DNA of 62,721 bases, the filler included. It is 4 parts of 4 records of this genome, joined end to end, with 100 filler letters (N's around TTAATTAATTAA, not from the genome) between each part and the next. Parts side by side here need not be neighbours in the genome. Positions count along the whole stretch, not along the records: positions 28,654 to 51,693 come from SRR20825019_2311; 3 more parts are not named here. The stretch is one strand, 5' to 3'. The position numbers were made by a program, and so were the translations under genes. Below, piece after piece: positions 1 through 62,721 of this stretch. The notes below the pieces were generated by a model that saw nothing but the letters and a program-made list of their open reading frames with translations, had not been told where the DNA came from and searched no databases. Every line of letters begins with the position of its first letter. Positions within the stretch are counted from its first letter, which is position 1.

Positions 1-27
1 CCCCCCCCCCCCCCCCCCCCCCCCCCC
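1..27. repeat. poly-C tract at contig 1 start
   Basis: 27 consecutive C followed by TAA; mirrored by poly-G at the other end of the contig. Confidence 0.9.
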
Positions 28-89
28 TAATCCTGTTGTCAGTAGTGCCCTAGAGGCCTGCGTAACTTGCAGTCACTCTATAACAGAAA

Positions 90-620
90 AAGTGGCCGGC
101 CGGGTGGTGCGTCAAGAGCGGCACGTTGAGCACCGGCGCCTAACGTCGCTAATGAGCACTCATGGGATGATGCGTGTGCCGGCAGTGTGCGCTCAACGGC
201 AGGGCTGGGGCCCCGTGGCCCGGAGTCAGTGGACTCGCCGGGGGGCCGGCGGCCGGACGCCAGCCCGACCGGGCCGGCCGGTGCGGCCCCGGCGCTCGTC
301 AGTGGTTAGTTCCGCAGGTCTCCCACTCATCAGCCCACTGACCGTCGCTGCCAGCGGGCCGGCCCTCCCGTCCGCTCGTGCACGGGGGCTCCCGGCTCCC
401 CCGACATCGGTGGTTCTCTGCTGCGCACTGCTGAACAGCTAGAAAAAGTGAGGTTCGAGGGTAGCCTTCAGGTAAGGTTATGATTGCCCATAGGAAGGCT
501 AAAAAAAGACTTGGTGTTCCTGAGGGCCTAACAATGCAAGAACACATCAGCTGACACCGCCGCCGCGCCCTCACCGGATTCGGTCAGCGCTGGCGTCCTC
601 TCCTCTGCCAGGGTGGCTGG
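90..620. promoter_or_regulatory. GC/CpG-rich island upstream of RPEL gene (approximate bounds)
   Basis: Dense CCGG/GGCC/GCCG sequence with CTCATCAG at 326-333; no credible ORF; lies 5' of the gene at 818. Confidence 0.5.
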
Positions 621-817
621 GGTGTGGCCCATCTCCCAAGGCTGCTTGTTTCCGATTTTGGAATCATGACTTGTTTTGCACTGATGGCGGCTGAGGGTCG
701 GGCTGAGGAGCTTATCACAGTCTCTTCATCCGCCCGCAACGCAAATGTAGTGGCCATCACTTCCTTCACCTTGTACTTGTATGTAGCTTCGTCACTACAC
801 TTGCAGAGAGTGTAAGC

Positions 818-2007
818 ATGACTGGATTTACTGAAGCACAACAACAACTGGAGAAGGGTCTCTCCAGAGAACGCCGAGCAACAATCGAGAGTTTGGAAGG
901 GAGTAATATTGTCCATGATCACAAGGTAGCTCCTAGTTTGCAGGGAGTGCAGGTCGGTGCCTTTGGTTTAGTTATTACTATTGTCTTATTTAAGTCCAAC
1001 TGCAGGCTCAGCTTGAGAAGAGCTTCAAGCAGGACAAGCTTACACATGCTCTTGAGCAGAGGCCTTCCATCGATGAGCTTGTTGAGCACAATGTAGCCCG
1101 CGAGAACTTTACGGTGGCTTCTAGCCTTCAGGGAGTGCAGAATGAGCTACAGCGTAAGATGACCGCGGACTCTGTATCTCAAGGCTTGGCAAAGAGACCC
1201 GCATACGAAGACCTGGAGGGCACAAGTATTGCCCCCGTCAGTTCTGATGTTGCCCCCTCCCTTCAGGCAACACAGCAGGCTCTTGTAAGGAACATGCGCG
1301 CAGACTCAGTGAATCAACACTTGAGTGCCCGCCCTTCCTTTGATGAGCTTAAGAGCCAAGGTATTGCTAGTGGTGACCCAACAACCGCAGCTGGATTGGC
1401 AGCTACCGCGAAGCAGTTAGAGCGTAATTTGAAGGCTGTTCACGTGAACCACGATCTTGGACATCGTCCGAGTTTCGACAATCTGGTTGAGCACGGAATT
1501 GCACGTGGCCAAGAAGTTGCTCCAGCACTACAGGGCGTACAGGCGCAGCTTCAGCGCAATATGAACGCTGACAATGTTAATAAGAACCTGGCGAACCGTC
1601 CTTCGGTTGATGATCTTGAGAAGCGTGGAGTTCTTCCCCCGAACCACCAGCTGGCCCCTTCCCTTCAGGCTACGCAGCATGCTCTGGAACGAAAGTTCAT
1701 TGAGCAGAAGTTGAGCCATAATCTTCAAAACAGACCCGAGAAGCAGGACCTAATTGACCATAACATCCTGAACCAGGATGGTGCACTGGCAGGGAAGACA
1801 ATGGCCCTGCAGCACCAGATGGCTGCCGACAAGCTGCGCCAGTCTTTGGAGCATCGGCCAAATAAGGAAGAGCTTGTTGAAAAGAATGTTTTGAAAGAGC
1901 CAAATGTGGCGCCGGCACTTTGTAGCAAAGCTGTTGAGTTGGAAAAAGCAATGGCTAGCGATAACATCAAGAACGACCTCCGCAAACGCTCAAGCGTCTC
2001 TAACTAA
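818..2007 (+). CDS. RPEL-repeat (G-actin-binding) protein; intron 953-1005
   Basis: Splicing GTCGGT..TGCAG joins ORFs 818 and 1114; seven RPxxxEL/DL..xI motifs (e.g. RPSIDELVEHNV, RPEKQDLIDHNIL, RPNKEELVEKNVL) plus one degenerate copy, with APSLQ linkers. Confidence 0.85.
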
Positions 2008-2269
2008 GAATACTGGAGCGGTTCATGCTGAAAAGATTTTGTGTTGCGATTCAGTGAGGGTACCGCAAGAGTGGAGGGACTAACATGGGAATAATATGGG
2101 CAGTGAGCAGTCTCCATGTGGATATGATTGCCTGTCCTCAACTACAGAAGTAAAGTGTACATCAAAACCCCTGCCAAGAGTAATCCCAAATGGGGAGTCA
2201 CCATCAGCAGCTGATCTATCGTATTAGTATTCGTGTGAAGTATGGAGAAAAGAAGTGGGTAAAGATAGT

Positions 2270-2870
2270 AGTAATCGACCGACCGACGGCACCGTCACGG
2301 TAAAGCCGGCTGCCGCGGGTCGGGGCAGGCCGGCCGTCCGGTGGCGCCTCGCTGGCTGCCCAGCCGCCGGAAGCCCACACTCGCCATCAGTCATCGCCCA
2401 CGGCTGTGCAAGGGCCTCGTCGGTCGGACCGCCGCTGGCTGGGTTGAGCCTCGGCGGCGGCCGGGACGCCTGCTGGTCTGCGACTGCCGAACAAGATCCG
2501 TGAGGCCCAGCGCGAGCGTGGCGAGGCCATCCCACGCGAGGGCCGAGTCAGTGAGTCCGGCGGTCTGGGCCTGCCCCACGGAAATAAGGCGTAGCCCGCT
2601 CCGGCAGCGGGCACGTGGTGGTTGCCAGTCGTGAGAGCCCTGACTGATGAGGCCCTCCGGCTCGCCCGCTGGCGCCGGGTCGGCGCCCGGTCGGTGGCCC
2701 GGGACGCGGCGGCCTGGGGATGGTCTGCGGACGCTTGCAAGGATGGCCGGTCGATGATCACCTGCGCAGCATCGATCATCCAGTTCTAAGCCATGGTGCG
2801 GTGGACCGGGACGTCTGACCAAGGCACCAGTTCCTACCCGCCGGCACTTCGGACCCATGGCCTGGCTGGC
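2270..2870. promoter_or_regulatory. GC-rich island upstream of beta-ureidopropionase (approximate bounds)
   Basis: GC-rich non-coding block with GAGTCAGTGAGTC and CTGATGAG (2644-2651). Confidence 0.5.
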
Positions 2871-2983
2871 CACATTTGACAAGCCCGGTCCGTACTGTGG
2901 CGAAGCACAAGGCTGACAGCCGCACCCACAACTTTGGGCTATATTTAATTTATGCGGCAAGATAAGGGAGATTCAACGAAAAA

Positions 2984-4271
2984 ATGGTGAGCACTAGTGT
3001 TCAGAGCCTTGGTAAGTGCTGGAAGTAGTTTGTATATGCGACTTGCTGACCCGTTGTGTAGACGCTGTCTTGGACAAGTACATTCCTGAGGACGAGCTTA
3101 AGAGTGTGAAGCAGCTTATTTATGGGCCGCCCACCACCAAGGGCGATGTCCCCTCCGCAGCGGCCAACCTTGCTCAGGCCAACGATTTCGAAGTGGCTTA
3201 CCATAAGTTCGACAGCGTTCCTGAGCAGATGCGGAGCTCCAGGATTACCAAGATCGGTTTGATTCAGAACCAGATCATTCTCCCCACAACTGCCCCTGTG
3301 AAGGACCAGTACGAAGCTATCAAGAAGCGTTTGGATGTTCTCATTGACGCCGCCGGCCTTATGGGTGTCAACGTGCTCTGCCTTCAGGAGGCCTGGACCG
3401 CCCCCTTCTTCTTCTGCACTCGCGAGAAGTACCCCTGGTCCGAGTTTGCTGAGGATCCCGAGTTCGGTGACTCCACCATGTTCATCAAGCAGAAGGCCAA
3501 ACAGTGGAACATGGTAATTGTCTCCCCGATCTTCGAGCGCGACAGTGTTCACGGCGAGACTGTGTGGAACACTGCCGTAGTTATCGGCAACAACGGTAAC
3601 TACATCGGTAAGCACAGGAAGAACCACATTCCCCGTGTTGGTGACTTCAACGAGTCTACCTATTACATGGAGGGCAACACTGGTCACCCCGTGTTCGAGA
3701 CTGCCTTCGGTAAGGTCGCCATCAATATCTGCTACGGCCGTCACCACCCCATGAACTGGCAGATGTTCGCCCTGAACGGTGCCGAGATCATCTTCAACCC
3801 TTGTGCCACCGTCGCTGGCCTTAGCGAGCCTATGTGGTTCATTGAGGGTCGCAACGCTGCTATCGCCAACAGCGTATTCACGGCCAGCAACAACCGCATT
3901 GGCACTGAGGAGTTCCCTAACGAGTTCACCTCTGCCAACGGCAAGCCCGCCCACAAGGACTTCGGCCATTTCTACGGCTCCAGCTATGTGGCCTCCCCCG
4001 ACGGCAGCCGTTGCCCCGGTCTCTCCCGTACCCGTGATGGTGTTCTTTGCGCCGAGGTCGACCTTAACCGCTGCAGGCAGGTTAAGGATAGCTGGTGCTT
4101 CCAGGTAAGTCCCGTGGCATTTGTTGTGGTACGGCCGCTGACGTTTTCCGGTCTCAGATGACGAACCGCATCGAGCTCTACGCCAAGAGCTTTACCGAGT
4201 ACTGCCAGCCCGACTACAAGCCCCAGGTCATCCGTGACCCCTCTCTGGCCCGCCCCAAGGCTGACCAGTAG
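2984..4271 (+). CDS. UPB1: beta-ureidopropionase (nitrilase superfamily); introns 3012-3061 and 4105-4157
   Basis: [32 protein letters not shown] and HFYGSSY motifs; both introns GTAAGT..CTGAC..AG restore the frame. Confidence 0.95.
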
Positions 4272-4364
4272 GCATCACCTTGACCGTTGCTACCCCTCTA
4301 CAGCACTGATGACCCTCAGGATCTCGCAGTTAACGAAATAAAACAAAGAGACGACCAACCCGAT

Positions 4365-7300
4365 TTACTCCTGTACACTATTGAAGATTTCTGCGCTTGT
4401 CTGGTTACATATCTGGCCTAGTATCACGTTGACGGCGTCCACCACAAGATGCCCTCCGTAGTGGAACCCCGCCGTATCCGTCTGGCTGACCGTCAACATC
4501 TCCAGCCGTGCAAATGCACCTTTGGACCCACCTGACCCTCCTGACCCTCAGTCATTGCAACGAAGTCCAGGGCCGGCACATCCTCGTCGTGTGCGGCTGT
4601 CAACACCGCCGCTTGTGCGCTCCGCATCGCCTCCGAGCCCATACAGTCCTTTCGTGCACCCTGAAGCTTGGATTCATCCGCCATCCCCCCGGTTCTAACA
4701 AATACCCTGGTTTTAGGTGAAAGTGTTCTCCACATTTGTATAAGGCTGCGTGTCTAGGTAGAACCGGATCTCAGATCAACATCTTCAATACGTTAACCTA
4801 ACCTTAGCACACATACCTGGGAGTACAGCCACCTATGGATCGTGGAAAATCTGGAGTCGCATCCCCGTTCTACATTTCTCCTCATATTCTCTTTGAGAAG
4901 ATCCCAAAATGTTGTACTTATTACCACATCACTGATAGATCTAAAAACACATTGTGTTAAAGGGAGACGAAGCAGAGATTCGCTTATTTATCATACCTAT
5001 TCAGCATATGTGCCACGTCAATGTCGGCTTTAAGAAGAGACGATGTGTAGCTAGGGACATGATTAACATGTGTTCCTGATGATGTCCACGTCCACGTATC
5101 CGATGAAGCTAACTCGAGATCAGAGAGAGACCCTACAACATCGACTTGCATACCTTTCGCAAACCTGAAGCTTAAAATTGTGCCTCCGTTTTCAGACGCG
5201 CACATGCTGAATGAAGATTGGTCTATCCAACGATCAAGATGTTACTGAACCGAATCAGTCCAAAGAATATACGCACAACTCACCTGGGAACGGGTTATAG
5301 TCAAGTGGAAAGTGCAGCAACTTGCACATGTACGAGAGGAAATTGGCATCTTGACTGTCCCCAAAGAAGTGCAGCCACTTCCCTCTCAAACAGGATATCG
5401 CTCCCTCAGGATCTTCAGAAAAATCTGGACCCTATGATCAGGAATACAAGTAAAGAAGTACATTGTTCTCACCTTTGATTCGACATCCAGCAACTTCCCA
5501 CATGTAACCGGCTTGCGTCTGCAACATGATCACATCGTGGTACTCGTTGTTGAAGTTCCCATTTGTGGAACCCTCCTGTGCCCACACCAAGCGGGTTCGC
5601 GGCACCCAAAGACCCTTTCGGCGCATTGGATCTCGGCATAGGTCCAGATCGAATCTGTTTGGGCATCCATCCAAGTGAACTCTATTTCGCAACAATGGTC
5701 TCTGTTCTGATAGCCCGGGGAAAGGAAAGACAGCACGCTCTGCAGAGTCCACATTCATGGTGGAATGCTTGGATACAGCACTAACTACATCCATGATGTC
5801 CTGTCGGCAATGTTAGCAAATGACATTCTCCATCTCACCATATCGACTCACATCCACTGAATGGCGGTGCTTTGCTCCTTGAGGTGCTTCCTCCATTCTC
5901 ATTAGGGCCTCTGCGCATCCACCAGCTTGAATCCAATCGCCAAACATGGACACTAGCGACTCTATCCCGCCTTCGTCGGAAGAATTCCCTGATTTCCCCA
6001 ATGATTTAGACACAGACCCATTAACCCTAATCTCTACTGCCCTTTCACCATCTTCCCCAAGTACTGGCAATATTCCGCGGTGGTGCAGACTTTCGTCAAA
6101 GTACTCTTGCAGTGATGTGGGGCTGATCTGGTGACCTGACTCCCACTCGTCCCCATGCCCCGAAAATACCATAATGACATCACAACGTACTTCCTCGGCG
6201 TGCCTCGCGGCCAATACTTCCCTAATCAACACCGTCACTCCCTCGGGGATGTTCCCTTGAAACACTTCGGAATAAGCACTCTTTTGGCTCCACAACGATA
6301 GCATCAAGAATCTTAAATTTCCACTTTGGCCAGTCTTCGCTACGTCGTCAAAGCCCGATGCGAAAAAGGAGATGATCTTCAAGTATGCCTCATCCTGCAG
6401 GGTTATCCTTTCGGTGTAGGAAGATAAGGCGGTACTCATCATGCATACAATTGTATCATTTGTGCTCCATATGTCTGCGCTCGTAGGCACACGAGTTATA
6501 GCGGGGAACAGCGGATTCTGATATTCCGTGACAGGAATATGGTATAATATAGGAGCAAGATTATCAAAGCTAGAAAGAGCAGTGTTATAGAGTGCATGAC
6601 TTGGAGACATGATGGCGTTATGGTGGAGAAGAGTTTGGGAGCCCAGTGGCCCGCTCCCGCTTCCCATCAAGTCAAGGACGACGGGAATTCCTGCAATGAA
6701 GGCAGCGGATGCTCCCATAGGCCCAGTGACCACAGCCACATCAAATCCTCCCCATAGTCCCTTGTCCAGGCTTTCCTTCCCGCCATAAGCCAAGTATTCA
6801 GGTAATTCCCTGATTGCCCCTTCATTCCATCGAATCTGTGTTTGACCGGCACTCTCCTCGACATCGTAATATATAGGAAACTCTTCGATGCTAGAGTTTT
6901 CGGGAAAGAATGGCAGTGCACCATCCAAACTGACCACGGAGATGTGCATTCGTGCTTTTCGGCTAGAAGCCTGCATGACAAGGATGTCATTCACCAACGC
7001 AAGAACATGGGCATTCCATCTTCGCCATGCCGCCAAATTCGATTCGGCCGCCCAGACATTGGTGGACTAGAAAAATTGCCGAGTCAATGAACATATTATT
7101 GTATAGCTTCAAAAAGCACTGACCTTTTCCAACAACAGCACTGCTGCTACAGTATCTGACTCAGACCTCTCTTGACATCGAAGCTCCCTAAACTCTCTCA
7201 TATGTAGCAGCCGAACCATGTCTATCCTAATTTTATCAGACTCTGTGCCGCTACCAAAGTCAGCAGATGACACTGCAGCGATACCAAAGTGGGCAAGCAA

Positions 7301-7486
7301 ACTGCCATCGGTATGGATGACAAGGCGGACAACGTCATCTTGGTAGTCGTGGAAGAAAAGATACGAGTGGCATGGTATAGCTTCCAGTTGTTGTGAGACA
7401 ACTAGGTCAGTAAGACAACACAAGCCGAGGAGGGCTACCAACACTGCCTTTTTACAATGCGAGTGGCTTCTCGAGGGTGCACACAT
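4365..7486 (-). CDS. multi-exon secreted/membrane protein: GT-B-like N-terminal half plus C-terminal PC-esterase/TBL/NXPE-type SGNH domain
   Basis: N-terminal hydrophobic signal; manual splicing gives YMWEVAGCRIKDF..CLRGKWLHFFGDS and a terminal GFHY..NVILGQIC; internal exon boundaries only partly traced. Confidence 0.6.
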
Positions 7487-7639
7487 TGCAATGAAATAAG
7501 AAAACTAAATCGCTCGGCAAAATGAACTAAACATGGACTGACAGAGATAGAAAGCCACCCAACGGGAAGTCCCATTTATGTGGTTATGTAAGGAATTCTC
7601 ATTTATTATGTTTGCGTTCACTTGTACGGCAGTACAAGG

Positions 7640-8400
7640 CTCACAAATTCTCCAGGGGCGGAAGCCGGGTGCGGCACGGGTGCGCGGCGGCCGGTGACTC
7701 CCGGGGGCCGGGGCCCGCGGCGCCGGGCTGACCGCCGGCCGCCATCTCGCGGCCGGGGCGCCGGCGGGCGCGGTGCAGTGCTGCGGTGCAGGCCCCAGTC
7801 ATCAGTGAGCGCGGACGGCGCGCCGGGTGCGCGCGTTGATCGAAATGGAAACTGAAACTATGCGGAATCCCGATTCCGCATGAACTTCTCTAAATATAAA
7901 TAAGATCTAGCGCCTTCTCATTCGGCCCAGTTTTTTATGAGCCAACGGCTCCAGTCGGCAACCGTCACGTGCTCAGGGCCCCGTCGCGCTTTCCAAGTTG
8001 ACCGGGGGACCCGGCTCAAACTCCGAGTGAGGCGGCTGGAGGGCTCAGAATTTTGAAGCTTCTTGCATTCGGGAGGGCGATCCCGGGACGCATCGTGAGT
8101 GCGGCGATGGGACGACCGCCGGGACCGCTACGGCACGCCGCGGTCAGCAGCCCGCGCGCTGCGAGCTTCATCAGTTGACTGCATGTCTGTCCCATGATTC
8201 AGCGGGTCGCCGGCCGGACCGCCGTGGCCGGAGGGTATGCCGATCACCATACTGGTACTGTTCGCTGGGCAACCACCGTGGCATGCAAGAAACTCGTTAG
8301 CGCGACGCCGCGCCTTCCGGTCCCGCGCCGTCCGGTCTCCGCTTCAGCAGCCGGCGGGCCGAGGTGGGGCGCGGGGTAGCCTGAGCCGGACCTGAAAGTA
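7640..8400. promoter_or_regulatory. bipartite GC-rich island between divergent genes (approximate bounds)
   Basis: Two GC blocks (~7650-7840 and ~7960-8400) around an AT-richer core; GTCATCAGTGAG at 7798 and TTCATCAG at 8167. Confidence 0.5.
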
Positions 8401-8645
8401 AGCTAAACGGGACGCAAAGTAACTGGGGAATCCCAGCCCTTGGATTGGCGTGGTCTGCCGAGTCAGCCAAACGTTATAGCGGTTGGTGGTGGTGGCGGCG
8501 GCGGTGGTGGTGGAGAGTCAGCCATTCTTCTCCCTGGCGCCACCTTTTAGCCTTTCCGGACTTTTCCGTCTTGCCGCCGCCAGTATTAAATACCTGAAGA
8601 CCAAGGCCTCATGACTCAGGATATAGGCGTTACGCAAACACAAAT

Positions 8646-9811
8646 ATGCCGAAGACCACATACCAGTCCTTGGCGGAGGTTAGTTGGTTGGCCAAAACAT
8701 GATTCCTTAGGTTGCTGACCGTGTTTTCAGGAAGCAAAGTATGTAGTGGTTAAGCTCATTTGACGGACATCTGATGTGCTGCTGACTGGGGCGGTCATAG
8801 GGGTGTTTATGTAGGAGAATTTGACAGAAGGGGTTACAAATGTGGACTGGGATGCTACTTTTGGGACGACAGCAGCGTGTATGAAGGCGACTGGATGCTG
8901 GGAGAAAAACACGGCTTAGGGGTTTATGTGTGGCCGGACGGAACTACTTATGCCGGGGAGTGGAAGGATGGCCACAAGCATGGTTATGGTGTTGCTGCTA
9001 ATCCTGATGGGCGTAAACTTGAGGGTATGACTATTTGTGGATCAAAAAGGCATAACGAACTGACGGCGCTCGTTCAGGTGACTGGGCTAACGGCAAGTTT
9101 GTATCGAAGAACCCATCAAAAGCACAAGCGGCTGCCCAGGCCTCTTATGTAGAGCAAGCAAAGGCGCGAGGTCTGGCAAGGCGAAAAGGATTTACCGGGC
9201 CGCTTGAAGGGTACGGGTTGTGGAGCCTTACCTTTTTGTCAGACTATTCACCTCGTTGCGTAGGACGGCTGTTGCTGAGGAGATCACGCGAAAGCTCAAT
9301 GGTGGCAATGGTGGCTCACCCTTGGGTGATGCTCCCAGAATGACGAGACGTTCTTCGCGGAGTGCGGCTGCACCTTACGATGCTTGCAGCTCGCCCCGTC
9401 TCAGGTATTTGTTTGCAGCCTTGTGGAAATGTCGAAAATAATCGAGTGTCCTCCTCAATACTCAGCCGGAGGCGGTCGAGCCTCACTGGGATGAACCTGT
9501 CACCAACATCACCTGGCTCCGGCAATGGTCCAACCTCTTTAGGTAGGTTTATTTGAAAACCGCCGGTCCGCAATGTTTATAGAATGCGTGCAGGCAAGAT
9601 TCTCTTGCCTGGGATGGATCCGAACTCCAAGTCTCAGCACAGAAATTCACATACTTCCGATGACACCCCAGTCTCTCCGCCGCACCAGATGATTGATAGC
9701 ATCTTTGAAAAGAAACCACCCAGTGTCTCCCAAGGCGTGGGGCTTCGCAACAGGAAGAAAGAAGCCAACGAGGAAGACCTGATTAGGATTAGTGATATCC
9801 ACCTCAGCTGA
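8646..9811 (+). CDS. MORN-repeat protein, multi-exon, with an 8-nt micro-exon (8731-8738)
   Basis: YVGEF..KCGLGCYFW, YEGDWMLGEKHGLGVYVW and YAGEWKDGHKHGYG repeats; six GT-AG introns give a continuous frame. Confidence 0.8.
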
Positions 9812-9936
9812 TTATGAGTTGCTGGTAGATCAGCTAAGCATTAATCTGTCGCCGATATCCATTGGTGTGGGGAATTCGCGTTTCGAATTGGTAAACATTT
9901 CGATGAGTCAACAACCGATGTATCCGTGTACATGGG

Positions 9937-12524
9937 TCAGGGCTGGCCCGCTCGCCGATGGGATGAACTGGCTGCTGCCAGTGACGACTCCAGTATGCCA
10001 ATGTAAGAGCCGTTCATGTGGATAGCATCGCAGTGGAAGTCCCTGCGCAAGATGCCCTTGTCATCACTTAGGTCATCACCGAAGTCCAAGTACCGAAGGG
10101 GTCCCATGGTGTCACGCAGCCGTTTGTTCATTTTCTGGACCAGCTGGAATATTGATTAGATTCTCATGAAAACTGGTGATGCGGGCCTTACCTCCGCACG
10201 TATCGGGACGATTATGGTGCTGTCGTGGCACGGAGGTGTGACCGGGTGCACATACAACCTGAAGCCGAATTCTTCTTCAAGTCTCAGCAGGGCGTCATTG
10301 TAGACATTGACCGTCGCATTGACCGCCTCGTCGCGGTTCTTGTACTTGCCCTTCTCTACCGCTGCTTCAATACCTTCCCGGCAATCGATTTCACCACACA
10401 CAAAAATAGCCTGTTACTCTCAGCAACTTGGTGACATCACACTGAGATGTACACATACCTCGTAGACATCGGTAGGCATTCTATCCAAGACGAGGTTGGT
10501 ATTAGATGCGGTCAAAAATTTGTTGCTGAAACACCACGGATGAGATCAGAGAACCCTAGAGGACACATGTGTACAGACCCTTTTCTCAGGTGCCACATCT
10601 TCAGTCCAGTCACCAATCGCGGCACAAGAAGGCGCTTTTCCCCCTTGAACATGATAGTTCGCCAAGAAGGGGCAACTACATGAGAGTCTCCAATCAAAAA
10701 CAAGGGTTTTGCTTCAGGAATAGGAAGAGTGGGAGGGGTCTTGGCCAGCAGATTCGAGATGAAGAAGTAATAGGCCCAGTGTGTCTTCAAAGCTTGGAGT
10801 GGCTTGTACACAACAGGAGGAAACGACTTGCCGATGATAGAGCAGAGCTCCTTGGATCGCCCCACATCACCCAGGAGGTAAGCATGCTTTGTCATGATCA
10901 GGTACATTGCAAAGTGATTCACGGTAGTTAATCTTTCCATAGAATACCCAGAAGATTCGGACGAACCAATGCTCTTGCCGATGTCACAACCAAACTGTGA
11001 CATGAAGCCATCTGCTGATGACATGGCCTAGTAATCATGCATTAGATCTATTATCTTATGCTCTATCAACACAGCTTACCTTATCAAGATCGCACAAATA
11101 TTCGTATCCCTGAACAACGTTAAACATGTGTGTCGGATCGTCGGTGCTGCTTTCAAATGCAGCAACGTAGTCGTCCAAAGACTTTTGAAGCTCGCCAATA
11201 TCCTTCATAATACCAGCACGACTGGCCAACAGTTTAGTGTGCGATGGAGTTAGAGCCAGTCCCTTTTCAATATGCCCCAAAGCACTTTCAATATTTTTGG
11301 ACATCTATTCATAATTAGCCAAGACTGAACGATAGGGCATGCGGCTACACACCTCGCTGTATTCCGCTAGAACACAATAGACATCCGCAGTGGCCACGCC
11401 CTTCTTGACAAGCCCCTCCGCAATCTCAATTCCCTCAGCCTGCATCCTTGCATCCCAGAGAGACCGGGCCACCATTCCATGCGCCTCGGGACTGTTATCA
11501 AAAACTGCTTTAACACGCTTGTAGTGAGCATACGCCTCCTTGGGTAGTCCCATCTCTGCCAGAATCGTCACGGCGCCTAGTTGAGATTCCACATTGGTTG
11601 GATCTGCGTTCACAGCTTGCACATATATCTGCCCAGCTTCCTGCATCTTTCCCAGGCTCTTGAGAATCTCCGCCTTCGTATTCATTGCTCCCGTTAGCCT
11701 TGGATCGAGCTCAAGAGCCTTGTTAAGAGCAGATATCGCTCGATCAGTCTCTCCAAGCAACCGGAGGCAAGCGCCCAGGTTACCCCAGGCGGATGCCATG
11801 TTGGGGCGGCATTTGATGGCTTCCTGCATAGAAGTCAGGCAGATATCCTGATAAAGCTGAAGCGACTACACGCACCTTGATGAAGGGAACCGCGTCGCTT
11901 ACACGGCCCATCCTTCTCAGAGTGTTACCCTGTAACGCGTACCCTCAAAAGACGTCCCAAAAGTAGCACACACCACGTTGTACCTTGGTGAGTAATGCTT
12001 CCGGGAAAGCCGAGTCCAGGCTCAATGCTTCATCCAAGAGCTGCAACGCTTCGTCGAACCGCCCTGCAATCTTGTTAATGCTATCAATTCTACAAGCATA
12101 CCCAGTCACATACTTAAACCAGAGAGGACAATGGCGAGATTGTTCCTGGATAGTTTGTTGTCTTGATTTAGTGAGATGGCACGTCGAAACAGCTCCTCAG
12201 CTTCACTCAATGAACCACTCAAGCGAAGACATTCTCCTTTGGTGTTCATGAAAAGCCAGTTCTTAGGTTCTAGGTCAACGGCGCTGCATCAAGCAGTTTC
12301 AGGAAACGAAGCATGAGAATTCGACCTGTGCCATACCGAGATATGTGACTCAAGGCCTTCTGTCGAAGGGCTGGAACGCGATTCAGCAATACTCCCAAGT
12401 CATGGTGATATGTTGCATTGTCAGGATAGGTAGATACGAGCTCCTCAAAAAGTTTGAAGGCATCATCAACCTTTCCTTGATCAAGTGCTTGCAACGCCTG
12501 TTGATATCGTGGGTCTTCCGCCAT
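9937..12524 (-). CDS. TPR-repeat protein with C-terminal SGNH/GDSL-like domain, multi-exon
   Basis: Repeated TPR helices (AWGNLGACLRLLGETDRAISALNKALELDP); FLIGDSH and DAIHMN motifs in the C-terminal exons. Confidence 0.75.
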
Positions 12525-12629
12525 TTTTGAACTTTCTGTAACAAATTAAAACCTGAATAGGGTTTTATCACTGCACAGACAACCGCACTAGAGTCGTTTC
12601 CTTGCACAAGATACCCGTTCCGCCATTCA

Positions 12630-13230
12630 CGGAACGGGTGGCACTGGTTCTGTCCGGCGCGCCCGCGGCGGCGGCGCCCGGGGGGGGCGGCCGCCGGGCG
12701 GAGCCCCCGCAGGTGGTGGGCCGCCGGTGCGCCCGGCCAGCCAAGAACCCACGTATGAGCCCCGGCCCGCCAGACGGCCGTCAATGGGTAGTCAATATTA
12801 CGTTCACTGTGATCAATTGATAATTTCATTAGAGACGACAAGTACAATGCGTCCCTCAGGTACCCGACCCCCGGCGGCCGGCCCGGGGCCCGCGCCGCGG
12901 CCGGGGCCCGCCGCGCCCGGGGGCCGCCTCAGGCGAGACCGGCCCGCGGACCGGACCCGCCCGCCCGGCCGGGACGCCGCTCCGCTCCCGTCCGGCCCCG
13001 TTCGGCCCGGGAGCCCGGGTCCCGCGCGGCGGCCAGCGTGAGCCGGTTCCGGCCGTGTCGTCAATGCCATCCCCCGCCCCCGATGCCTGAGCAGTGTCGC
13101 CGGTTCGCCCGTGCCAATTGGTTGCGGTGCGTCGCCGCGTCGCCGCCCGCCGGCTGGCACTCCCAGTCTCCGGCTGGTGCGGTCCGACTGAGACCCTGGC
13201 AGGGCGGGGCTGGTGGCTGCCGGAGGGTGC
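12630..13230. promoter_or_regulatory. GC-rich island between divergent TPR and phosphatase genes (approximate bounds)
   Basis: Extremely GC-rich; only low-complexity Pro/Arg/Gly/Ala ORFs. Confidence 0.5.
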
Positions 13231-13443
13231 CGTGAACACAGGGACCATTTGCGCGGAAAGTAAAGAGTATTGTAACGGGATGTCCTGGACAAGAGATATG
13301 CTAAAAATCCACCACCGCGTACCTCCACTATCAAATACGTTGTCACTTGTAATATATTCTCCAATCTTAGTATCGCGAAGTCTTGATATGACGAGTGTGA
13401 GGTTTTAAACGTGTACAGAACCTTTATCTCAGCTTGCACAAAG

Positions 13444-14529
13444 ATGATCGAACACTCATCAGTAGACGAGTCGGAGCGACTGGCACGGTCGCTTGTGCAT
13501 CAAGCAAGCCCGTGCGACGATGCGGGCTTAGAGAAACGAAAGTCGGTGCGAAGCAAAAGCAGAAAACAAACTGCTTCCTCGGGATTAATGTGCAGCTGGG
13601 CTGCCTGGGTATTCGGGATGTTTATGGGAGGCCTTGTCAGCATTAATGTAATAGACAAGAAGACAGCTGCGACGGCGGAAGCGACCTTGTTCAGAATGGA
13701 GTCTGTGAGGCGCAAGTCATCCTCAGGGGACACTCCGCGACGGACAACAGCATCGAAAAGCGCCGTGCGGAAGGAGGGGGATAAATCGCCTGCAGGCGGG
13801 GGTCTCATTGAGACTCCGGGGAAAGGATTGGCACGCAGCTCAAAGACAACGCCTAGTGTGTCGCGTGGTATTGGAAGGAGGGGTTCGGGAAAGCTGAAGC
13901 GACCTACTCTTGTTCTGGACTTGGATGAGACTTTAATTCATGCTAGCTTCAAGTGTTTGGATAACTTTGATCTTCGCATGGAAGTGGTCATAGACAGGGT
14001 CTCGATCGTGTTTTATGTACTGAGGCGTCCGTACCTTGACATGTTCTTGGACACGGTATCTGAGTGGTACAATGTAGTAGTGTGGACAGCGAGTTTGAAG
14101 GCCTATGCGGATCCTCTGATAGATTTAATCGACCCTTATGGAAGGGTGTCGAGACGACTGTTCAGAGATGTAAGTACTGAATATGGGAAGGAAAACATCT
14201 GTTCGGGGCTGACGGTGGGCTGTGTAGAGTTGCACGAAGAGAGGGGACAACTTTGTCAAGGACTTGGAGGCATTGGGATTCGACCTGGACAGAGTCGTTT
14301 TCATTGACAATTGCGAGCATGCGTATTCAATGAATCAAGGTGAGAATTTAATTACGTCACTGTGCACGTGTCTAAGTTCTACTCTTAAGATAATGCAATT
14401 CCAATCGAGGCTTGGTACAATGACCCAAGCGACGAGGCGCTGCTCAATCTTTTGCCGTTCTTGAACTGCCTGCGGTTCACAGAGGATGTGAGGTCGATAC
14501 TGGGCCTCAGACTTATGCCATCGCAATAA
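13444..14529 (+). CDS. CTDNEP1/Dullard/Nem1-like HAD phosphatase (NIF/FCP1 domain), two introns
   Basis: [27 protein letters not shown] and C-terminal [14 protein letters not shown] after splicing; N-terminal hydrophobic segment. Confidence 0.85.
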
Positions 14530-14709
14530 ATCTGGAGGGTTTCTGGCCTAGATGGATGTCACATGGAGTTAGCAGGGAGTCTTCTTGCTCCTCCGGACGG
14601 CCGCCGTAGCACCGACCGTAATGAGTTCGTGACTAGACTCCTAACAGAGCTACCCGCAGAACTATAAGGAGGCACAGTCAGCGTGGGAAATGTTCTAGGA
14701 AAGGTCCTC

Positions 14710-17641
14710 TTACCTGACCACAGATGACACCGAACTTCGCCTACGTCCATTTCGGTGGACAGAACCAGGCTCCGAGTAGCGACGCTCCAGCATAGACCCA
14801 ACATCCATCTGTTCTTGCATGGCTGTGGTAGTAAGTCTCTGCCTGCAGATAAAGGACAACTCCGACACTCTAGGATGGTTTCGAACGCGAGCAACGTGGT
14901 CACCCGTGCGGCACGTCTCCAGAAGCCACAGCTCCACCGCGCGGGCACAGTCCTTGATAGCAAATGAATTGGCGAGAAGGGCAACCTGAATGAATTCTTC
15001 AATTGTACCTGAGAAAACATTGCATTAGTGACTGCGCATCATCTTTGGATATAATATAACTTACTGCACCAAATCACCTGGAGTTTACCGGTCAAGATGA
15101 ATCCCACCATTTCTCTAACCACTTTTGCGGGGTTATCTATGTGCAGCTTCATTTGCTGCGGAGATCTGCAACACAATTCGTTAACTCAGAGGAATCTTTG
15201 AGAAATGGAGTCGATACCTGGCAAACAAGTCCTCAAAGTGCTGCGACCGAGCGCGCAGGACACACTTAAGCACATAGACTTCTTCGCCATCCCCACACAC
15301 AAACGCAAACATCTCCCCTCGCTTTGCATCTTTTTCCATGAGTTGGAGGAATCCTGAAAGAGTTTGTCAACCGAGGAAACGTTTCAGGTATTATAAACAT
15401 ACTGTCGGAGGAAAACACAGCTGGAAGCCCTTCATACTCGTCTAATGCAGATGATGATGCATAAATGTAATCGATGAGTTCAACCAATGGCTGTGCATCG
15501 TACTTTTCGGCTAGCGCCCGAACTGATCTTAAGATATCCTCGTCAAGGCTAACTCTATTGCCGTATAGATACTCCAAGAAGGACAGCATTGCAGGGTAAT
15601 TGGCATCAACCTGGGTGGCCTTTTCTTTCGCGAGGAGGGTTGATCCACATGCGAGCACTCCTCGATGAACCCTGATCTTTTCGCCATCGTTTGTTTTTAT
15701 CGTGCCGTCAGCAAACAGCGGGTCATCTATCATCGAACACATGACAATGTCGTAACGGTTCGACCCCGCAGTATACTTGAAGACAGCGCTTGAGTCAGTT
15801 GTATCCCCCTCGTGAACGTAATATCCGAGAGGATTGACCACCTTCCGCGGATGTGAGTCATGCTGGAATGGGGGATATGTATTCATGCCAAACGAATACA
15901 AATCCCCTTTCACATCGATCGCTACAGTGCGTGATGGCCCTGCCACAATCCTTTTCACAACTACATCGGACTTCTTACCATCCCAGTTGCCCACCTGCCG
16001 GAAAATTGAAAACGATTGTGAGCTCGTAACAAAGCCCAGCTGACCATGGGTATTCGAACCGGTGGTGAAGATGTGGCCTTCAGCGTCCAACACAACAGTG
16101 TGAAACGTTCCACAGGAAACATCCACTATTTTGGAGGTGGTAAACGGCTTGACCTCTGTTGGCAGGAACATTTTCTCATCCATTGGGTCGGTGCACAGAG
16201 AATCGTACTGTAACTCTCCTTTCTGCCCCGTCGAGCTGGCGCCGAACATATACAATCGACCATCCCGCGTTAGAGCGGCACTGTGCGAAGTGCCAGCACT
16301 GATTTTGAAAACTCCTTTACGGCGCAAAGGCAGGATCACGGTGGCTTCGTCGACTTGAGATGAAGGGTCCATGAGACTTTGTCTGGATGGCTGGCCACAC
16401 TGCCCGTAAGCATTCTGGCCTAATGCCATCACATCGCCATCATACGTCAATACGAGCAAGTGTGCAAAACCGAGGGCAACCTGCTTCACTCGGTGGCCCC
16501 ATACTTCGTGGATTTGTCGGGGCCGTCTGGTGATCTCATCGTGGCGCCTGGCCAATGGCTTCATTGCCAGAGCTCCCCACATGTACACTTCACCATTGGT
16601 TGTCACAACTCCACTGGACTTGTCTCCCGCGAATACAGACACAGCTCGCACGCCATCCATTGTTGCCATAGGGAATGCCATGCCGTCAATAAGCTCGACG
16701 TTGCTCACCCCCAACTGACAGTTATCGTTATTACCTCTCACGATAACCCCGCCCCCATGCAGAAGACCTATGTAGTGGCTCGTCCCGCATGCAACGCTCC
16801 TAACATGAGTGTCCACAAAGACCCCGCAACTAGGACCGAAGCACCCGGTGCGAATGTGTTCATTGGACTTCAGGACAACTTCCATCCCATAAAGAACCCC
16901 AGCATCTGCCTCAGCCAACGCAACCACACTTGCTATACGAAAGCCCACAAGGTCACGTTCCGTCCCGGCCGCGCGATAGCAGCACAGAGCCTGCTCCACA
17001 CAGCCGTTTCTCGCATAGACTTTTGCTAGCTCATTGTAAAAGTCGCTGTTCACCCCGTTACACTTGTCAACGAGCCGCACCTCTGTTTGGTCATTCAGCG
17101 GCACCCGACCCTTCGAGTCCGACCAACTTGATGATCCAGCCCCAAACTTGCATTTTGAGATGTGGCTACTTTTCTTTCTCCTTTCCAGATATCCCCTCAT
17201 CTGCTCCCTCGAATAGCGGCATTCGGAATAAGGGCAGAAATGCCTTTCATACTCGCACTCGTTCTTGACGTGTTCAAATATGGCCACGAGCCCCCCTTTC
17301 CACTTGCATCCCCGCGTTTCATTTCGACACTTTGTAGAGAAAGATTTCATTTCTGAGACTAGTTGGTCAGCTTTTTTCAGGCTATCACCGTCTGCAGGAC
17401 TTCGGCACAGAGGACAATTTTTTTGCGTTTGAATCCACTCTAGCAAGCACTGGCGGCAGAAAGGGTGTCCACATGACGGCATCCAGGGGTCTGCAAGAGA
17501 ATTAGGTCACGGTTGTCACACAGTAGGGCTACATAGTCACATACCCCGCATAACGTCATGGCAGACCGCACAAACCATGTGCTCTGGTACAACATCGGCC
17601 AAGGTGTCCCCTCCATTGTTGGCACGAAGTCTTTTCAGCAT
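14710..17641 (-). CDS. RING(C3HC4) - TRAF-type Zn finger - RCC1 repeats - tandem BTB protein, multi-exon
   Basis: CAVC..CGHPFC..C..CPLC RING after splicing; RCC1 repeats (VACGTSH, GQNAYGQCG, VSCGTFHT); BTB cores IRVHRGVLACGS and VYVLKCVLRARSQHF. Confidence 0.8.
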
Positions 17642-17799
17642 TCCTTGGACTCACTATCTCTCTAGAACCTTTTAGCGGAGTCTATTTATTATTGACATTT
17701 GACTTGAAACAAGGCGGCCAGGCCAAGCCATAAAGGAGTCTTGGTGTTAAAATTGGGGTTGGGTTCACCGCAAATGGGTCCGTGGACCGTCTACACAGT

Positions 17800-18240
17800 C
17801 AGTCCTCACAAGCCATTGGACCTGTCAAGCCGTCCATCCTTGCCTGCCGTGCCACGAGGCCCGGTATTTTCCCCTAAACAGCGAATGCCGTGGTGCTGAT
17901 GAGCGCCATCCGATAGTAGGGATCCGGAGTCCCATTGATTAGGCCGAGGTGCCGCAGGCCAGGTCAACGCAGCACCCGCCGGCACAGTGATGAGCGCTAC
18001 ACGAGACTGATGAGAGGCCTGGGCGGCCGTCCACCCGGCGGGTCGAAGTCCGCGCCCGCCGGGGGCTCGGACGAGTGAGCCGCGGCGGTGCCCAACGGCA
18101 CGGGGCCTCCGGCCGGGCCGGGCACCGGAAAGCCCGGCGGCCACCCTCCTCACCGTGAAACGCGTCCGGGAACGTTCTCGAGCCGCAGCCTGACTGACGG
18201 CGGCCAGGCGGTGTAGTACGTTCTCCCCCGAATACCGGCG
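17800..18240. promoter_or_regulatory. GC-rich island upstream of RING-RCC1-BTB gene (approximate bounds)
   Basis: GC-rich with (C/G)TGATGAG at 17896, 17987 and 18007. Confidence 0.5.
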
Positions 18241-18338
18241 CGATCAAAGCTGAGGATCGATCCCCGTTCCTCATTAGTCTCAACCCAGCTCCCGCAATAA
18301 CTGTGGACTTCCTATATCCGAGATACTTCTTTGATTGG

Positions 18339-21300
18339 CTAATCCTCGGCTTCACTCTCTATTTCGTTTTCATGTCCAAAGAGAGAGCCACGAGGGGTTT
18401 GAAGCTGCAACGACTTGAGTTGATCTTCTATAGGTTTCTCGTGGTCGTTGTCGTCTAGCGCGTGCAAAAGGGAGGGTTGTTGCATGACGGATTCAATACT
18501 GGGACCATCTTCGTGGGTAGGAGGGACAGTGGGATCACCGCTAGCCATGGAAGGGAAATGATGCCCGGCACGCACACTGGGTGCTTCACCCAGGTCTGGG
18601 ACAAGAACGTCCTCAGTCCTAGCCTCGGTCGCCAGCAAATCTCCAGCGTTGTCAGATTCTGCGGAGCTGGTATTCTCATTTCCCTCCAGTATCTCTGTAG
18701 CAGAGGGGATGTGCTGGTGTGTACCCCATGTGTGGGATTCTTGAGCAGGAGGTCCGAGCACTGCTTCCTCACCATTCAAGGCAAAATGAACGGACGATGT
18801 CTGCCGAGCAGAATGCGCTGCCGGGCTGCTCTCCACGCTTGAAATATTCTGCACAGCCATGGCCGACTGCGATCATTGATGTCAGAACCAAAAGGAAGGG
18901 CCAGATCGCAAAACAGCGAAGTCATACCTCCTGAAGCCTTTCGCCTAACTCCTTAAACTCGGTTTCTCGCAGCTCGAATCCAAGCTGTTGCTCGCCTCCA
19001 CTCACACGCGCCCTGTGATACTGCAAAATACATGAGCCCCCCACGTACCCAATCCAGACGCTCGCCAACCTTTTCTAGCCAGTCAAAGTACACATCGTGG
19101 CGAATATTCTGGCCATGGCGAATCGACATCTGCGATCTTCCCAAGAACGACTGGCTTCGCATAATGTCAGATTGCGATCGCGCAACCCCCATATTGTTCT
19201 CAATACGCCCGAGGTAGCTAGAAGTAGGACTTTGAGGCACAAAGCTAGACGCGCCCATGCTACGAATACGATAGAATGAACAACGAAATTCATTCAGAAA
19301 AATAAAAACACATACCCACTGGAATGCCCATTGTGGGCAGCAGTATGACTTGTGACCTTTTGAATCCGCACGGGAGGCCCCTGGTGGAAGGTTTCTTCTA
19401 TAATCGAAGTCTCTGCAATACTTTGGTCCATCTTGCCAAGGAATTCCTGAGCCCCTTGTCCTGAAGGCACCCAATTGGGATGGTTGGCCCTAAATGTGAG
19501 GAAACTCTTCTCAAGCTTTCCGTGTGCGGTGCGCTGCCGCTAAACCAGGGAGATTAGGGCCCAAAATTGCGCCACAACCCGCTGAACCCACCTTATCCGC
19601 ATGATATGTGCTCCCGTATTTGCTGTTACCATACTTATGGAAGTCAAAGACGGCGTATGCACACACATGGCCCACGCCGTCAACATTCACAGTAAAATCT
19701 CGCACAAAGTTCACAATATCGCCAGCGCAAGATGGCAGAGCAAACCTGATCTCGAAAGTTAGAACCCAAGAAGTAGCCCCCGCGATCAATATCGTACCAG
19801 AGTATGAATGGTGTCAAGAAGACGCTTAGGACTTCGTTGAGGAAGATGATAATCTTGTACTGAAGCAACTCGACAAATTCTTCGTACACATCGTAGCTAT
19901 GGCATTTCCCCCGCCAGCGCTTCGGAAAATAGTGCGTAGACCTGGAGACAAGGTGCATCAATTCCTCGGGGTCTTCTGCAAGATTTTCATCTGGCATCAC
20001 TGCACGACATGCAGCCAAGACAACTCCACAGATGGCGAGATACCAAAGAAGATTATGGGTCTCCCATACCTGAAACTTGATTCTAAATATAGAATCATGA
20101 CAACTTGAACCAACATCACACACCTTGACATAAAGAATGATTGATTCGTTCAAGAGAGAGAGAACGATCAGGACCCCCGCAAACGATCCGAACACAAACG
20201 ATATAAAACTGTCCTTCCATGAGCCATAGCGAAGCAACAACGGAACACCTCGCAGAGTCCACGTACCGGCAAATACTCGTGAGAAGATTCGAGTTGAACA
20301 ACTTCGTGTACGTGTTGGCAGGTTTGTACGACATATTCAAACGCTTCTGGAACGCGTCCGGAAATTCATTTAGCTCCCTAAACTTCCATCGCGCCAGTGG
20401 TGACCTGATGTGTGTGAGCACGAATCCCCTTAAAACCCTGCAATTCCTACCAGGTGCGAGCACCAAGCTCCTGGGGCCTGTTCCTAAGCTCTTCTGTATG
20501 TCTCAAGAAGAAATACATCACCCGAAATATAAGAATAAATGGCGCCAGCGCAAAGTTGACCAGTCCCATTCGCACAAATCGGCGCCTCAATGCCGGGACG
20601 TCGTTTAGGAACGACTTACGGATCATAAATTTGTCGTCAAACATAACGTCCAGGATGCACTGCACAGGTCACCATTGGTTTGATGCTCAACAATATGTGC
20701 ACGACAGCCCAAGCATACTTGGTGGAGATTCCATTCAAGCGTCTCGGTCACGAGCGGTTGGGTGATGAGCGGAAGTCCCTTGAGTTTCAGGTTGAGGATA
20801 TCCTTGTTGAAGAAGGCTATCAAATAGTTCTCCTTCCGCATGACTCTCATCGCGATGTCATGTGCTGTGAGGGTATCCTTTACAATGCAAAGCCTCATGG
20901 TTTTCTGAAGAAGGACTAGGCGGTCCACAACTTCAGACCACTCGATGGTTTGCAAATCTCTCTGCAGAATGAGAAGCGTGTCAGGCAGTGCCCACCGGGT
21001 CAAGGAGAAACTTTACCTCGGTCAACCCGAGTTTCTCAGTGTAGAATGTGCGGATTTCCATTACGTCAAATAAATGGTAGACAGTGACCACACACTGCCA
21101 TATCCAGTAGAGCCCGAACAAAATAGCATAAAGGGTCACCAGTGCCGTAAAAATCGAAAATCTATCAAGGAAGTCAGAAGGAAGAGAGCTGTGTCACAGT
21201 CAGTCATACTTGGGTGCACGCATAAACTTAATGTTGTGACAGGTTTCTTCTGATTCACACGTTGTCAACAGGGCACTCCAGTCGACAAATAGCAACAGCA

Positions 21301-21656
21301 CAGTGGAAAAAAGCACAGTGAAGCCAAGAGATCTGCAACAAATACTCATCAGTCGCGTGTTGCGAGCTATGCAGATTCTCTTACAGCAAGTTCGTAACTC
21401 GTGTTGCTAAGATACAATAAAAGCCCTTTTCATAGTAATACTTGTACACCTTTGTCAAGAATACGTCCAGATTAGGGATCGCCGCCCACTGCTGGTGGGA
21501 TGCATTTTCGGCATGTAGAAAGGCTGACGAATCCATTCCATCTTCTTCATCCATGCCGCCGGGAATCTGACTCATAAGGTGAGCAGCGGAAGGCTCGGGC
21601 TTCTTAAAACCTACCGGGTCATATCCCTTATTTCCTGTCCGCGGTAGCCAGGCCAT
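18339..21656 (-). CDS. ATG9: autophagy protein ATG9, multi-exon
   Basis: IPNLDVFLTKVYKYY, AHDIAMRVMRKENYLIA, LEWNL, LGARTWS, KFRELNE and VDGVGHVCAYAVFDF segments characteristic of ATG9. Confidence 0.92.
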
Positions 21657-21959
21657 CAAGGCAAGGACGCTGGCTTGGGTGAGCGTTAAACATGGTTTTG
21701 TGGAGAACACTTATACATAGTTGTAGTGCGGGCCAGGTTGTCCGCAGAGGTAAGGAACATGGCACCCACAACTGGTGAACCAGCCTAGACCAGAAGTGAT
21801 AGTGACTGAAATCGAGTCTTTAGCAACTTGTTGGTCCCGACTACAACGACCGCGTTGTCATGTGCCGTGGCATCGGCACTCCCTTTCGAGTTTCAGTTTC
21901 ACTGAACTCAGCGTATTGATGTTAGAACGGGCGTCGCAACTCTCACAGGAGTGCTCATC

Positions 21960-22900
21960 ACAAGTCTCTGTTGCCGGCCGCGTGGTGGTAGGTAGCTAGG
22001 GCTCACCTGGTGGCCACTGGCGGATGACCGGACCACCCCGGCCGTTGACTCCGGGGCCGCGTGCTGAAGAGTGTCGGGCCTCCTGGTCTCGCGTGACTCG
22101 GTGGTGCGGGTTCCCGCCTGGCCGGCCGGGTCAGTGTCAGTGTGGTGCACCGTCCATTCAAAACCTGCGAATGCCCCGGCCGCCCGTCAGGCGCGGCACA
22201 ACCGTGCCGTCACGCGGCAAGCAAGACTGTCATGAGGCGCCTCAACGGGGGTTGGAGTCCGCCGGGGTGTCGGTTTGGTGTCGTGACTCCTAACTCAGCC
22301 AGCTGCATTGGGCCGATCGCCGGCCAGCCGTGACCCCAGTGTACTCCTTCCGTGAGGAGTGGACCAGTGCCAGGTGGTTGGTGGTGGCCGGGGGTGGACT
22401 GAGTCGGAGGCCCCTCACCGCCGGTCCGCCTCATTCAGCCGCCCGCTCCGCCGGCGAGCCAGCCCGGGCCGGCTGGCAACGATCAAACGGTGCCACTCTG
22501 TCCGGTCAGGCCGCCCCACCCGGGCCACCCCGGATCTTGGTCGCTCGCGGTGGCACGCGGCCGGGGGCGGCCGGCCGGGCCCCGGCCGCCCCGGCGCCGG
22601 GTTAGCGGACGCTGCCGGTCGCAGGCAGGACCCGCCGCCGGCGCCCGGTCACAGTCCGTGATCGCACCCCCATGCCTCCGCAGTCCACTGGCTCAGCACC
22701 GCCCCTGGGTCTGCCCAGCTGGTGCGCCGTCAGCTTGGAAAGTCGGCACTGATCGCCATTGGTTTGGCAGAGCCCCGGGCGCGCGCGCTCGTCGCAAACG
22801 GCCTCCCCGCGAACCTGTAGTATCCGCCGCCCCGTGGCCGCCCTGAGGCCGCCCTGCACCACCGTGCTTAACAGTGCTCGGCCCGTCGCCCTCCACGATC
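21960..22900. promoter_or_regulatory. GC-rich island between divergent ATG9 and the gene at 22981 (approximate bounds)
   Basis: Longest island; many TGACTC/GAGTC motifs; no credible ORF. Confidence 0.5.
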
Positions 22901-22980
22901 GAGTCCCCCTGCGCACTTTGCCGGAGTTGACGGGTACATACATATGTACTTGGCTTGCAAGACGAATGTAGTGAACAGAT

Positions 22981-23957
22981 ATGGCTAGTAAGGGCCGGCG
23001 TCAGGGGCTCCCAAGCCCCGCAATAGTCTATGAAATGCCACCCAGAGGGAGGAAGCGGGCAGACTCTCCAGACTCGATTGTTCAGTATTTCTCTGATCAT
23101 CTTCTCAAGCGCACTACTGATATGCTGGACTCTCACCTTGTATCTGAGTATGAGCGTGCTGCTCGGGGTATCACGGACCCGGCATACGTAGAGTTGTGCC
23201 ACCAGAGGATGTGGAAGAACATTAATGAGTTTACTCCAACTCCATCATCATCCCGAGCGTCGTCAGTTACATCGTGTACATCTAAGGCCTCTTCGTACCG
23301 GTCAGGTATCAAATATGGCGGAGGAGTGTTGTACACACTTTAATCTGATGTTTCTTTTGTTCAGGGTCCATGACTGAACGAACCCACAGTTCTGCGACCG
23401 GGACAGCTTCAAGACGCAAGCACCACCACCATCGTCGACACCGTCGCAAGGACGAAGGGGAAGATGACAGGCCTGCTACCGCGGCGACAGATGATGTACT
23501 TAGCAGGGGCCATGTTACTCCTGTCCGGCCAGCCACCGCCGCCCCAGAACAAAAGCCCCCCCTTGTTAACAAGTTTGGGCGGCCACTTAGGGATCGCACC
23601 CCATTCGGGCGCCTGGTTGCATTCCCCACATTTCCTCGTGCGCCTACCCATACCCCCATTGTGAGACCTAAGCTGGAAGTGAACTGGTTGCGTGGAACGT
23701 CCACACGGCCATATGCCAACAAGCCTGGCGAAAAAGTATACCAACCATCTGCTTCATGGTATGGGATTTACCCGCAGGTACGTAGTACATGCTCCAAATA
23801 TGCACCTCTCCTCTTCGTATTGATTTGTGTTTTTGTTTTCTCCGTTCAGAGCATGCGCGGGTCGATTGGAAATGAGCGGTCAACGAGGACCAGACTGAAC
23901 AAAGATTATCAAGGGGAGACCCTAATATACCTCAGGCAGAATCCTCCGATGCCATAG
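22981..23957 (+). CDS. hypothetical protein; intron 23306-23364 and probably a second
   Basis: ORFs 22981 and 23370 join through GTATCA..TTCAG; basic low-complexity protein with no recognised domain; 3' end uncertain. Confidence 0.5.
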
Positions 23958-24229
23958 ACTGGCTGGATGAGAGCGATATTATCTGAGATGATGCGGTTGC
24001 GGATGGAGACTGTGGCACGGACTGACCAAAGATACAGGGTCGTCCAACCAACCGTCCTTACTTTCGAGACTGGCCACACCACACCGACTTGCCCGTCTGT
24101 GGACATTCATTTCTATACTTTCCAAAAGGGATAATTAGAGTTTTTACTTCCCACATGGGAATAATAAATGAATTCGATTGTGTCGATGAGGATTGGCCGT
24201 CCCCTACTACATCCGGGTTCGAGCCAGTG

Positions 24230-24540
24230 GATGGTCCAACGGCCGTCCCGCCGTGCACTGAGCCGGCTCATCAGTGAGTGAAGTGGGCCAGCCTGGATGA
24301 GAGAGCCGGCTGCACTGGCCTGCGGCCGGTGCCCCTCGGTGCCGTGGTCGGCCGCCCGCCCGGCGCCGCGGCACCGGACCAGCACCTACTGGTGAGCGGT
24401 GCCACACGTCGGGAAGTGTGCCCCCCGCGACCGGCCGGGCGGCCCGGCACCGGGCAGGCCGCCGGTTCAGCCTCCTCGGCTGTGTGTGACCTGACTGTGG
24501 TGCGCCGCGTGTTGCAAGCGTCGGTCACTGGCACCACTAA
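24230..24540. promoter_or_regulatory. GC-rich island upstream of kinesin-like gene (approximate bounds)
   Basis: GC-rich with CTCATCAGTGAGTGA at 24267. Confidence 0.5.
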
Positions 24541-24825
24541 CAACCGCTTGACGCGATTTCCGATGTAGGTGTGATAGAAGCCGAAGAGCGACGAGTCTGA
24601 CCTAACCTGATTTCAGCGTGCTCCCCTTCAGGGTTCTTCTGACTGTCACCCATTTGGTTACACACACGCCCAGCACACACTGGCAGACTTCCCCGGCCGG
24701 GTGGACAGATTGTCAGCGATGCAGGCAACTGAGCCTAGAGTACGACTATAAGTGATACCATTTCTCCGTGTAAAACAGAATAGTTGGTGTTCTGAGGGAG
24801 CATAGAAGCTCAGAGAGTTGCATAG

Positions 24826-27701
24826 ATGGCGCGTGCGTCTGTGCCGAGCGCCGTGCTCAGGTTATTTCCGGGCGAGTTTGCATCGCAGTCAGCGACCGTG
24901 ACAACAAACGAGGAGGGGGGATGTAAGTTTCTTAGTGAGCACAGTCGAGAAAAAAAGTTCCTTGTGGAGTGCCAGAGTGTCGTGCTCCCTCATAACAAAA
25001 CAACGGTATGGTTGCAGCGAGGTCGCGGACTTCGATTTAGTCCGGCAGTACTCACCTCTTCCCTCCACAGAGCGACCTCTTTGGGTTGAAGCAGGTGCGC
25101 CTCCACTGCAACAACGCGGTCAGCGGAATTGGCTCCTGCATTGTTGCTGTTGGCCCCATGACGGGACACAAGGTTAATACAATGCTTGGGTCAGGGTCTT
25201 TAGAGGAGGAGTTTGGTAAGCAATCTCGTGTTCGCTGGCTTGGGGGCTTGTGATCCTAAAGGACGGGTGTTGCAGGAAGGGGAAAAATCTGCCAAGACAA
25301 TGGTATTCTAAAGAGGTTGGCGGCTGAACTCCTTGCATGCGTGACTAAGCAGTCGGGCGGCATGCTCTCGGTAGCTGTGCTGGCACCATGTAAGTTGCAG
25401 ATGCTCTACAACAAGATAGATTCTGATTGATCATTCTCTCTATTTGTTGCTGCAGGTGCAGAAGGAGGGTTTGACGACGGTGGTGATGATCCAACGAAAG
25501 CCGCGTACATGAGCACTGTGCGCAGAGTGAGCGTGCCGTCCCAAGCACATCACCGACCGGTTCGTACTATGGACGAGTTTAATCGAGTGATCTACAAGGC
25601 AATGGACAAGCTCCGAATAACTCGGGTATCGGGTCAGCTGCTCGTGCGATTCGTGATTTCAGCAGGCACAGACGGCGGAACCAACAAGACGCCACTTAGC
25701 TTTTTGATGGTGGATGATGTGGGACTCTGCACTTCTAGTCACCATATGGACACATCCTCCGTCTCGACAGTGTCGAATGGGCCACGCGGGGGAGATAGTC
25801 GCACGCCGATCCAGGACATTTTCCTGCATTCATTTGACCTCAAGGCGGCCCACTCAGTGGCACACGTCTTGCATTCGACTCTGCACCATCGCCACAATGT
25901 TCTTGTAATGGGCTGCGTCCCTTGCTCCGGAGATATGACCACCATCAAGCAGACCCTGCGTGTCATGGACAATGTCATTCGCCTAACAAAATTCGGGGCA
26001 GAAAACAAGCACATCTCCTTTGTTGCTTACCAGCAGTCCAAGGTGGCCAGCGAGAATCTCGCTACCAAACCATCATTGTCGGCGGGACTGTCAGCGGGTG
26101 GCACGCGGCTGTCCCCCGCCGCTTCAGGCGACCGCTCGAGGTCCCCTATCACAAGTTCATCTCGACGGACGTCTCCGAAATCCCCCGTTCCAATGCAAGC
26201 ATGGGCGAGCAACAACCCGGGAAACTCAGCAGCAGTAAGGGTGGATCCCTCGTCATCCCCGCCCCGAGGATTGAAGAGGGAGGATCTGGTGGGAGAAGGG
26301 GGTGGTGGCGTAGATCCCCGGGACTCGGTCGCAAAGCAGGACAACGTAGATGAAGGAGCATTTGCGAGGAGCGCGGCGTTGCTCAGGGCCATTAGAACAC
26401 CAGAGCCTACACAAAAGCCACGAGACTGGGAAGAGATTATGGCTCAGTCGTTGCCTGTCGAGCGACTCCGCCAGAAGAAAATGAAAAATCCCAAGGGCCA
26501 CCTCCCTCACGAACGCGTGAAAAAGGCCAACCTAGACGATATCTACGCGCGCACACGCATGATTCGGCCAGTCAAGTCCATTCGTGATGATCGTGAGATA
26601 GATCCCAGGGTAATCCCGGTGGAAGGGGACGGGTACTTTATGGAAAGTGATGAAGAGGAGGCTCCCCGCTTCCGCACAATCCAGAACTGTCGGTCTGCAC
26701 TTCGAGCAATATTCACCTATTACACTACATATGGCGAGCGACATCGGGCTGGTGTGATGAGCTCCGCTAAGTTCATGAAATTTGCTAAAGAGGTCGGAGT
26801 ATTTGATCTTCCCCATGTGACCAATGTGGACGTAGACATCGCCTTCGTGAAGATATCCAGGGGCGTAGAAGCGACGATTGGCAAGACCATGGCGGGAGAC
26901 GTCAGGCTCGTTTTCGACCAGTTCGTCCAGGCAGTGGCCCAGCTCGCCGCTCTGTGCTATCCTGACGTGATCTTGTATGAGGCAACAGATCTCTTTCTCC
27001 GGCATCACGTTTTGCCCAAGGCGCACGTTAAGCCCCCTTCGTGCCTCGCCTTGTGCGAGCGATGCGGAGGACATCAGAACAAGCTGTCCCGTTCAGTCCA
27101 TGGAGCGTCAACTAACCATAATCTCTGTTGGTGTGTAGCCAAAACACTTAAGTTCGACACATCGCCAGTGGATAGTGCGCTCGCAGAGGTGTCGCCTGAT
27201 CATGAAAACTTTTTGAAGAGTTTATTCGGGCAGTATGCCATGAAAGGTCATCAGAGTGGCCTGGGAATTCCGCAGGTGATGCTACTGCGAATCTGAATAT
27301 AGTATTGTGCTGATTAGTGTGACGTGATGCAGGGACTGTTTCACGTTCTTGTTCTAGATCTCAAGTCGTTCCTCAAGCTTACATCGGATCTCGATATCGT
27401 GCCTAAGTTGGTGGCACAGGGCGATGCAATGACTGCTTATAACCTTTCCAAGTCTGAGAAGAACTCCCGCGAGGTCTGCAGAGCGGGGTTGACATACGGA
27501 TCTTTCAAGAACTCGATCATCAAATTAGCCGTCCTGGGCATTCCTGATGTATGTTGAATTTTATCGTTCTTGATATCGTAAATTGTTTAACATGCGGTGG
27601 TATTGCAGCGCAAGGGAAGCAATAATACGGTGACGGAGAAGACTCACACGTTGCTTACTCATATTATGAGCTACGTGTCCACGGGGGCAGGAGTGTTTTA
27701 G
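24826..27701 (+). CDS. degenerate kinesin-motor-like protein with C-terminal p25alpha/TPPP-like domain(s), multi-exon
   Basis: Kinesin-ordered segments AVLRLFP, VSGIGSCIVAVGPMTGHKVNTMLG, FLMVDDVG, LVMGCVP..KQTLRV; TPPP-like MSSAKFMKFAKEVGVFD..VTNVDVDIAFVKI..LVFDQFVQAVAQLA. Confidence 0.65.
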
Positions 27702-27764
27702 TGGAATACGATCATCCATGTAAATGTGTGACGAGGCGTAATTTAGTTGGTTAGTTATCTTATT

Positions 27765-28367
27765 TTACATTGGGCGGGGTGACCCCTGGATGGGACGTCC
27801 CCCGCACTTGACGGGAGTCGCTGGGCTGTCGTCCACACAGCTCATAACAAACCTTCGCCGCCGTAATGAGCTTCCCGCCCGCATCTCCTGGTCCTTCAGT
27901 ATGAAAGGATTCGAGAGAATCTGTTTGCCTCCTAGTGGAGTGGCTCTCTTTTCCTCCAGGGGCTCTGCCGAGTCAATAGATGATACCAACCGCTCTTCAA
28001 CCTTCAATACTCTCTCGCTCACAGAAACAGACTCTAGAGGAATGGCTGGTGGAACGGTTTCGTCCAGTATAGTGTTATCTTCACTAACTTCATCTTCGCT
28101 CTTAGTTGAATGGCTTCTTGTGGTTAGTATACCGTAAATGTGAGATAACGCGGCCACTCCCAATGGCACAACGGGCACAGCTAAACCAATGGCAATATCT
28201 TGGTTCTCGACTATCGCCCTCGCGACACAGTTTGCCACTGCGCGGTAGTCAACTTCCTTTATCTTTTTCAGTAATAGTGAGGCAAGAGAGTCGTGGCCCC
28301 TTGGATGGAATATGTACAGGGTCTCGGGCTTGTCTTGTGCAAAAGCTAGCACAGGCTGTGCTGTCAT
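27765..28367 (-). CDS. hypothetical protein with one hydrophobic segment
   Basis: 200-codon ORF from the first ATG; converges on the neighbouring gene; no family recognised. Confidence 0.45.
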   Translation of the reverse strand: MTAQPVLAFAQDKPETLYIFHPRGHDSLASLLLKKIKEVDYRAVANCVARAIVENQDIAIGLAVPVVPLGVAALSHIYGILTTRSHSTKSEDEVSEDNTILDETVPPAIPLESVSVSERVLKVEERLVSSIDSAEPLEEKRATPLGGKQILSNPFILKDQEMRAGSSLRRRRFVMSCVDDSPATPVKCGGRPIQGSPRPM

Positions 28368-28535
28368 GGTCGACCAATGTAAACTTTCATACACTCAGCA
28401 GCAGATAGGACCCGGATATGGGGATTAAAATACTCTTGAGTCGTGTCGCATCGGAGAGTCACTGCAAATATGCTCACTTGTGCCAACAAAAGCTATGGCC
28501 GCCGTTGTCGAAAAAATCTTAGTTCGCTGGTAGGC

Positions 28536-28552
28536 GGGGGGGGGGGGGGGGG
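28536..28552. repeat. poly-G tract at contig 1 end
   Basis: 17 consecutive G just before the linker. Confidence 0.85.
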
Positions 28553-28553
28553 C

Positions 28554-28653
28554 NNNNNNNNNNNNNNNNNNNNNNNNNNNNNNNNNNNNNNNNNNNNTTA
28601 ATTAATTAANNNNNNNNNNNNNNNNNNNNNNNNNNNNNNNNNNNNNNNNNNNN
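28554..28653. other. artificial contig linker
   Basis: N44-TTAATTAATTAA-N44; stops in all six frames. Confidence 0.98.
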
Positions 28654-28895
28654 TGCTGCAACCGGTTCGGGTTTTCGCCATAACGGCCATCGGTTGGGCG
28701 ACGGCACGGCTGCACAAACGCAGCGTTCCAGCTATCTGGCCCAAGCGCTCGCAAGGTTGTTGCGGTGTGGAAAGTGCCTGCCCCCATTTCCATGTCGTAA
28801 GGCTGCAGGATCAAACAACCCTGCTCTGCCCAGTAATTCTGGAGTGTCAGAATAATCTTCTGGAACGGCATTCCGCCGGTTTTGGGGGATGACAT
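28654..28895 (-). CDS. glyQ: glycine-tRNA ligase alpha subunit (3' truncated)
   Basis: [46 protein letters not shown]. Confidence 0.97.
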
Positions 28896-28993
28896 TATTG
28901 TTGACCAACTCTTAAATGGGCGAATCTGTTACTCAAAATTATTGCGCGCAACGTAACGGTCAGGCCAGCACCGGTCAAGCAAGAGAATGCTTG

Positions 28994-29734
28994 TTATTCG
29001 GTAAGAACAATTGGTGCGCCTTTAGTCACAACAAAAGTGTGCTCAAACTGTGCGCCGAAACCTCCATTGGCGAGGCGCAATGTCCAGCCATCCATGTCTT
29101 CCGCATAGGTCCTGCTTTTGGTGGCCAAGAAGGGCTCGATCGTCATGACCTGACCTTCCTGCAGCTTCTGGCGATTGCTTGGCTGATATATATTTGAAAC
29201 TGTTGGTTCTTCGTGAATCCAGGCCCCAACACCGTGGCCATTAAGGCCTTCGATGATATGATACCCGTGTTTTTTGGCTTCTTTTTCCACGGCTTTGCCG
29301 ATGGCATTTAGTGGCTGGCCAGCGCGGGCCGCAAACATCGCTTTGCGCTGCGCAGCTTTTGTTGCGTCCAGAAGCTTTATCAGCGCGGGATCAACCTTCC
29401 CAACCGGGAAGCTCGCACCAGTATCGCCGAAAAAGCCGTCTTTCTCTGCGGACACATCAATATTAACAAGCTCACCTTCTTTCAAAGGCACATCGCTTGG
29501 AATGCCATGCGCGATAGCGGAACCGACAGAAATACATGTATAGCCCGGGAAGTCATATGCAAGCATAGGTGCGGATTGTGCGCCGCGCTCTTTCATCATT
29601 TTTTCAGCGATAGCATCCAACTGGCGCGGCGTAACACCCGGCTTCACCGCAGCCCCCATGGCGCGAAGAACATCGCGGCAGATACCGCCAATGTCTTTGA
29701 GTTTTTCTAGCTGCTCTGGGCCATCAATTGTCAT
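28994..29734 (-). CDS. map: type I methionine aminopeptidase
   Basis: HGIP, NIDVS, GDT, GHGVG..HEEP, TIEP and AQFEHT motifs. Confidence 0.95.
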   Translation of the reverse strand: MTIDGPEQLEKLKDIGGICRDVLRAMGAAVKPGVTPRQLDAIAEKMMKERGAQSAPMLAYDFPGYTCISVGSAIAHGIPSDVPLKEGELVNIDVSAEKDGFFGDTGASFPVGKVDPALIKLLDATKAAQRKAMFAARAGQPLNAIGKAVEKEAKKHGYHIIEGLNGHGVGAWIHEEPTVSNIYQPSNRQKLQEGQVMTIEPFLATKSRTYAEDMDGWTLRLANGGFGAQFEHTFVVTKGAPIVLTE

Positions 29735-30036
29735 ATCTCACCTTTTTCACGAATGCGCTCATGGTGCTGGATCACTTCCCTGATCACGAACTGGAGGAAC
29801 TTCTCACTAAATTCAGGGTCCAGATTGGCAGACTTTGCGAGATCGCGTAGCCGTTCAATCTGCTTTTGCTCGCGGCTCGGGTCTGCTGGTGGCAGATCGT
29901 GTTCCTTCTTATAGAAACCAACTGCCTTGGTAATTTTAAACCTCTCCGCCAACATGAACACCAGCGCCGCATCGATATTGTCGATACTTTCGCGGTACGC
30001 TGTTAGCTGGGCCTCATGGGTTTGCGCCTCTGTCAC
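29731..30036 (-). CDS. chorismate mutase (AroQ type)
   Basis: RESIDNIDAALVFMLAERF..VG..K..PPADPSRE; GTG start at 30036 preceded by GGAGGA. Confidence 0.9.
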   Translation of the reverse strand: MTEAQTHEAQLTAYRESIDNIDAALVFMLAERFKITKAVGFYKKEHDLPPADPSREQKQIERLRDLAKSANLDPEFSEKFLQFVIREVIQHHERIREKGEI

Positions 30037-30055
30037 GCGGTCCTCCGTCACAAAT

Positions 30056-30937
30056 TTAAAGTCCAAACCGGTTCCAGAAGAGCCGTTCTTCAATCGCTGA
30101 TAGCATCTCTTGCGGTAAGTCGGCCATCGTGTTGCTCTCTCCCCCGTCACCCATGCTGCGGCCAAGGCCAAGCAGTGCAGAGAAACGAGGCTTCCTTTCG
30201 CCAATCACGCGCATACGCACCTTTTTGCCGAACCGGTCCCGGAGTACTGTCCGAATGTCACCAATGCCGTCAATGAGACCCATTTTGACAGCATCCGTAC
30301 CAGTGAACACATCCCCGGAGAAAATACGCGCCCTCAGCCCTTTCAGGCGCTTGCCCCGGCGATCCTTCACCAGGGTCTTGAAATGTTCGTGGATATCAAG
30401 CTGGATGGCTTTAAGCCGCTCAACATCTTCTTCCTTTTCTTCTGAAAAGGAATCCAGCATCGCCTTGCTTTCACCCGCTGTATACAGCCGCCGCTCAATA
30501 CCAAGTTTTTTAATCGCCTCGGTGAAACCAAAGCCGCTGGAGATTACGCCTATGCTGCCCACGATTGAAGATTCGTTGGCGTAAATCTCATCACCCGCCA
30601 GCGCGAGCATATAACCACCGGAGGCCGCAACATCTTCAGCAAACACCAGCACGGGGATATCTTTCTCCCGCGCGAGAGCGCGGATGCGCCCTGTAATAAG
30701 CGCCGACTGCACTGGCGAGCCACCAGGTGAGTTGACCTGCAGCGCAACCGCCGCAACACCCGGCATGGAAAAGGCTTGCTCGAGCTGTCCGGCAACCGAA
30801 GCCATATTGATGCCACCCCGGAAACGCTTACCCGCCGCAATAACACCATAGAGCCGCACGACAGCAACCTTGGGAGGCGGGTCCCCAAACAGAGTGCACC
30901 TGAGGGTGTGGATGAATTTTGAAATTTTCCGTTGCAT
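30056..30937 (-). CDS. S49 family peptidase (SppA/SohB-like)
   Basis: NSPGGSPVQS, AASGGY and GSIGV motifs. Confidence 0.92.
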   Translation of the reverse strand: MQRKISKFIHTLRCTLFGDPPPKVAVVRLYGVIAAGKRFRGGINMASVAGQLEQAFSMPGVAAVALQVNSPGGSPVQSALITGRIRALAREKDIPVLVFAEDVAASGGYMLALAGDEIYANESSIVGSIGVISSGFGFTEAIKKLGIERRLYTAGESKAMLDSFSEEKEEDVERLKAIQLDIHEHFKTLVKDRRGKRLKGLRARIFSGDVFTGTDAVKMGLIDGIGDIRTVLRDRFGKKVRMRVIGERKPRFSALLGLGRSMGDGGESNTMADLPQEMLSAIEERLFWNRFGL

Positions 30938-30963
30938 ACGGCTGCTTTGCTTTCGTTTCGCCC

Positions 30964-31806
30964 TCAATAACGGCTTTGTCGTTGTCGTGCAAAGTCTTTC
31001 AGGTCCAGCGCCGCGCCGTCACGCAGAATAGCTTCAGCCTCACGGGTATATCGCGCCACCTCACCATGCAGGGCAAGGCCCGGCAAAATACTGGCTGCAC
31101 CGTGCACACCTTTGCGACCTTGAATGATAACGCGTTTTGCCGGTGCCCCAAAACGCGGCCACAACGGCATGATTTTCAGTTCCCCCACCCGCCGGTGCAG
31201 GTGCGCAATCACTTCATCCACCCGGTCAGCCCGATAGATGATGGAAACAGTGCCTCTGTTCTTGACTACATGAATGCAGAATTTGATCCAGTCAGAGAGC
31301 GCGGCGGACGAATCCATATGCGCGAGCCCCTTGTTCTCAACGGGTGGGCGAATGCCTCGGCCATCGGCCAAATAGGGCGGGTTCACCATCACATGATCAA
31401 AGGTGGCCTCACCAATGTCGCGGCCCTCAATACAGCCTTTTGCCACACTGACCTGATCCCCCAAGTTGTTATAATCGATATTACGCTGCGCATAGGCGAG
31501 CATGTCATCTTGAATATCGATTCCAAAGACCTGTACGCCAGGCACTCGACGCGCAAGGCATAGCGCGGCGCCCGCAGACCCAACTCCACCCTCAATCACG
31601 CGTTCACCGGCCTTCGCGGGAACAGAGGCCGCCAGCATCACCGTATCCATCGAGACCCGGTACCCATCTTTGGGTTGAATGAGCTTGATCGCGCCCCCCA
31701 AAAAATCATCAACCGTAAAGGTTTGGCCCTCAGCCTCACCCGCGGTGATTGTAGTATCCTCTAGTGTCACTTGCTGTGTCATCGGGCCTGTCACCGCCTG
31801 GTTCAC
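30964..31806 (-). CDS. tRNA1(Val) A37 N6-methyltransferase-like SAM-dependent methyltransferase
   Basis: QPKDGYR..D..LA, EGGVGSG and NPPY motifs; start may be 31782. Confidence 0.85.
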   Translation of the reverse strand: MNQAVTGPMTQQVTLEDTTITAGEAEGQTFTVDDFLGGAIKLIQPKDGYRVSMDTVMLAASVPAKAGERVIEGGVGSAGAALCLARRVPGVQVFGIDIQDDMLAYAQRNIDYNNLGDQVSVAKGCIEGRDIGEATFDHVMVNPPYLADGRGIRPPVENKGLAHMDSSAALSDWIKFCIHVVKNRGTVSIIYRADRVDEVIAHLHRRVGELKIMPLWPRFGAPAKRVIIQGRKGVHGAASILPGLALHGEVARYTREAEAILRDGAALDLKDFARQRQSRY

Positions 31807-31951
31807 GTTTTATTCATTTTTCATGGGTGATTGTACGTGGAAATTATCTGCGGTCAAATGACACACATGTGGCCGCTATACCTTGCCTTCACTTTATCCC
31901 GGCGGTATTGTCCGCCAACAAAAAAAGAACACCAGCAGCGTTGAGGTCACC

Positions 31952-32980
31952 ATGCCAACTAATGTCGTTCCCATTCACGGTCGCCGCGAAGCGGATGCAA
32001 CCGAAAACCCGATCAAGGTCCTCCAGGATCTTGTCGCCGATGATATGAATCTGGTGAACGAGCTTATTCTTGACCGCATGCAAAGCCCTGTTGCGCTCAT
32101 TCCCGAGCTTGCAGGCCACCTCATCTCATCTGGCGGGAAGCGCCTGCGTCCGATGCTCACGCTCGCATCCGCACTTATGCTTGGCTATGAAGGCAAACGG
32201 CATATAGGCCTCGCGACAGCCGTTGAATTTATTCACACCGCAACCCTTTTGCATGACGATGTTGTTGATGAAAGCAATATGCGGCGTGGGAAAAAAACCG
32301 CAAACCTGATCTGGGGCAATCAGCCCACAGTCCTGGTTGGGGATTTCTTGTTCAGCCGCGCATTTGAATTGATGGTGGAGAGCGATTCGCTTCGCGTGCT
32401 TAAAATTCTTTCAAACACCTCCGCTGTCATCACGGAAGGTGAAGTGCTGCAGCTTACCACCGCCAACGACCTGACAACGCCTGAGGAAAAATACCTTGAG
32501 GTGATCACCGCCAAAACCGCTGTGCTTTTCGCCGCCGCGTGTGAGGTGGCCGGTGTGGTCTCAGAGCAAGGCCGTGAAGTTGAAGAAGCGCTGGACGCAT
32601 ACGGCAAATATCTTGGCATCGCGTTCCAGTTGGTTGACGACGCCCTGGATTATTCTGCGGTGCAGGCAACGCTCGGTAAAGAAATTGGCGATGATTTCCG
32701 CGAAGGCAAAGTAACGCTGCCTGTTATCCTCGCCTTCCGCCGCGGAACAGATGAAGAGAAAGCCTTCTGGAAACGCACAGTCGAGCGTCGCCGCCAGGAA
32801 GACGGAGACCTGGAGAAAGCCATCCGCTTACTTGGCGAGCATGATACGCTGAACGGTACGATTGACCGAGCGCGCCATTACGGCTCCATGGCCAAAGATG
32901 CGCTCGCCATTTTTAAAGACCACCCTGCCAAAACCGCACTGCTCGACATCGTGGATTTCTGCATCGACCGGGCATATTAA
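31952..32980 (+). CDS. ispB: polyprenyl (octa/decaprenyl) diphosphate synthase
   Basis: GGKRLRP, LLHDDVVD..RRG and FQLVDDALDY motifs; RBS GAGGT before ATG 31952. Confidence 0.93.
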   Translation: MPTNVVPIHGRREADATENPIKVLQDLVADDMNLVNELILDRMQSPVALIPELAGHLISSGGKRLRPMLTLASALMLGYEGKRHIGLATAVEFIHTATLLHDDVVDESNMRRGKKTANLIWGNQPTVLVGDFLFSRAFELMVESDSLRVLKILSNTSAVITEGEVLQLTTANDLTTPEEKYLEVITAKTAVLFAAACEVAGVVSEQGREVEEALDAYGKYLGIAFQLVDDALDYSAVQATLGKEIGDDFREGKVTLPVILAFRRGTDEEKAFWKRTVERRRQEDGDLEKAIRLLGEHDTLNGTIDRARHYGSMAKDALAIFKDHPAKTALLDIVDFCIDRAY

Positions 32981-32991
32981 AGACCAAGGCC

Positions 32992-33576
32992 TCACTTAAG
33001 GATTTCCTGTACTCTCGCTTTGAGAACCGGCAAAACGGCCGCCTCAAACCAATCGTTCTTCTTCAGCCAGATATTGTTGCGCGGGCTTGGATGCGGCAAC
33101 AAAAGCGCATTGGGCAATTGGTCCTTGAATTGTTTCACGCCGTCCGTGAGCGACAGTCCCTTGAGCGCAGGCAGATGCCAGTCTTTCGCGTAAGCACCAA
33201 TCACAAGCGTGAGCCCGATTTTGGGCATCAGATCAAGCATCCGTTGCCGCCATTTGGGTGCACACTCTGGCCTTGGCGGCAAATCACCTGAGCGGCCACG
33301 CCCTGGGTAGCAAAAGCCCATTGGCAAGATAGCAACATGCTCGGGGTTATAAAAAATGTCTCGAGTGATGCCCATCCAGTCACGCAGACGCGCGCCGCTG
33401 GCATCGTCAAACGGTATTCCACTGGCATGAACCTTTGTGCCCGGTGCCTGCCCGGCGATTAGGATACGGGCGTTTGCATGCACCTGAAACACAGGCCGTG
33501 GGCCAAGTGCTAGCTCACCAGCACATATCTGACAGGCCCGCGCTTCCTCGCTTATTTTTCCCAGTGCATCACTCAT
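32992..33576 (-). CDS. uracil-DNA glycosylase superfamily protein
   Basis: GQAPG, FDDASG, MGFCYPG and LPHPSPRN motifs. Confidence 0.9.
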   Translation of the reverse strand: MSDALGKISEEARACQICAGELALGPRPVFQVHANARILIAGQAPGTKVHASGIPFDDASGARLRDWMGITRDIFYNPEHVAILPMGFCYPGRGRSGDLPPRPECAPKWRQRMLDLMPKIGLTLVIGAYAKDWHLPALKGLSLTDGVKQFKDQLPNALLLPHPSPRNNIWLKKNDWFEAAVLPVLKARVQEILK

Positions 33577-33742
33577 TTCCAGATGCCTCCTCCATGTGAA
33601 CTAACGCGCACTGGCCGCCATGATCAAATCACAACTAGTTGCCTCAAAACCGAACCTTTGCCCTAAACACAAGCGCAATTGACCTCAAAGCAGCTTTAAG
33701 TGTCTGCTACTTGTCAATCAAAAGGGGATGTGAGGAAATGAT

Positions 33743-34696
33743 ATGAAGAAGAACACGATCACTCTGGCGCTGGCGCTCTGCCTGTTTTCGCTACCTGCCG
33801 TTCAGGCCGACGACGATGGGAAAACAGCAAAAGTTCACCGCTTTGTCGCCAATCATCTTGCGTGGAGCACAAATTCCTATTGGATTGAGGGGCCCGACGG
33901 CATTGCGCTTATTGATGCCCAGTTGGTGCCATCAGATGCAACGCTTCTGGCCGCGCAAATCAAGGCAAGCGGTAAAATCCTCAAAGGTGTGATCATCACC
34001 CATCCGCACATGGATCATTTCGGCGGTTTGCCAACACTTAAGGATGAACTCGGTGACTTTCCAGTCTATGCGAGCCAGGTAACGGCAGACAACCTGGCAA
34101 GCGTGCACACACAAATTCTTGGTTTTTACCCGATGCCAAATGCTTTTGGTGAAGCGTTAGATGAAAGACTGGGTGTCATTACCGATATCATAAGCGATGG
34201 TGAAGAGCTCTCCATCGCAGGGCTTTCCTTCAACATTCATCTGCTTGGTGCCGGTGAGGCGGCAGACAACGCCGCCATTTACCAGAAAGACCTGAATGTT
34301 ATTTTCGCAGGCGATACCTACTATCCGCACACCCACTATTATGTTGGTGAAGGGCATTTGGACGGCGCAATCGCGCATCTAGAGTTCCTTAAAAACACCT
34401 ATCCTGCTGATACATTTGTTTTGCCGGGCCACAATGATGTCTCCCGCCTGACATCTGCGGACGAACAGATTTCTTACATCAAATCCGTGCAGGAACTAAC
34501 GTTCGATGCAATGTCCAACCCTGAAAACGTGGCAGAAAACGGCTATCTGACCCAAAACGCCAGGCGGGCTGTGGTGGATAGCCTGCTTGAGAAATATCGC
34601 TCTTATGACGACTTCGGCTTCAACCCGCGCCAACTGGTAGCTGGCAACGTGTTTGGGGCGGAGAAGGAAATCGTCACAAAGCAAAAGGGCATGTAA
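33743..34696 (+). CDS. secreted metallo-beta-lactamase-fold hydrolase
   Basis: Sec signal peptide; ITHPHMDH, AGD and PGH motifs. Confidence 0.88.
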   Translation: MKKNTITLALALCLFSLPAVQADDDGKTAKVHRFVANHLAWSTNSYWIEGPDGIALIDAQLVPSDATLLAAQIKASGKILKGVIITHPHMDHFGGLPTLKDELGDFPVYASQVTADNLASVHTQILGFYPMPNAFGEALDERLGVITDIISDGEELSIAGLSFNIHLLGAGEAADNAAIYQKDLNVIFAGDTYYPHTHYYVGEGHLDGAIAHLEFLKNTYPADTFVLPGHNDVSRLTSADEQISYIKSVQELTFDAMSNPENVAENGYLTQNARRAVVDSLLEKYRSYDDFGFNPRQLVAGNVFGAEKEIVTKQKGM

Positions 34697-34705
34697 GCCC
34701 GCCCA

Positions 34706-35851
34706 CTATGGCTTCTGCCGCGACCAGGTTTGTGGCAAGGCTTCCCGAATGCGGCGCACACTATCGAGTAGGCACACTTCAGTTTTCGCAAGTGGGCCAG
34801 AGGTGAAGCTTGAGGAGGCCATACCGTCCTGCACCCGGTTGATGATAGCCGTATCTTCGGCATTCACTTCCCGGTTGATGCGCCAGTTCAGGTATCGCGC
34901 AGCCTTCATTTCGCGCCTATCGTCCGGCAACACATAAGCAACTTCACGGATCAGCGTTTCAAACGGGGAAACCGGGATAAATTGCATGAAATCCACTTGG
35001 TCAGGATAGATATCCAGCGCAACGTTTGGCCAAAGGCGATAGTACGCCCAGTGGCGCTGTTTATCGGCCGTCAAATGAGCCACTTCGGGCAATATTTTTC
35101 TATAGGCGCGGGTCGACCAGCAGTCTTTGCGCGTTTCCATCACGTCGCCCCACATCTTGTGAATATCGCCCTTCACTTCCATGCCGTAAGTGTTGCCCAC
35201 AAGGCCCGAAAGACCAGGGTGTGCAACCGGGATATGAAGTGCATCCACATAATTGTCCGCGATCTGTTTCCAGTTTACTGCACGCGGGCGCAACGTCACA
35301 CGGCCAAGCGGCTGCATTTCATCGATACGGTAAGGAAGTATCTCATCAAGGTAAGGTGCAAACTGGTCGGCAACGCCAGGGCCGTCCACCTTTCCGTCAA
35401 GCCGTGCCCAAATGAAACCCACAAACATTTCGCTCGGCAGCGTCGCCAGACCGTGCTCATTTCTATCAAATGCCTCGAAATCCCGTTCATAAGGTACATT
35501 GATTAGCGTACCTTCAAGGTCCCATGTCCAGGCGTGATAAGGACACCGAATGCGCTGTCCGCATTCCCCCTGACCGCCTTCCAGAAGTCGTGAACCACGG
35601 TGCCTGCAAACATTGTGGAATACCCTAACGGCGCCATCTTTTCCACGCACCGCCACCACACGCTCGTTCAGGATATCAAGGGTGACATAATCACCCACAT
35701 TCGGCAGGTCATTCTGGTGGCAAACTAATTGCCAGGACGGGCGAATAACCGCCTCCATCTCATCCTTGAAGTACCCGGCATCGGAGTACGTCCAGGACGG
35801 CAGGCTTTCATAAGCGTTTGTGACTGAGGTCATTTTATTGCTCTCATCCAT
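34706..35851 (-). CDS. Rieske non-heme iron oxygenase alpha subunit (GbcA/CntA/choline monooxygenase-like)
   Basis: CRH..CPYH Rieske ligands; NWK..DNYVDALH..H and ED mononuclear Fe ligands. Confidence 0.9.
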   Translation of the reverse strand: MDESNKMTSVTNAYESLPSWTYSDAGYFKDEMEAVIRPSWQLVCHQNDLPNVGDYVTLDILNERVVAVRGKDGAVRVFHNVCRHRGSRLLEGGQGECGQRIRCPYHAWTWDLEGTLINVPYERDFEAFDRNEHGLATLPSEMFVGFIWARLDGKVDGPGVADQFAPYLDEILPYRIDEMQPLGRVTLRPRAVNWKQIADNYVDALHIPVAHPGLSGLVGNTYGMEVKGDIHKMWGDVMETRKDCWSTRAYRKILPEVAHLTADKQRHWAYYRLWPNVALDIYPDQVDFMQFIPVSPFETLIREVAYVLPDDRREMKAARYLNWRINREVNAEDTAIINRVQDGMASSSFTSGPLAKTEVCLLDSVRRIREALPQTWSRQKP

Positions 35852-35857
35852 CGCACA

Positions 35858-36733
35858 CTATTCCCGTACAAGCGGCCGGGTGAGACAGGTTGGGCCGCCT
35901 TCCCCCTTACGGCTGATTTCATCGCCTTTATAAGTCTGCACCTTACATCCCGCAGCTTCAAGCCGCGCCTTGGTTTTCGGCAGGCCGTCAAGCATCAACA
36001 GGTCTCTGGGCCTGAGAGCGAGCACGTTGCAGCCCATGGGAATGAATTCTTCTTCCGGCACCTCCACAAAGGCGATGCCACGGGCTGTGAGCCAAGCTAT
36101 GAACGTATCCGGCACCAAAGGCGCATATATCAGGGCCAAATCTTTATCCAGCGGGCTGATCATCGACATGAGATGAAATACATCTTCCGGATGGCTTGGG
36201 GCCGGCAGCGGCACCACATGTACCTCAACCTTGCTGCCCAATATTTCCCTCAATTGCCGAATACCCTCTGCATTGGTGCGCGGGCCTTCGCCCACAGCCA
36301 AGGCGTTGTCGTCAAGCCAGATCATATCACCACCCTCAATGGTGCCGGGTGGTGTGATTTCGCCTGCTACCTCATAGCCAAGTGCCTGCAGTTGCGCAGC
36401 GTTTTGTGCAGGTTCACCCCAGCGGCTCACACGTCCCATATTACAACGGATAAGCCCTTTGGGGCTAACGAGCAGCGCGTCACGCGCATAAATGCTATCT
36501 AGCGTCAACTCACCGCTGCACTCAAGCTCCACCACCTCAGCCCCAGCGTTTGAAAGCGCGGCCCTAAGCACATCATGTTCCGCGTTCGCTGCCATAAGAT
36601 CAGGAGCTTCATAGAACCTCAGGGCCTGCCACTCTTTGGCGATTTTCTCTGCTGATCGATATGCCTGCGCGGGTGTCCGCACCGCTACCGCCTTGATAAC
36701 CCCATATTCGTTCATTCCAGACAACGCTCTCAA
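35858..36733 (-). CDS. amidinotransferase/DDAH (dimethylargininase)-family pentein hydrolase
   Basis: DSIYARD, IEGGD, FHL and GGPTCLT catalytic motifs. Confidence 0.88.
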   Translation of the reverse strand: MRALSGMNEYGVIKAVAVRTPAQAYRSAEKIAKEWQALRFYEAPDLMAANAEHDVLRAALSNAGAEVVELECSGELTLDSIYARDALLVSPKGLIRCNMGRVSRWGEPAQNAAQLQALGYEVAGEITPPGTIEGGDMIWLDDNALAVGEGPRTNAEGIRQLREILGSKVEVHVVPLPAPSHPEDVFHLMSMISPLDKDLALIYAPLVPDTFIAWLTARGIAFVEVPEEEFIPMGCNVLALRPRDLLMLDGLPKTKARLEAAGCKVQTYKGDEISRKGEGGPTCLTRPLVRE

Positions 36734-36734
36734 C

Positions 36735-38063
36735 CTACGTTTCCTTCAAACTAGCTTGCACACGTCGCTGCGCTGTGACCCATACGTAGATCGGCACACC
36801 TGCCAGCAATAGAAGCAGCGCCCAATACACGCTGTCTCGTCCTGAGCCTGCAATCACCCACACAGCGTAGGCGAAACCTATCGCCGCAACTACCGTATCG
36901 CGCAAATGCCCAACCTTTGAGGCTGATGGGTCGCGCACTGCAAACAACCACGCAGACGCGGCCGACATCGCCACGGGTAAAATTGCCGTTATAGTCGCCA
37001 GCAAAATGAGGAACTCAAACGCGACGATCAGTCCATCAACAAAATTCAGTGCAAGCGAGATAGATGCCAACACACCACCAATAATGAAGGATATAGCTGG
37101 CGTGCCATATCGTGTCAGCTTGCCGAACGGGCTAGGGAATAAACCATCAAGCGCCGCCGCCATGGGCATCTGGCCAACCGCAAAAACATTTGCGTTCACG
37201 CCGCTACCCGTCGCGACCAAGGCAATCAACGCCACAATAGTCGCGCCCATTGGGCCAACAAGAGCTGAAGCGGCATCCGCAAGCGGTGCTGTTGATTGCA
37301 TCAACTGCTCGGCAGGCAATAACCCAAACGCAGCCATGGTCACCGCAAAATAGAGCACTACCACAGCCAGTACGCCAGCCATCGTTGCGCGTGGAATGGT
37401 ACGCGCCGGGTCTTGCACCTCGCCAGCGGGTATGGTGCAAACTTCAAAGCCAATAAATGCCCACATGGCCAAAGCACTGGCTGCCGCTGTGGCGGAGAGC
37501 GGACTTTGGGGCTCAATCATGCCGGCGTAATTCGCGCTTTCAACACTCACCAGCCCAAACAAGGCCAAAAACAACAGCGGCAGGAACTTTGCCAGGCTGG
37601 TTATAAGCTGCAGAGCGCTGGAGCCTCGTACACTGCGGCAGTTGATAATTACCAGCCCCCATATAAGAGCGAGGCCACAAGCAAGAGAGGCGTTTGGCGA
37701 TGATCGAAGCGTGGGGAAAAACTCAGCCAAGTATCCGATGAAAGCGACAGTCACCGCAGCGACAGAAACCCACACGGAGACCCAATACCCCCACGCCATC
37801 AAAAAACCAGTGAAGTCACCAAACCCCGCCCTTGTATATGCATAAGGACCACCACTGACGGTAACGCGCCGGGCCATATAGGCGAGCGAGAACGCAAGCG
37901 CCACAGTGCCACCACCGGTTACCAGCCAGCTCAGGAGTGCATATTTACCAAAAGGCGCCAGAACTGTTGGCAACATGAAGACACCGGAGCCCACCATCAT
38001 GCCGATAGACAGGCCCCACGTGCGCCAAAACCCCATGACGCGCTTTTTCTCTTCCACCAGCAC
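36735..38063 (-). CDS. APC-family amino acid permease (AdiC/PotE/CadB-like)
   Basis: GMMVGSGVF, GGPYAY and WAFIGFE motifs; about 12 hydrophobic segments. Confidence 0.9.
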   Translation of the reverse strand: MLVEEKKRVMGFWRTWGLSIGMMVGSGVFMLPTVLAPFGKYALLSWLVTGGGTVALAFSLAYMARRVTVSGGPYAYTRAGFGDFTGFLMAWGYWVSVWVSVAAVTVAFIGYLAEFFPTLRSSPNASLACGLALIWGLVIINCRSVRGSSALQLITSLAKFLPLLFLALFGLVSVESANYAGMIEPQSPLSATAAASALAMWAFIGFEVCTIPAGEVQDPARTIPRATMAGVLAVVVLYFAVTMAAFGLLPAEQLMQSTAPLADAASALVGPMGATIVALIALVATGSGVNANVFAVGQMPMAAALDGLFPSPFGKLTRYGTPAISFIIGGVLASISLALNFVDGLIVAFEFLILLATITAILPVAMSAASAWLFAVRDPSASKVGHLRDTVVAAIGFAYAVWVIAGSGRDSVYWALLLLLAGVPIYVWVTAQRRVQASLKET

Positions 38064-38124
38064 TTCTCCCCCACTGATTTAAACCGAGCCTAGCGCAAGG
38101 GGATGAAATGTCACGGAAATAGAG

Positions 38125-38187
38125 TGTCCCATATTGAGACATCAAAAACTGTATCATTTCAGGACATCTCTGTCCCCGCCTGATACA
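38125..38187. promoter_or_regulatory. three 17-bp TGT-N11-ACA sites, putative enhancer for a sigma54 activator
   Basis: TGTCCCATATTGAGACA 38125-38141, TGTATCATTTCAGGACA 38150-38166 (inverted), TGTCCCCGCCTGATACA 38171-38187; consensus TGTCC-N5-TGAKACA. Confidence 0.65.
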
Positions 38188-38238
38188 GTCAAGTGTTCAT
38201 CATTCCCTATCTATCTGAAATCACTTAATATTTATTTC

Positions 38239-38253
38239 TGGCACACCCGTTGC
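38239..38253 (+). promoter_or_regulatory. sigma54 -24/-12 promoter
   Basis: TGGCAC-ACCCG-TTGC matches TGGCAC-N5-TTGC. Confidence 0.75.
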
Positions 38254-38264
38254 GAATACAAAAA

Positions 38265-38420
38265 CGAACCTGGTGCTCCGGCTGCCACCTGGCACAGGTT
38301 TCCAAGTTTAAGGGTTGCATCTAGCTGCCACTGCCTGCGACCTGACGAAATCGAAGTCCGACTACACCTCAATGCCCCACCTCAATCCGCTGGTGTAGTC
38401 GGCTTCGACCCATTTTCCTT
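38265..38420 (+). ncRNA. putative sigma54-dependent three-hairpin small RNA
   Basis: Hairpins at 38267-38300, 38313-38342 and 38351-38408; GCTGCCAC in loops 1 and 2; pyrimidine tail after hairpin 3. Confidence 0.55.
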
Positions 38421-38469
38421 TCCCCAACACCAGATACCGTTTAGTCATAAGCGCAGATCCGACTAAGGA

Positions 38470-39384
38470 ATGCAGTTTATGAGCCCCGAATTTATTCAGG
38501 ATTTTAAAGCGCCGTACGGCAAAGCTGAAAGCTTAAGCCCGCTAATCACCCGCGTGCTGTGCGAAAACCCAAGCCCGTACACTTACACTGGCACCGGGAC
38601 ATATCTTGTAGGCAACAACTCCAGCCTCGCCGTGATTGACCCAGGCCCGATGATGCCTGAACACGGCGAAGCAATATTGCGGGCGGTGGGCGACCGATCC
38701 ATCAGCCATATTCTTGTAACTCATACCCACATTGACCACTCGCCCCTGTCAGCCTGGCTAAGTGAGCGCACTGGTGCACCAATATATGCGTTCAGCACAC
38801 ACGGCGCAGGCCGTAAGGGCGGGCTGGATGGTGAAGATGTTGAAGCCGGTGCAGATACCCACTTCAAACCAGACTATCTGATCGCGGACGGCCATGTTTT
38901 CACCGGGAACGGATGGACACTGCGCGCAATTCACACGCCGGGCCATACCGCAAACCATCTTTGTTTCATGCTTGAAGAGGAAAAAGCGCTGTTTGTGGGT
39001 GACCACATCATGGGGTGGGCCACGACGGTTATCGCACCACCTGACGGAGACATGCGCGCCTATTTCGCCAGTCTGAAACGGGTGACAAAGGAGGCTCCGT
39101 CAGTTTTATACCCTACCCATGGCCCAAAAATTGAAAACGCAGCCCCTTTTGTGCGCGGTATAATAACGCACCGACGCATGCGTGAAGGGCAAATCCTCAA
39201 ACATCTTGAAGATGGCCCCATGGATATCAATATGATGGTCAGCCGCATGTATAAGGATGTGGATGTAAGGCTTCATCCGGCCGCCGCGCGGTCCGTACTT
39301 GCCCATCTTATTGCGCTCGTGGACGAAGGCCGGGTCAAGGCGTCAAAGCCGCCATCGTTGTCAGCATTGTTTGAACTTGGCTGA
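38470..39384 (+). CDS. MBL-fold metallo-hydrolase (LACTB2-like, C-terminal winged helix)
   Basis: NPSPYTYTGT, THTHIDH, TPGHTANH and GDHIMGW motifs. Confidence 0.9.
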   Translation: MQFMSPEFIQDFKAPYGKAESLSPLITRVLCENPSPYTYTGTGTYLVGNNSSLAVIDPGPMMPEHGEAILRAVGDRSISHILVTHTHIDHSPLSAWLSERTGAPIYAFSTHGAGRKGGLDGEDVEAGADTHFKPDYLIADGHVFTGNGWTLRAIHTPGHTANHLCFMLEEEKALFVGDHIMGWATTVIAPPDGDMRAYFASLKRVTKEAPSVLYPTHGPKIENAAPFVRGIITHRRMREGQILKHLEDGPMDINMMVSRMYKDVDVRLHPAAARSVLAHLIALVDEGRVKASKPPSLSALFELG

Positions 39385-39476
39385 ACGCGCAAAAATCCTT
39401 AATTGCCTTTGTGGCTTTAGGTCGGTATTTATGCCGCTGCACGAAGTTATTAGTCATGTCCGCGCAGGAGAAACAG

Positions 39477-40475
39477 ATGAATATGGTATCGCATCCGGCA
39501 GTCGATCCCACCCTTGATTTGGTGGCAGAAATCAAACGCCTGCGCGAAGAGAAGAATGCTGTCATTCTTGCGCACTATTACCAGGCGGGCGAAATTCAGG
39601 ATATCGCAGACTTTGTTGGCGATAGCCTTGATCTCTCCCGCAAGGCTGCTGAAACTGACGCAGACATGATCGTTTTTTGTGGCGTGCGCTTCATGGCTGA
39701 AGTTGCCAAGGTCCTGAGCCCACAGAAAAAGGTTGTTCTGCCCGACATGGCCGCTGGCTGCAGCCTGGAGGACAGCTGCCCGCCTGACGAGTTTGAGAAA
39801 TTCGTCAAGGCGCACCCTGACCATATGGTATTGAGCTACATCAATTGCTCCGCTGCGGTGAAGGCACACACAGATATTATTGTGACAAGCTCAAACGCAG
39901 AGCATATCGTGAAGCAGATCCCCGAAGACCAGAAAATCATTTTCGCACCAGACCGTCATTTGGGCGGCTTCCTTTCACGCAAGTTAGGCCGTGACATGCT
40001 GCTATGGCAGGGCACCTGTATCGTGCATGAGATGTTCAGCGAAAAAGAACTGATCAAGCTGAAAGCCAAGCACCCGGACGCGCCGGTCGCTGCGCATCCT
40101 GAATGCCCGGACAATATTGTCCAGCATGCAGACCATGTGGGCTCCACCAGTTCGATCCTCAAATTCTGCACCGAGCATGAGGCCGATACCATCATCGTTG
40201 CAACAGAGCCCGGCATCATTCACCAGATGGAAAAGGCGGCACCAGGGAAAACCTTCATCGGTGCGCCTGGCGCGGACGGCAATTGCAGCTGTAACACCTG
40301 CCCGTTTATGGCCTTGAACACGATGGAAAAGCTGTATCTCTGCCTGCGTGACGAAGGCCCGGTTATTGAACTGGATGAAGAAACACGCATTGCGGCTGAA
40401 AAACCACTCCGTAAAATGTTGGAAATGAGCCCGACTACTGGCCCATCAAAAGACGTTTCAGCCATCAGCGCATAA
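39477..40475 (+). CDS. nadA: quinolinate synthase
   Basis: ILAHYYQ, GDSL, FCGVRFMAE, AGCSL, AHPEC and CPFM motifs; AGGAG RBS. Confidence 0.96.
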   Translation: MNMVSHPAVDPTLDLVAEIKRLREEKNAVILAHYYQAGEIQDIADFVGDSLDLSRKAAETDADMIVFCGVRFMAEVAKVLSPQKKVVLPDMAAGCSLEDSCPPDEFEKFVKAHPDHMVLSYINCSAAVKAHTDIIVTSSNAEHIVKQIPEDQKIIFAPDRHLGGFLSRKLGRDMLLWQGTCIVHEMFSEKELIKLKAKHPDAPVAAHPECPDNIVQHADHVGSTSSILKFCTEHEADTIIVATEPGIIHQMEKAAPGKTFIGAPGADGNCSCNTCPFMALNTMEKLYLCLRDEGPVIELDEETRIAAEKPLRKMLEMSPTTGPSKDVSAISA

Positions 40476-40494
40476 GCCCAGTACGGAGAGCCTC

Positions 40495-41334
40495 ATGGTC
40501 GCATTTCCCTTAACAGATGCGGAAGTCCAAGCGTTTATAGACACTGCGTTTGCGGAAGATATTGGTGAGGGCGATGTGACCTGCGCCACCGTCATCCCGG
40601 AAAAGGCCACGCTATCTGCGACAATGAACGCACGTGAGACAATGGTTCTCGCGGGCCTTCCACTTGTTGAGCCTATTTTCAAACGTCTGGACCCTGCCTG
40701 CCTAATCACCTTTTATGTTTCTGATGGTGACCGAGTAGGCCCCGGCACCCGTATCATGAAGGTTGACGGCAAAGCCCGCGCACTGCTTTCTGCCGAACGT
40801 ACAGCGCTCAATATCGTGCAACACATGTCTGGCATTGCCACATTAACACGCAGATATGTTGACCTCATTCGTGATACCGGCACGGTGCTTCTTGATACCC
40901 GCAAAACCATTCCTGGCCTCAGGAGCCTTGGTAAATACGCCACGGCCATGGGCGGTGCTAAAAACCACCGTATGGGGCTTTACGATGCCATCATGATTAA
41001 AGACAATCATATCGCTGTAGCAGGCTCGGTTGAGAAGGCCGTTGCCGGCGCGAAGGCCGCAGGACGAAATGATATACAGGTTGAGTGCGATACTCTTGAG
41101 CAGTTGCGCCAAGCGTTAGCAGCCGGCGCCAATAGCCTGCTCCTTGACAACATGCCGCCTGCAATGCTGCGGGACGCCCGCGCCATCGTTAACGGAAAGA
41201 TCCCCTGTGAGGCTTCCGGCGGCGTAAACCTCGACACCATCAGAGCCATCGCCGAAACCGGCGTCGAGTATATTTCAGTTGGGCGCCTGACACAGTCTGC
41301 CCCGGCCGTCGATATCGGGCTGGATTACGCTTAA
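40495..41334 (+). CDS. nadC: nicotinate-nucleotide diphosphorylase (QAPRTase)
   Basis: ERTALN, DTRKTIPG, NHRMGL, IKDNH, LLDN and EASGG motifs. Confidence 0.96.
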   Translation: MVAFPLTDAEVQAFIDTAFAEDIGEGDVTCATVIPEKATLSATMNARETMVLAGLPLVEPIFKRLDPACLITFYVSDGDRVGPGTRIMKVDGKARALLSAERTALNIVQHMSGIATLTRRYVDLIRDTGTVLLDTRKTIPGLRSLGKYATAMGGAKNHRMGLYDAIMIKDNHIAVAGSVEKAVAGAKAAGRNDIQVECDTLEQLRQALAAGANSLLLDNMPPAMLRDARAIVNGKIPCEASGGVNLDTIRAIAETGVEYISVGRLTQSAPAVDIGLDYA

Positions 41335-41349
41335 ACGGGCGAGCTACCG

Positions 41350-41772
41350 TCAGGACAATGACGCCCTGCCATCTTTGAGGTGTTTGCCGTGGAATGCCCG
41401 TATGCCCGGCAGTTCTTCGGCAAGCCTGTTCCAGGCATAGTCGTCCAGGGCATTTTTCCACACACACGACAGTGCGATGCAGAAGTTTACATTCTCTCGC
41501 GCAGCCTCAATAAGAAGGCCAACCACATCACCGCCATGAAAATTGATCAGGTCCTCAAGCGGGCCGGTACCAAGAAACGACAAGGCCCGACTGTTTTCAG
41601 CCTCGATCATGTTCACGGCAACCCATATGGCCCGGAATCCTGTTTTGGGTTCGTCCCGGCATAGGCGCCACATGGTTTCAACTGCTTTAAACTCATGCGC
41701 TTCAATTGCGCCATCATGAAGAAAGTAGCCAAGATAGTCCTTGGCCAACTCCTGTATTTCGGCTTCAGTCAT
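41350..41772 (-). CDS. hypothetical protein (DUF6869-like)
   Basis: LGTGPLEDL..HG..AL..VW pattern. Confidence 0.6.
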   Translation of the reverse strand: MTEAEIQELAKDYLGYFLHDGAIEAHEFKAVETMWRLCRDEPKTGFRAIWVAVNMIEAENSRALSFLGTGPLEDLINFHGGDVVGLLIEAARENVNFCIALSCVWKNALDDYAWNRLAEELPGIRAFHGKHLKDGRASLS

Positions 41773-41879
41773 TCGTGCACCCCTGTTGCCCCAACCAGCA
41801 ACATTAAGTTCCCCTTATAGTTGAAAGGTGCACCGAATCGGGACAACTCGCAAATCACTAAACCGTTTTTATTAAAGGT

Positions 41880-42656
41880 TTAATTATTTTTATATTCAGC
41901 CATATAGGTAGACATCTTCGCGTTGATACGCGCAATGCGTTTATCGTCAGATGGGTGCGTCGACAGAAACGCCGGTTGGGAAGCACCATCTTTCATCGAT
42001 TTCATCTTTTGCCATAACCGCACGGCGGCCCGAGGGTCATACCCTGCTCGGGCCATATAGAGGGTACCGATATCGTCCGCCTCGAGCTCCATGGCCCTGC
42101 TGTGTGGTAGCTGGACAAACCCTTGCGCCGCCAAAGCACCCAATGTCACCGCCATTTGTGCCATTTCACCATCCTGCGTGGTTGCACCGACAGCAGCACC
42201 TACTCCCACAATTGCAAGATTTTGAGCTTGTGCACGGCTCATTTGCTCAGCACCGTGGCGAAGAATAGCGTGCGCAATCTCATGCCCCATCACAGCAGCA
42301 AGTTCATCGTCATCCGGGAAGCTATCAACCATTTTCTGGTACATGGCTATTTTACCCCCAGGCAGCGCCCAGGCATTGAGCACGTCCTCATCAATAACCA
42401 CAAACTCCCACGGCATGTCTGGCTTGTCCGAGATTGCTGCGATGCGAGCCCCAATCCTTTGCACGCGCTGAGCCGCCGGACCGCTGGTTTTCACGTCCGC
42501 AGTTTTTTTCACTTCCTTCATAGCCTCAAGCCCAAGAGCTGCGTCCTGGCTTGGCGGAATGGTAATAAACTGTGACCGGCCCGTTACGGTATTCGTGGTC
42601 ACACAGGCAGCCAGGAACAGTCCGGCAGAAAGGGCGAGGATATTTCTAGTACGCAT
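41880..42656 (-). CDS. M48 family metallopeptidase lipoprotein
   Basis: LAAC lipobox; NAWALPGGK, HEIAH, ELEAD and FLSTHP motifs. Confidence 0.92.
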   Translation of the reverse strand: MRTRNILALSAGLFLAACVTTNTVTGRSQFITIPPSQDAALGLEAMKEVKKTADVKTSGPAAQRVQRIGARIAAISDKPDMPWEFVVIDEDVLNAWALPGGKIAMYQKMVDSFPDDDELAAVMGHEIAHAILRHGAEQMSRAQAQNLAIVGVGAAVGATTQDGEMAQMAVTLGALAAQGFVQLPHSRAMELEADDIGTLYMARAGYDPRAAVRLWQKMKSMKDGASQPAFLSTHPSDDKRIARINAKMSTYMAEYKNN

Positions 42657-42744
42657 TTCGTGTCCCCATTGAAGTGAAGTGTTGCTCCAGAATACCAAAC
42701 ACGATGGCAACCAAAAGGCAATTCTCTGAATAAAGAAGATTTGG

Positions 42745-42781
42745 CAAAAGAAAACCGGCGCCCCACAAGGAGACGCCGGTT
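42745..42781 (-). terminator. intrinsic terminator of rpmF
   Basis: AACCGGCG/CGCCGGTT stem followed by a T-run on the minus strand. Confidence 0.75.
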
Positions 42782-42810
42782 GTCAGAATTCGCGTTGAAG
42801 CGTTAAAGGC

Positions 42811-42996
42811 TTAGTAGTCGCCTTTTGGCTCCAGAACCTGCTTGCCACGGTACATGCCTGTCTTCAGGTCGATGTGGTGACGCAGTTTGTATTCGCCAGT
42901 GTGTGAGTCTTCCTGATAGTTTACGGCTTTCAGGGCATCGTGCGAACGACGCATACCACGGCGAGAGCCAGTTACTTTTCTCTTAGGTACTGCCAT
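42811..42996 (-). CDS. rpmF: 50S ribosomal protein L32 (Cys-free form)
   Basis: [39 protein letters not shown]. Confidence 0.96.
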
Positions 42997-43292
42997 TTTT
43001 CTAACCTTTTCGCTCGCCGGGGCCCGCCAGAGGCGCCTCCGGGCAACACTTTCGGATCCACGGTCACGTGAACCCCTTGATTCGAGGCGCGCAACATAAG
43101 GCGAGCCTAATTCAATTGCAAGAAAAACCTTACTCACGCGCAAGGCTGTTCGTTCGGGCGTTCTGATAATTGATTCCAAGCAGCAATTCAAGCAGACATT
43201 TCCAAACTTCGCCCTAAGTGTTTATGAAGGAGCAAAACAGCGCCAACATTGCAGTACCAAAAGCCCGGAACGATATTAACTGGCAGGACATT

Positions 43293-44231
43293 ATGACACG
43301 CATTCTTTTCTATCTCGAAGACTATAGTCACGATATCTGGCGTGATTCCCTTCTGAAGGTCGCCCCGGGTATTGACTTCCGCAGTTATCCTGATTGGGGA
43401 ACCCCTGATGATGGCCCCGCCTATGCTTTTGTATGGGAGCCAGAACCCGGCTTGATCGCCAGTTACCCCAACATTAGGGCCGTGTTCTCGTTGGGGGCAG
43501 GCGTAGATCACCTCACCCGTGACCCGAACCTCCCGCCGGAGGTGCCTATCATTCGCATGGGGGATGACGGCTTAAAGGAAGGCATGGCCGAATTTGTGGC
43601 CATGAGCGTGCTAATGCATCACCGCGGCATTCCCAGCATGATCACTAAACAAAAGAACAAAGACTGGGGCCGCTTTTTTGCAAAAGCCGCAAAAGATGTT
43701 CGTGTTGGCATTCTGGGGTTTGGTGCCCTTGGTCGGGTCGCCGCTGAAGCGCTTACCCCTTTCGGTTATCAGGTTGCGGCCTGGTCACGCACCCCAAAAA
43801 ACCCAGTTGAGGACGTAACGCTTCACCATGGCTCAGACCGCCTGGATGATTTCCTGGCCAATACCGACATTCTAGTTGGCCTGCTGCCGAGCACACCAGA
43901 GACCCAAGGCTTACTTGATAAGGAACGCCTGTCACTTCTACCGGAAGGTGCCAGCATCATTAATGCCGGGCGCGGCACCCTGATCGATCTTGATGCCCTG
44001 AAGGCCCATATGGAAAGCGGCCATATCGCTAGCGCGACACTTGATGTGTTCCCGGAAGAGCCTCTCCCCAGCAATCATCCACTTTGGGGGCTGGACAATT
44101 TGATCATCACCCCCCATATCGCAGCGATAACACGCCCTGACACAGCGGCGGAATATGTAGTACGCAATATTGCCCGCATTGAACAGGGCGACGCGCCAGA
44201 GAACCTGCTTGACGCAAATCGTGGTTACTAA
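43293..44231 (+). CDS. ghrA: glyoxylate/hydroxypyruvate reductase A (2-hydroxyacid dehydrogenase)
   Basis: GAGVDH, GILGFGALG, INAGRG, LDVFPEEP and TPHIA motifs. Confidence 0.88.
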   Translation: MTRILFYLEDYSHDIWRDSLLKVAPGIDFRSYPDWGTPDDGPAYAFVWEPEPGLIASYPNIRAVFSLGAGVDHLTRDPNLPPEVPIIRMGDDGLKEGMAEFVAMSVLMHHRGIPSMITKQKNKDWGRFFAKAAKDVRVGILGFGALGRVAAEALTPFGYQVAAWSRTPKNPVEDVTLHHGSDRLDDFLANTDILVGLLPSTPETQGLLDKERLSLLPEGASIINAGRGTLIDLDALKAHMESGHIASATLDVFPEEPLPSNHPLWGLDNLIITPHIAAITRPDTAAEYVVRNIARIEQGDAPENLLDANRGY

Positions 44232-44311
44232 GCCTTCCTTTTCCGGAGTCTTGTACCTATATAAGCGCTAAGCAGCACTTTGGCGTGTGCATAAAAGGAT
44301 ACGATCACCAT

Positions 44312-45292
44312 ATGGCATATTTTCAAGTTGTCGCCGGGTTAGTATTGCTCGTAGTCGCCGGCGACTATCTGGTCCGCGGATCAGTTTCTTTAGCTATGCG
44401 TGCCGGTCTGTCAAAACTCGTTATCGGCCTTACAATCGTTGCTTTTGGCACATCCGCCCCTGAAATGCTGGTTGGTGTTGACGCGGTCCTTAAAGGCGCG
44501 CCGACCCTCGCGATAGGAAACGTGGTTGGCTCAAACATTGCTAACGCCTTGCTGGTTGTTGGCCTACCTGCTGTCTTGGCCCCCATGACCTGTTCAGCAC
44601 CCAAGCTGGGCCGCAACCTGGCAATCATGCTAGGCGCCAGTGTTGTTTTCATTGCCCTTGCCTATGATGGATCGTTCACCTGGCCTGAAGGGCTGATGTT
44701 GCTCGCATTCCTTAGCATGTTCCTGATGTACTCTATCCTTGGCAGGAAGGCTTGCCCCAAGGAAGCCGCCGCACAGATGGAAGAGATGGAAGAACTGGAC
44801 CGCAAACCAGACAGCTACAAAGTTGCATTTATTTGTCTTTTTGGCGGCCTTCTGGGGCTTGCACTAGGTGCCGATATGCTCGTAATCGGCTCTGTACACA
44901 TTGCACGGGAATTTGGCATCTCTGAAGCCGTAATCGGCCTGACCCTTGTGGCTTTGGGCACAAGCCTGCCGGAACTGGTAACCGGCGTCATGGCTGCTAT
45001 TCGCGGCCACTGTGATGTGGCGGTCGGTAATGTGATCGGGTCCAACATCTTCAACCTGCTGGCCATAATGGGCGTTACGTCACTATTTGGCACGGTTCCT
45101 GTGCCCGATAGCTTCTTGCGTGTAGATCTCTGGGTGATGCTTGGTTCTTCCATCCTCCTTGTGCCGTTTATCAAGCTACGTTCCAACGTGGGTAAACTGA
45201 GCGGCGCGGCTATGGTTATGCTATATATCGGCTATATCGTTTATCTTGCTCATTCGTCGGAAAGTGCTGCAGTTATGGGGCTTCATGTATGA
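44312..45292 (+). CDS. calcium/sodium antiporter (YrbG/CaCA family)
   Basis: Two alpha repeats: GTSAPE..GNVVGSN and GTSLPE..GNVIGSN. Confidence 0.93.
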   Translation: MAYFQVVAGLVLLVVAGDYLVRGSVSLAMRAGLSKLVIGLTIVAFGTSAPEMLVGVDAVLKGAPTLAIGNVVGSNIANALLVVGLPAVLAPMTCSAPKLGRNLAIMLGASVVFIALAYDGSFTWPEGLMLLAFLSMFLMYSILGRKACPKEAAAQMEEMEELDRKPDSYKVAFICLFGGLLGLALGADMLVIGSVHIAREFGISEAVIGLTLVALGTSLPELVTGVMAAIRGHCDVAVGNVIGSNIFNLLAIMGVTSLFGTVPVPDSFLRVDLWVMLGSSILLVPFIKLRSNVGKLSGAAMVMLYIGYIVYLAHSSESAAVMGLHV

Positions 45293-46050
45293 CACGACTG
45301 CCAAAAGCAGTTCTTGTTACCGGTGCTGCACGCCGTATAGGCCGCGCTATCGCACTTGACCTTGCCGCTGAAGGCTGGGCTGTCGCTGTGCACTATCATG
45401 GCTCCCCGGATGACGCCGAACAGACAATCGAGGAAATTGAGGCTTTTGATGGTAAGGCTGTTGCGGTTCAGGCGGACCTCAGCGACAGCTCCGACACCCT
45501 GTCGCTTGTGAGCAACGCCGCCGAAGCACTTGATACCCCACTGACGGCCCTCATAAACAATGCCTCTGTTTTTGAAGATGACCGACTGCAGAACTTCAAT
45601 CCAACCAGTTGGCACAACCACATGAACGTCAACTTGATGGCCCCTGCTCTCCTAAGCCAACAGTTCGCGGCCCAATTGCCTGGTAGCATACAAGGCAGCA
45701 TCGTCAACATGATCGATCAAAGAGTTCTGAAGCTGAACCCTCAGTATTTTTCCTATACTACGTCGAAAGCGGCGCTCCTGACCCTTACCAAGACCATGGC
45801 ACAAGCCCTTGCGCCTACCATTCGCGTTAACGCCATCGGACCTGGCCCAACGCTAGCTAACATGCAGCAAAGCCCTGAGGATTTTGCATCTGAGGCCGCG
45901 AATGTGCCGCTCGGCAAAGGCCCAACGCTAGATGAAATTTGCCGTACGGTGCGTTTTCTGCTTGAGACTCCTTCCATCACAGGGCAAATGATGGCGCTGG
46001 ACGGCGGCCAACACTTGGCTTGGCGCACCGCCGATATACTTGAGGACTGA
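45289..46050 (+). CDS. SDR oxidoreductase (pteridine reductase/FolM-like)
   Basis: TGAARRIG, NNAS and YTTSK motifs; adjacent to folB. Confidence 0.88.
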   Translation: MTRLPKAVLVTGAARRIGRAIALDLAAEGWAVAVHYHGSPDDAEQTIEEIEAFDGKAVAVQADLSDSSDTLSLVSNAAEALDTPLTALINNASVFEDDRLQNFNPTSWHNHMNVNLMAPALLSQQFAAQLPGSIQGSIVNMIDQRVLKLNPQYFSYTTSKAALLTLTKTMAQALAPTIRVNAIGPGPTLANMQQSPEDFASEAANVPLGKGPTLDEICRTVRFLLETPSITGQMMALDGGQHLAWRTADILED

Positions 46051-46054
46051 TGCC

Positions 46055-46483
46055 ATGGCGCACGATGATGCAACGATCAAAACCAACATCCTCCACATGC
46101 CTTATGCGGATGCCACACGTTCGGTGCGACATGTTTTTGTGCGCGACTATGAGACCGTGGCAAAAATTGGTGTATGGGACCACGAGAAAGATACGCGCCA
46201 GCGTATCCGCATCAGTGTAGACCTCTCCGTGCTTGAGGGCGGTGAGCACCACGAAGATCAACTATCAAAGGTTGTGTGCTACAACGACGTCGTAGTTGGC
46301 ATTCAAAAAATCCTCACCGAAGGCCACATAAATCTTGTCGAGACATTGGCCGAGAGAATCGCACAGATGACACTGGAGGACATCCGGGTGATCGGCACTA
46401 GGGTGAAGGTAGAGAAGCTTGAGGCCGTCGAAGGCGCTGCAAGTGTTGGTGTGGAAATCGAACGTCACAGGCACGCCCAATAA
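46055..46483 (+). CDS. folB: dihydroneopterin aldolase
   Basis: IGV..HE..Q, Y, LVETLAE, VEK and SVGVEI motifs. Confidence 0.9.
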   Translation: MAHDDATIKTNILHMPYADATRSVRHVFVRDYETVAKIGVWDHEKDTRQRIRISVDLSVLEGGEHHEDQLSKVVCYNDVVVGIQKILTEGHINLVETLAERIAQMTLEDIRVIGTRVKVEKLEAVEGAASVGVEIERHRHAQ

Positions 46484-46646
46484 GCTTAACCAATTAGTAA
46501 CAATTGGCTTTTCCCAGCGCTCGCCTCATGTTTTAACGCAAAGTTGTGCACACCGAATCAACCGCTGCCATAATGCATTTCATTAGACAAGCGGCCAAAG
46601 GACAACCTAAAAAAAATCTCACCTTGACCGCCATCAATCCTATACA

Positions 46647-46659
46647 AATCAATGACTTA
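46647..46659 (+). promoter_or_regulatory. IHF binding site
   Basis: AATCAATGACTTA is a perfect match to WATCAANNNNTTR. Confidence 0.65.
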
Positions 46660-46733
46660 GATAAATTGCTCAAAAATTGTGCAATCCGTAAAAAACCTAG
46701 TGTTACAGCGATGTTGCAATCACAACATCGAAC

Positions 46734-46768
46734 TTTCCCACAAGGTTATCCACAGGATACGTGGAAAT
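46734..46768. promoter_or_regulatory. DnaA-box triplet (DARS-core-like)
   Basis: TTTCCCACA-3bp-TTATCCACA-5bp-CGTGGAAAT; middle box perfect, third inverted. Confidence 0.65.
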
Positions 46769-46858
46769 CTTTTTTCCGAATCAATATATAAAACTGTCGC
46801 ATTGATTCTTCTGTACCAATCCGGCACAAGTTGATGATCAGAAGAAGGAATATGATCC

Positions 46859-48712
46859 GTGACCGAGGCGTCGCTCGAAAATGGTATTGCGACAATTAAA
46901 GCGCATATAAAAACTGCGCCGACGGCCCCAGGTGTGTACCGAATGCTTTCAAAGCACGGTGACGTTCTCTATGTAGGCAAAGCCAAAAGCATCAAGAAGC
47001 GCATAGTTGCCTATACGCAACCTAACCGTTTAAGCGTACGATTGATGAGAATGGTAGCCGCCACCACCTCCATGGTGTTTGTCACAACGCGCACAGAGGC
47101 TGAGGCACTTCTTCTCGAAGCATCACTCATCAAACGGTTTAAGCCACCCTTCAACGTGCTTCTGAAAGACGACAAGTCCTTCCCCTATATATTGCTGCGT
47201 GAGGATCACGAATGGGCACAGATCAGCAAACATCGCGGTGCACGGCGTCATAAAGGTCAATATTATGGGCCGTTCGCGAGCGCTTCTGCCGTAAACCGCA
47301 CGCTGAACACCTTGCAGAAGGTCTTTCAGCTTCGCTCCTGCACTGACAATACACTGGAAACACGGACACGTGCTTGCCTCCTGTATCAGATCAAGCGTTG
47401 CAGTGGGCCGTGCGTCGGGCATGTTTCAAAATCAGAATATAACGATATGGTGGCAGAGACCCGCGCGTTTCTTGAGGGGCGGACATCAGGCATCCAGAAG
47501 AAGTTTGCAACGGCCATGCAGGAGGCCAGCGACGATCTGGAGTTCGAGATCGCCGCAATATTTCGGGACAGGCTGAACGCCCTTACTCACATTCAAAGCC
47601 ATCAAACCATGGTCAATGCTATGGTCGACGAAGCAGATATCATCGCTGCAGCTGAGGTCGGAGGTCAGGTCGGCATTCAGGTCTTCTTTTTCCGGGCTGG
47701 GCAAAACTGGGGCCACCGGGCCTATTTCCCCAAACACGACAAGTCAGATGGCATCGAAGACGTATTGATGGCGTTCATAAGCCAGTTCTATGACAACAAA
47801 CCTGCCCCGCGCCTCGTCCTTCTGTCGCATGCAGTGCCTGACCAAGCTCTCCTCTCTGCGGCCCTAAGCGAGCGCATGGACCGCAAGGTGACCCTAACGG
47901 TACCCGAACGTGGCAAAAAGGCGGATGTAATGCGTGAGGCGATCCGTAACGCCAAGGAGGCGGTTGAAAGAAAGCTCGCTGAAAGCGCGAGCCAGACCAA
48001 ACTGCTTGAAGGTGTTGCCCAGCTGTTCGACATGGCCGAGCCACCCAAACGCATCGAAGTTTATGACAATAGCCATATTCAGGGCACCAACGCGGTTGGT
48101 GGCATGATTGTGGCTGGGCCAGATGGCATGATGAAAAATGCATACCGGAAATTCAACATCAAGTCGGAGGACCTCACCCCGGGGGATGACTTCGGCATGA
48201 TGCGGGAAGTGATGGAACGCCGCTTCAAACGGTTGATCAAGGAAGACGCCGACAAGGAGCGCGGCCATTGGCCGGATGTTCTCCTGATTGATGGCGGCAA
48301 AGGACAGCTCTCTTCGGTTATGGAAATTCTGCATGATCTTGGCGTAAACGACGTAACCGTTGTCGCAATTTCCAAGGGCCCAGACCGGCATGCCGGGCGG
48401 GAACAATTTCACATGCCTGACCGCGAAAGCTTTATGCTGCCGCTCACCGATCCAGTCCTCTACTATCTCCAGCGCCTTCGTGATGAAGCCCACCGGTTCG
48501 CGATCGGAAGCCACCGCGCAAAACGCGCGGGCGACATCAAAAAATCTCCACTCGACGGCGTACCGGGTATTGGGCCAAAACGGAAAAAGGCGCTCCTGCA
48601 TCATTTCGGCTCAGTAAAAGCCATCACAGGCGCTGATGTACGCGACCTAGAGGGCGTCGAAGGCATTTCTCGTGCCATGGCTCAACAAATATACGACCAT
48701 TTTCAGAGCTAA
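46859..48712 (+). CDS. uvrC: excinuclease ABC subunit C
   Basis: GIY-YIG (PGVY..LYVGKA), Cys cluster, YDNSH, DGGKGQ, RDEAHRFA and HhH motifs. Confidence 0.97.
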   Translation: MTEASLENGIATIKAHIKTAPTAPGVYRMLSKHGDVLYVGKAKSIKKRIVAYTQPNRLSVRLMRMVAATTSMVFVTTRTEAEALLLEASLIKRFKPPFNVLLKDDKSFPYILLREDHEWAQISKHRGARRHKGQYYGPFASASAVNRTLNTLQKVFQLRSCTDNTLETRTRACLLYQIKRCSGPCVGHVSKSEYNDMVAETRAFLEGRTSGIQKKFATAMQEASDDLEFEIAAIFRDRLNALTHIQSHQTMVNAMVDEADIIAAAEVGGQVGIQVFFFRAGQNWGHRAYFPKHDKSDGIEDVLMAFISQFYDNKPAPRLVLLSHAVPDQALLSAALSERMDRKVTLTVPERGKKADVMREAIRNAKEAVERKLAESASQTKLLEGVAQLFDMAEPPKRIEVYDNSHIQGTNAVGGMIVAGPDGMMKNAYRKFNIKSEDLTPGDDFGMMREVMERRFKRLIKEDADKERGHWPDVLLIDGGKGQLSSVMEILHDLGVNDVTVVAISKGPDRHAGREQFHMPDRESFMLPLTDPVLYYLQRLRDEAHRFAIGSHRAKRAGDIKKSPLDGVPGIGPKRKKALLHHFGSVKAITGADVRDLEGVEGISRAMAQQIYDHFQS

Positions 48713-48784
48713 GGCATATGGCTATGATTGACCGGGCCGCCAATTGGGTTATGGTGGCGACACAAGCATAACGAGGGTACAATC

Positions 48785-49336
48785 ATGTGGACATTGCCGA
48801 ACATTTTGACGCTGTCACGTATCCTTGTGATTCCTATTCTGGTTGCGTCCTTCTTTCTTGAACAGCCACTTGGCAGCCATGTGGCGTTTGTGACCTTCTC
48901 ACTTGCTGGCATCACCGACTTTTTTGACGGTTATCTGGCACGCGCTACTGGTTCCGTTTCAAAAATTGGCATGTTTCTCGATCCTATCGCAGACAAGCTG
49001 ATGGTAGCGGCAGTGATTGTCATGGTCGTATTCGCAGGCTGGGTGTCGGGCGTGCATGTAATAGCAGCCGTCATCATCATGTGCCGGGAACTGCTGGTAT
49101 CGGGCCTTCGCGAATTTCTTGCCGGCGCGCAGGTAAGTGTCCCTGTGTCCATGCTCGCGAAATGGAAAACAACAGTGCAGATGCTCGCACTGGGTATGCT
49201 TGTCTGGTCAAAAGGTGCTGTGGAATTTAGCCTACCTGCCCAAGAACTTGGCATCATATCGCTGTGGATTGCGGCAGTACTTACACTATACACTGGCTAT
49301 GACTATCTGCGGGCTGGCCTCAAGCACATGGTGTAG
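48785..49336 (+). CDS. pgsA: CDP-diacylglycerol--glycerol-3-phosphate 3-phosphatidyltransferase
   Basis: PNILT.SR and DFFDGYLAR..G.FLDPIADK motifs; usual position after uvrC. Confidence 0.95.
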   Translation: MWTLPNILTLSRILVIPILVASFFLEQPLGSHVAFVTFSLAGITDFFDGYLARATGSVSKIGMFLDPIADKLMVAAVIVMVVFAGWVSGVHVIAAVIIMCRELLVSGLREFLAGAQVSVPVSMLAKWKTTVQMLALGMLVWSKGAVEFSLPAQELGIISLWIAAVLTLYTGYDYLRAGLKHMV

Positions 49337-49338
49337 TC

Positions 49339-49593
49339 GTGGCGCAGATACTCTATTTCTCGTGGGTTCGTGAAACCATTGGCAAATCGGAAGAAAGCTT
49401 TAGCCTACCGCAGGGTGTTACTACGGTTTCGGCTTTGATCGACCATCTGGCAACACGGGGCGAAAATTACGCCCGCGCGTTTGCGAAACAGGACGCCATT
49501 CGCATTGCCGTCAATCAGGTCCATGTCAAACCAGACCATAACGTCACAAATTCAGATGAAATCGCCTTCTTCCCTCCTGTCACCGGAGGTTAA
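49339..49593 (+). CDS. moaD: molybdopterin synthase sulfur carrier
   Basis: LYFSWVRE and C-terminal EIAFFPPVTGG. Confidence 0.95.
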   Translation: MAQILYFSWVRETIGKSEESFSLPQGVTTVSALIDHLATRGENYARAFAKQDAIRIAVNQVHVKPDHNVTNSDEIAFFPPVTGG

Positions 49594-49594
49594 T

Positions 49595-50044
49595 ATGGCC
49601 AAGGTTTCCGTTCAACCTGAAGATTTTGACATCAATACAGAGATTGCGTCGATTAGAGGCAGCAGAACTGACATCGGCGCCATCGTCACATTCACCGGCA
49701 CAGTGCGAGATGTTGGTGGCTCACTCGCCAGCATGACACTTGAACATTATCCCGGCATGACAGAACGTGAGCTTGAGAATATCGCTAGCGAGGCTGAAAA
49801 GCGTTGGCCGCTTATGGGCTGCCGGGTCATCCACAGGTTCGGCACACTCAAGCCCGCCGACAATATCGTTCTTGTGATTACCCTAAGTGCGCATCGGCAG
49901 GCAGCTTTTGAAGCGGCAGATTTCCTGATGGACTTCCTCAAATCCCGCGCGCCTTTCTGGAAAAAGGAAGATGTGGGTACAGACGCCGTATGGGTCGACG
50001 CCAAAGAAACGGATGAAAACGCGCTCGAACGCTGGAAATCCTGA
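49595..50044 (+). CDS. moaE: molybdopterin synthase catalytic subunit
   Basis: GAIVTFTGTVR, LEHYPGM, SAHR and LKSRAPFWKKE motifs. Confidence 0.95.
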   Translation: MAKVSVQPEDFDINTEIASIRGSRTDIGAIVTFTGTVRDVGGSLASMTLEHYPGMTERELENIASEAEKRWPLMGCRVIHRFGTLKPADNIVLVITLSAHRQAAFEAADFLMDFLKSRAPFWKKEDVGTDAVWVDAKETDENALERWKS

Positions 50045-50100
50045 CTCTCTGTTGCTATCAATGGCAAACACGACCAACCGACACCCGGAGCCCCTTGTCC

Positions 50101-50430
50101 ATGAACGATGACAACGCCGTGTCACAACTCAGCGCCCTCGCTCAGGCGACACGTTTTGCGGTTTTTCGCCTGCTCATGCGTTTTGGGAAAGACGGCATGG
50201 CGGCAGGGGATATCGCCAAACAACTTGGCGTGCCACAAAATACGCTTTCCGCGCATCTGAACATATTGTCGAATGCTCATCTGATCGTTGCAAAACGAGA
50301 TGGCCGCAGCGTGATCTATTCCATCAACGTTGACAGTACACGTGACCTCATGAGCTACCTTGTTAACGATTGCTGTGATGGTCACCCGGAGATATGCTCG
50401 ATCTCTGTTGAGCAAGTAGGCTGCTCATAA
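50101..50430 (+). CDS. ArsR/SmtB family regulator (C-terminal CC..C type)
   Basis: ALAQATR..FRLL, HTH QNTLSAHL and DCCDGHPEIC. Confidence 0.9.
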   Translation: MNDDNAVSQLSALAQATRFAVFRLLMRFGKDGMAAGDIAKQLGVPQNTLSAHLNILSNAHLIVAKRDGRSVIYSINVDSTRDLMSYLVNDCCDGHPEICSISVEQVGCS

Positions 50431-50451
50431 ACGACCTCACCTGGCACGCGC

Positions 50452-50481
50452 AAAAGAAAAGCCGGGTCGAAGCCCGGCTTT
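50452..50481 (-). terminator. intrinsic terminator of ftsZ (possibly bidirectional)
   Basis: AAAGCCGGG/CCCGGCTTT stem with a long T-run on the minus strand. Confidence 0.8.
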
Positions 50482-50501
50482 AATAGTCTATACTCTAGCG
50501 C

Positions 50502-51693
50502 CTAGTTTTGCTGGCGCTTTAGAAAACTTGGAATTTCAAGCTGGTCCTTGGTCGGCTTAACCGACGCTGGACGCTCATCCGGATTCACACCGCCGAATTT
50601 TGGCTCAACCTTACCTGCGTCATTGGAAGGAACCTGACGTGCCACAGGCGCTTCTGCTTCACCGCTTCTAAGGCCTGCCGTCATCAACTGGAACAAGCTA
50701 CGCTTCTGTGGCTGCGCGTCGTCAGCGTCAGATGCTTCTTCGTCTGTGTGAGTTTGTGTTTTTGCCGGTGTGCCGCTGGCGTAAGCTGCTTCCTGGAAAG
50801 CGTTGGCTTCGCCAAGAGATGCTTGGCTCGCCTTGGGCGTCATCGGCGCGTCAGCGATAAAGGTATCATCGCCTTGAGCTGCGACCGCACGAGCCTCGAG
50901 GTCATCCTCTACAGAAGTCTCTTCGACTTCCGCACGTTCTTCTTCCCGCTCTGCATTTTCAGCTTCATTTTCAGCTTCGGTTACCTCTCTTGGTCCCTCA
51001 GCTTCTTCCGGGTCTTCAATAGCCTCCTGAAGAGAAGACAAAGCGCTCATCAGGTCATCAGCAGTATCTTCTGCCTTTGCCTCAGGTTCTGACATTTCAG
51101 CAACTGTGATGGCGTCTTCTGCTTTTGCCTGATCGGCACTTTCTTCAGCGGCGGCCAGTTTTCTTTCCGCTACAGACGGTGTTTCGATACGTTCCCGGCG
51201 TGGCATGGGCATCTGCACATTACCAGCACCACCTTCAATACCAGTCGCAACAACAGACACGCGCAGGCGGCCTTCAAGGTCCTGGTTAAATGCGGAACCG
51301 AAGACGATAAGAGCGTCAGGGTCTACCTGATCCCTCACCATATTCACCGCTTCATCAACTTCATAGAGCGTCATGTCCATGCCGCCCGTCACGTTGATGA
51401 TAACGCCTTTTGCCCCCTTAAGGGATGCTTCCTCAAGCAGCGGGTTGGAGATCGCCGCAGCAGCCGCGTCACGTGCACGCGTTTCGCCTTCTGCTTCGCC
51501 TGTGCCCATCATCGCTTTGCCCATTTCAGACATCACGGTGCGCACATCGGCGAAATCGAGGTTAATCAGGCCCGGCATTACCATCAGGTCGGTAATACCC
51601 CGCACGCCAGAGTGCAGAACTTCATCCGCCATGTTAAAGGCGTCAGCGAAGGTCGTGCGCTCATTCGCCACCCGGAACAGGTTCTGGTTCGGG
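50502..51693 (-). CDS. ftsZ: cell division protein FtsZ (5' truncated) with long acidic linker
   Basis: [29 protein letters not shown] and C-terminal [12 protein letters not shown]. Confidence 0.97.
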
Positions 51694-51793
51694 NNNNNNN
51701 NNNNNNNNNNNNNNNNNNNNNNNNNNNNNNNNNNNNNTTAATTAATTAANNNNNNNNNNNNNNNNNNNNNNNNNNNNNNNNNNNNNNNNNNNN
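51694..51793. other. artificial contig linker
   Basis: N44-TTAATTAATTAA-N44. Confidence 0.98.
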
Positions 51794-51983
51794 ACAGCGT
51801 GTGGGGCACGAAGCCGTAATTGCCGGGGTAGCGCATGGGCGTATAGAGGAAGCGGTCGACGAACAGGGCGCCCGAATCCTTGTCGATCTCATATTTGATC
51901 GGCTCGCCGCCCAGCGGCACTTCGATGATGACGTTGAGCTCGTCTGGCGGGTTCTTGCCGGTGGGGATCGCGTCGATATTCAT
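51794..51983 (-). CDS. ppa: inorganic pyrophosphatase (3' truncated)
   Basis: [24 protein letters not shown]. Confidence 0.96.
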
Positions 51984-52094
51984 AGCTGTCTACACTTGCC
52001 GAGAGGAGGGGAGGGTGTTGCGGGCAGGTTCTGCCCATAATGGCTCCCAAAGGCAAGGGACTAATCGGCCGCAGTGACCACCCGGAGCGGGGTT

Positions 52095-52544
52095 TTATTT
52101 CACGATCAGCACGGGAATGGTGGCGCGCGCCAACACTTCCGCAGCCTGGCTGCCGAGCAGCAGCCGATTGAACCCGCGCCGGCCATGCGAGCCCATGACG
52201 ATGAGGTCACAACCCCTCTCTGCCGCGGTTTCGAGAATGCCATCGGCCGGACGGTGACGCGGCAGGTGCAGGGTTTCGGCGGCAATGCCGGCCTCCTGGG
52301 CCTTGTGGCGGGCGGCGGCGAGCAGATTGGCGGCCTCGGTGGCATAGGCTTCTTCGAGCCGCGCCAGAATGGGGCCGGCGTCAATGGTGCCGAAACCGCC
52401 CGAGCCAATGCCGGTGGCGACCGGGTCGGTGGCGGTGAGAATGGTCAGGCCGGCGCCGTTCTGCCGGGCCAAGTCAAGAGCAGCGTCCAGCGCCTTGTCG
52501 CCAAGGTCGGACCCATCGGTCGCGATCAGCAGGTTCTTGTACAT
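52095..52544 (-). CDS. universal stress protein
   Basis: IATDGS and DLIVMGSHGRRG..LLGS..V motifs. Confidence 0.94.
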   Translation of the reverse strand: MYKNLLIATDGSDLGDKALDAALDLARQNGAGLTILTATDPVATGIGSGGFGTIDAGPILARLEEAYATEAANLLAAARHKAQEAGIAAETLHLPRHRPADGILETAAERGCDLIVMGSHGRRGFNRLLLGSQAAEVLARATIPVLIVK

Positions 52545-52594
52545 GATGCCGTCTCCTTGTCCTGTTCTTGTAGCAGGGTCATCATGGTGGTGAC

Positions 52595-52608
52595 TTGATT
52601 TCGATCAC
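52595..52608. promoter_or_regulatory. FNR/FixK-type box upstream of usp
   Basis: TTGAT-TTCG-ATCAC, one mismatch to TTGAT-N4-ATCAA, 51-64 bp upstream of the ATG. Confidence 0.6.
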
Positions 52609-52640
52609 GCCCAGATATTTTCAACGAGGAGATTAGCTCA

Positions 52641-53210
52641 ATGGCCCAGCCTGTCATCCGCAATATTGTCCTGCCGGCCTTGCTGGCCGCGCTGACCGTG
52701 TCGCCGGCCCTGGCGCAGTCGGGGTTCACCAGCGCCTATACCGATCTCAACCTGGATGATTGCCTGATCCTGGAGGCCGATGATTTCGGCGCGAGCTGGG
52801 CCTGTCCGGGCTATAAGGGTTTTCCGCTGATGGTGCGCGAGGGCGATCTGAGGTTCTCGCTCAGCTATGGTTTTGAGCCCGATCAGAACAGCGCCGGGTT
52901 CCAGACCCTGCCGCCGTTCAACTATCTGGGCGCAAAGCTGGAGTGGCGGTTGTCCAATGCCATGGGCCGCTGGTTCCCCATCGCCACCATCGTGCGCTAC
53001 CACACGGCCCATCCCGAAACCGGCGAGGATCATGGCCAGGTGCTGGTGGTCAGCCAGATCGCAGAGGGTAATAGCTGCCACATCGCCTATGTCGATGCGC
53101 TCGCCAACGCCGATGCCAATGAGCTGGCGCGTCAAGCCGCCGACAAGGCCGGCGATTTTAACTGCATGACCGATGAAGTGGAGGTCATCGGGGCGTTCGA
53201 GGCCTATTAG
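52641..53210 (+). CDS. exported hypothetical protein
   Basis: Signal peptide ending PALAQ; 4 Cys; strong GC3 codon bias. Confidence 0.75.
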   Translation: MAQPVIRNIVLPALLAALTVSPALAQSGFTSAYTDLNLDDCLILEADDFGASWACPGYKGFPLMVREGDLRFSLSYGFEPDQNSAGFQTLPPFNYLGAKLEWRLSNAMGRWFPIATIVRYHTAHPETGEDHGQVLVVSQIAEGNSCHIAYVDALANADANELARQAADKAGDFNCMTDEVEVIGAFEAY

Positions 53211-53221
53211 GCCCGGGCGCC

Positions 53222-53677
53222 TCAGCCTTCCTCGGCGGCATCGGCGGTTTTGCCGCGGATCTGGTTGCGCAGAATGGTGCGGTCACGGCTGGAGACACCG
53301 ATCAGCTCGGCAATGCGCCAGACCATATTGTCTTCCAGCTCGTGGTTCTGCCGGTCGGCAAACACCACGGTCCACATCATGCGGATGATCTCGATGCGAT
53401 CATCCATGTCGAGCTGGGTCAGGCCGCTGGTGAATTTGTAGAAGTCCACGGCTTCGGCATCGCGCTTCTGGGCTTCGCGCACCAGCTTGTCGACGGCCGC
53501 TTCATCAAGATCGTAGTGATCCATCAGGGCGCCGCGAATGGCCGCGCGCTCATCGTCGTGAATGGAACCATCGACAGCGGCCAGATGCACCAGCAGGGCC
53601 GCAACGGCCAGCTTGGGATCGTGCAGATCGGCAGGCGCTTCGGGCTTTGCGAACAGACGGGTCAGGGCCTCGAACAT
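53222..53677 (-). CDS. TerB-family (tellurite resistance-like) protein
   Basis: ALLVHLAAVDG..ER, VVFAD..ELEDN.VWRIAELIGV. Confidence 0.85.
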   Translation of the reverse strand: MFEALTRLFAKPEAPADLHDPKLAVAALLVHLAAVDGSIHDDERAAIRGALMDHYDLDEAAVDKLVREAQKRDAEAVDFYKFTSGLTQLDMDDRIEIIRMMWTVVFADRQNHELEDNMVWRIAELIGVSSRDRTILRNQIRGKTADAAEEG

Positions 53678-53879
53678 GGCGGTCAGCCTTCCTCGGGGGG
53701 GCGTGGACAAAAGCGGGTTGCTGCGCGCCGGGAGGCGGACAGACTGAGACTTAGCCATATGTGGTGCGGGCTCAATGGGGTTGTGGGCGCCCTCACGCGG
53801 TCTTGACCGGGATGATGCAGTCCCGCCACACCCGGGAGAGCAAAAGGGACTCGACTCTGGAAAGATTCGGAGTCTAAAT

Positions 53880-53894
53880 GTTCCTGTTTTGTTC
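53880..53894 (+). promoter_or_regulatory. alphaproteobacterial LexA (SOS) box
   Basis: GTTC-CTGTTTT-GTTC (GTTC-N7-GTTC), 17 bp before the imuA ATG. Confidence 0.88.
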
Positions 53895-53911
53895 GTATAG
53901 CCCATAGCATC

Positions 53912-54721
53912 ATGCAGACCCAGAACCGCCAACAGCGCCTTGCCGCGCTGCGGGACACCATTGCCAATATCGAGCGCAAGCCGGCCCTGGCCGAGATGCG
54001 GGCGCACACCTTTGAGGGGGCTGCGGGCGATTTTCCGCGCCTGCCGGGTGGGTTGCTGCAGGATGTGTGTACCGATGCGGTGCGCAATGGCGGGGCGAGC
54101 CTGGGATTTGCGCTGGGGCAGGTCCGCACCCTGTTCACCCCGAAGCGGCTGGCGGTGCTCTATCTGCAGCTTGCCGCGGATGCGCAGTTCTTCGGCCTGC
54201 CCTATGGGCCGGGGCTGTCGTCCTTCGGGCTGGATCCGGCCCAGCTTGTCATCGTGCGGGCCAGTGACATGCAGGACCTGCTCTGGGTGGCCGAGGAGGC
54301 GCTGGCCTGCCGGGCGGTTGCCGGCATTGTGGCCGATATTGGCGGGGCGCCCGAGCTGCTCGATTTCACCGCCAGCAGGCGCCTCAGCCTGCGCACGGTG
54401 GAAAGCGGCACGTCGCTGTTCCTGTTGCGCTATGGCGCGGACAGGCCGGCCAGTGCGGCGCATCTGCGCTGGCATCTGGCGCCGCATGGGTCGGGGCGCA
54501 AGCCGTTTGACGACCGGGCGCCCGGACCGGCCCGCTGGGGCCTCACACTCGAAAGGGGCAATACCGGCCAAAGCACACGTGAATGGATATTGGAGTGGAC
54601 AGGAAATGCGTTCAAATCCCTCCCGGACCGGACTGAGAAGACCCGCCAGCATCCTCCCGGACCGCCGGTTTCTCTGCCTTTACCTGCCCTATTGGGCAAC
54701 CCAATATCTCAAACGGGCTGA
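53912..54721 (+). CDS. imuA: ImuA (RecA/SulA-like accessory protein)
   Basis: PYGPGL..FGLDP, DLLWVAEEAL and TASRRL motifs; first gene of the cassette. Confidence 0.9.
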   Translation: MQTQNRQQRLAALRDTIANIERKPALAEMRAHTFEGAAGDFPRLPGGLLQDVCTDAVRNGGASLGFALGQVRTLFTPKRLAVLYLQLAADAQFFGLPYGPGLSSFGLDPAQLVIVRASDMQDLLWVAEEALACRAVAGIVADIGGAPELLDFTASRRLSLRTVESGTSLFLLRYGADRPASAAHLRWHLAPHGSGRKPFDDRAPGPARWGLTLERGNTGQSTREWILEWTGNAFKSLPDRTEKTRQHPPGPPVSLPLPALLGNPISQTG

Positions 54722-56285
54722 TCCCGGCCTCACGGCGCCGCTGGCGCTGTATGAAAAGATCAAGGGCGGGCTGCGGCTGGTGGCGCTGGACCAGCAGGCC
54801 CAGGCAGCAGGGTTGCGGCTCGGGCAGGCCCTTGCCGATGCCCGCGCCCTGCTGCCCGGCCTTACCGTCCTCGAACAGGATACCGGTTTTCTGGCCTCCG
54901 CATTTGCCGAATTCGCCGACTGGCATTCCAATGCCAGCCCACTGGTCGGCGTGTTGCAGGACAAGGCGCCATTTGGCGATCTCGTCCTCGACATTACCGG
55001 GGTGGCCCATCTGTTCGGTGGCGAGGCGGCCATGTTGGATATGGTGCTGGGCCGGCTGCGGGCGCTTGGCTATAGCGTTTCGGGCGCCATCGCCCCGACC
55101 ATTGGCGCGGCCTGGGCGCTGAGCCATTTCGGATCGAGCGGAATCATTGGGTCCGACCAGTTGAACGATGCGCTCGACAAGCTGCCGGTCGCCGCGCTGC
55201 GGCTCGATGACAAGCAGATCAGCCTGCTCAGCCAGATGGGGCTGACGCGCATTGGTGCCCTGCGGAGCCGCCCGCGAAAACCCATGCTGGCGCGGTTCGG
55301 TGCCTCGCTGATCCTGCGGCTCGACCAGGCCTATGGACACATTGAGGAGCGCATGACGCCCCGCCTGCCGCCGGCCGATCATTTCGTGGAGCGTAAATTC
55401 TTCGAGCCCATCTCCACGCTGGAGGATGTATTGCTGACCATGGAGGGGCTGGCGCAGGAGCTCGCGCAGGCGCTGGAAAGCGAAGGGCTCGGGGGGCAGG
55501 GCTTTCACCTGTTTCTCTATCGGGTCGACCACAAGGTGATGACCCTTTCGCTCAATGCCGCCCGGCTGACGCGTGATGCGGGGCATATTGCAAGCCTGTT
55601 CCGGCATCGTGCCCAGCGGCTGGAACAGGAAAATTACGATCCCGGTTTCGGCATCGATCTGGTGCGGCTGGCGGCCGCCTCGCTTGACCGGCTCGAGCCC
55701 GGCCAGGCTGGGGTGTTCGAAACCGATAATGGCGCAAAGGATATCGAGCAGCTGACCGACCGGCTGGCGAGCCGGCTGGGGCCGCTGAGCGTGCTCAAGA
55801 CCGAGCTGGTGGCCAGCCATATACCGGAACGGGCGGCGCGGCTGGTGCCGGCCCTGGCCGGGCAGGCCCAGCTGTTACCCGCCGGAGAGGGGATGCGCGA
55901 CCGGCCATTGCGCCTGCTGCCGCAGCCCGAGCCCGTGGCCATCAGCGCTGAAGTGCCCGATGGGCTGCCGGCCGCGATGATCTGGCGGCGACAGCGCTAT
56001 CGCCTGGTCAAGGCGGCAGGCCCCGAGCGGATCAGCGCGGAATGGTGGCGCAGCGGCGAGCGGCTCAAGCTAGTTCCGGTCGAGCGGCCCAAACCGCCTG
56101 CGCCGGGCGAAAAGCCCAAGCCGCTGCCCTATACGCCCGAGCTGTCCTTGTTCGATCCGATGACGGGGATGCGGGATTATTACATTGTCGAGGACGGGGA
56201 CGGGCATCGGTTCTGGGTGTTCCGCCTGGGGCTTTATGGCGGCGCGGTTCACCCGGTCTGGTATCTGCATGGGGTTTTTCCATGA
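54606..56285 (+). CDS. imuB: ImuB, inactive Y-family polymerase
   Basis: LADARA, LDITGVAHLFGGE, LPVAALRL, GPERISAEWW and RDYY..W.LHG motifs; ATG 54606 assumed as start. Confidence 0.92.
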   Translation: MRSNPSRTGLRRPASILPDRRFLCLYLPYWATQYLKRADPGLTAPLALYEKIKGGLRLVALDQQAQAAGLRLGQALADARALLPGLTVLEQDTGFLASAFAEFADWHSNASPLVGVLQDKAPFGDLVLDITGVAHLFGGEAAMLDMVLGRLRALGYSVSGAIAPTIGAAWALSHFGSSGIIGSDQLNDALDKLPVAALRLDDKQISLLSQMGLTRIGALRSRPRKPMLARFGASLILRLDQAYGHIEERMTPRLPPADHFVERKFFEPISTLEDVLLTMEGLAQELAQALESEGLGGQGFHLFLYRVDHKVMTLSLNAARLTRDAGHIASLFRHRAQRLEQENYDPGFGIDLVRLAAASLDRLEPGQAGVFETDNGAKDIEQLTDRLASRLGPLSVLKTELVASHIPERAARLVPALAGQAQLLPAGEGMRDRPLRLLPQPEPVAISAEVPDGLPAAMIWRRQRYRLVKAAGPERISAEWWRSGERLKLVPVERPKPPAPGEKPKPLPYTPELSLFDPMTGMRDYYIVEDGDGHRFWVFRLGLYGGAVHPVWYLHGVFP

Positions 56286-57550
56286 GCCAGATCATCCAGC
56301 TCCGGCCCAACCACGCCCCTTCGACCATGCCCCGGGCAGAAGTGCCGGCCTATGCCGAGCTGATCACCACCAGCAATTTTTCCTTCCTGCGCTCGGGCTC
56401 GCATCCTGAAGAGCTGGTGGCGAGTGCCATGCATATGGGCATGGCAGCGCTGGGGCTGTGCGACCGCAACAGCTTTGCTGGGGTGGTGCGCGGCTATGTG
56501 ACGGCGCGGGACGATAAGCAGATCAGCCCCGATTTCCGCTATCTGGTCGGGGTGCGCCTGTGCTTTTCCGATGGCACGCCCGATATCATCACCTATCCCA
56601 GCGACCGGGCGGCCTATGGGCGGCTGTGCAGGCTGCTTACCCTGGGGAACAAGCGGGGCGAAAAGGGCGCCCCCGAGATCGGCTTTGACGATTTGTTCGC
56701 CAGCACCGATCCGGGGCAGGGCCATGACAGCTTCTCCGAAGGGCAGTTGTTCATCCTGACCCCCCAGGAGGGGGATTGGGGCCTGACGGAGCGGACCCTT
56801 GAGCGCCTGGCGCAGGCGGCGCCCGGCCGGGTCTGGGTGGCCGGTGTCGCCCGCTTCGATGGCGGCGACCGCGCCCGGCTCAACCGCGTGGATGCGCTGG
56901 CGCGGCGGCATGGCGCCCGGATGATCGCCAGTAATGACGTGGCCTATCACGAGCCGGACCGGCACATGGTGCTCGATGTGGTCACCTGCATTCGCGAACA
57001 CCTGACCCTGGACGAGGCGGGGCTGGCCCTGTCGGTCAATGCCGAGCGGCATCTGAAAAGCCCGCAGGAAATGGCGCGGCTGTTTGCCGAACATCCCGAC
57101 GCGCTTGCCCAAACCCAGGCTTTCATCGCCCGGATCGGCTTTTCGCTCGACCAGCTCGAATATAACTATCCCGAGGAAACCGTGGGCAATGGCGAAACCG
57201 CGCAGCAGACGCTGGAGCGGCTAACCTGGGCGGGTGCAAAAAAGCGCTTCCCCAGCGGCCTCAGCGATGCGCTCAAAAAGGTGCTTTGGACCGAGCTGTG
57301 CCTGATCGCCTATAAGGGCTATGCCGCCTATTTCCTTACGGTGCACGACATCGTGCAGTTCGCCCGGCATGAAAAAAACATTCTGTGCCAGGGGCGCGGC
57401 TCGGCGGCCAATTCCACGGTCTGCTATTGCCTGGAAATCACCGAGGTCGATCCGCGCAAGGCCAATCTGGTGTTCGGCCGCTTCATCTCCACCGAACGCG
57501 ACGAACCGCCCGATATCGATGTCGATTTCGAGCATGAGCGGCGCGAGGAG
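56282..57550 (+). CDS. dnaE2: error-prone DNA polymerase DnaE2/ImuC (3' truncated)
   Basis: YAEL...SNFSFLR..SHPEEL, GRGSAANS and PPDIDVDFEHERREE; ATGA overlap with imuB. Confidence 0.96.
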
Positions 57551-57650
57551 NNNNNNNNNNNNNNNNNNNNNNNNNNNNNNNNNNNNNNNNNNNNTTAATT
57601 AATTAANNNNNNNNNNNNNNNNNNNNNNNNNNNNNNNNNNNNNNNNNNNN
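57551..57650. other. artificial contig linker
   Basis: N44-TTAATTAATTAA-N44. Confidence 0.98.
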
Positions 57651-60134
57651 CACGATCACCGCGTTCTTGACCTGCTGGGCCTTGACCAGACCCAGCACCT
57701 CGGTGCGGTAATCCTGCCCGCGATCCGACCATCTGAGACCGCCGCGCGCGACCTTGCCGAAACGCAGATGGACGCCCTCCACCTGCGGACCATAGAGATA
57801 GACCTCGCGGAACGGCCTCGGCTGCGGCAGGATGGCGAGCGATTGCGAGGCGAATTTGAACGCGAGGTTGGGACGCGGTGCGCCGTCCTCATCCGTCTGG
57901 AAATAATTGGTCCGGAGCGTCGCGTCGATCAGTTTGACGAACAGCCGCAATATCCGGTCGTCATCGATATTGGGGACGCCTTCGAGCCCTTCCATGATCG
58001 TACCGCGCGCGCTTTTCAGCCCGTTGCTGCGGGCGTCATCGGAAAGGGCGGGATCGAAGGCGGTCTCGAACATCGCAAACAACGCCCGCGAAATCACCGG
58101 ATACTGGCAAAGCGAATGGGCGATGTAGTCGCCGGTATAGTTGACCCCGGCCTGGCGCAGATATTGCGCATAGGCCCGCAGCACGTTCGCCTGGCGTCCG
58201 CTGAGCCGGGCCAGCAGCACCAGCCGGTTGAAACTGTCATTGCTGATGCCCCCGGCAAAGGCGTCGACGAAGGCCTCCTCGAGGCGGTCGCCGTCGGCTT
58301 CCAGATCGACATCGCCTTCGACCAGCAACTCCATGTCATGGAGAACGACCTCGCTGCTCGCCACGCCGCTTTCGGCATATTCCAGCTCGAAGGTCCGCTC
58401 GGAGACAACGGAAAAACCGAGATTTTCCAGAAGCGGCACACGCCGCGACAGCGGCAGGTGGGAGCCGGCGTGGAAGATCTTCAGGCGCAGCACCTCCGCC
58501 TCGTCCTCATGCCTGTCGCGATAGAAGCCGATGCACATGCCGTCTTTGGCGGCGGAAGCGATCAGCCCGATATCGGCATAGGCGTCATCAGGGGAGAAGG
58601 CTTCGTGATAGGCCTCGTTGCCGTCGATCTCCGGAGCGCCGGGACCGGAGAGTTCCTTGAAGCGCTCCGTCCAGTCGGCCGCGAGCCTGGTAACCTCGGC
58701 CTCGAGTTCGCTCTGCGGCACGTCCGGCGTCTTGTCCATGCTGCGCCGACCGATGATGAAATGCACCCGCGCCGAACGGCCCTCCGGGAATGACGGATAA
58801 TAGGCCGAAACACGACCCTGATAAACCCTGGCGAGATAGTCGCCGATCTTTTCGCGCAGGCGCGAATCGTAGAGGTTGCGCGGCACATAGACGAGCACCG
58901 ACACGAACCGGTCGAAATTGTCGATCCGGCTCAGCACCCGGATGCGCGGCCGGTCCGCGACCGCCATGATCTGCTCGCAGAACGAGGCAAGCAGCGGCGC
59001 GGGCGCCTGGAACAATTCATCGCGCGGATAGGATTCCAGAATATTCTGAAGCATCCGTCCCGCATGGCTCTTCGGCTCGAAGCCGAAGCGGCGGGTGACA
59101 TCCGCGATCTTGGCGCGAAGCAGGGGAATGCGCACCGCCGACTGGGTATAGGCCGTGAATGTGAACAGGCCGACGATCCTGAGTTCGCCGACGACCTCGC
59201 CGTTTTCGCCAAACCGCTTGACGCCGATATAATCCATATAGGCGCGCCGATGAACGGTGGAGGTAGTGTTGGCCTTGGTCACCAGCAGCAGTTTCGGCCC
59301 TTCCAGGAAGGCGATGATTTCAGGGGTGGAGACCACCGGGTTGGGTCCCCGGCGCAACACCCGCATTTCCGGATCGGAGAGAATGCCGGTCGCGGCGTCC
59401 GAGACATGCTCGACCCGCGCGCCATCGGCATCGTTGATATAGACAAGTTCGCGCATGCCGAGAAAGGTGAAATTGCCGTCCCGCAGCCAGGCGAGGAAGG
59501 CCAGCGCCTCGTCACGCGCTTCCGCACGGCCGGCAGGCGCGCGGGCCTCGATCTCGGTCATCGCCGTCTCGAGCTTGGCCAGCATTTCCGGCCAGCCGGC
59601 GACCGCGAGGCGGACATGGCTGAGGATATATTCAAGCCGCTGCTTCAGCCGCGCGCGCGTTTCCGGCGCCAACTGGCGCACATGAACCTGAACATGGCTG
59701 ATCCTGTCGTCTTCCGAGTGCTCGATATCCGACGAAAACGCCACCGGCTCCCTGCCCTGCGACACAACCAGGATCGGGTGAACGGCAAGCATGAAATCGC
59801 TGGTGAACTCCGCGACCTCAGCCATGACCGAATCATAGATGAACGGCATATTGCGGTCGGTGACCGTGACCACGTCGGTGGCGATGCCCCCCGGCGCGAT
59901 GCCCTCTACCTGACCGATGGCGACCCGCGCATCGCCGCCGTCATAGGCCGCAACCTCGCCGGCCGCATGGACGGTCGCGGCAGCAATCGCCTCGGGCGTG
60001 TAGCGCTCCAGATCCTCGGGACTGGCGTGGTCGAACATGAAAAACGGATTGATGTAAGCCTTGTTGCCCTCTTTTGCCAGCCGTTCGGCCTGCTGCATCA
60101 GGGACCTGCGCTTCTGATCGGCTTTGCTTTCCAT
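57651..60134 (-). CDS. large NAD-specific glutamate dehydrogenase (GdhB/GdhZ type; 3' truncated)
   Basis: NMPFIYDSV, STVHR..YMDY, YPRDELFQ and ARGGLRWSDR..DYRTEVLGLVKAQQVKNAVIV motifs. Confidence 0.96.
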
Positions 60135-60351
60135 GTTTCCTCCAGCTAGTGTTTTTTTTCCAAGCGGGCTGTACCGCTGCTTTTCAGCGATTTCCGTTGC
60201 GAACGAATATCGTTTAACGCCGCCGCCATGACAGCCGCTTGACAGCGCCCTCCAATAGGCGATTTAGAGCGTAAATGAGGCGAATGGCAAAACAATTCCG
60301 CAATTCTATCGTTAAGGTTGCAGCCATCCCCCTCGCCAACAGGGCACAGAT

Positions 60352-61233
60352 ATGACATTCGAAATGCCTGCCGGCGCCGTTATCGCGATTTCAAGCTACG
60401 TCATGCGCGGCAAGATTGGCAACCGCGCCATCGTCTTTGCACTTGAATCTCTGGGCTACAATACCTGGTCCGTACCCACCGTGGTGTTGCCGTGGCACCC
60501 CGGACACGGACGCGCGACACGGCTGCAATTTGACGGAGAGGCTTTCGCGAAGGCGCTGCGTGAACTCGGCGAAAGCCGCTGGCGCGGCGAAGTCCGGGGC
60601 ATCGTCAGCGGCTATCTCGCAGATGCCGCGCAGGCCGAAGCGATCGCCGCTCTGGTTGAAAGGCTGCGCGCCGAAACCCCCGGCCTGATCTATCTCTGCG
60701 ATCCCGTGATCGGCGACGAAGGCGGTCTTTATGTCGGCGAAGATACCGCACGGGCGATCCGCGACCGGCTTCTGCCGCTTGCCGATATCGCGACCCCAAA
60801 CCGCTTCGAACTCTCCTGGCTCGCAGGCCGCGCGCTCGCCGACAACACCGCGATGATCGACGCGGCACTTGCCCTCGGGCCCGCCGAAGTGGTGGTCACA
60901 TCGGCACAATCGATGCTGAAGGAGGGCGTGGCGACGCTGTTCGTCGATCACAAACAGGCGCTGCTTGCCGAGCATCAGCGGGTCGAAAATCCGCCGAACG
61001 GGCTTGGCGACCTGTTTTCCGCGCTGTTTCTGGCTGCAAGGCTGGCCGGAGCGCCGCCGGGCGAAGCGCTTGAAAAATCGACCGCTTCCGTATTCGAAAC
61101 GTTGACGCGCGCGGTGCGCGAGGGATCCGATGAACTGATGCCGGAAAAGGCTGCGCAAAGCCTGAGGGCGCCTTTCGCAAAAGTTGGCCTTCGTCAATTG
61201 ATGCATCCCTCCCGGCGACGTAAAAGAAACTGA
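60352..61233 (+). CDS. pdxY: pyridoxal kinase
   Basis: ISSYV..G.IGN, SGYL, CDPVIGD, TPNRFEL and GLGD motifs. Confidence 0.9.
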   Translation: MTFEMPAGAVIAISSYVMRGKIGNRAIVFALESLGYNTWSVPTVVLPWHPGHGRATRLQFDGEAFAKALRELGESRWRGEVRGIVSGYLADAAQAEAIAALVERLRAETPGLIYLCDPVIGDEGGLYVGEDTARAIRDRLLPLADIATPNRFELSWLAGRALADNTAMIDAALALGPAEVVVTSAQSMLKEGVATLFVDHKQALLAEHQRVENPPNGLGDLFSALFLAARLAGAPPGEALEKSTASVFETLTRAVREGSDELMPEKAAQSLRAPFAKVGLRQLMHPSRRRKRN

Positions 61234-61271
61234 CGAGCCGGCAAGGCACCCACAAAAAGGACGGCACACTG

Positions 61272-61910
61272 ATGGACTCTTTTCCAAAACCCCTCCTCGA
61301 TGGCTACAAGAATTTTATGTCGGGACGCTATGTCGAAGAGAGCGCCCGCTACCGCCGGCTTGCCGAGGAAGGGCAGAAGCCGCAGACATTGTTTATTGCC
61401 TGCTGTGATTCCAGGGCCGCCCCCGAAACGATTTTCGACGCGAGTCCGGGTGAATTGTTCGTGGTCCGCAATGTCGCCAACATGGTGCCGCCCTATGAAC
61501 CGGACGGCCAGTATCACGGCACCTCCGCCGCACTCGAATTTGCGGTCGAGGGGCTGATGGTCAAGAATGTCGTGGTGCTCGGCCATGGCCGCTGCGGCGG
61601 CATTCACGCAGCGCTTTCACCGAACGCCGATCCGCTGTCGCCGGGCGATTTCATCGGCAAGTGGATCAATCTTCTGAAGCCCGCCGCCGCCCAGATCAAT
61701 TCCAATTCGATCATGACGGAAGGCGAGCGCCAGACCGCGCTGGAACGGATATCGATCCGCAACTCGCTCGCCAATCTGCGCTCGTTTCCCAACGTCAAGG
61801 AGGCCGAGAAACAGGGCAAGCTGAAGCTCTACGGCGCCTGGTTCGACATTTCCTCGGGCGAATTGTGGGTGATGGACAACAAGACCGGCGATTTCATCCG
61901 CCCGGAGTGA
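61272..61910 (+). CDS. beta-class carbonic anhydrase
   Basis: CCDSR, PGELFVVRNVAN and GHGRCGG zinc ligands. Confidence 0.95.
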   Translation: MDSFPKPLLDGYKNFMSGRYVEESARYRRLAEEGQKPQTLFIACCDSRAAPETIFDASPGELFVVRNVANMVPPYEPDGQYHGTSAALEFAVEGLMVKNVVVLGHGRCGGIHAALSPNADPLSPGDFIGKWINLLKPAAAQINSNSIMTEGERQTALERISIRNSLANLRSFPNVKEAEKQGKLKLYGAWFDISSGELWVMDNKTGDFIRPE

Positions 61911-61932
61911 CGGCAAGGATTCGTCCGGCGTC

Positions 61933-62370
61933 TCAGCGCCGGGCGTCGGCGTCGACGCTTTCCTCGATGCGCTCCATGTCGTCATCCGACAGGCCGAAAT
62001 GGTGGCCGATTTCGTGGATCAGCACATGGCTGACGATATCGCCCAGGGTTTCCTCGTTTTCGGCCCAGTAATCGAGGATCGGACGGCGGTAAAGGGTGAT
62101 CCGGTTCACCATCTCGCCGGTTTCCATGGTAAAGCGCTCCGAAACGCCGCGCCCTTCGAACAGGCCGAGCAGATCGAAAGGCGTTTCCAGCGCCATGTCC
62201 TCGAATACGTCATCGCTCGGGAAATCCGCGATTTCGATGACGAGGTCGCCAGTGAGGGCCCGAAACGCCTCGGGCAATTTCGCATAGGCCTCGATCGCCA
62301 GCGATTCCACGCTTTCGAGACTCGGCGAATATCGCCCCTGCCAGTCCTCGCTTTTGTTTTCAATCGCCAT
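61933..62370 (-). CDS. minimal zincin (Zincin_1) metallopeptidase-family protein
   Basis: DLLGLFEG, ITLYRRPI and HEIGHHFG motifs. Confidence 0.9.
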   Translation of the reverse strand: MAIENKSEDWQGRYSPSLESVESLAIEAYAKLPEAFRALTGDLVIEIADFPSDDVFEDMALETPFDLLGLFEGRGVSERFTMETGEMVNRITLYRRPILDYWAENEETLGDIVSHVLIHEIGHHFGLSDDDMERIEESVDADARR

Positions 62371-62593
62371 ATAAGCTCCTTCGTCCGGCCCATATAGGCT
62401 TTTTCAACGCGCATTTCGAGCAAAGAATGCGCGCTGCCTGCGTGAGCAGGGTGCAAGGCCCGGACAGCGCGCGCAATCCGCCGTCAGGCAAGGAATTTCC
62501 GCTTTTTCGCCTGCCGATCACGACGACGGCGCCGGCGTCGCGGCAATGCCCGCCGGCGATGCCGAAACCGGCGGTAATTCCAGTCATTCCCGC

Positions 62594-62622
62594 TTGACAC
62601 CCCTTGCGGCAGGCCCTAATAA
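62594..62622 (+). promoter_or_regulatory. sigma70 promoter of the tRNA
   Basis: TTGACA-17 bp-TAATAA followed by a GC-rich discriminator. Confidence 0.7.
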
Positions 62623-62692
62623 CGCCCCGTCCCGCGCGGCCAGCCCGCGCTCCCGGACCACGTCTTTCCCGCCTCTTTCGGCGGATGAGACT

Positions 62693-62721
62693 GGCGGAGT
62701 AGCTCAGTAGGTTAGAGCAGA
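62693..62721 (+). tRNA. 5' end of a tRNA (resembles rhizobial elongator tRNA-Met; anticodon outside the window)
   Basis: GGCGGAG-TA-GCTC-AGTAGGTTA-GAGC gives the acceptor 5' strand plus D arm; truncated by the window end. Confidence 0.8.

Follow-up and report, generated by a model that had tools for sequence, protein, structure and literature searches.

Upstream of a gene for an MBL-fold hydrolase, the window (the whole stretch of DNA that was analysed, 62,721 nucleotides long) contains three putative activator sites, an AT-rich spacer, a sigma-54 promoter and a structured RNA of three hairpins, the coordinates of which are given in Table 1. A sequence-only reading had proposed these elements as a candidate small RNA gene. 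The three TGT-N11-ACA sites, the TGGCAC-N5-TTGC promoter at 38239-38253 and the three hairpins that follow it were all present as described and were retained in related genomes, where the sites and the promoter were conserved jointly with the RNA.

Table 1. Coordinates, strand and basis of the features at the locus, counted along the whole window
Feature	Position	Strand	Basis
Predicted activator-type site 1, TGTCCCATATTGAGACA, palindromic TGT-N11-ACA	38125..38141	+	Pattern match; counterpart at same relative position in relatives
Predicted activator-type site 2, TGTATCATTTCAGGACA	38150..38166	+	Pattern match; upstream regions of relatives
Predicted activator-type site 3, TGTCCCCGCCTGATACA	38171..38187	+	Pattern match; upstream regions of relatives
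IHF-like site (weak in the window), TATCTATCTGAAA, in AT-rich spacer	38207..38222	+	Match to relaxed consensus only; alignment
Sigma-54 promoter TGGCACACCCGTTGC, -24 TGGCAC / -12 TTGC	38239..38253	+	Consensus match, conserved
Structured RNA, match to covariance model R1	38265..38415	+	181.2 bits; start at ~38265 predicted from promoter
Hairpin 1, apical GG-CUGCCA-CC, hexaloop 38282-38287	38267..38300	+	7/7 outer pairs compensatory
Hairpin 2, apical CAG-CUGCCA-CUG, hexaloop 38325-38330	38312..38343	+	8/8 outer and 3/3 apical pairs compensatory
Hairpin 3, 17 pairs, loop with invariant block TGCCCCACCTCAATCCGC (38373-38390)	38351..38408	+	16/17 pairs compensatory
Pyrimidine-rich tail CCCATTTTCCTTTCCCC	38409..38427	+	Read from sequence; TTGACT/TTGCAT/TTGCTT-like block at this place in relatives
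Small hairpin UUAGUC...GACUAA, just 5' of the MBL ribosome-binding site	38441..38466	+	Read from alignments
LACTB2-like MBL-fold hydrolase with BLACT_WH domain	38480..39384	+	Pfam; PDB 4ad9_A, E = 1.3e-39

The sigma-54 consensus occurred twice in the window, where 0.25 occurrences were expected, while a relaxed activator-site pattern occurred ten times (2.98 expected), a number reached by none of 100 shuffles; five of these ten matches were clustered in one 63-bp stretch at the locus. Across 32 loci the upstream regions contained 90 activator-type sites, compared with two in coding controls of equal size; there were at least two sites at every locus and at least three at 24. The -24 and -12 elements were conserved at all 32 loci, and the 5-nt spacer between them varied freely. 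The distance from the promoter to the start of the RNA model was 24–26 nt at 30 loci, the other two, both of genus g22, having 75 nt. The strict IHF consensus (YAA-N4-TTGAW) was found at the spacer position in 21 of the 32 related loci, whereas the window had a relaxed match only. No sigma-70 promoter was identified at the locus by a scan with E. coli-type consensus in the window and two relatives. No RNA run was found to contain the stretch; four possible runs gave a single contig of 181 nt (38058-38238, depth 2.8), which lies upstream of the promoter and is uninformative.

Folding of a 219-nt stretch gave z = -3.95, and none of 200 shuffles folded as well. In the alignment to the covariance model (R1, derived from the window together with four relatives), 35 of 37 model base pairs had undergone compensatory changes; paired cells amounted to 96.1% in the R1 structure, as against 24.7–50.5% when the partners were slid, and the covariation score of 0.637 (0.233 in shuffles) was reached by none of 500 shuffles. 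Hairpins 1 and 3 also emerged from an independent run with MAFFT and RNAalifold, in which 12 of 27 pairs were compensatory. G-U pairs were common in the helices; since these would be A-C mismatches on the opposite strand, the plus strand is presumably the one transcribed.

While every stem changed, CUGCCA was constant. The sequence-only reading had placed the same motif (GCTGCCAC) in the loops of hairpins 1 (38281-38288) and 2 (38324-38331); this was correct, and the motif can be defined more precisely as a CUGCCA hexaloop closed by G-C pairs, although genus g22 has A-U in place of G-C as the apical pair of hairpin 1. GCTGCCAC alone was not enriched in the window (3 occurrences, 3.75 expected), and its significance derives from two copies lying 43 nt apart in loops and being conserved in relatives. 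In the clade to which the window belongs, the loop of hairpin 3 was an invariant, C-rich block of 19 nt. Here, two copies of CACCTCAAT had been reported; the second does lie within the invariant block, but the first (38365) falls partly in the stem and was confined to the subclade of the window. That the motif is reiterated held more widely, with one to four or more copies in different genera: genus g22 had an additional 5' CUGCCA hairpin and CUGCC repeats in loop 3, genus g24 carried the motif on all three hairpins, and genus g27 had a single copy. Of 32 RNAs folded to their minimum free energy, 30 had one or more unpaired copies of CUGCC, and 23 had two or more. The comparison that the same reading had suggested, of stem covariation and loop conservation, thus found stems that covary around loop motifs fixed among the relatives.

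In all but two of the 32 Kordiimonas genomes (30), R1 identified one copy and no more. In a search at the level of the order, 24 of 151 genomes were matched, all from one family and including a sister genus of Kordiimonas; none of 113 genomes from nine other families of the order gave a match. By eye, divergent versions of the RNA could be recognised ahead of the MBL gene in genera g24, g20 and g27 as well as in G042; to these R1 with filters off gave a weak 15–23 bits. Genus g18 possessed the sites and the promoter together with a CUACCA-type RNA, for which R1 gave only 8.4 bits (E 0.42). The pattern of promoter plus motif was also applied to 401 alphaproteobacterial genomes, with eight matches outside the family against three in the control, none of which R1 confirmed; nor did R1 match at the positions of two non-Kordiimonas results of a contig scan, in a betaproteobacterium and in Marispirochaeta. 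The hairpin module CRGCTGCCACYG occurred elsewhere in five genomes at a frequency not above control. The RNA had been thought novel, and no Rfam family matched the window or eight relatives at gathering score; with E up to 10, the window produced three matches, all far below threshold. Literature searches on Kordiimonas small RNAs, and on sigma-54 small RNAs and enhancer-binding proteins in alphaproteobacteria, listed no paper describing such an RNA; CrfA/SisA, the subject of PMC12559287, is unrelated to it as far as the available part of that article describes them. By comparative sequence analysis, the RNA is classed as a new predicted structured-RNA family of about 150 nt, conserved across the marine genus Kordiimonas. 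Its conservation, structure, promoter architecture and single-copy distribution are observed, and it is very probable that the locus represents a real sigma-54-driven structured RNA.

The function to which we give most weight, with a probability of roughly 40%, is that of a trans-acting sRNA of Kordiimonas, about 150 nt long, activated by sigma-54 and a bacterial enhancer-binding protein (bEBP), with reiterated loop sites. A bEBP of response-regulator type would bind the three TGT-N11-ACA sites, and bending of the DNA at the AT-rich, IHF-like spacer would bring it to sigma-54 RNA polymerase at TGGCAC-N5-TTGC, such that transcription would begin at about 38265. The product would fold into three hairpins, displaying the CUGCCA hexaloop on the first two and a long C-rich loop on the third, and these reiterated C-rich loops would be its working sites, pairing with G-rich sequences in target mRNAs (UGGCAG, or ribosome-binding sites of the GAGGUGGGG type). 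Transcription itself, an end after hairpin 3, action in trans and action by pairing are the steps that we infer.

The 3' end and the downstream genes bear on the autonomy of this RNA. A link with the divergent amidinotransferase operon had been suggested, but those relatives that were read have a same-strand SBP_bac_11 solute-binding gene upstream instead, and the conserved neighbour is the downstream pair of MBL gene and nadA. At 31 of 32 loci the RNA was followed by the MBL gene and then nadA, the MBL gene being on the same strand at a distance of 51–139 nt, and the association of RNA and MBL gene persisted in other genera. Such spacing is leader-like and counts against action in trans. The RNA might instead be a cis-acting 5' leader of an MBL-nadA-nadC operon, in which a protein or ligand bound to the conserved loops would decide downstream expression and hairpin 3, reached by transcription from the sigma-54 promoter, would either terminate it conditionally or stabilise the transcript. 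Consistent with a leader, relatives repeat the small hairpin at the MBL ribosome-binding site in sequences that differ, and no E. coli-type sigma-70 promoter was seen between the RNA and the MBL gene. The 3' ends were divided: in 16 of 32 RNAs at least four U directly followed the GC-rich stem of hairpin 3, which is thus a terminator hairpin in half of the genus, while in the other 16 the U-tract was replaced by CUUCGA, CUCCGA or similar, pairing with a 5' extension. The stem in the window is followed by CTTCGACC, and neither it nor its clade has a U-tract; hence termination after hairpin 3 is doubtful there, and transcription may run on into the MBL gene, which lies 64 nt further on, as a leader would have it. 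A cultured representative of the clade lacking the U-tract is K. gwangyangensis DSM 19435. A scan for E. coli-type terminators found none at the locus in the window and two relatives, under a rule of 3–8-nt loops that excludes hairpin 3.

Several observations oppose a leader. The canonical terminator in half of the genus is strong and has no evident alternative antiterminator pairing; the conserved hairpins vary in number from one to four, unlike a ligand-binding aptamer, and their conserved bases are situated in apical loops rather than junctions; and no Rfam riboswitch or leader model, the nadA motif included, matched. Dependence of housekeeping NAD synthesis on a bEBP would also be odd. In K. 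marina, two inserted genes (1.3 kb), arsR and one for cation efflux, separate the MBL gene from the RNA gene, yet the latter was intact. Conversely, the MBL gene was present in all 13 of the R1-negative family genomes examined, eight of which had neither RNA nor promoter. Between RNA and MBL gene, a conserved block (TTGACT, TTGCAT or TTGCTT ... G(C/T)TA) might from its sequence be a promoter of the MBL gene's own. The U-tract in 16 of 32 loci, the K. marina insertion, the MBL genes without RNA in eight of 13 genomes and this possible separate promoter together argue for autonomy of the RNA from the MBL gene; a leader function alone was considered unlikely, and action in trans somewhat probable. 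A combination of both was thought less likely still: in clades without a U-tract, such as that of the window, the RNA could be an MBL leader that is processed or partly terminated to yield a stable, trans-acting sRNA derived from the 5' UTR. In two clades the A-tract:U-tract base of hairpin 3 has indeed been converted to G-C pairs through compensatory changes, which keeps a protective 3' stem and weakens termination, and the loops were invariant in both; however, the reading of leader plus sRNA is purely inferential, and was judged improbable.

For the trans-acting sRNA, an activator was sought in the nearest genome (G001), where rpoN and hfq are present together with seven bEBPs, five of them having GAFTGA. 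The activator-site pattern TGTNNCANNNYGNNACA was not enriched elsewhere in this genome (16 occurrences against 14 in the control), so there was no second target that might reveal the regulator, and the gene neighbours of three unassigned bEBPs offered no clue. One bEBP was LuxO-like, its best NCBIfam match being LuxO at 595 bits, below the cut-off of 800. Orthologues of it occurred in 43 of 45 family genomes, including those lacking the RNA, and were not found in two genomes (G124 and G136) that retain the sites, the promoter and the RNA; this protein is disfavoured as the activator because its phyletic pattern does not correspond with that of the RNA.

Targets were sought by simple searches for complementarity in one genome. 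In G001 the loop-1 complement was not enriched (49 matches, 49 in the control). The complement of loop 3 showed a threefold excess (45 against 14), which may reflect merely its Shine-Dalgarno-like sequence. Three candidates were rejected: complementarity of 11 bp to a glucokinase-like ribosome-binding site was kept in four of eight motif-carrying loci read in relatives; a perfect 9-nt complement in the flbD 5' UTR was found in only two of 30 genomes; and glmS, which lies directly after glmU, begins no more than a few bases from where the preceding ORF ends, leaving no 5' UTR in five of five genomes. No conserved complementary target sites emerged from the complement searches.

This last result is compatible with a sponge or decoy, in which the CUGCCA hexaloops on G-C-closed stems would be reiterated docking sites and the RNA, its synthesis controlled by sigma-54 and a bEBP, would titrate or hand over an RNA-binding protein. 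There are precedents for protein capture in CsrB/RsmZ with CsrA, CrcZ with Hfq/Crc and GlmY with RapZ. One and the same hexaloop is borne by two hairpins and its copies range from one to four or more between genera, the loop and closing pairs being invariant where the rest of the stem is free to change; complementary sites were not enriched; and the hairpin module was not above chance elsewhere in five genomes, as expected of a dedicated decoy. The promoter layout also corresponds to that of glmY, a decoy-RNA gene, in so far as the part of the glmY literature available describes it. As a partner one may consider the LACTB2-like MBL protein, which is encoded by the conserved adjacent gene, carries a winged-helix domain and is homologous to human LACTB2, an enzyme that we take to be an endoribonuclease. 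However, a partner protein was not found in this analysis and the MBL protein is a candidate RNA binder only; its gene occurs in all 13 R1-negative family genomes, including the eight without the RNA, and so gene and RNA are not co-inherited. The motif is, moreover, neither GGA nor A-rich as in the known sponges, and two to four sites are few. Protein capture was rated rather unlikely, and base-pairing in preference to it, taken overall, as a plausible mode of action falling a little short of even odds. A still more specific proposal, that the CUGCCA hairpin is the recognition module of a new RNA-binding protein system in Kordiimonadaceae, with the bEBP-driven decoy titrating or being cut by the protein, possibly the MBL hydrolase, is speculative and decidedly unlikely. 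If true, it would provide a natural RNA ligand for the widespread and functionally obscure bacterial LACTB2-like MBL family, and a new sponge-partner pair to set beside CsrB-CsrA, CrcZ-Hfq and GlmY-RapZ.

Among known systems, a trans-acting sRNA of this kind may be compared with GlmY and GlmZ of Enterobacteriaceae, which are sRNAs dependent on GlrR/QseF and sigma-54. Common to both are three palindromic TGT...ACA sites more than 60 bp upstream, one or more IHF sites (in the window an IHF-like site that fits the relaxed consensus only), -24/-12 elements of sigma-54 type, and an RNA of about 150–200 nt comprising three stem-loops. The part of PMC3045617 available describes three TGTCN10GACA motifs and IHF sites for glmY and glmZ; the Kordiimonas sites are one base shorter, being TGT-N11-ACA, or TGTC-N9-GACA in the best copies. 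Further differences are that the five bEBPs with GlrR among the matches listed scored 278–345 bits against the GlrR model, whose cut-off is 763; that neither GlmY nor GlmZ matched in Rfam, at gathering score or with E up to 10; that glmS, in the five genomes examined, has no 5' UTR to regulate; and that the RNA sequence and loops are unrelated.

The Qrr RNAs of Vibrionaceae, controlled by LuxO and sigma-54, are alike in that a response-regulator bEBP may act solely or mainly on an sRNA, and a LuxO-like bEBP is present in Kordiimonas. Against this, the LuxO cut-off (800 bits) was not reached, no Qrr model matched in Rfam, each Kordiimonas genome has a single copy without siblings, the LuxO-like orthologue was not found in two RNA-bearing genomes, and LuxO binds TTGCA-N3-TGCAA, which differs from the Kordiimonas sites. 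With CsrB, RsmX/Y/Z and CrcZ, the last of which depends on sigma-54 and the bEBP CbrB, the RNA shares a short motif repeated in hairpin loops with a copy number that depends on the taxon; its motif, however, is CUGCCA and not GGA or A-rich, and is present in only one to four copies. The cuckoo RNAs (CcsR / alpha-r14, alpha-r15) are alphaproteobacterial sRNAs whose hairpins likewise expose identical C-rich loops, with a CCUCCUCCC-like motif that is thought to pair with G-rich, Shine-Dalgarno-like sites in mRNA; but they have several copies per genome where Kordiimonas has one, there was no Rfam match, and we know of no sigma-54 dependence among them. Lastly, the NAD+ class-I riboswitch (nadA motif) also consists of similar hairpin domains standing in tandem 5' of a nadA-containing operon, but again no Rfam match was obtained; the conserved bases in Kordiimonas are apical and the number of domains is variable, the MBL gene stands between the RNA and nadA, and the promoter is of sigma-54 type.

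To our knowledge, few sigma-54/bEBP-controlled sRNAs have been characterised, and those known (GlmY/Z, Qrr and CrcZ) are all gammaproteobacterial; they are central to cell-envelope synthesis, quorum sensing and carbon catabolite control respectively. The Kordiimonas RNA would be their counterpart in alphaproteobacteria, with comparative support that is unusually clean, and would point to an unrecognised signalling pathway in Kordiimonas, in which an orphan response-regulator bEBP drives an sRNA. It would also constitute a new RNA family suitable for Rfam. Given its single copy, its conserved promoter and sites, the covariation of its stems and the invariant hexaloop, the locus is ready for experiments. 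Its importance in practice is limited by the narrowness of the family and the lack of an assigned function.

Two minor observations concern the start of the MBL gene. Judged from the alignment, its true start is likely to be the ATG at 38480. In relatives, a comparable hairpin formed from different sequences was seen before the MBL ribosome-binding site, as read from the alignments.

The elements described in the sequence-only reading, namely the activator sites, an AT-rich spacer, a sigma-54 promoter, three hairpins and both copies of GCTGCCAC, were all present in the window, between a divergent amino-acid permease gene and a gene for an MBL-fold hydrolase (the MBL gene). The relaxed activator-site pattern occurred 10 times in the window against 2.98 expected, a count reached by 0 of 100 shuffles, and the sigma-54 consensus occurred twice against 0.25 expected. 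The other exact TGGCAC-N5-TTGC (25858-25872) lay within a 595-aa ORF (25509-27296) and is probably a chance match. By itself, GCTGCCAC showed no excess in the window (3 against 3.75 expected). Folding of a 219-nt stretch gave z = -3.95. A palindrome of the same TGT-N11-ACA type, TGTACCAATCCGGCACA, was seen at 46812-46828, 5' of a uvrC-like ORF, with no sigma-54 promoter near it.

Features of the locus, with positions in the window unless another sequence is named
Feature	Position	Strand	Basis
Amino-acid permease, divergent	36735-38063	minus	Pfam
Activator palindromes TGT-N11-ACA (n = 3)	38125-38141, 38150-38166, 38171-38187	+	pattern search
Sigma-54 promoter TGGCACACCCGTTGC	38239-38253	+	consensus search
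Hairpin 1	38267-38300	+	folding
Hairpin 2	38312-38343	+	folding
Hairpin 3	38351-38408	+	folding
GCTGCCAC copies	38281 and 38324	+	motif search
ArsR-family regulator and cation-diffusion-facilitator efflux gene, inserted between RNA and MBL gene	L054 1718-3024 (G020, Kordiimonas marina)		

A covariance model (R1), in which all three hairpins were specified, was derived from the window plus four relatives. In the 33-row alignment fitted to it (A5), 96.1% of cells were standard pairs, against 24.7-50.5% when partners were slid by 1-3 columns. Both sides had changed in 35 of 37 pairs, and the covariation score of 0.637 (0.233 in shuffles) was reached by 0 of 500 shuffles. As an independent check, MAFFT with RNAalifold on 15 sequences recovered hairpins 1 and 3, 12 of the 27 pairs showing compensatory change; hairpin 2 was misaligned by MAFFT in this set, and was predicted in a five-sequence subset and in single-sequence folds. 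The frequency of G-U pairs in the helices indicates that the plus strand is the one transcribed.

The loops were the invariant parts of the RNA. A CUGCCA hexaloop, closed by GG/CC or CAG/CUG, sits on both hairpin 1 and hairpin 2 and did not vary in the relatives' alignment; in a second genus of the family (g22) its closing pair had changed from G-C to A-U. Loop 3 held UUGCCCCACCUCAAUCCGC without exception in the half of the genus that includes the window, a different C-rich sequence (CCCCUUUCCCA...CCACCGA) in another clade, and CUGCC repeats in g22. The reported doubling of CACCTCAAT held in the window's subclade and not elsewhere. The copy number of the CUGCCA hairpin differed between genera: g22 had a third at the 5' end, its promoter accordingly lying 75 rather than 24-26 nt upstream, g24 had GCUGCCAC on all three hairpins, terminator included, and g27 had a single copy. 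Elsewhere in the five genomes searched, the hairpin module did not exceed chance.

The nearest genome (G001) was identical to the window across the 371 bases tested. Pattern matching across 185,579 species genomes placed the element in Kordiimonas and in MAGs labelled Kordiimonadaceae or Alphaproteobacteria; two unrelated matches were rejected, since R1 did not confirm them. Conservation in relatives was upheld: of the 32 genomes in the genus, 30 had the element according to R1, always as a single copy. At order level, under the stricter filters applied to any set of more than 40 genomes, 24 of 151 genomes matched, all within one family (the genus itself and g22, 2/2), with 0 of 113 in the nine other families. 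The DNA 5' of the MBL orthologue was read in each of the 13 R1-negative family genomes. Divergent versions were found in G042, g24, g20 (one of two genomes) and g27, where R1 with filters off scored 15-23 bits; g18 possibly carries another, to judge from its sequence (best match 8.4 bits, E 0.42). The element was absent from this position in G045, g19 (two genomes), g25, g21, g26, g23 and G071. Among 401 alphaproteobacterial genomes, no match to the promoter-plus-motif pattern was confirmed in any other family. Weak additional R1 matches were seen upstream in L011/L029 (15.8 bits) and in g22 (G115 contig 4, L075 2012-2115, minus strand; 20.3 bits, E = 0.00037); the latter, which may be a degenerate second copy, includes a CUCCGGCUGCCGCC hairpin and another that resembles a terminator.

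No Rfam 15 family matched the window or eight relatives, and searches of the literature on Kordiimonas small RNA and on alphaproteobacterial sigma-54 sRNAs turned up no description of the RNA. The kind of element, an sRNA with reiterated loops driven by sigma-54 and an enhancer-binding protein (bEBP), is already known; the RNA family, the CUGCCA hexaloop and the alphaproteobacterial host are new.

In 30 of 32 loci the model start was preceded, at 24-26 nt, by TGGCA(C/T)-N5-(T/C)TG(C/A), whose 5-nt spacer varied freely. The 100 nt 5' of each promoter held 90 matches to the 17-bp activator site (allowing up to 2 mismatches over its 9 specified positions) across the 32 loci, against 2 in equal-sized coding controls; every locus had at least two sites and 24 had at least three. 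An IHF-type YAA-N4-TTGAW was present in 21 of 32 loci, with a degenerate copy in the window. This layout of activator sites, IHF-type site and sigma-54 promoter is that of glmY and glmZ, whose promoters have three TGTCN10GACA GlrR sites, IHF and sigma-54 (PMC3045617); the sites here are, by that description, one base shorter. Nor was a GlrR orthologue found among the bEBPs of G001.

That genome encodes rpoN, hfq and seven bEBPs: FlbD, NtrC, NtrX and PspF, each above its own NCBIfam cut-off, a LuxO-like response regulator (595 bits, under the cut-off of 800), a response regulator without family assignment and a PrsR-like protein. GAFTGA was present in five of the seven, none was encoded in or near the window, and the activator-site pattern was not enriched elsewhere in G001. 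Orthologues of the LuxO-like protein were present in 43 of 45 family genomes. A search of G124 and G136, which keep the sites, promoter and RNA, found none, and the protein is disfavoured as the activator. This leaves NtrC and the orphan response regulator L034 as candidate activators. The LuxO-like gene lies about 5 kb from rpoN (G001:C1:2241865-2248980), adjoined by a PilZ-domain ORF.

The divergent amidinotransferase operon, to which the RNA had been tentatively linked, was not conserved beside it in relatives. In the relatives read, a same-strand SBP_bac_11 solute-binding-protein gene ends just 5' of the activator sites. The 3' neighbour is conserved: 51-139 nt beyond the RNA, in the same orientation, comes the MBL gene in 31 of 32 loci, and after it nadA; nadA and nadC follow the MBL gene throughout the family. 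The MBL-fold protein, with a BLACT_WH domain (38480-39384), is homologous over its full length to human LACTB2 (PDB 4ad9_A, E = 1.3e-39). Its start codon is probably ATG 38480 (MSPEFIQ...), which aligned with relatives, and not ATG 38470, which was not conserved (ATA in L002).

Such strict synteny at short distance would suit a cis-acting leader of the MBL gene, as would a short stem-loop that recurs in relatives, with differing sequences, at the MBL ribosome-binding site. A leader would also fit the replacement of the U-tract by CUUCGA, CUCCGA or similar, with compensatory changes in a 5' extension, which was seen throughout the window's clade and at 11 loci besides; termination is therefore doubtful in that clade. 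An independent sRNA gene, autonomous from the MBL gene, is favoured by 16 of 32 RNAs ending in a GC-rich stem that leads straight into four or more U, and by K. marina, where RNA and promoter are intact despite the inserted arsR and cation-efflux genes. Furthermore, the MBL gene occurred without the element in 8 of the 13 R1-negative genomes, and a conserved, promoter-like TTGACT/TTGCAT/TTGCTT ... G(C/T)TA block separates the two. We take this block to resemble an alphaproteobacterial sigma-70-type promoter; a promoter scan, with an E. coli-type consensus, did not detect it. We favour an RNA acting in trans (probability roughly 0.6); a leader is unlikely, and a mixed form, in which the sRNA derives from a leader, more improbable still.

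For a trans-acting RNA, prior considerations make base-pairing by way of the C-rich loops a little more likely than titration of a protein. Complements of loop 1 were not enriched in G001 (49 against 49 in the control), while those of loop 3 were threefold enriched (45 against 14), an excess that may reflect Shine-Dalgarno-like composition. No conserved mRNA target was found among the loop complements in G001 and the candidate sites checked in relatives. The flbD 5' UTR has a perfect 9-nt complement of GCUGCCACC, and was rejected because only 2 of 30 genomes have it; glmS, considered as a GlmY/GlmZ-like target, is without a 5' UTR. A short hairpin before flbD differs in sequence by species (L120-L149), its arms in G001 and G013 happening to be GCUGCC/GGCAGC, the letters of the sRNA motif. 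The best loop-3 complement, 11 contiguous pairs over the Shine-Dalgarno and start codon of a glucokinase-like gene, was rejected as a conserved target: of the 8 motif-bearing loci read in relatives, just 4 kept it. The region about 25-70 nt 5' of the same start codon holds a block, some 45 nt long (GCCTGGGGAGGGTATGTGTTTGAGTATC...TAAATATATCCG), that is near-invariant in eight Kordiimonas genomes (L102-L109), among which the adjoining ribosome-binding site varies; the block could be a regulatory element so far unrecognised.
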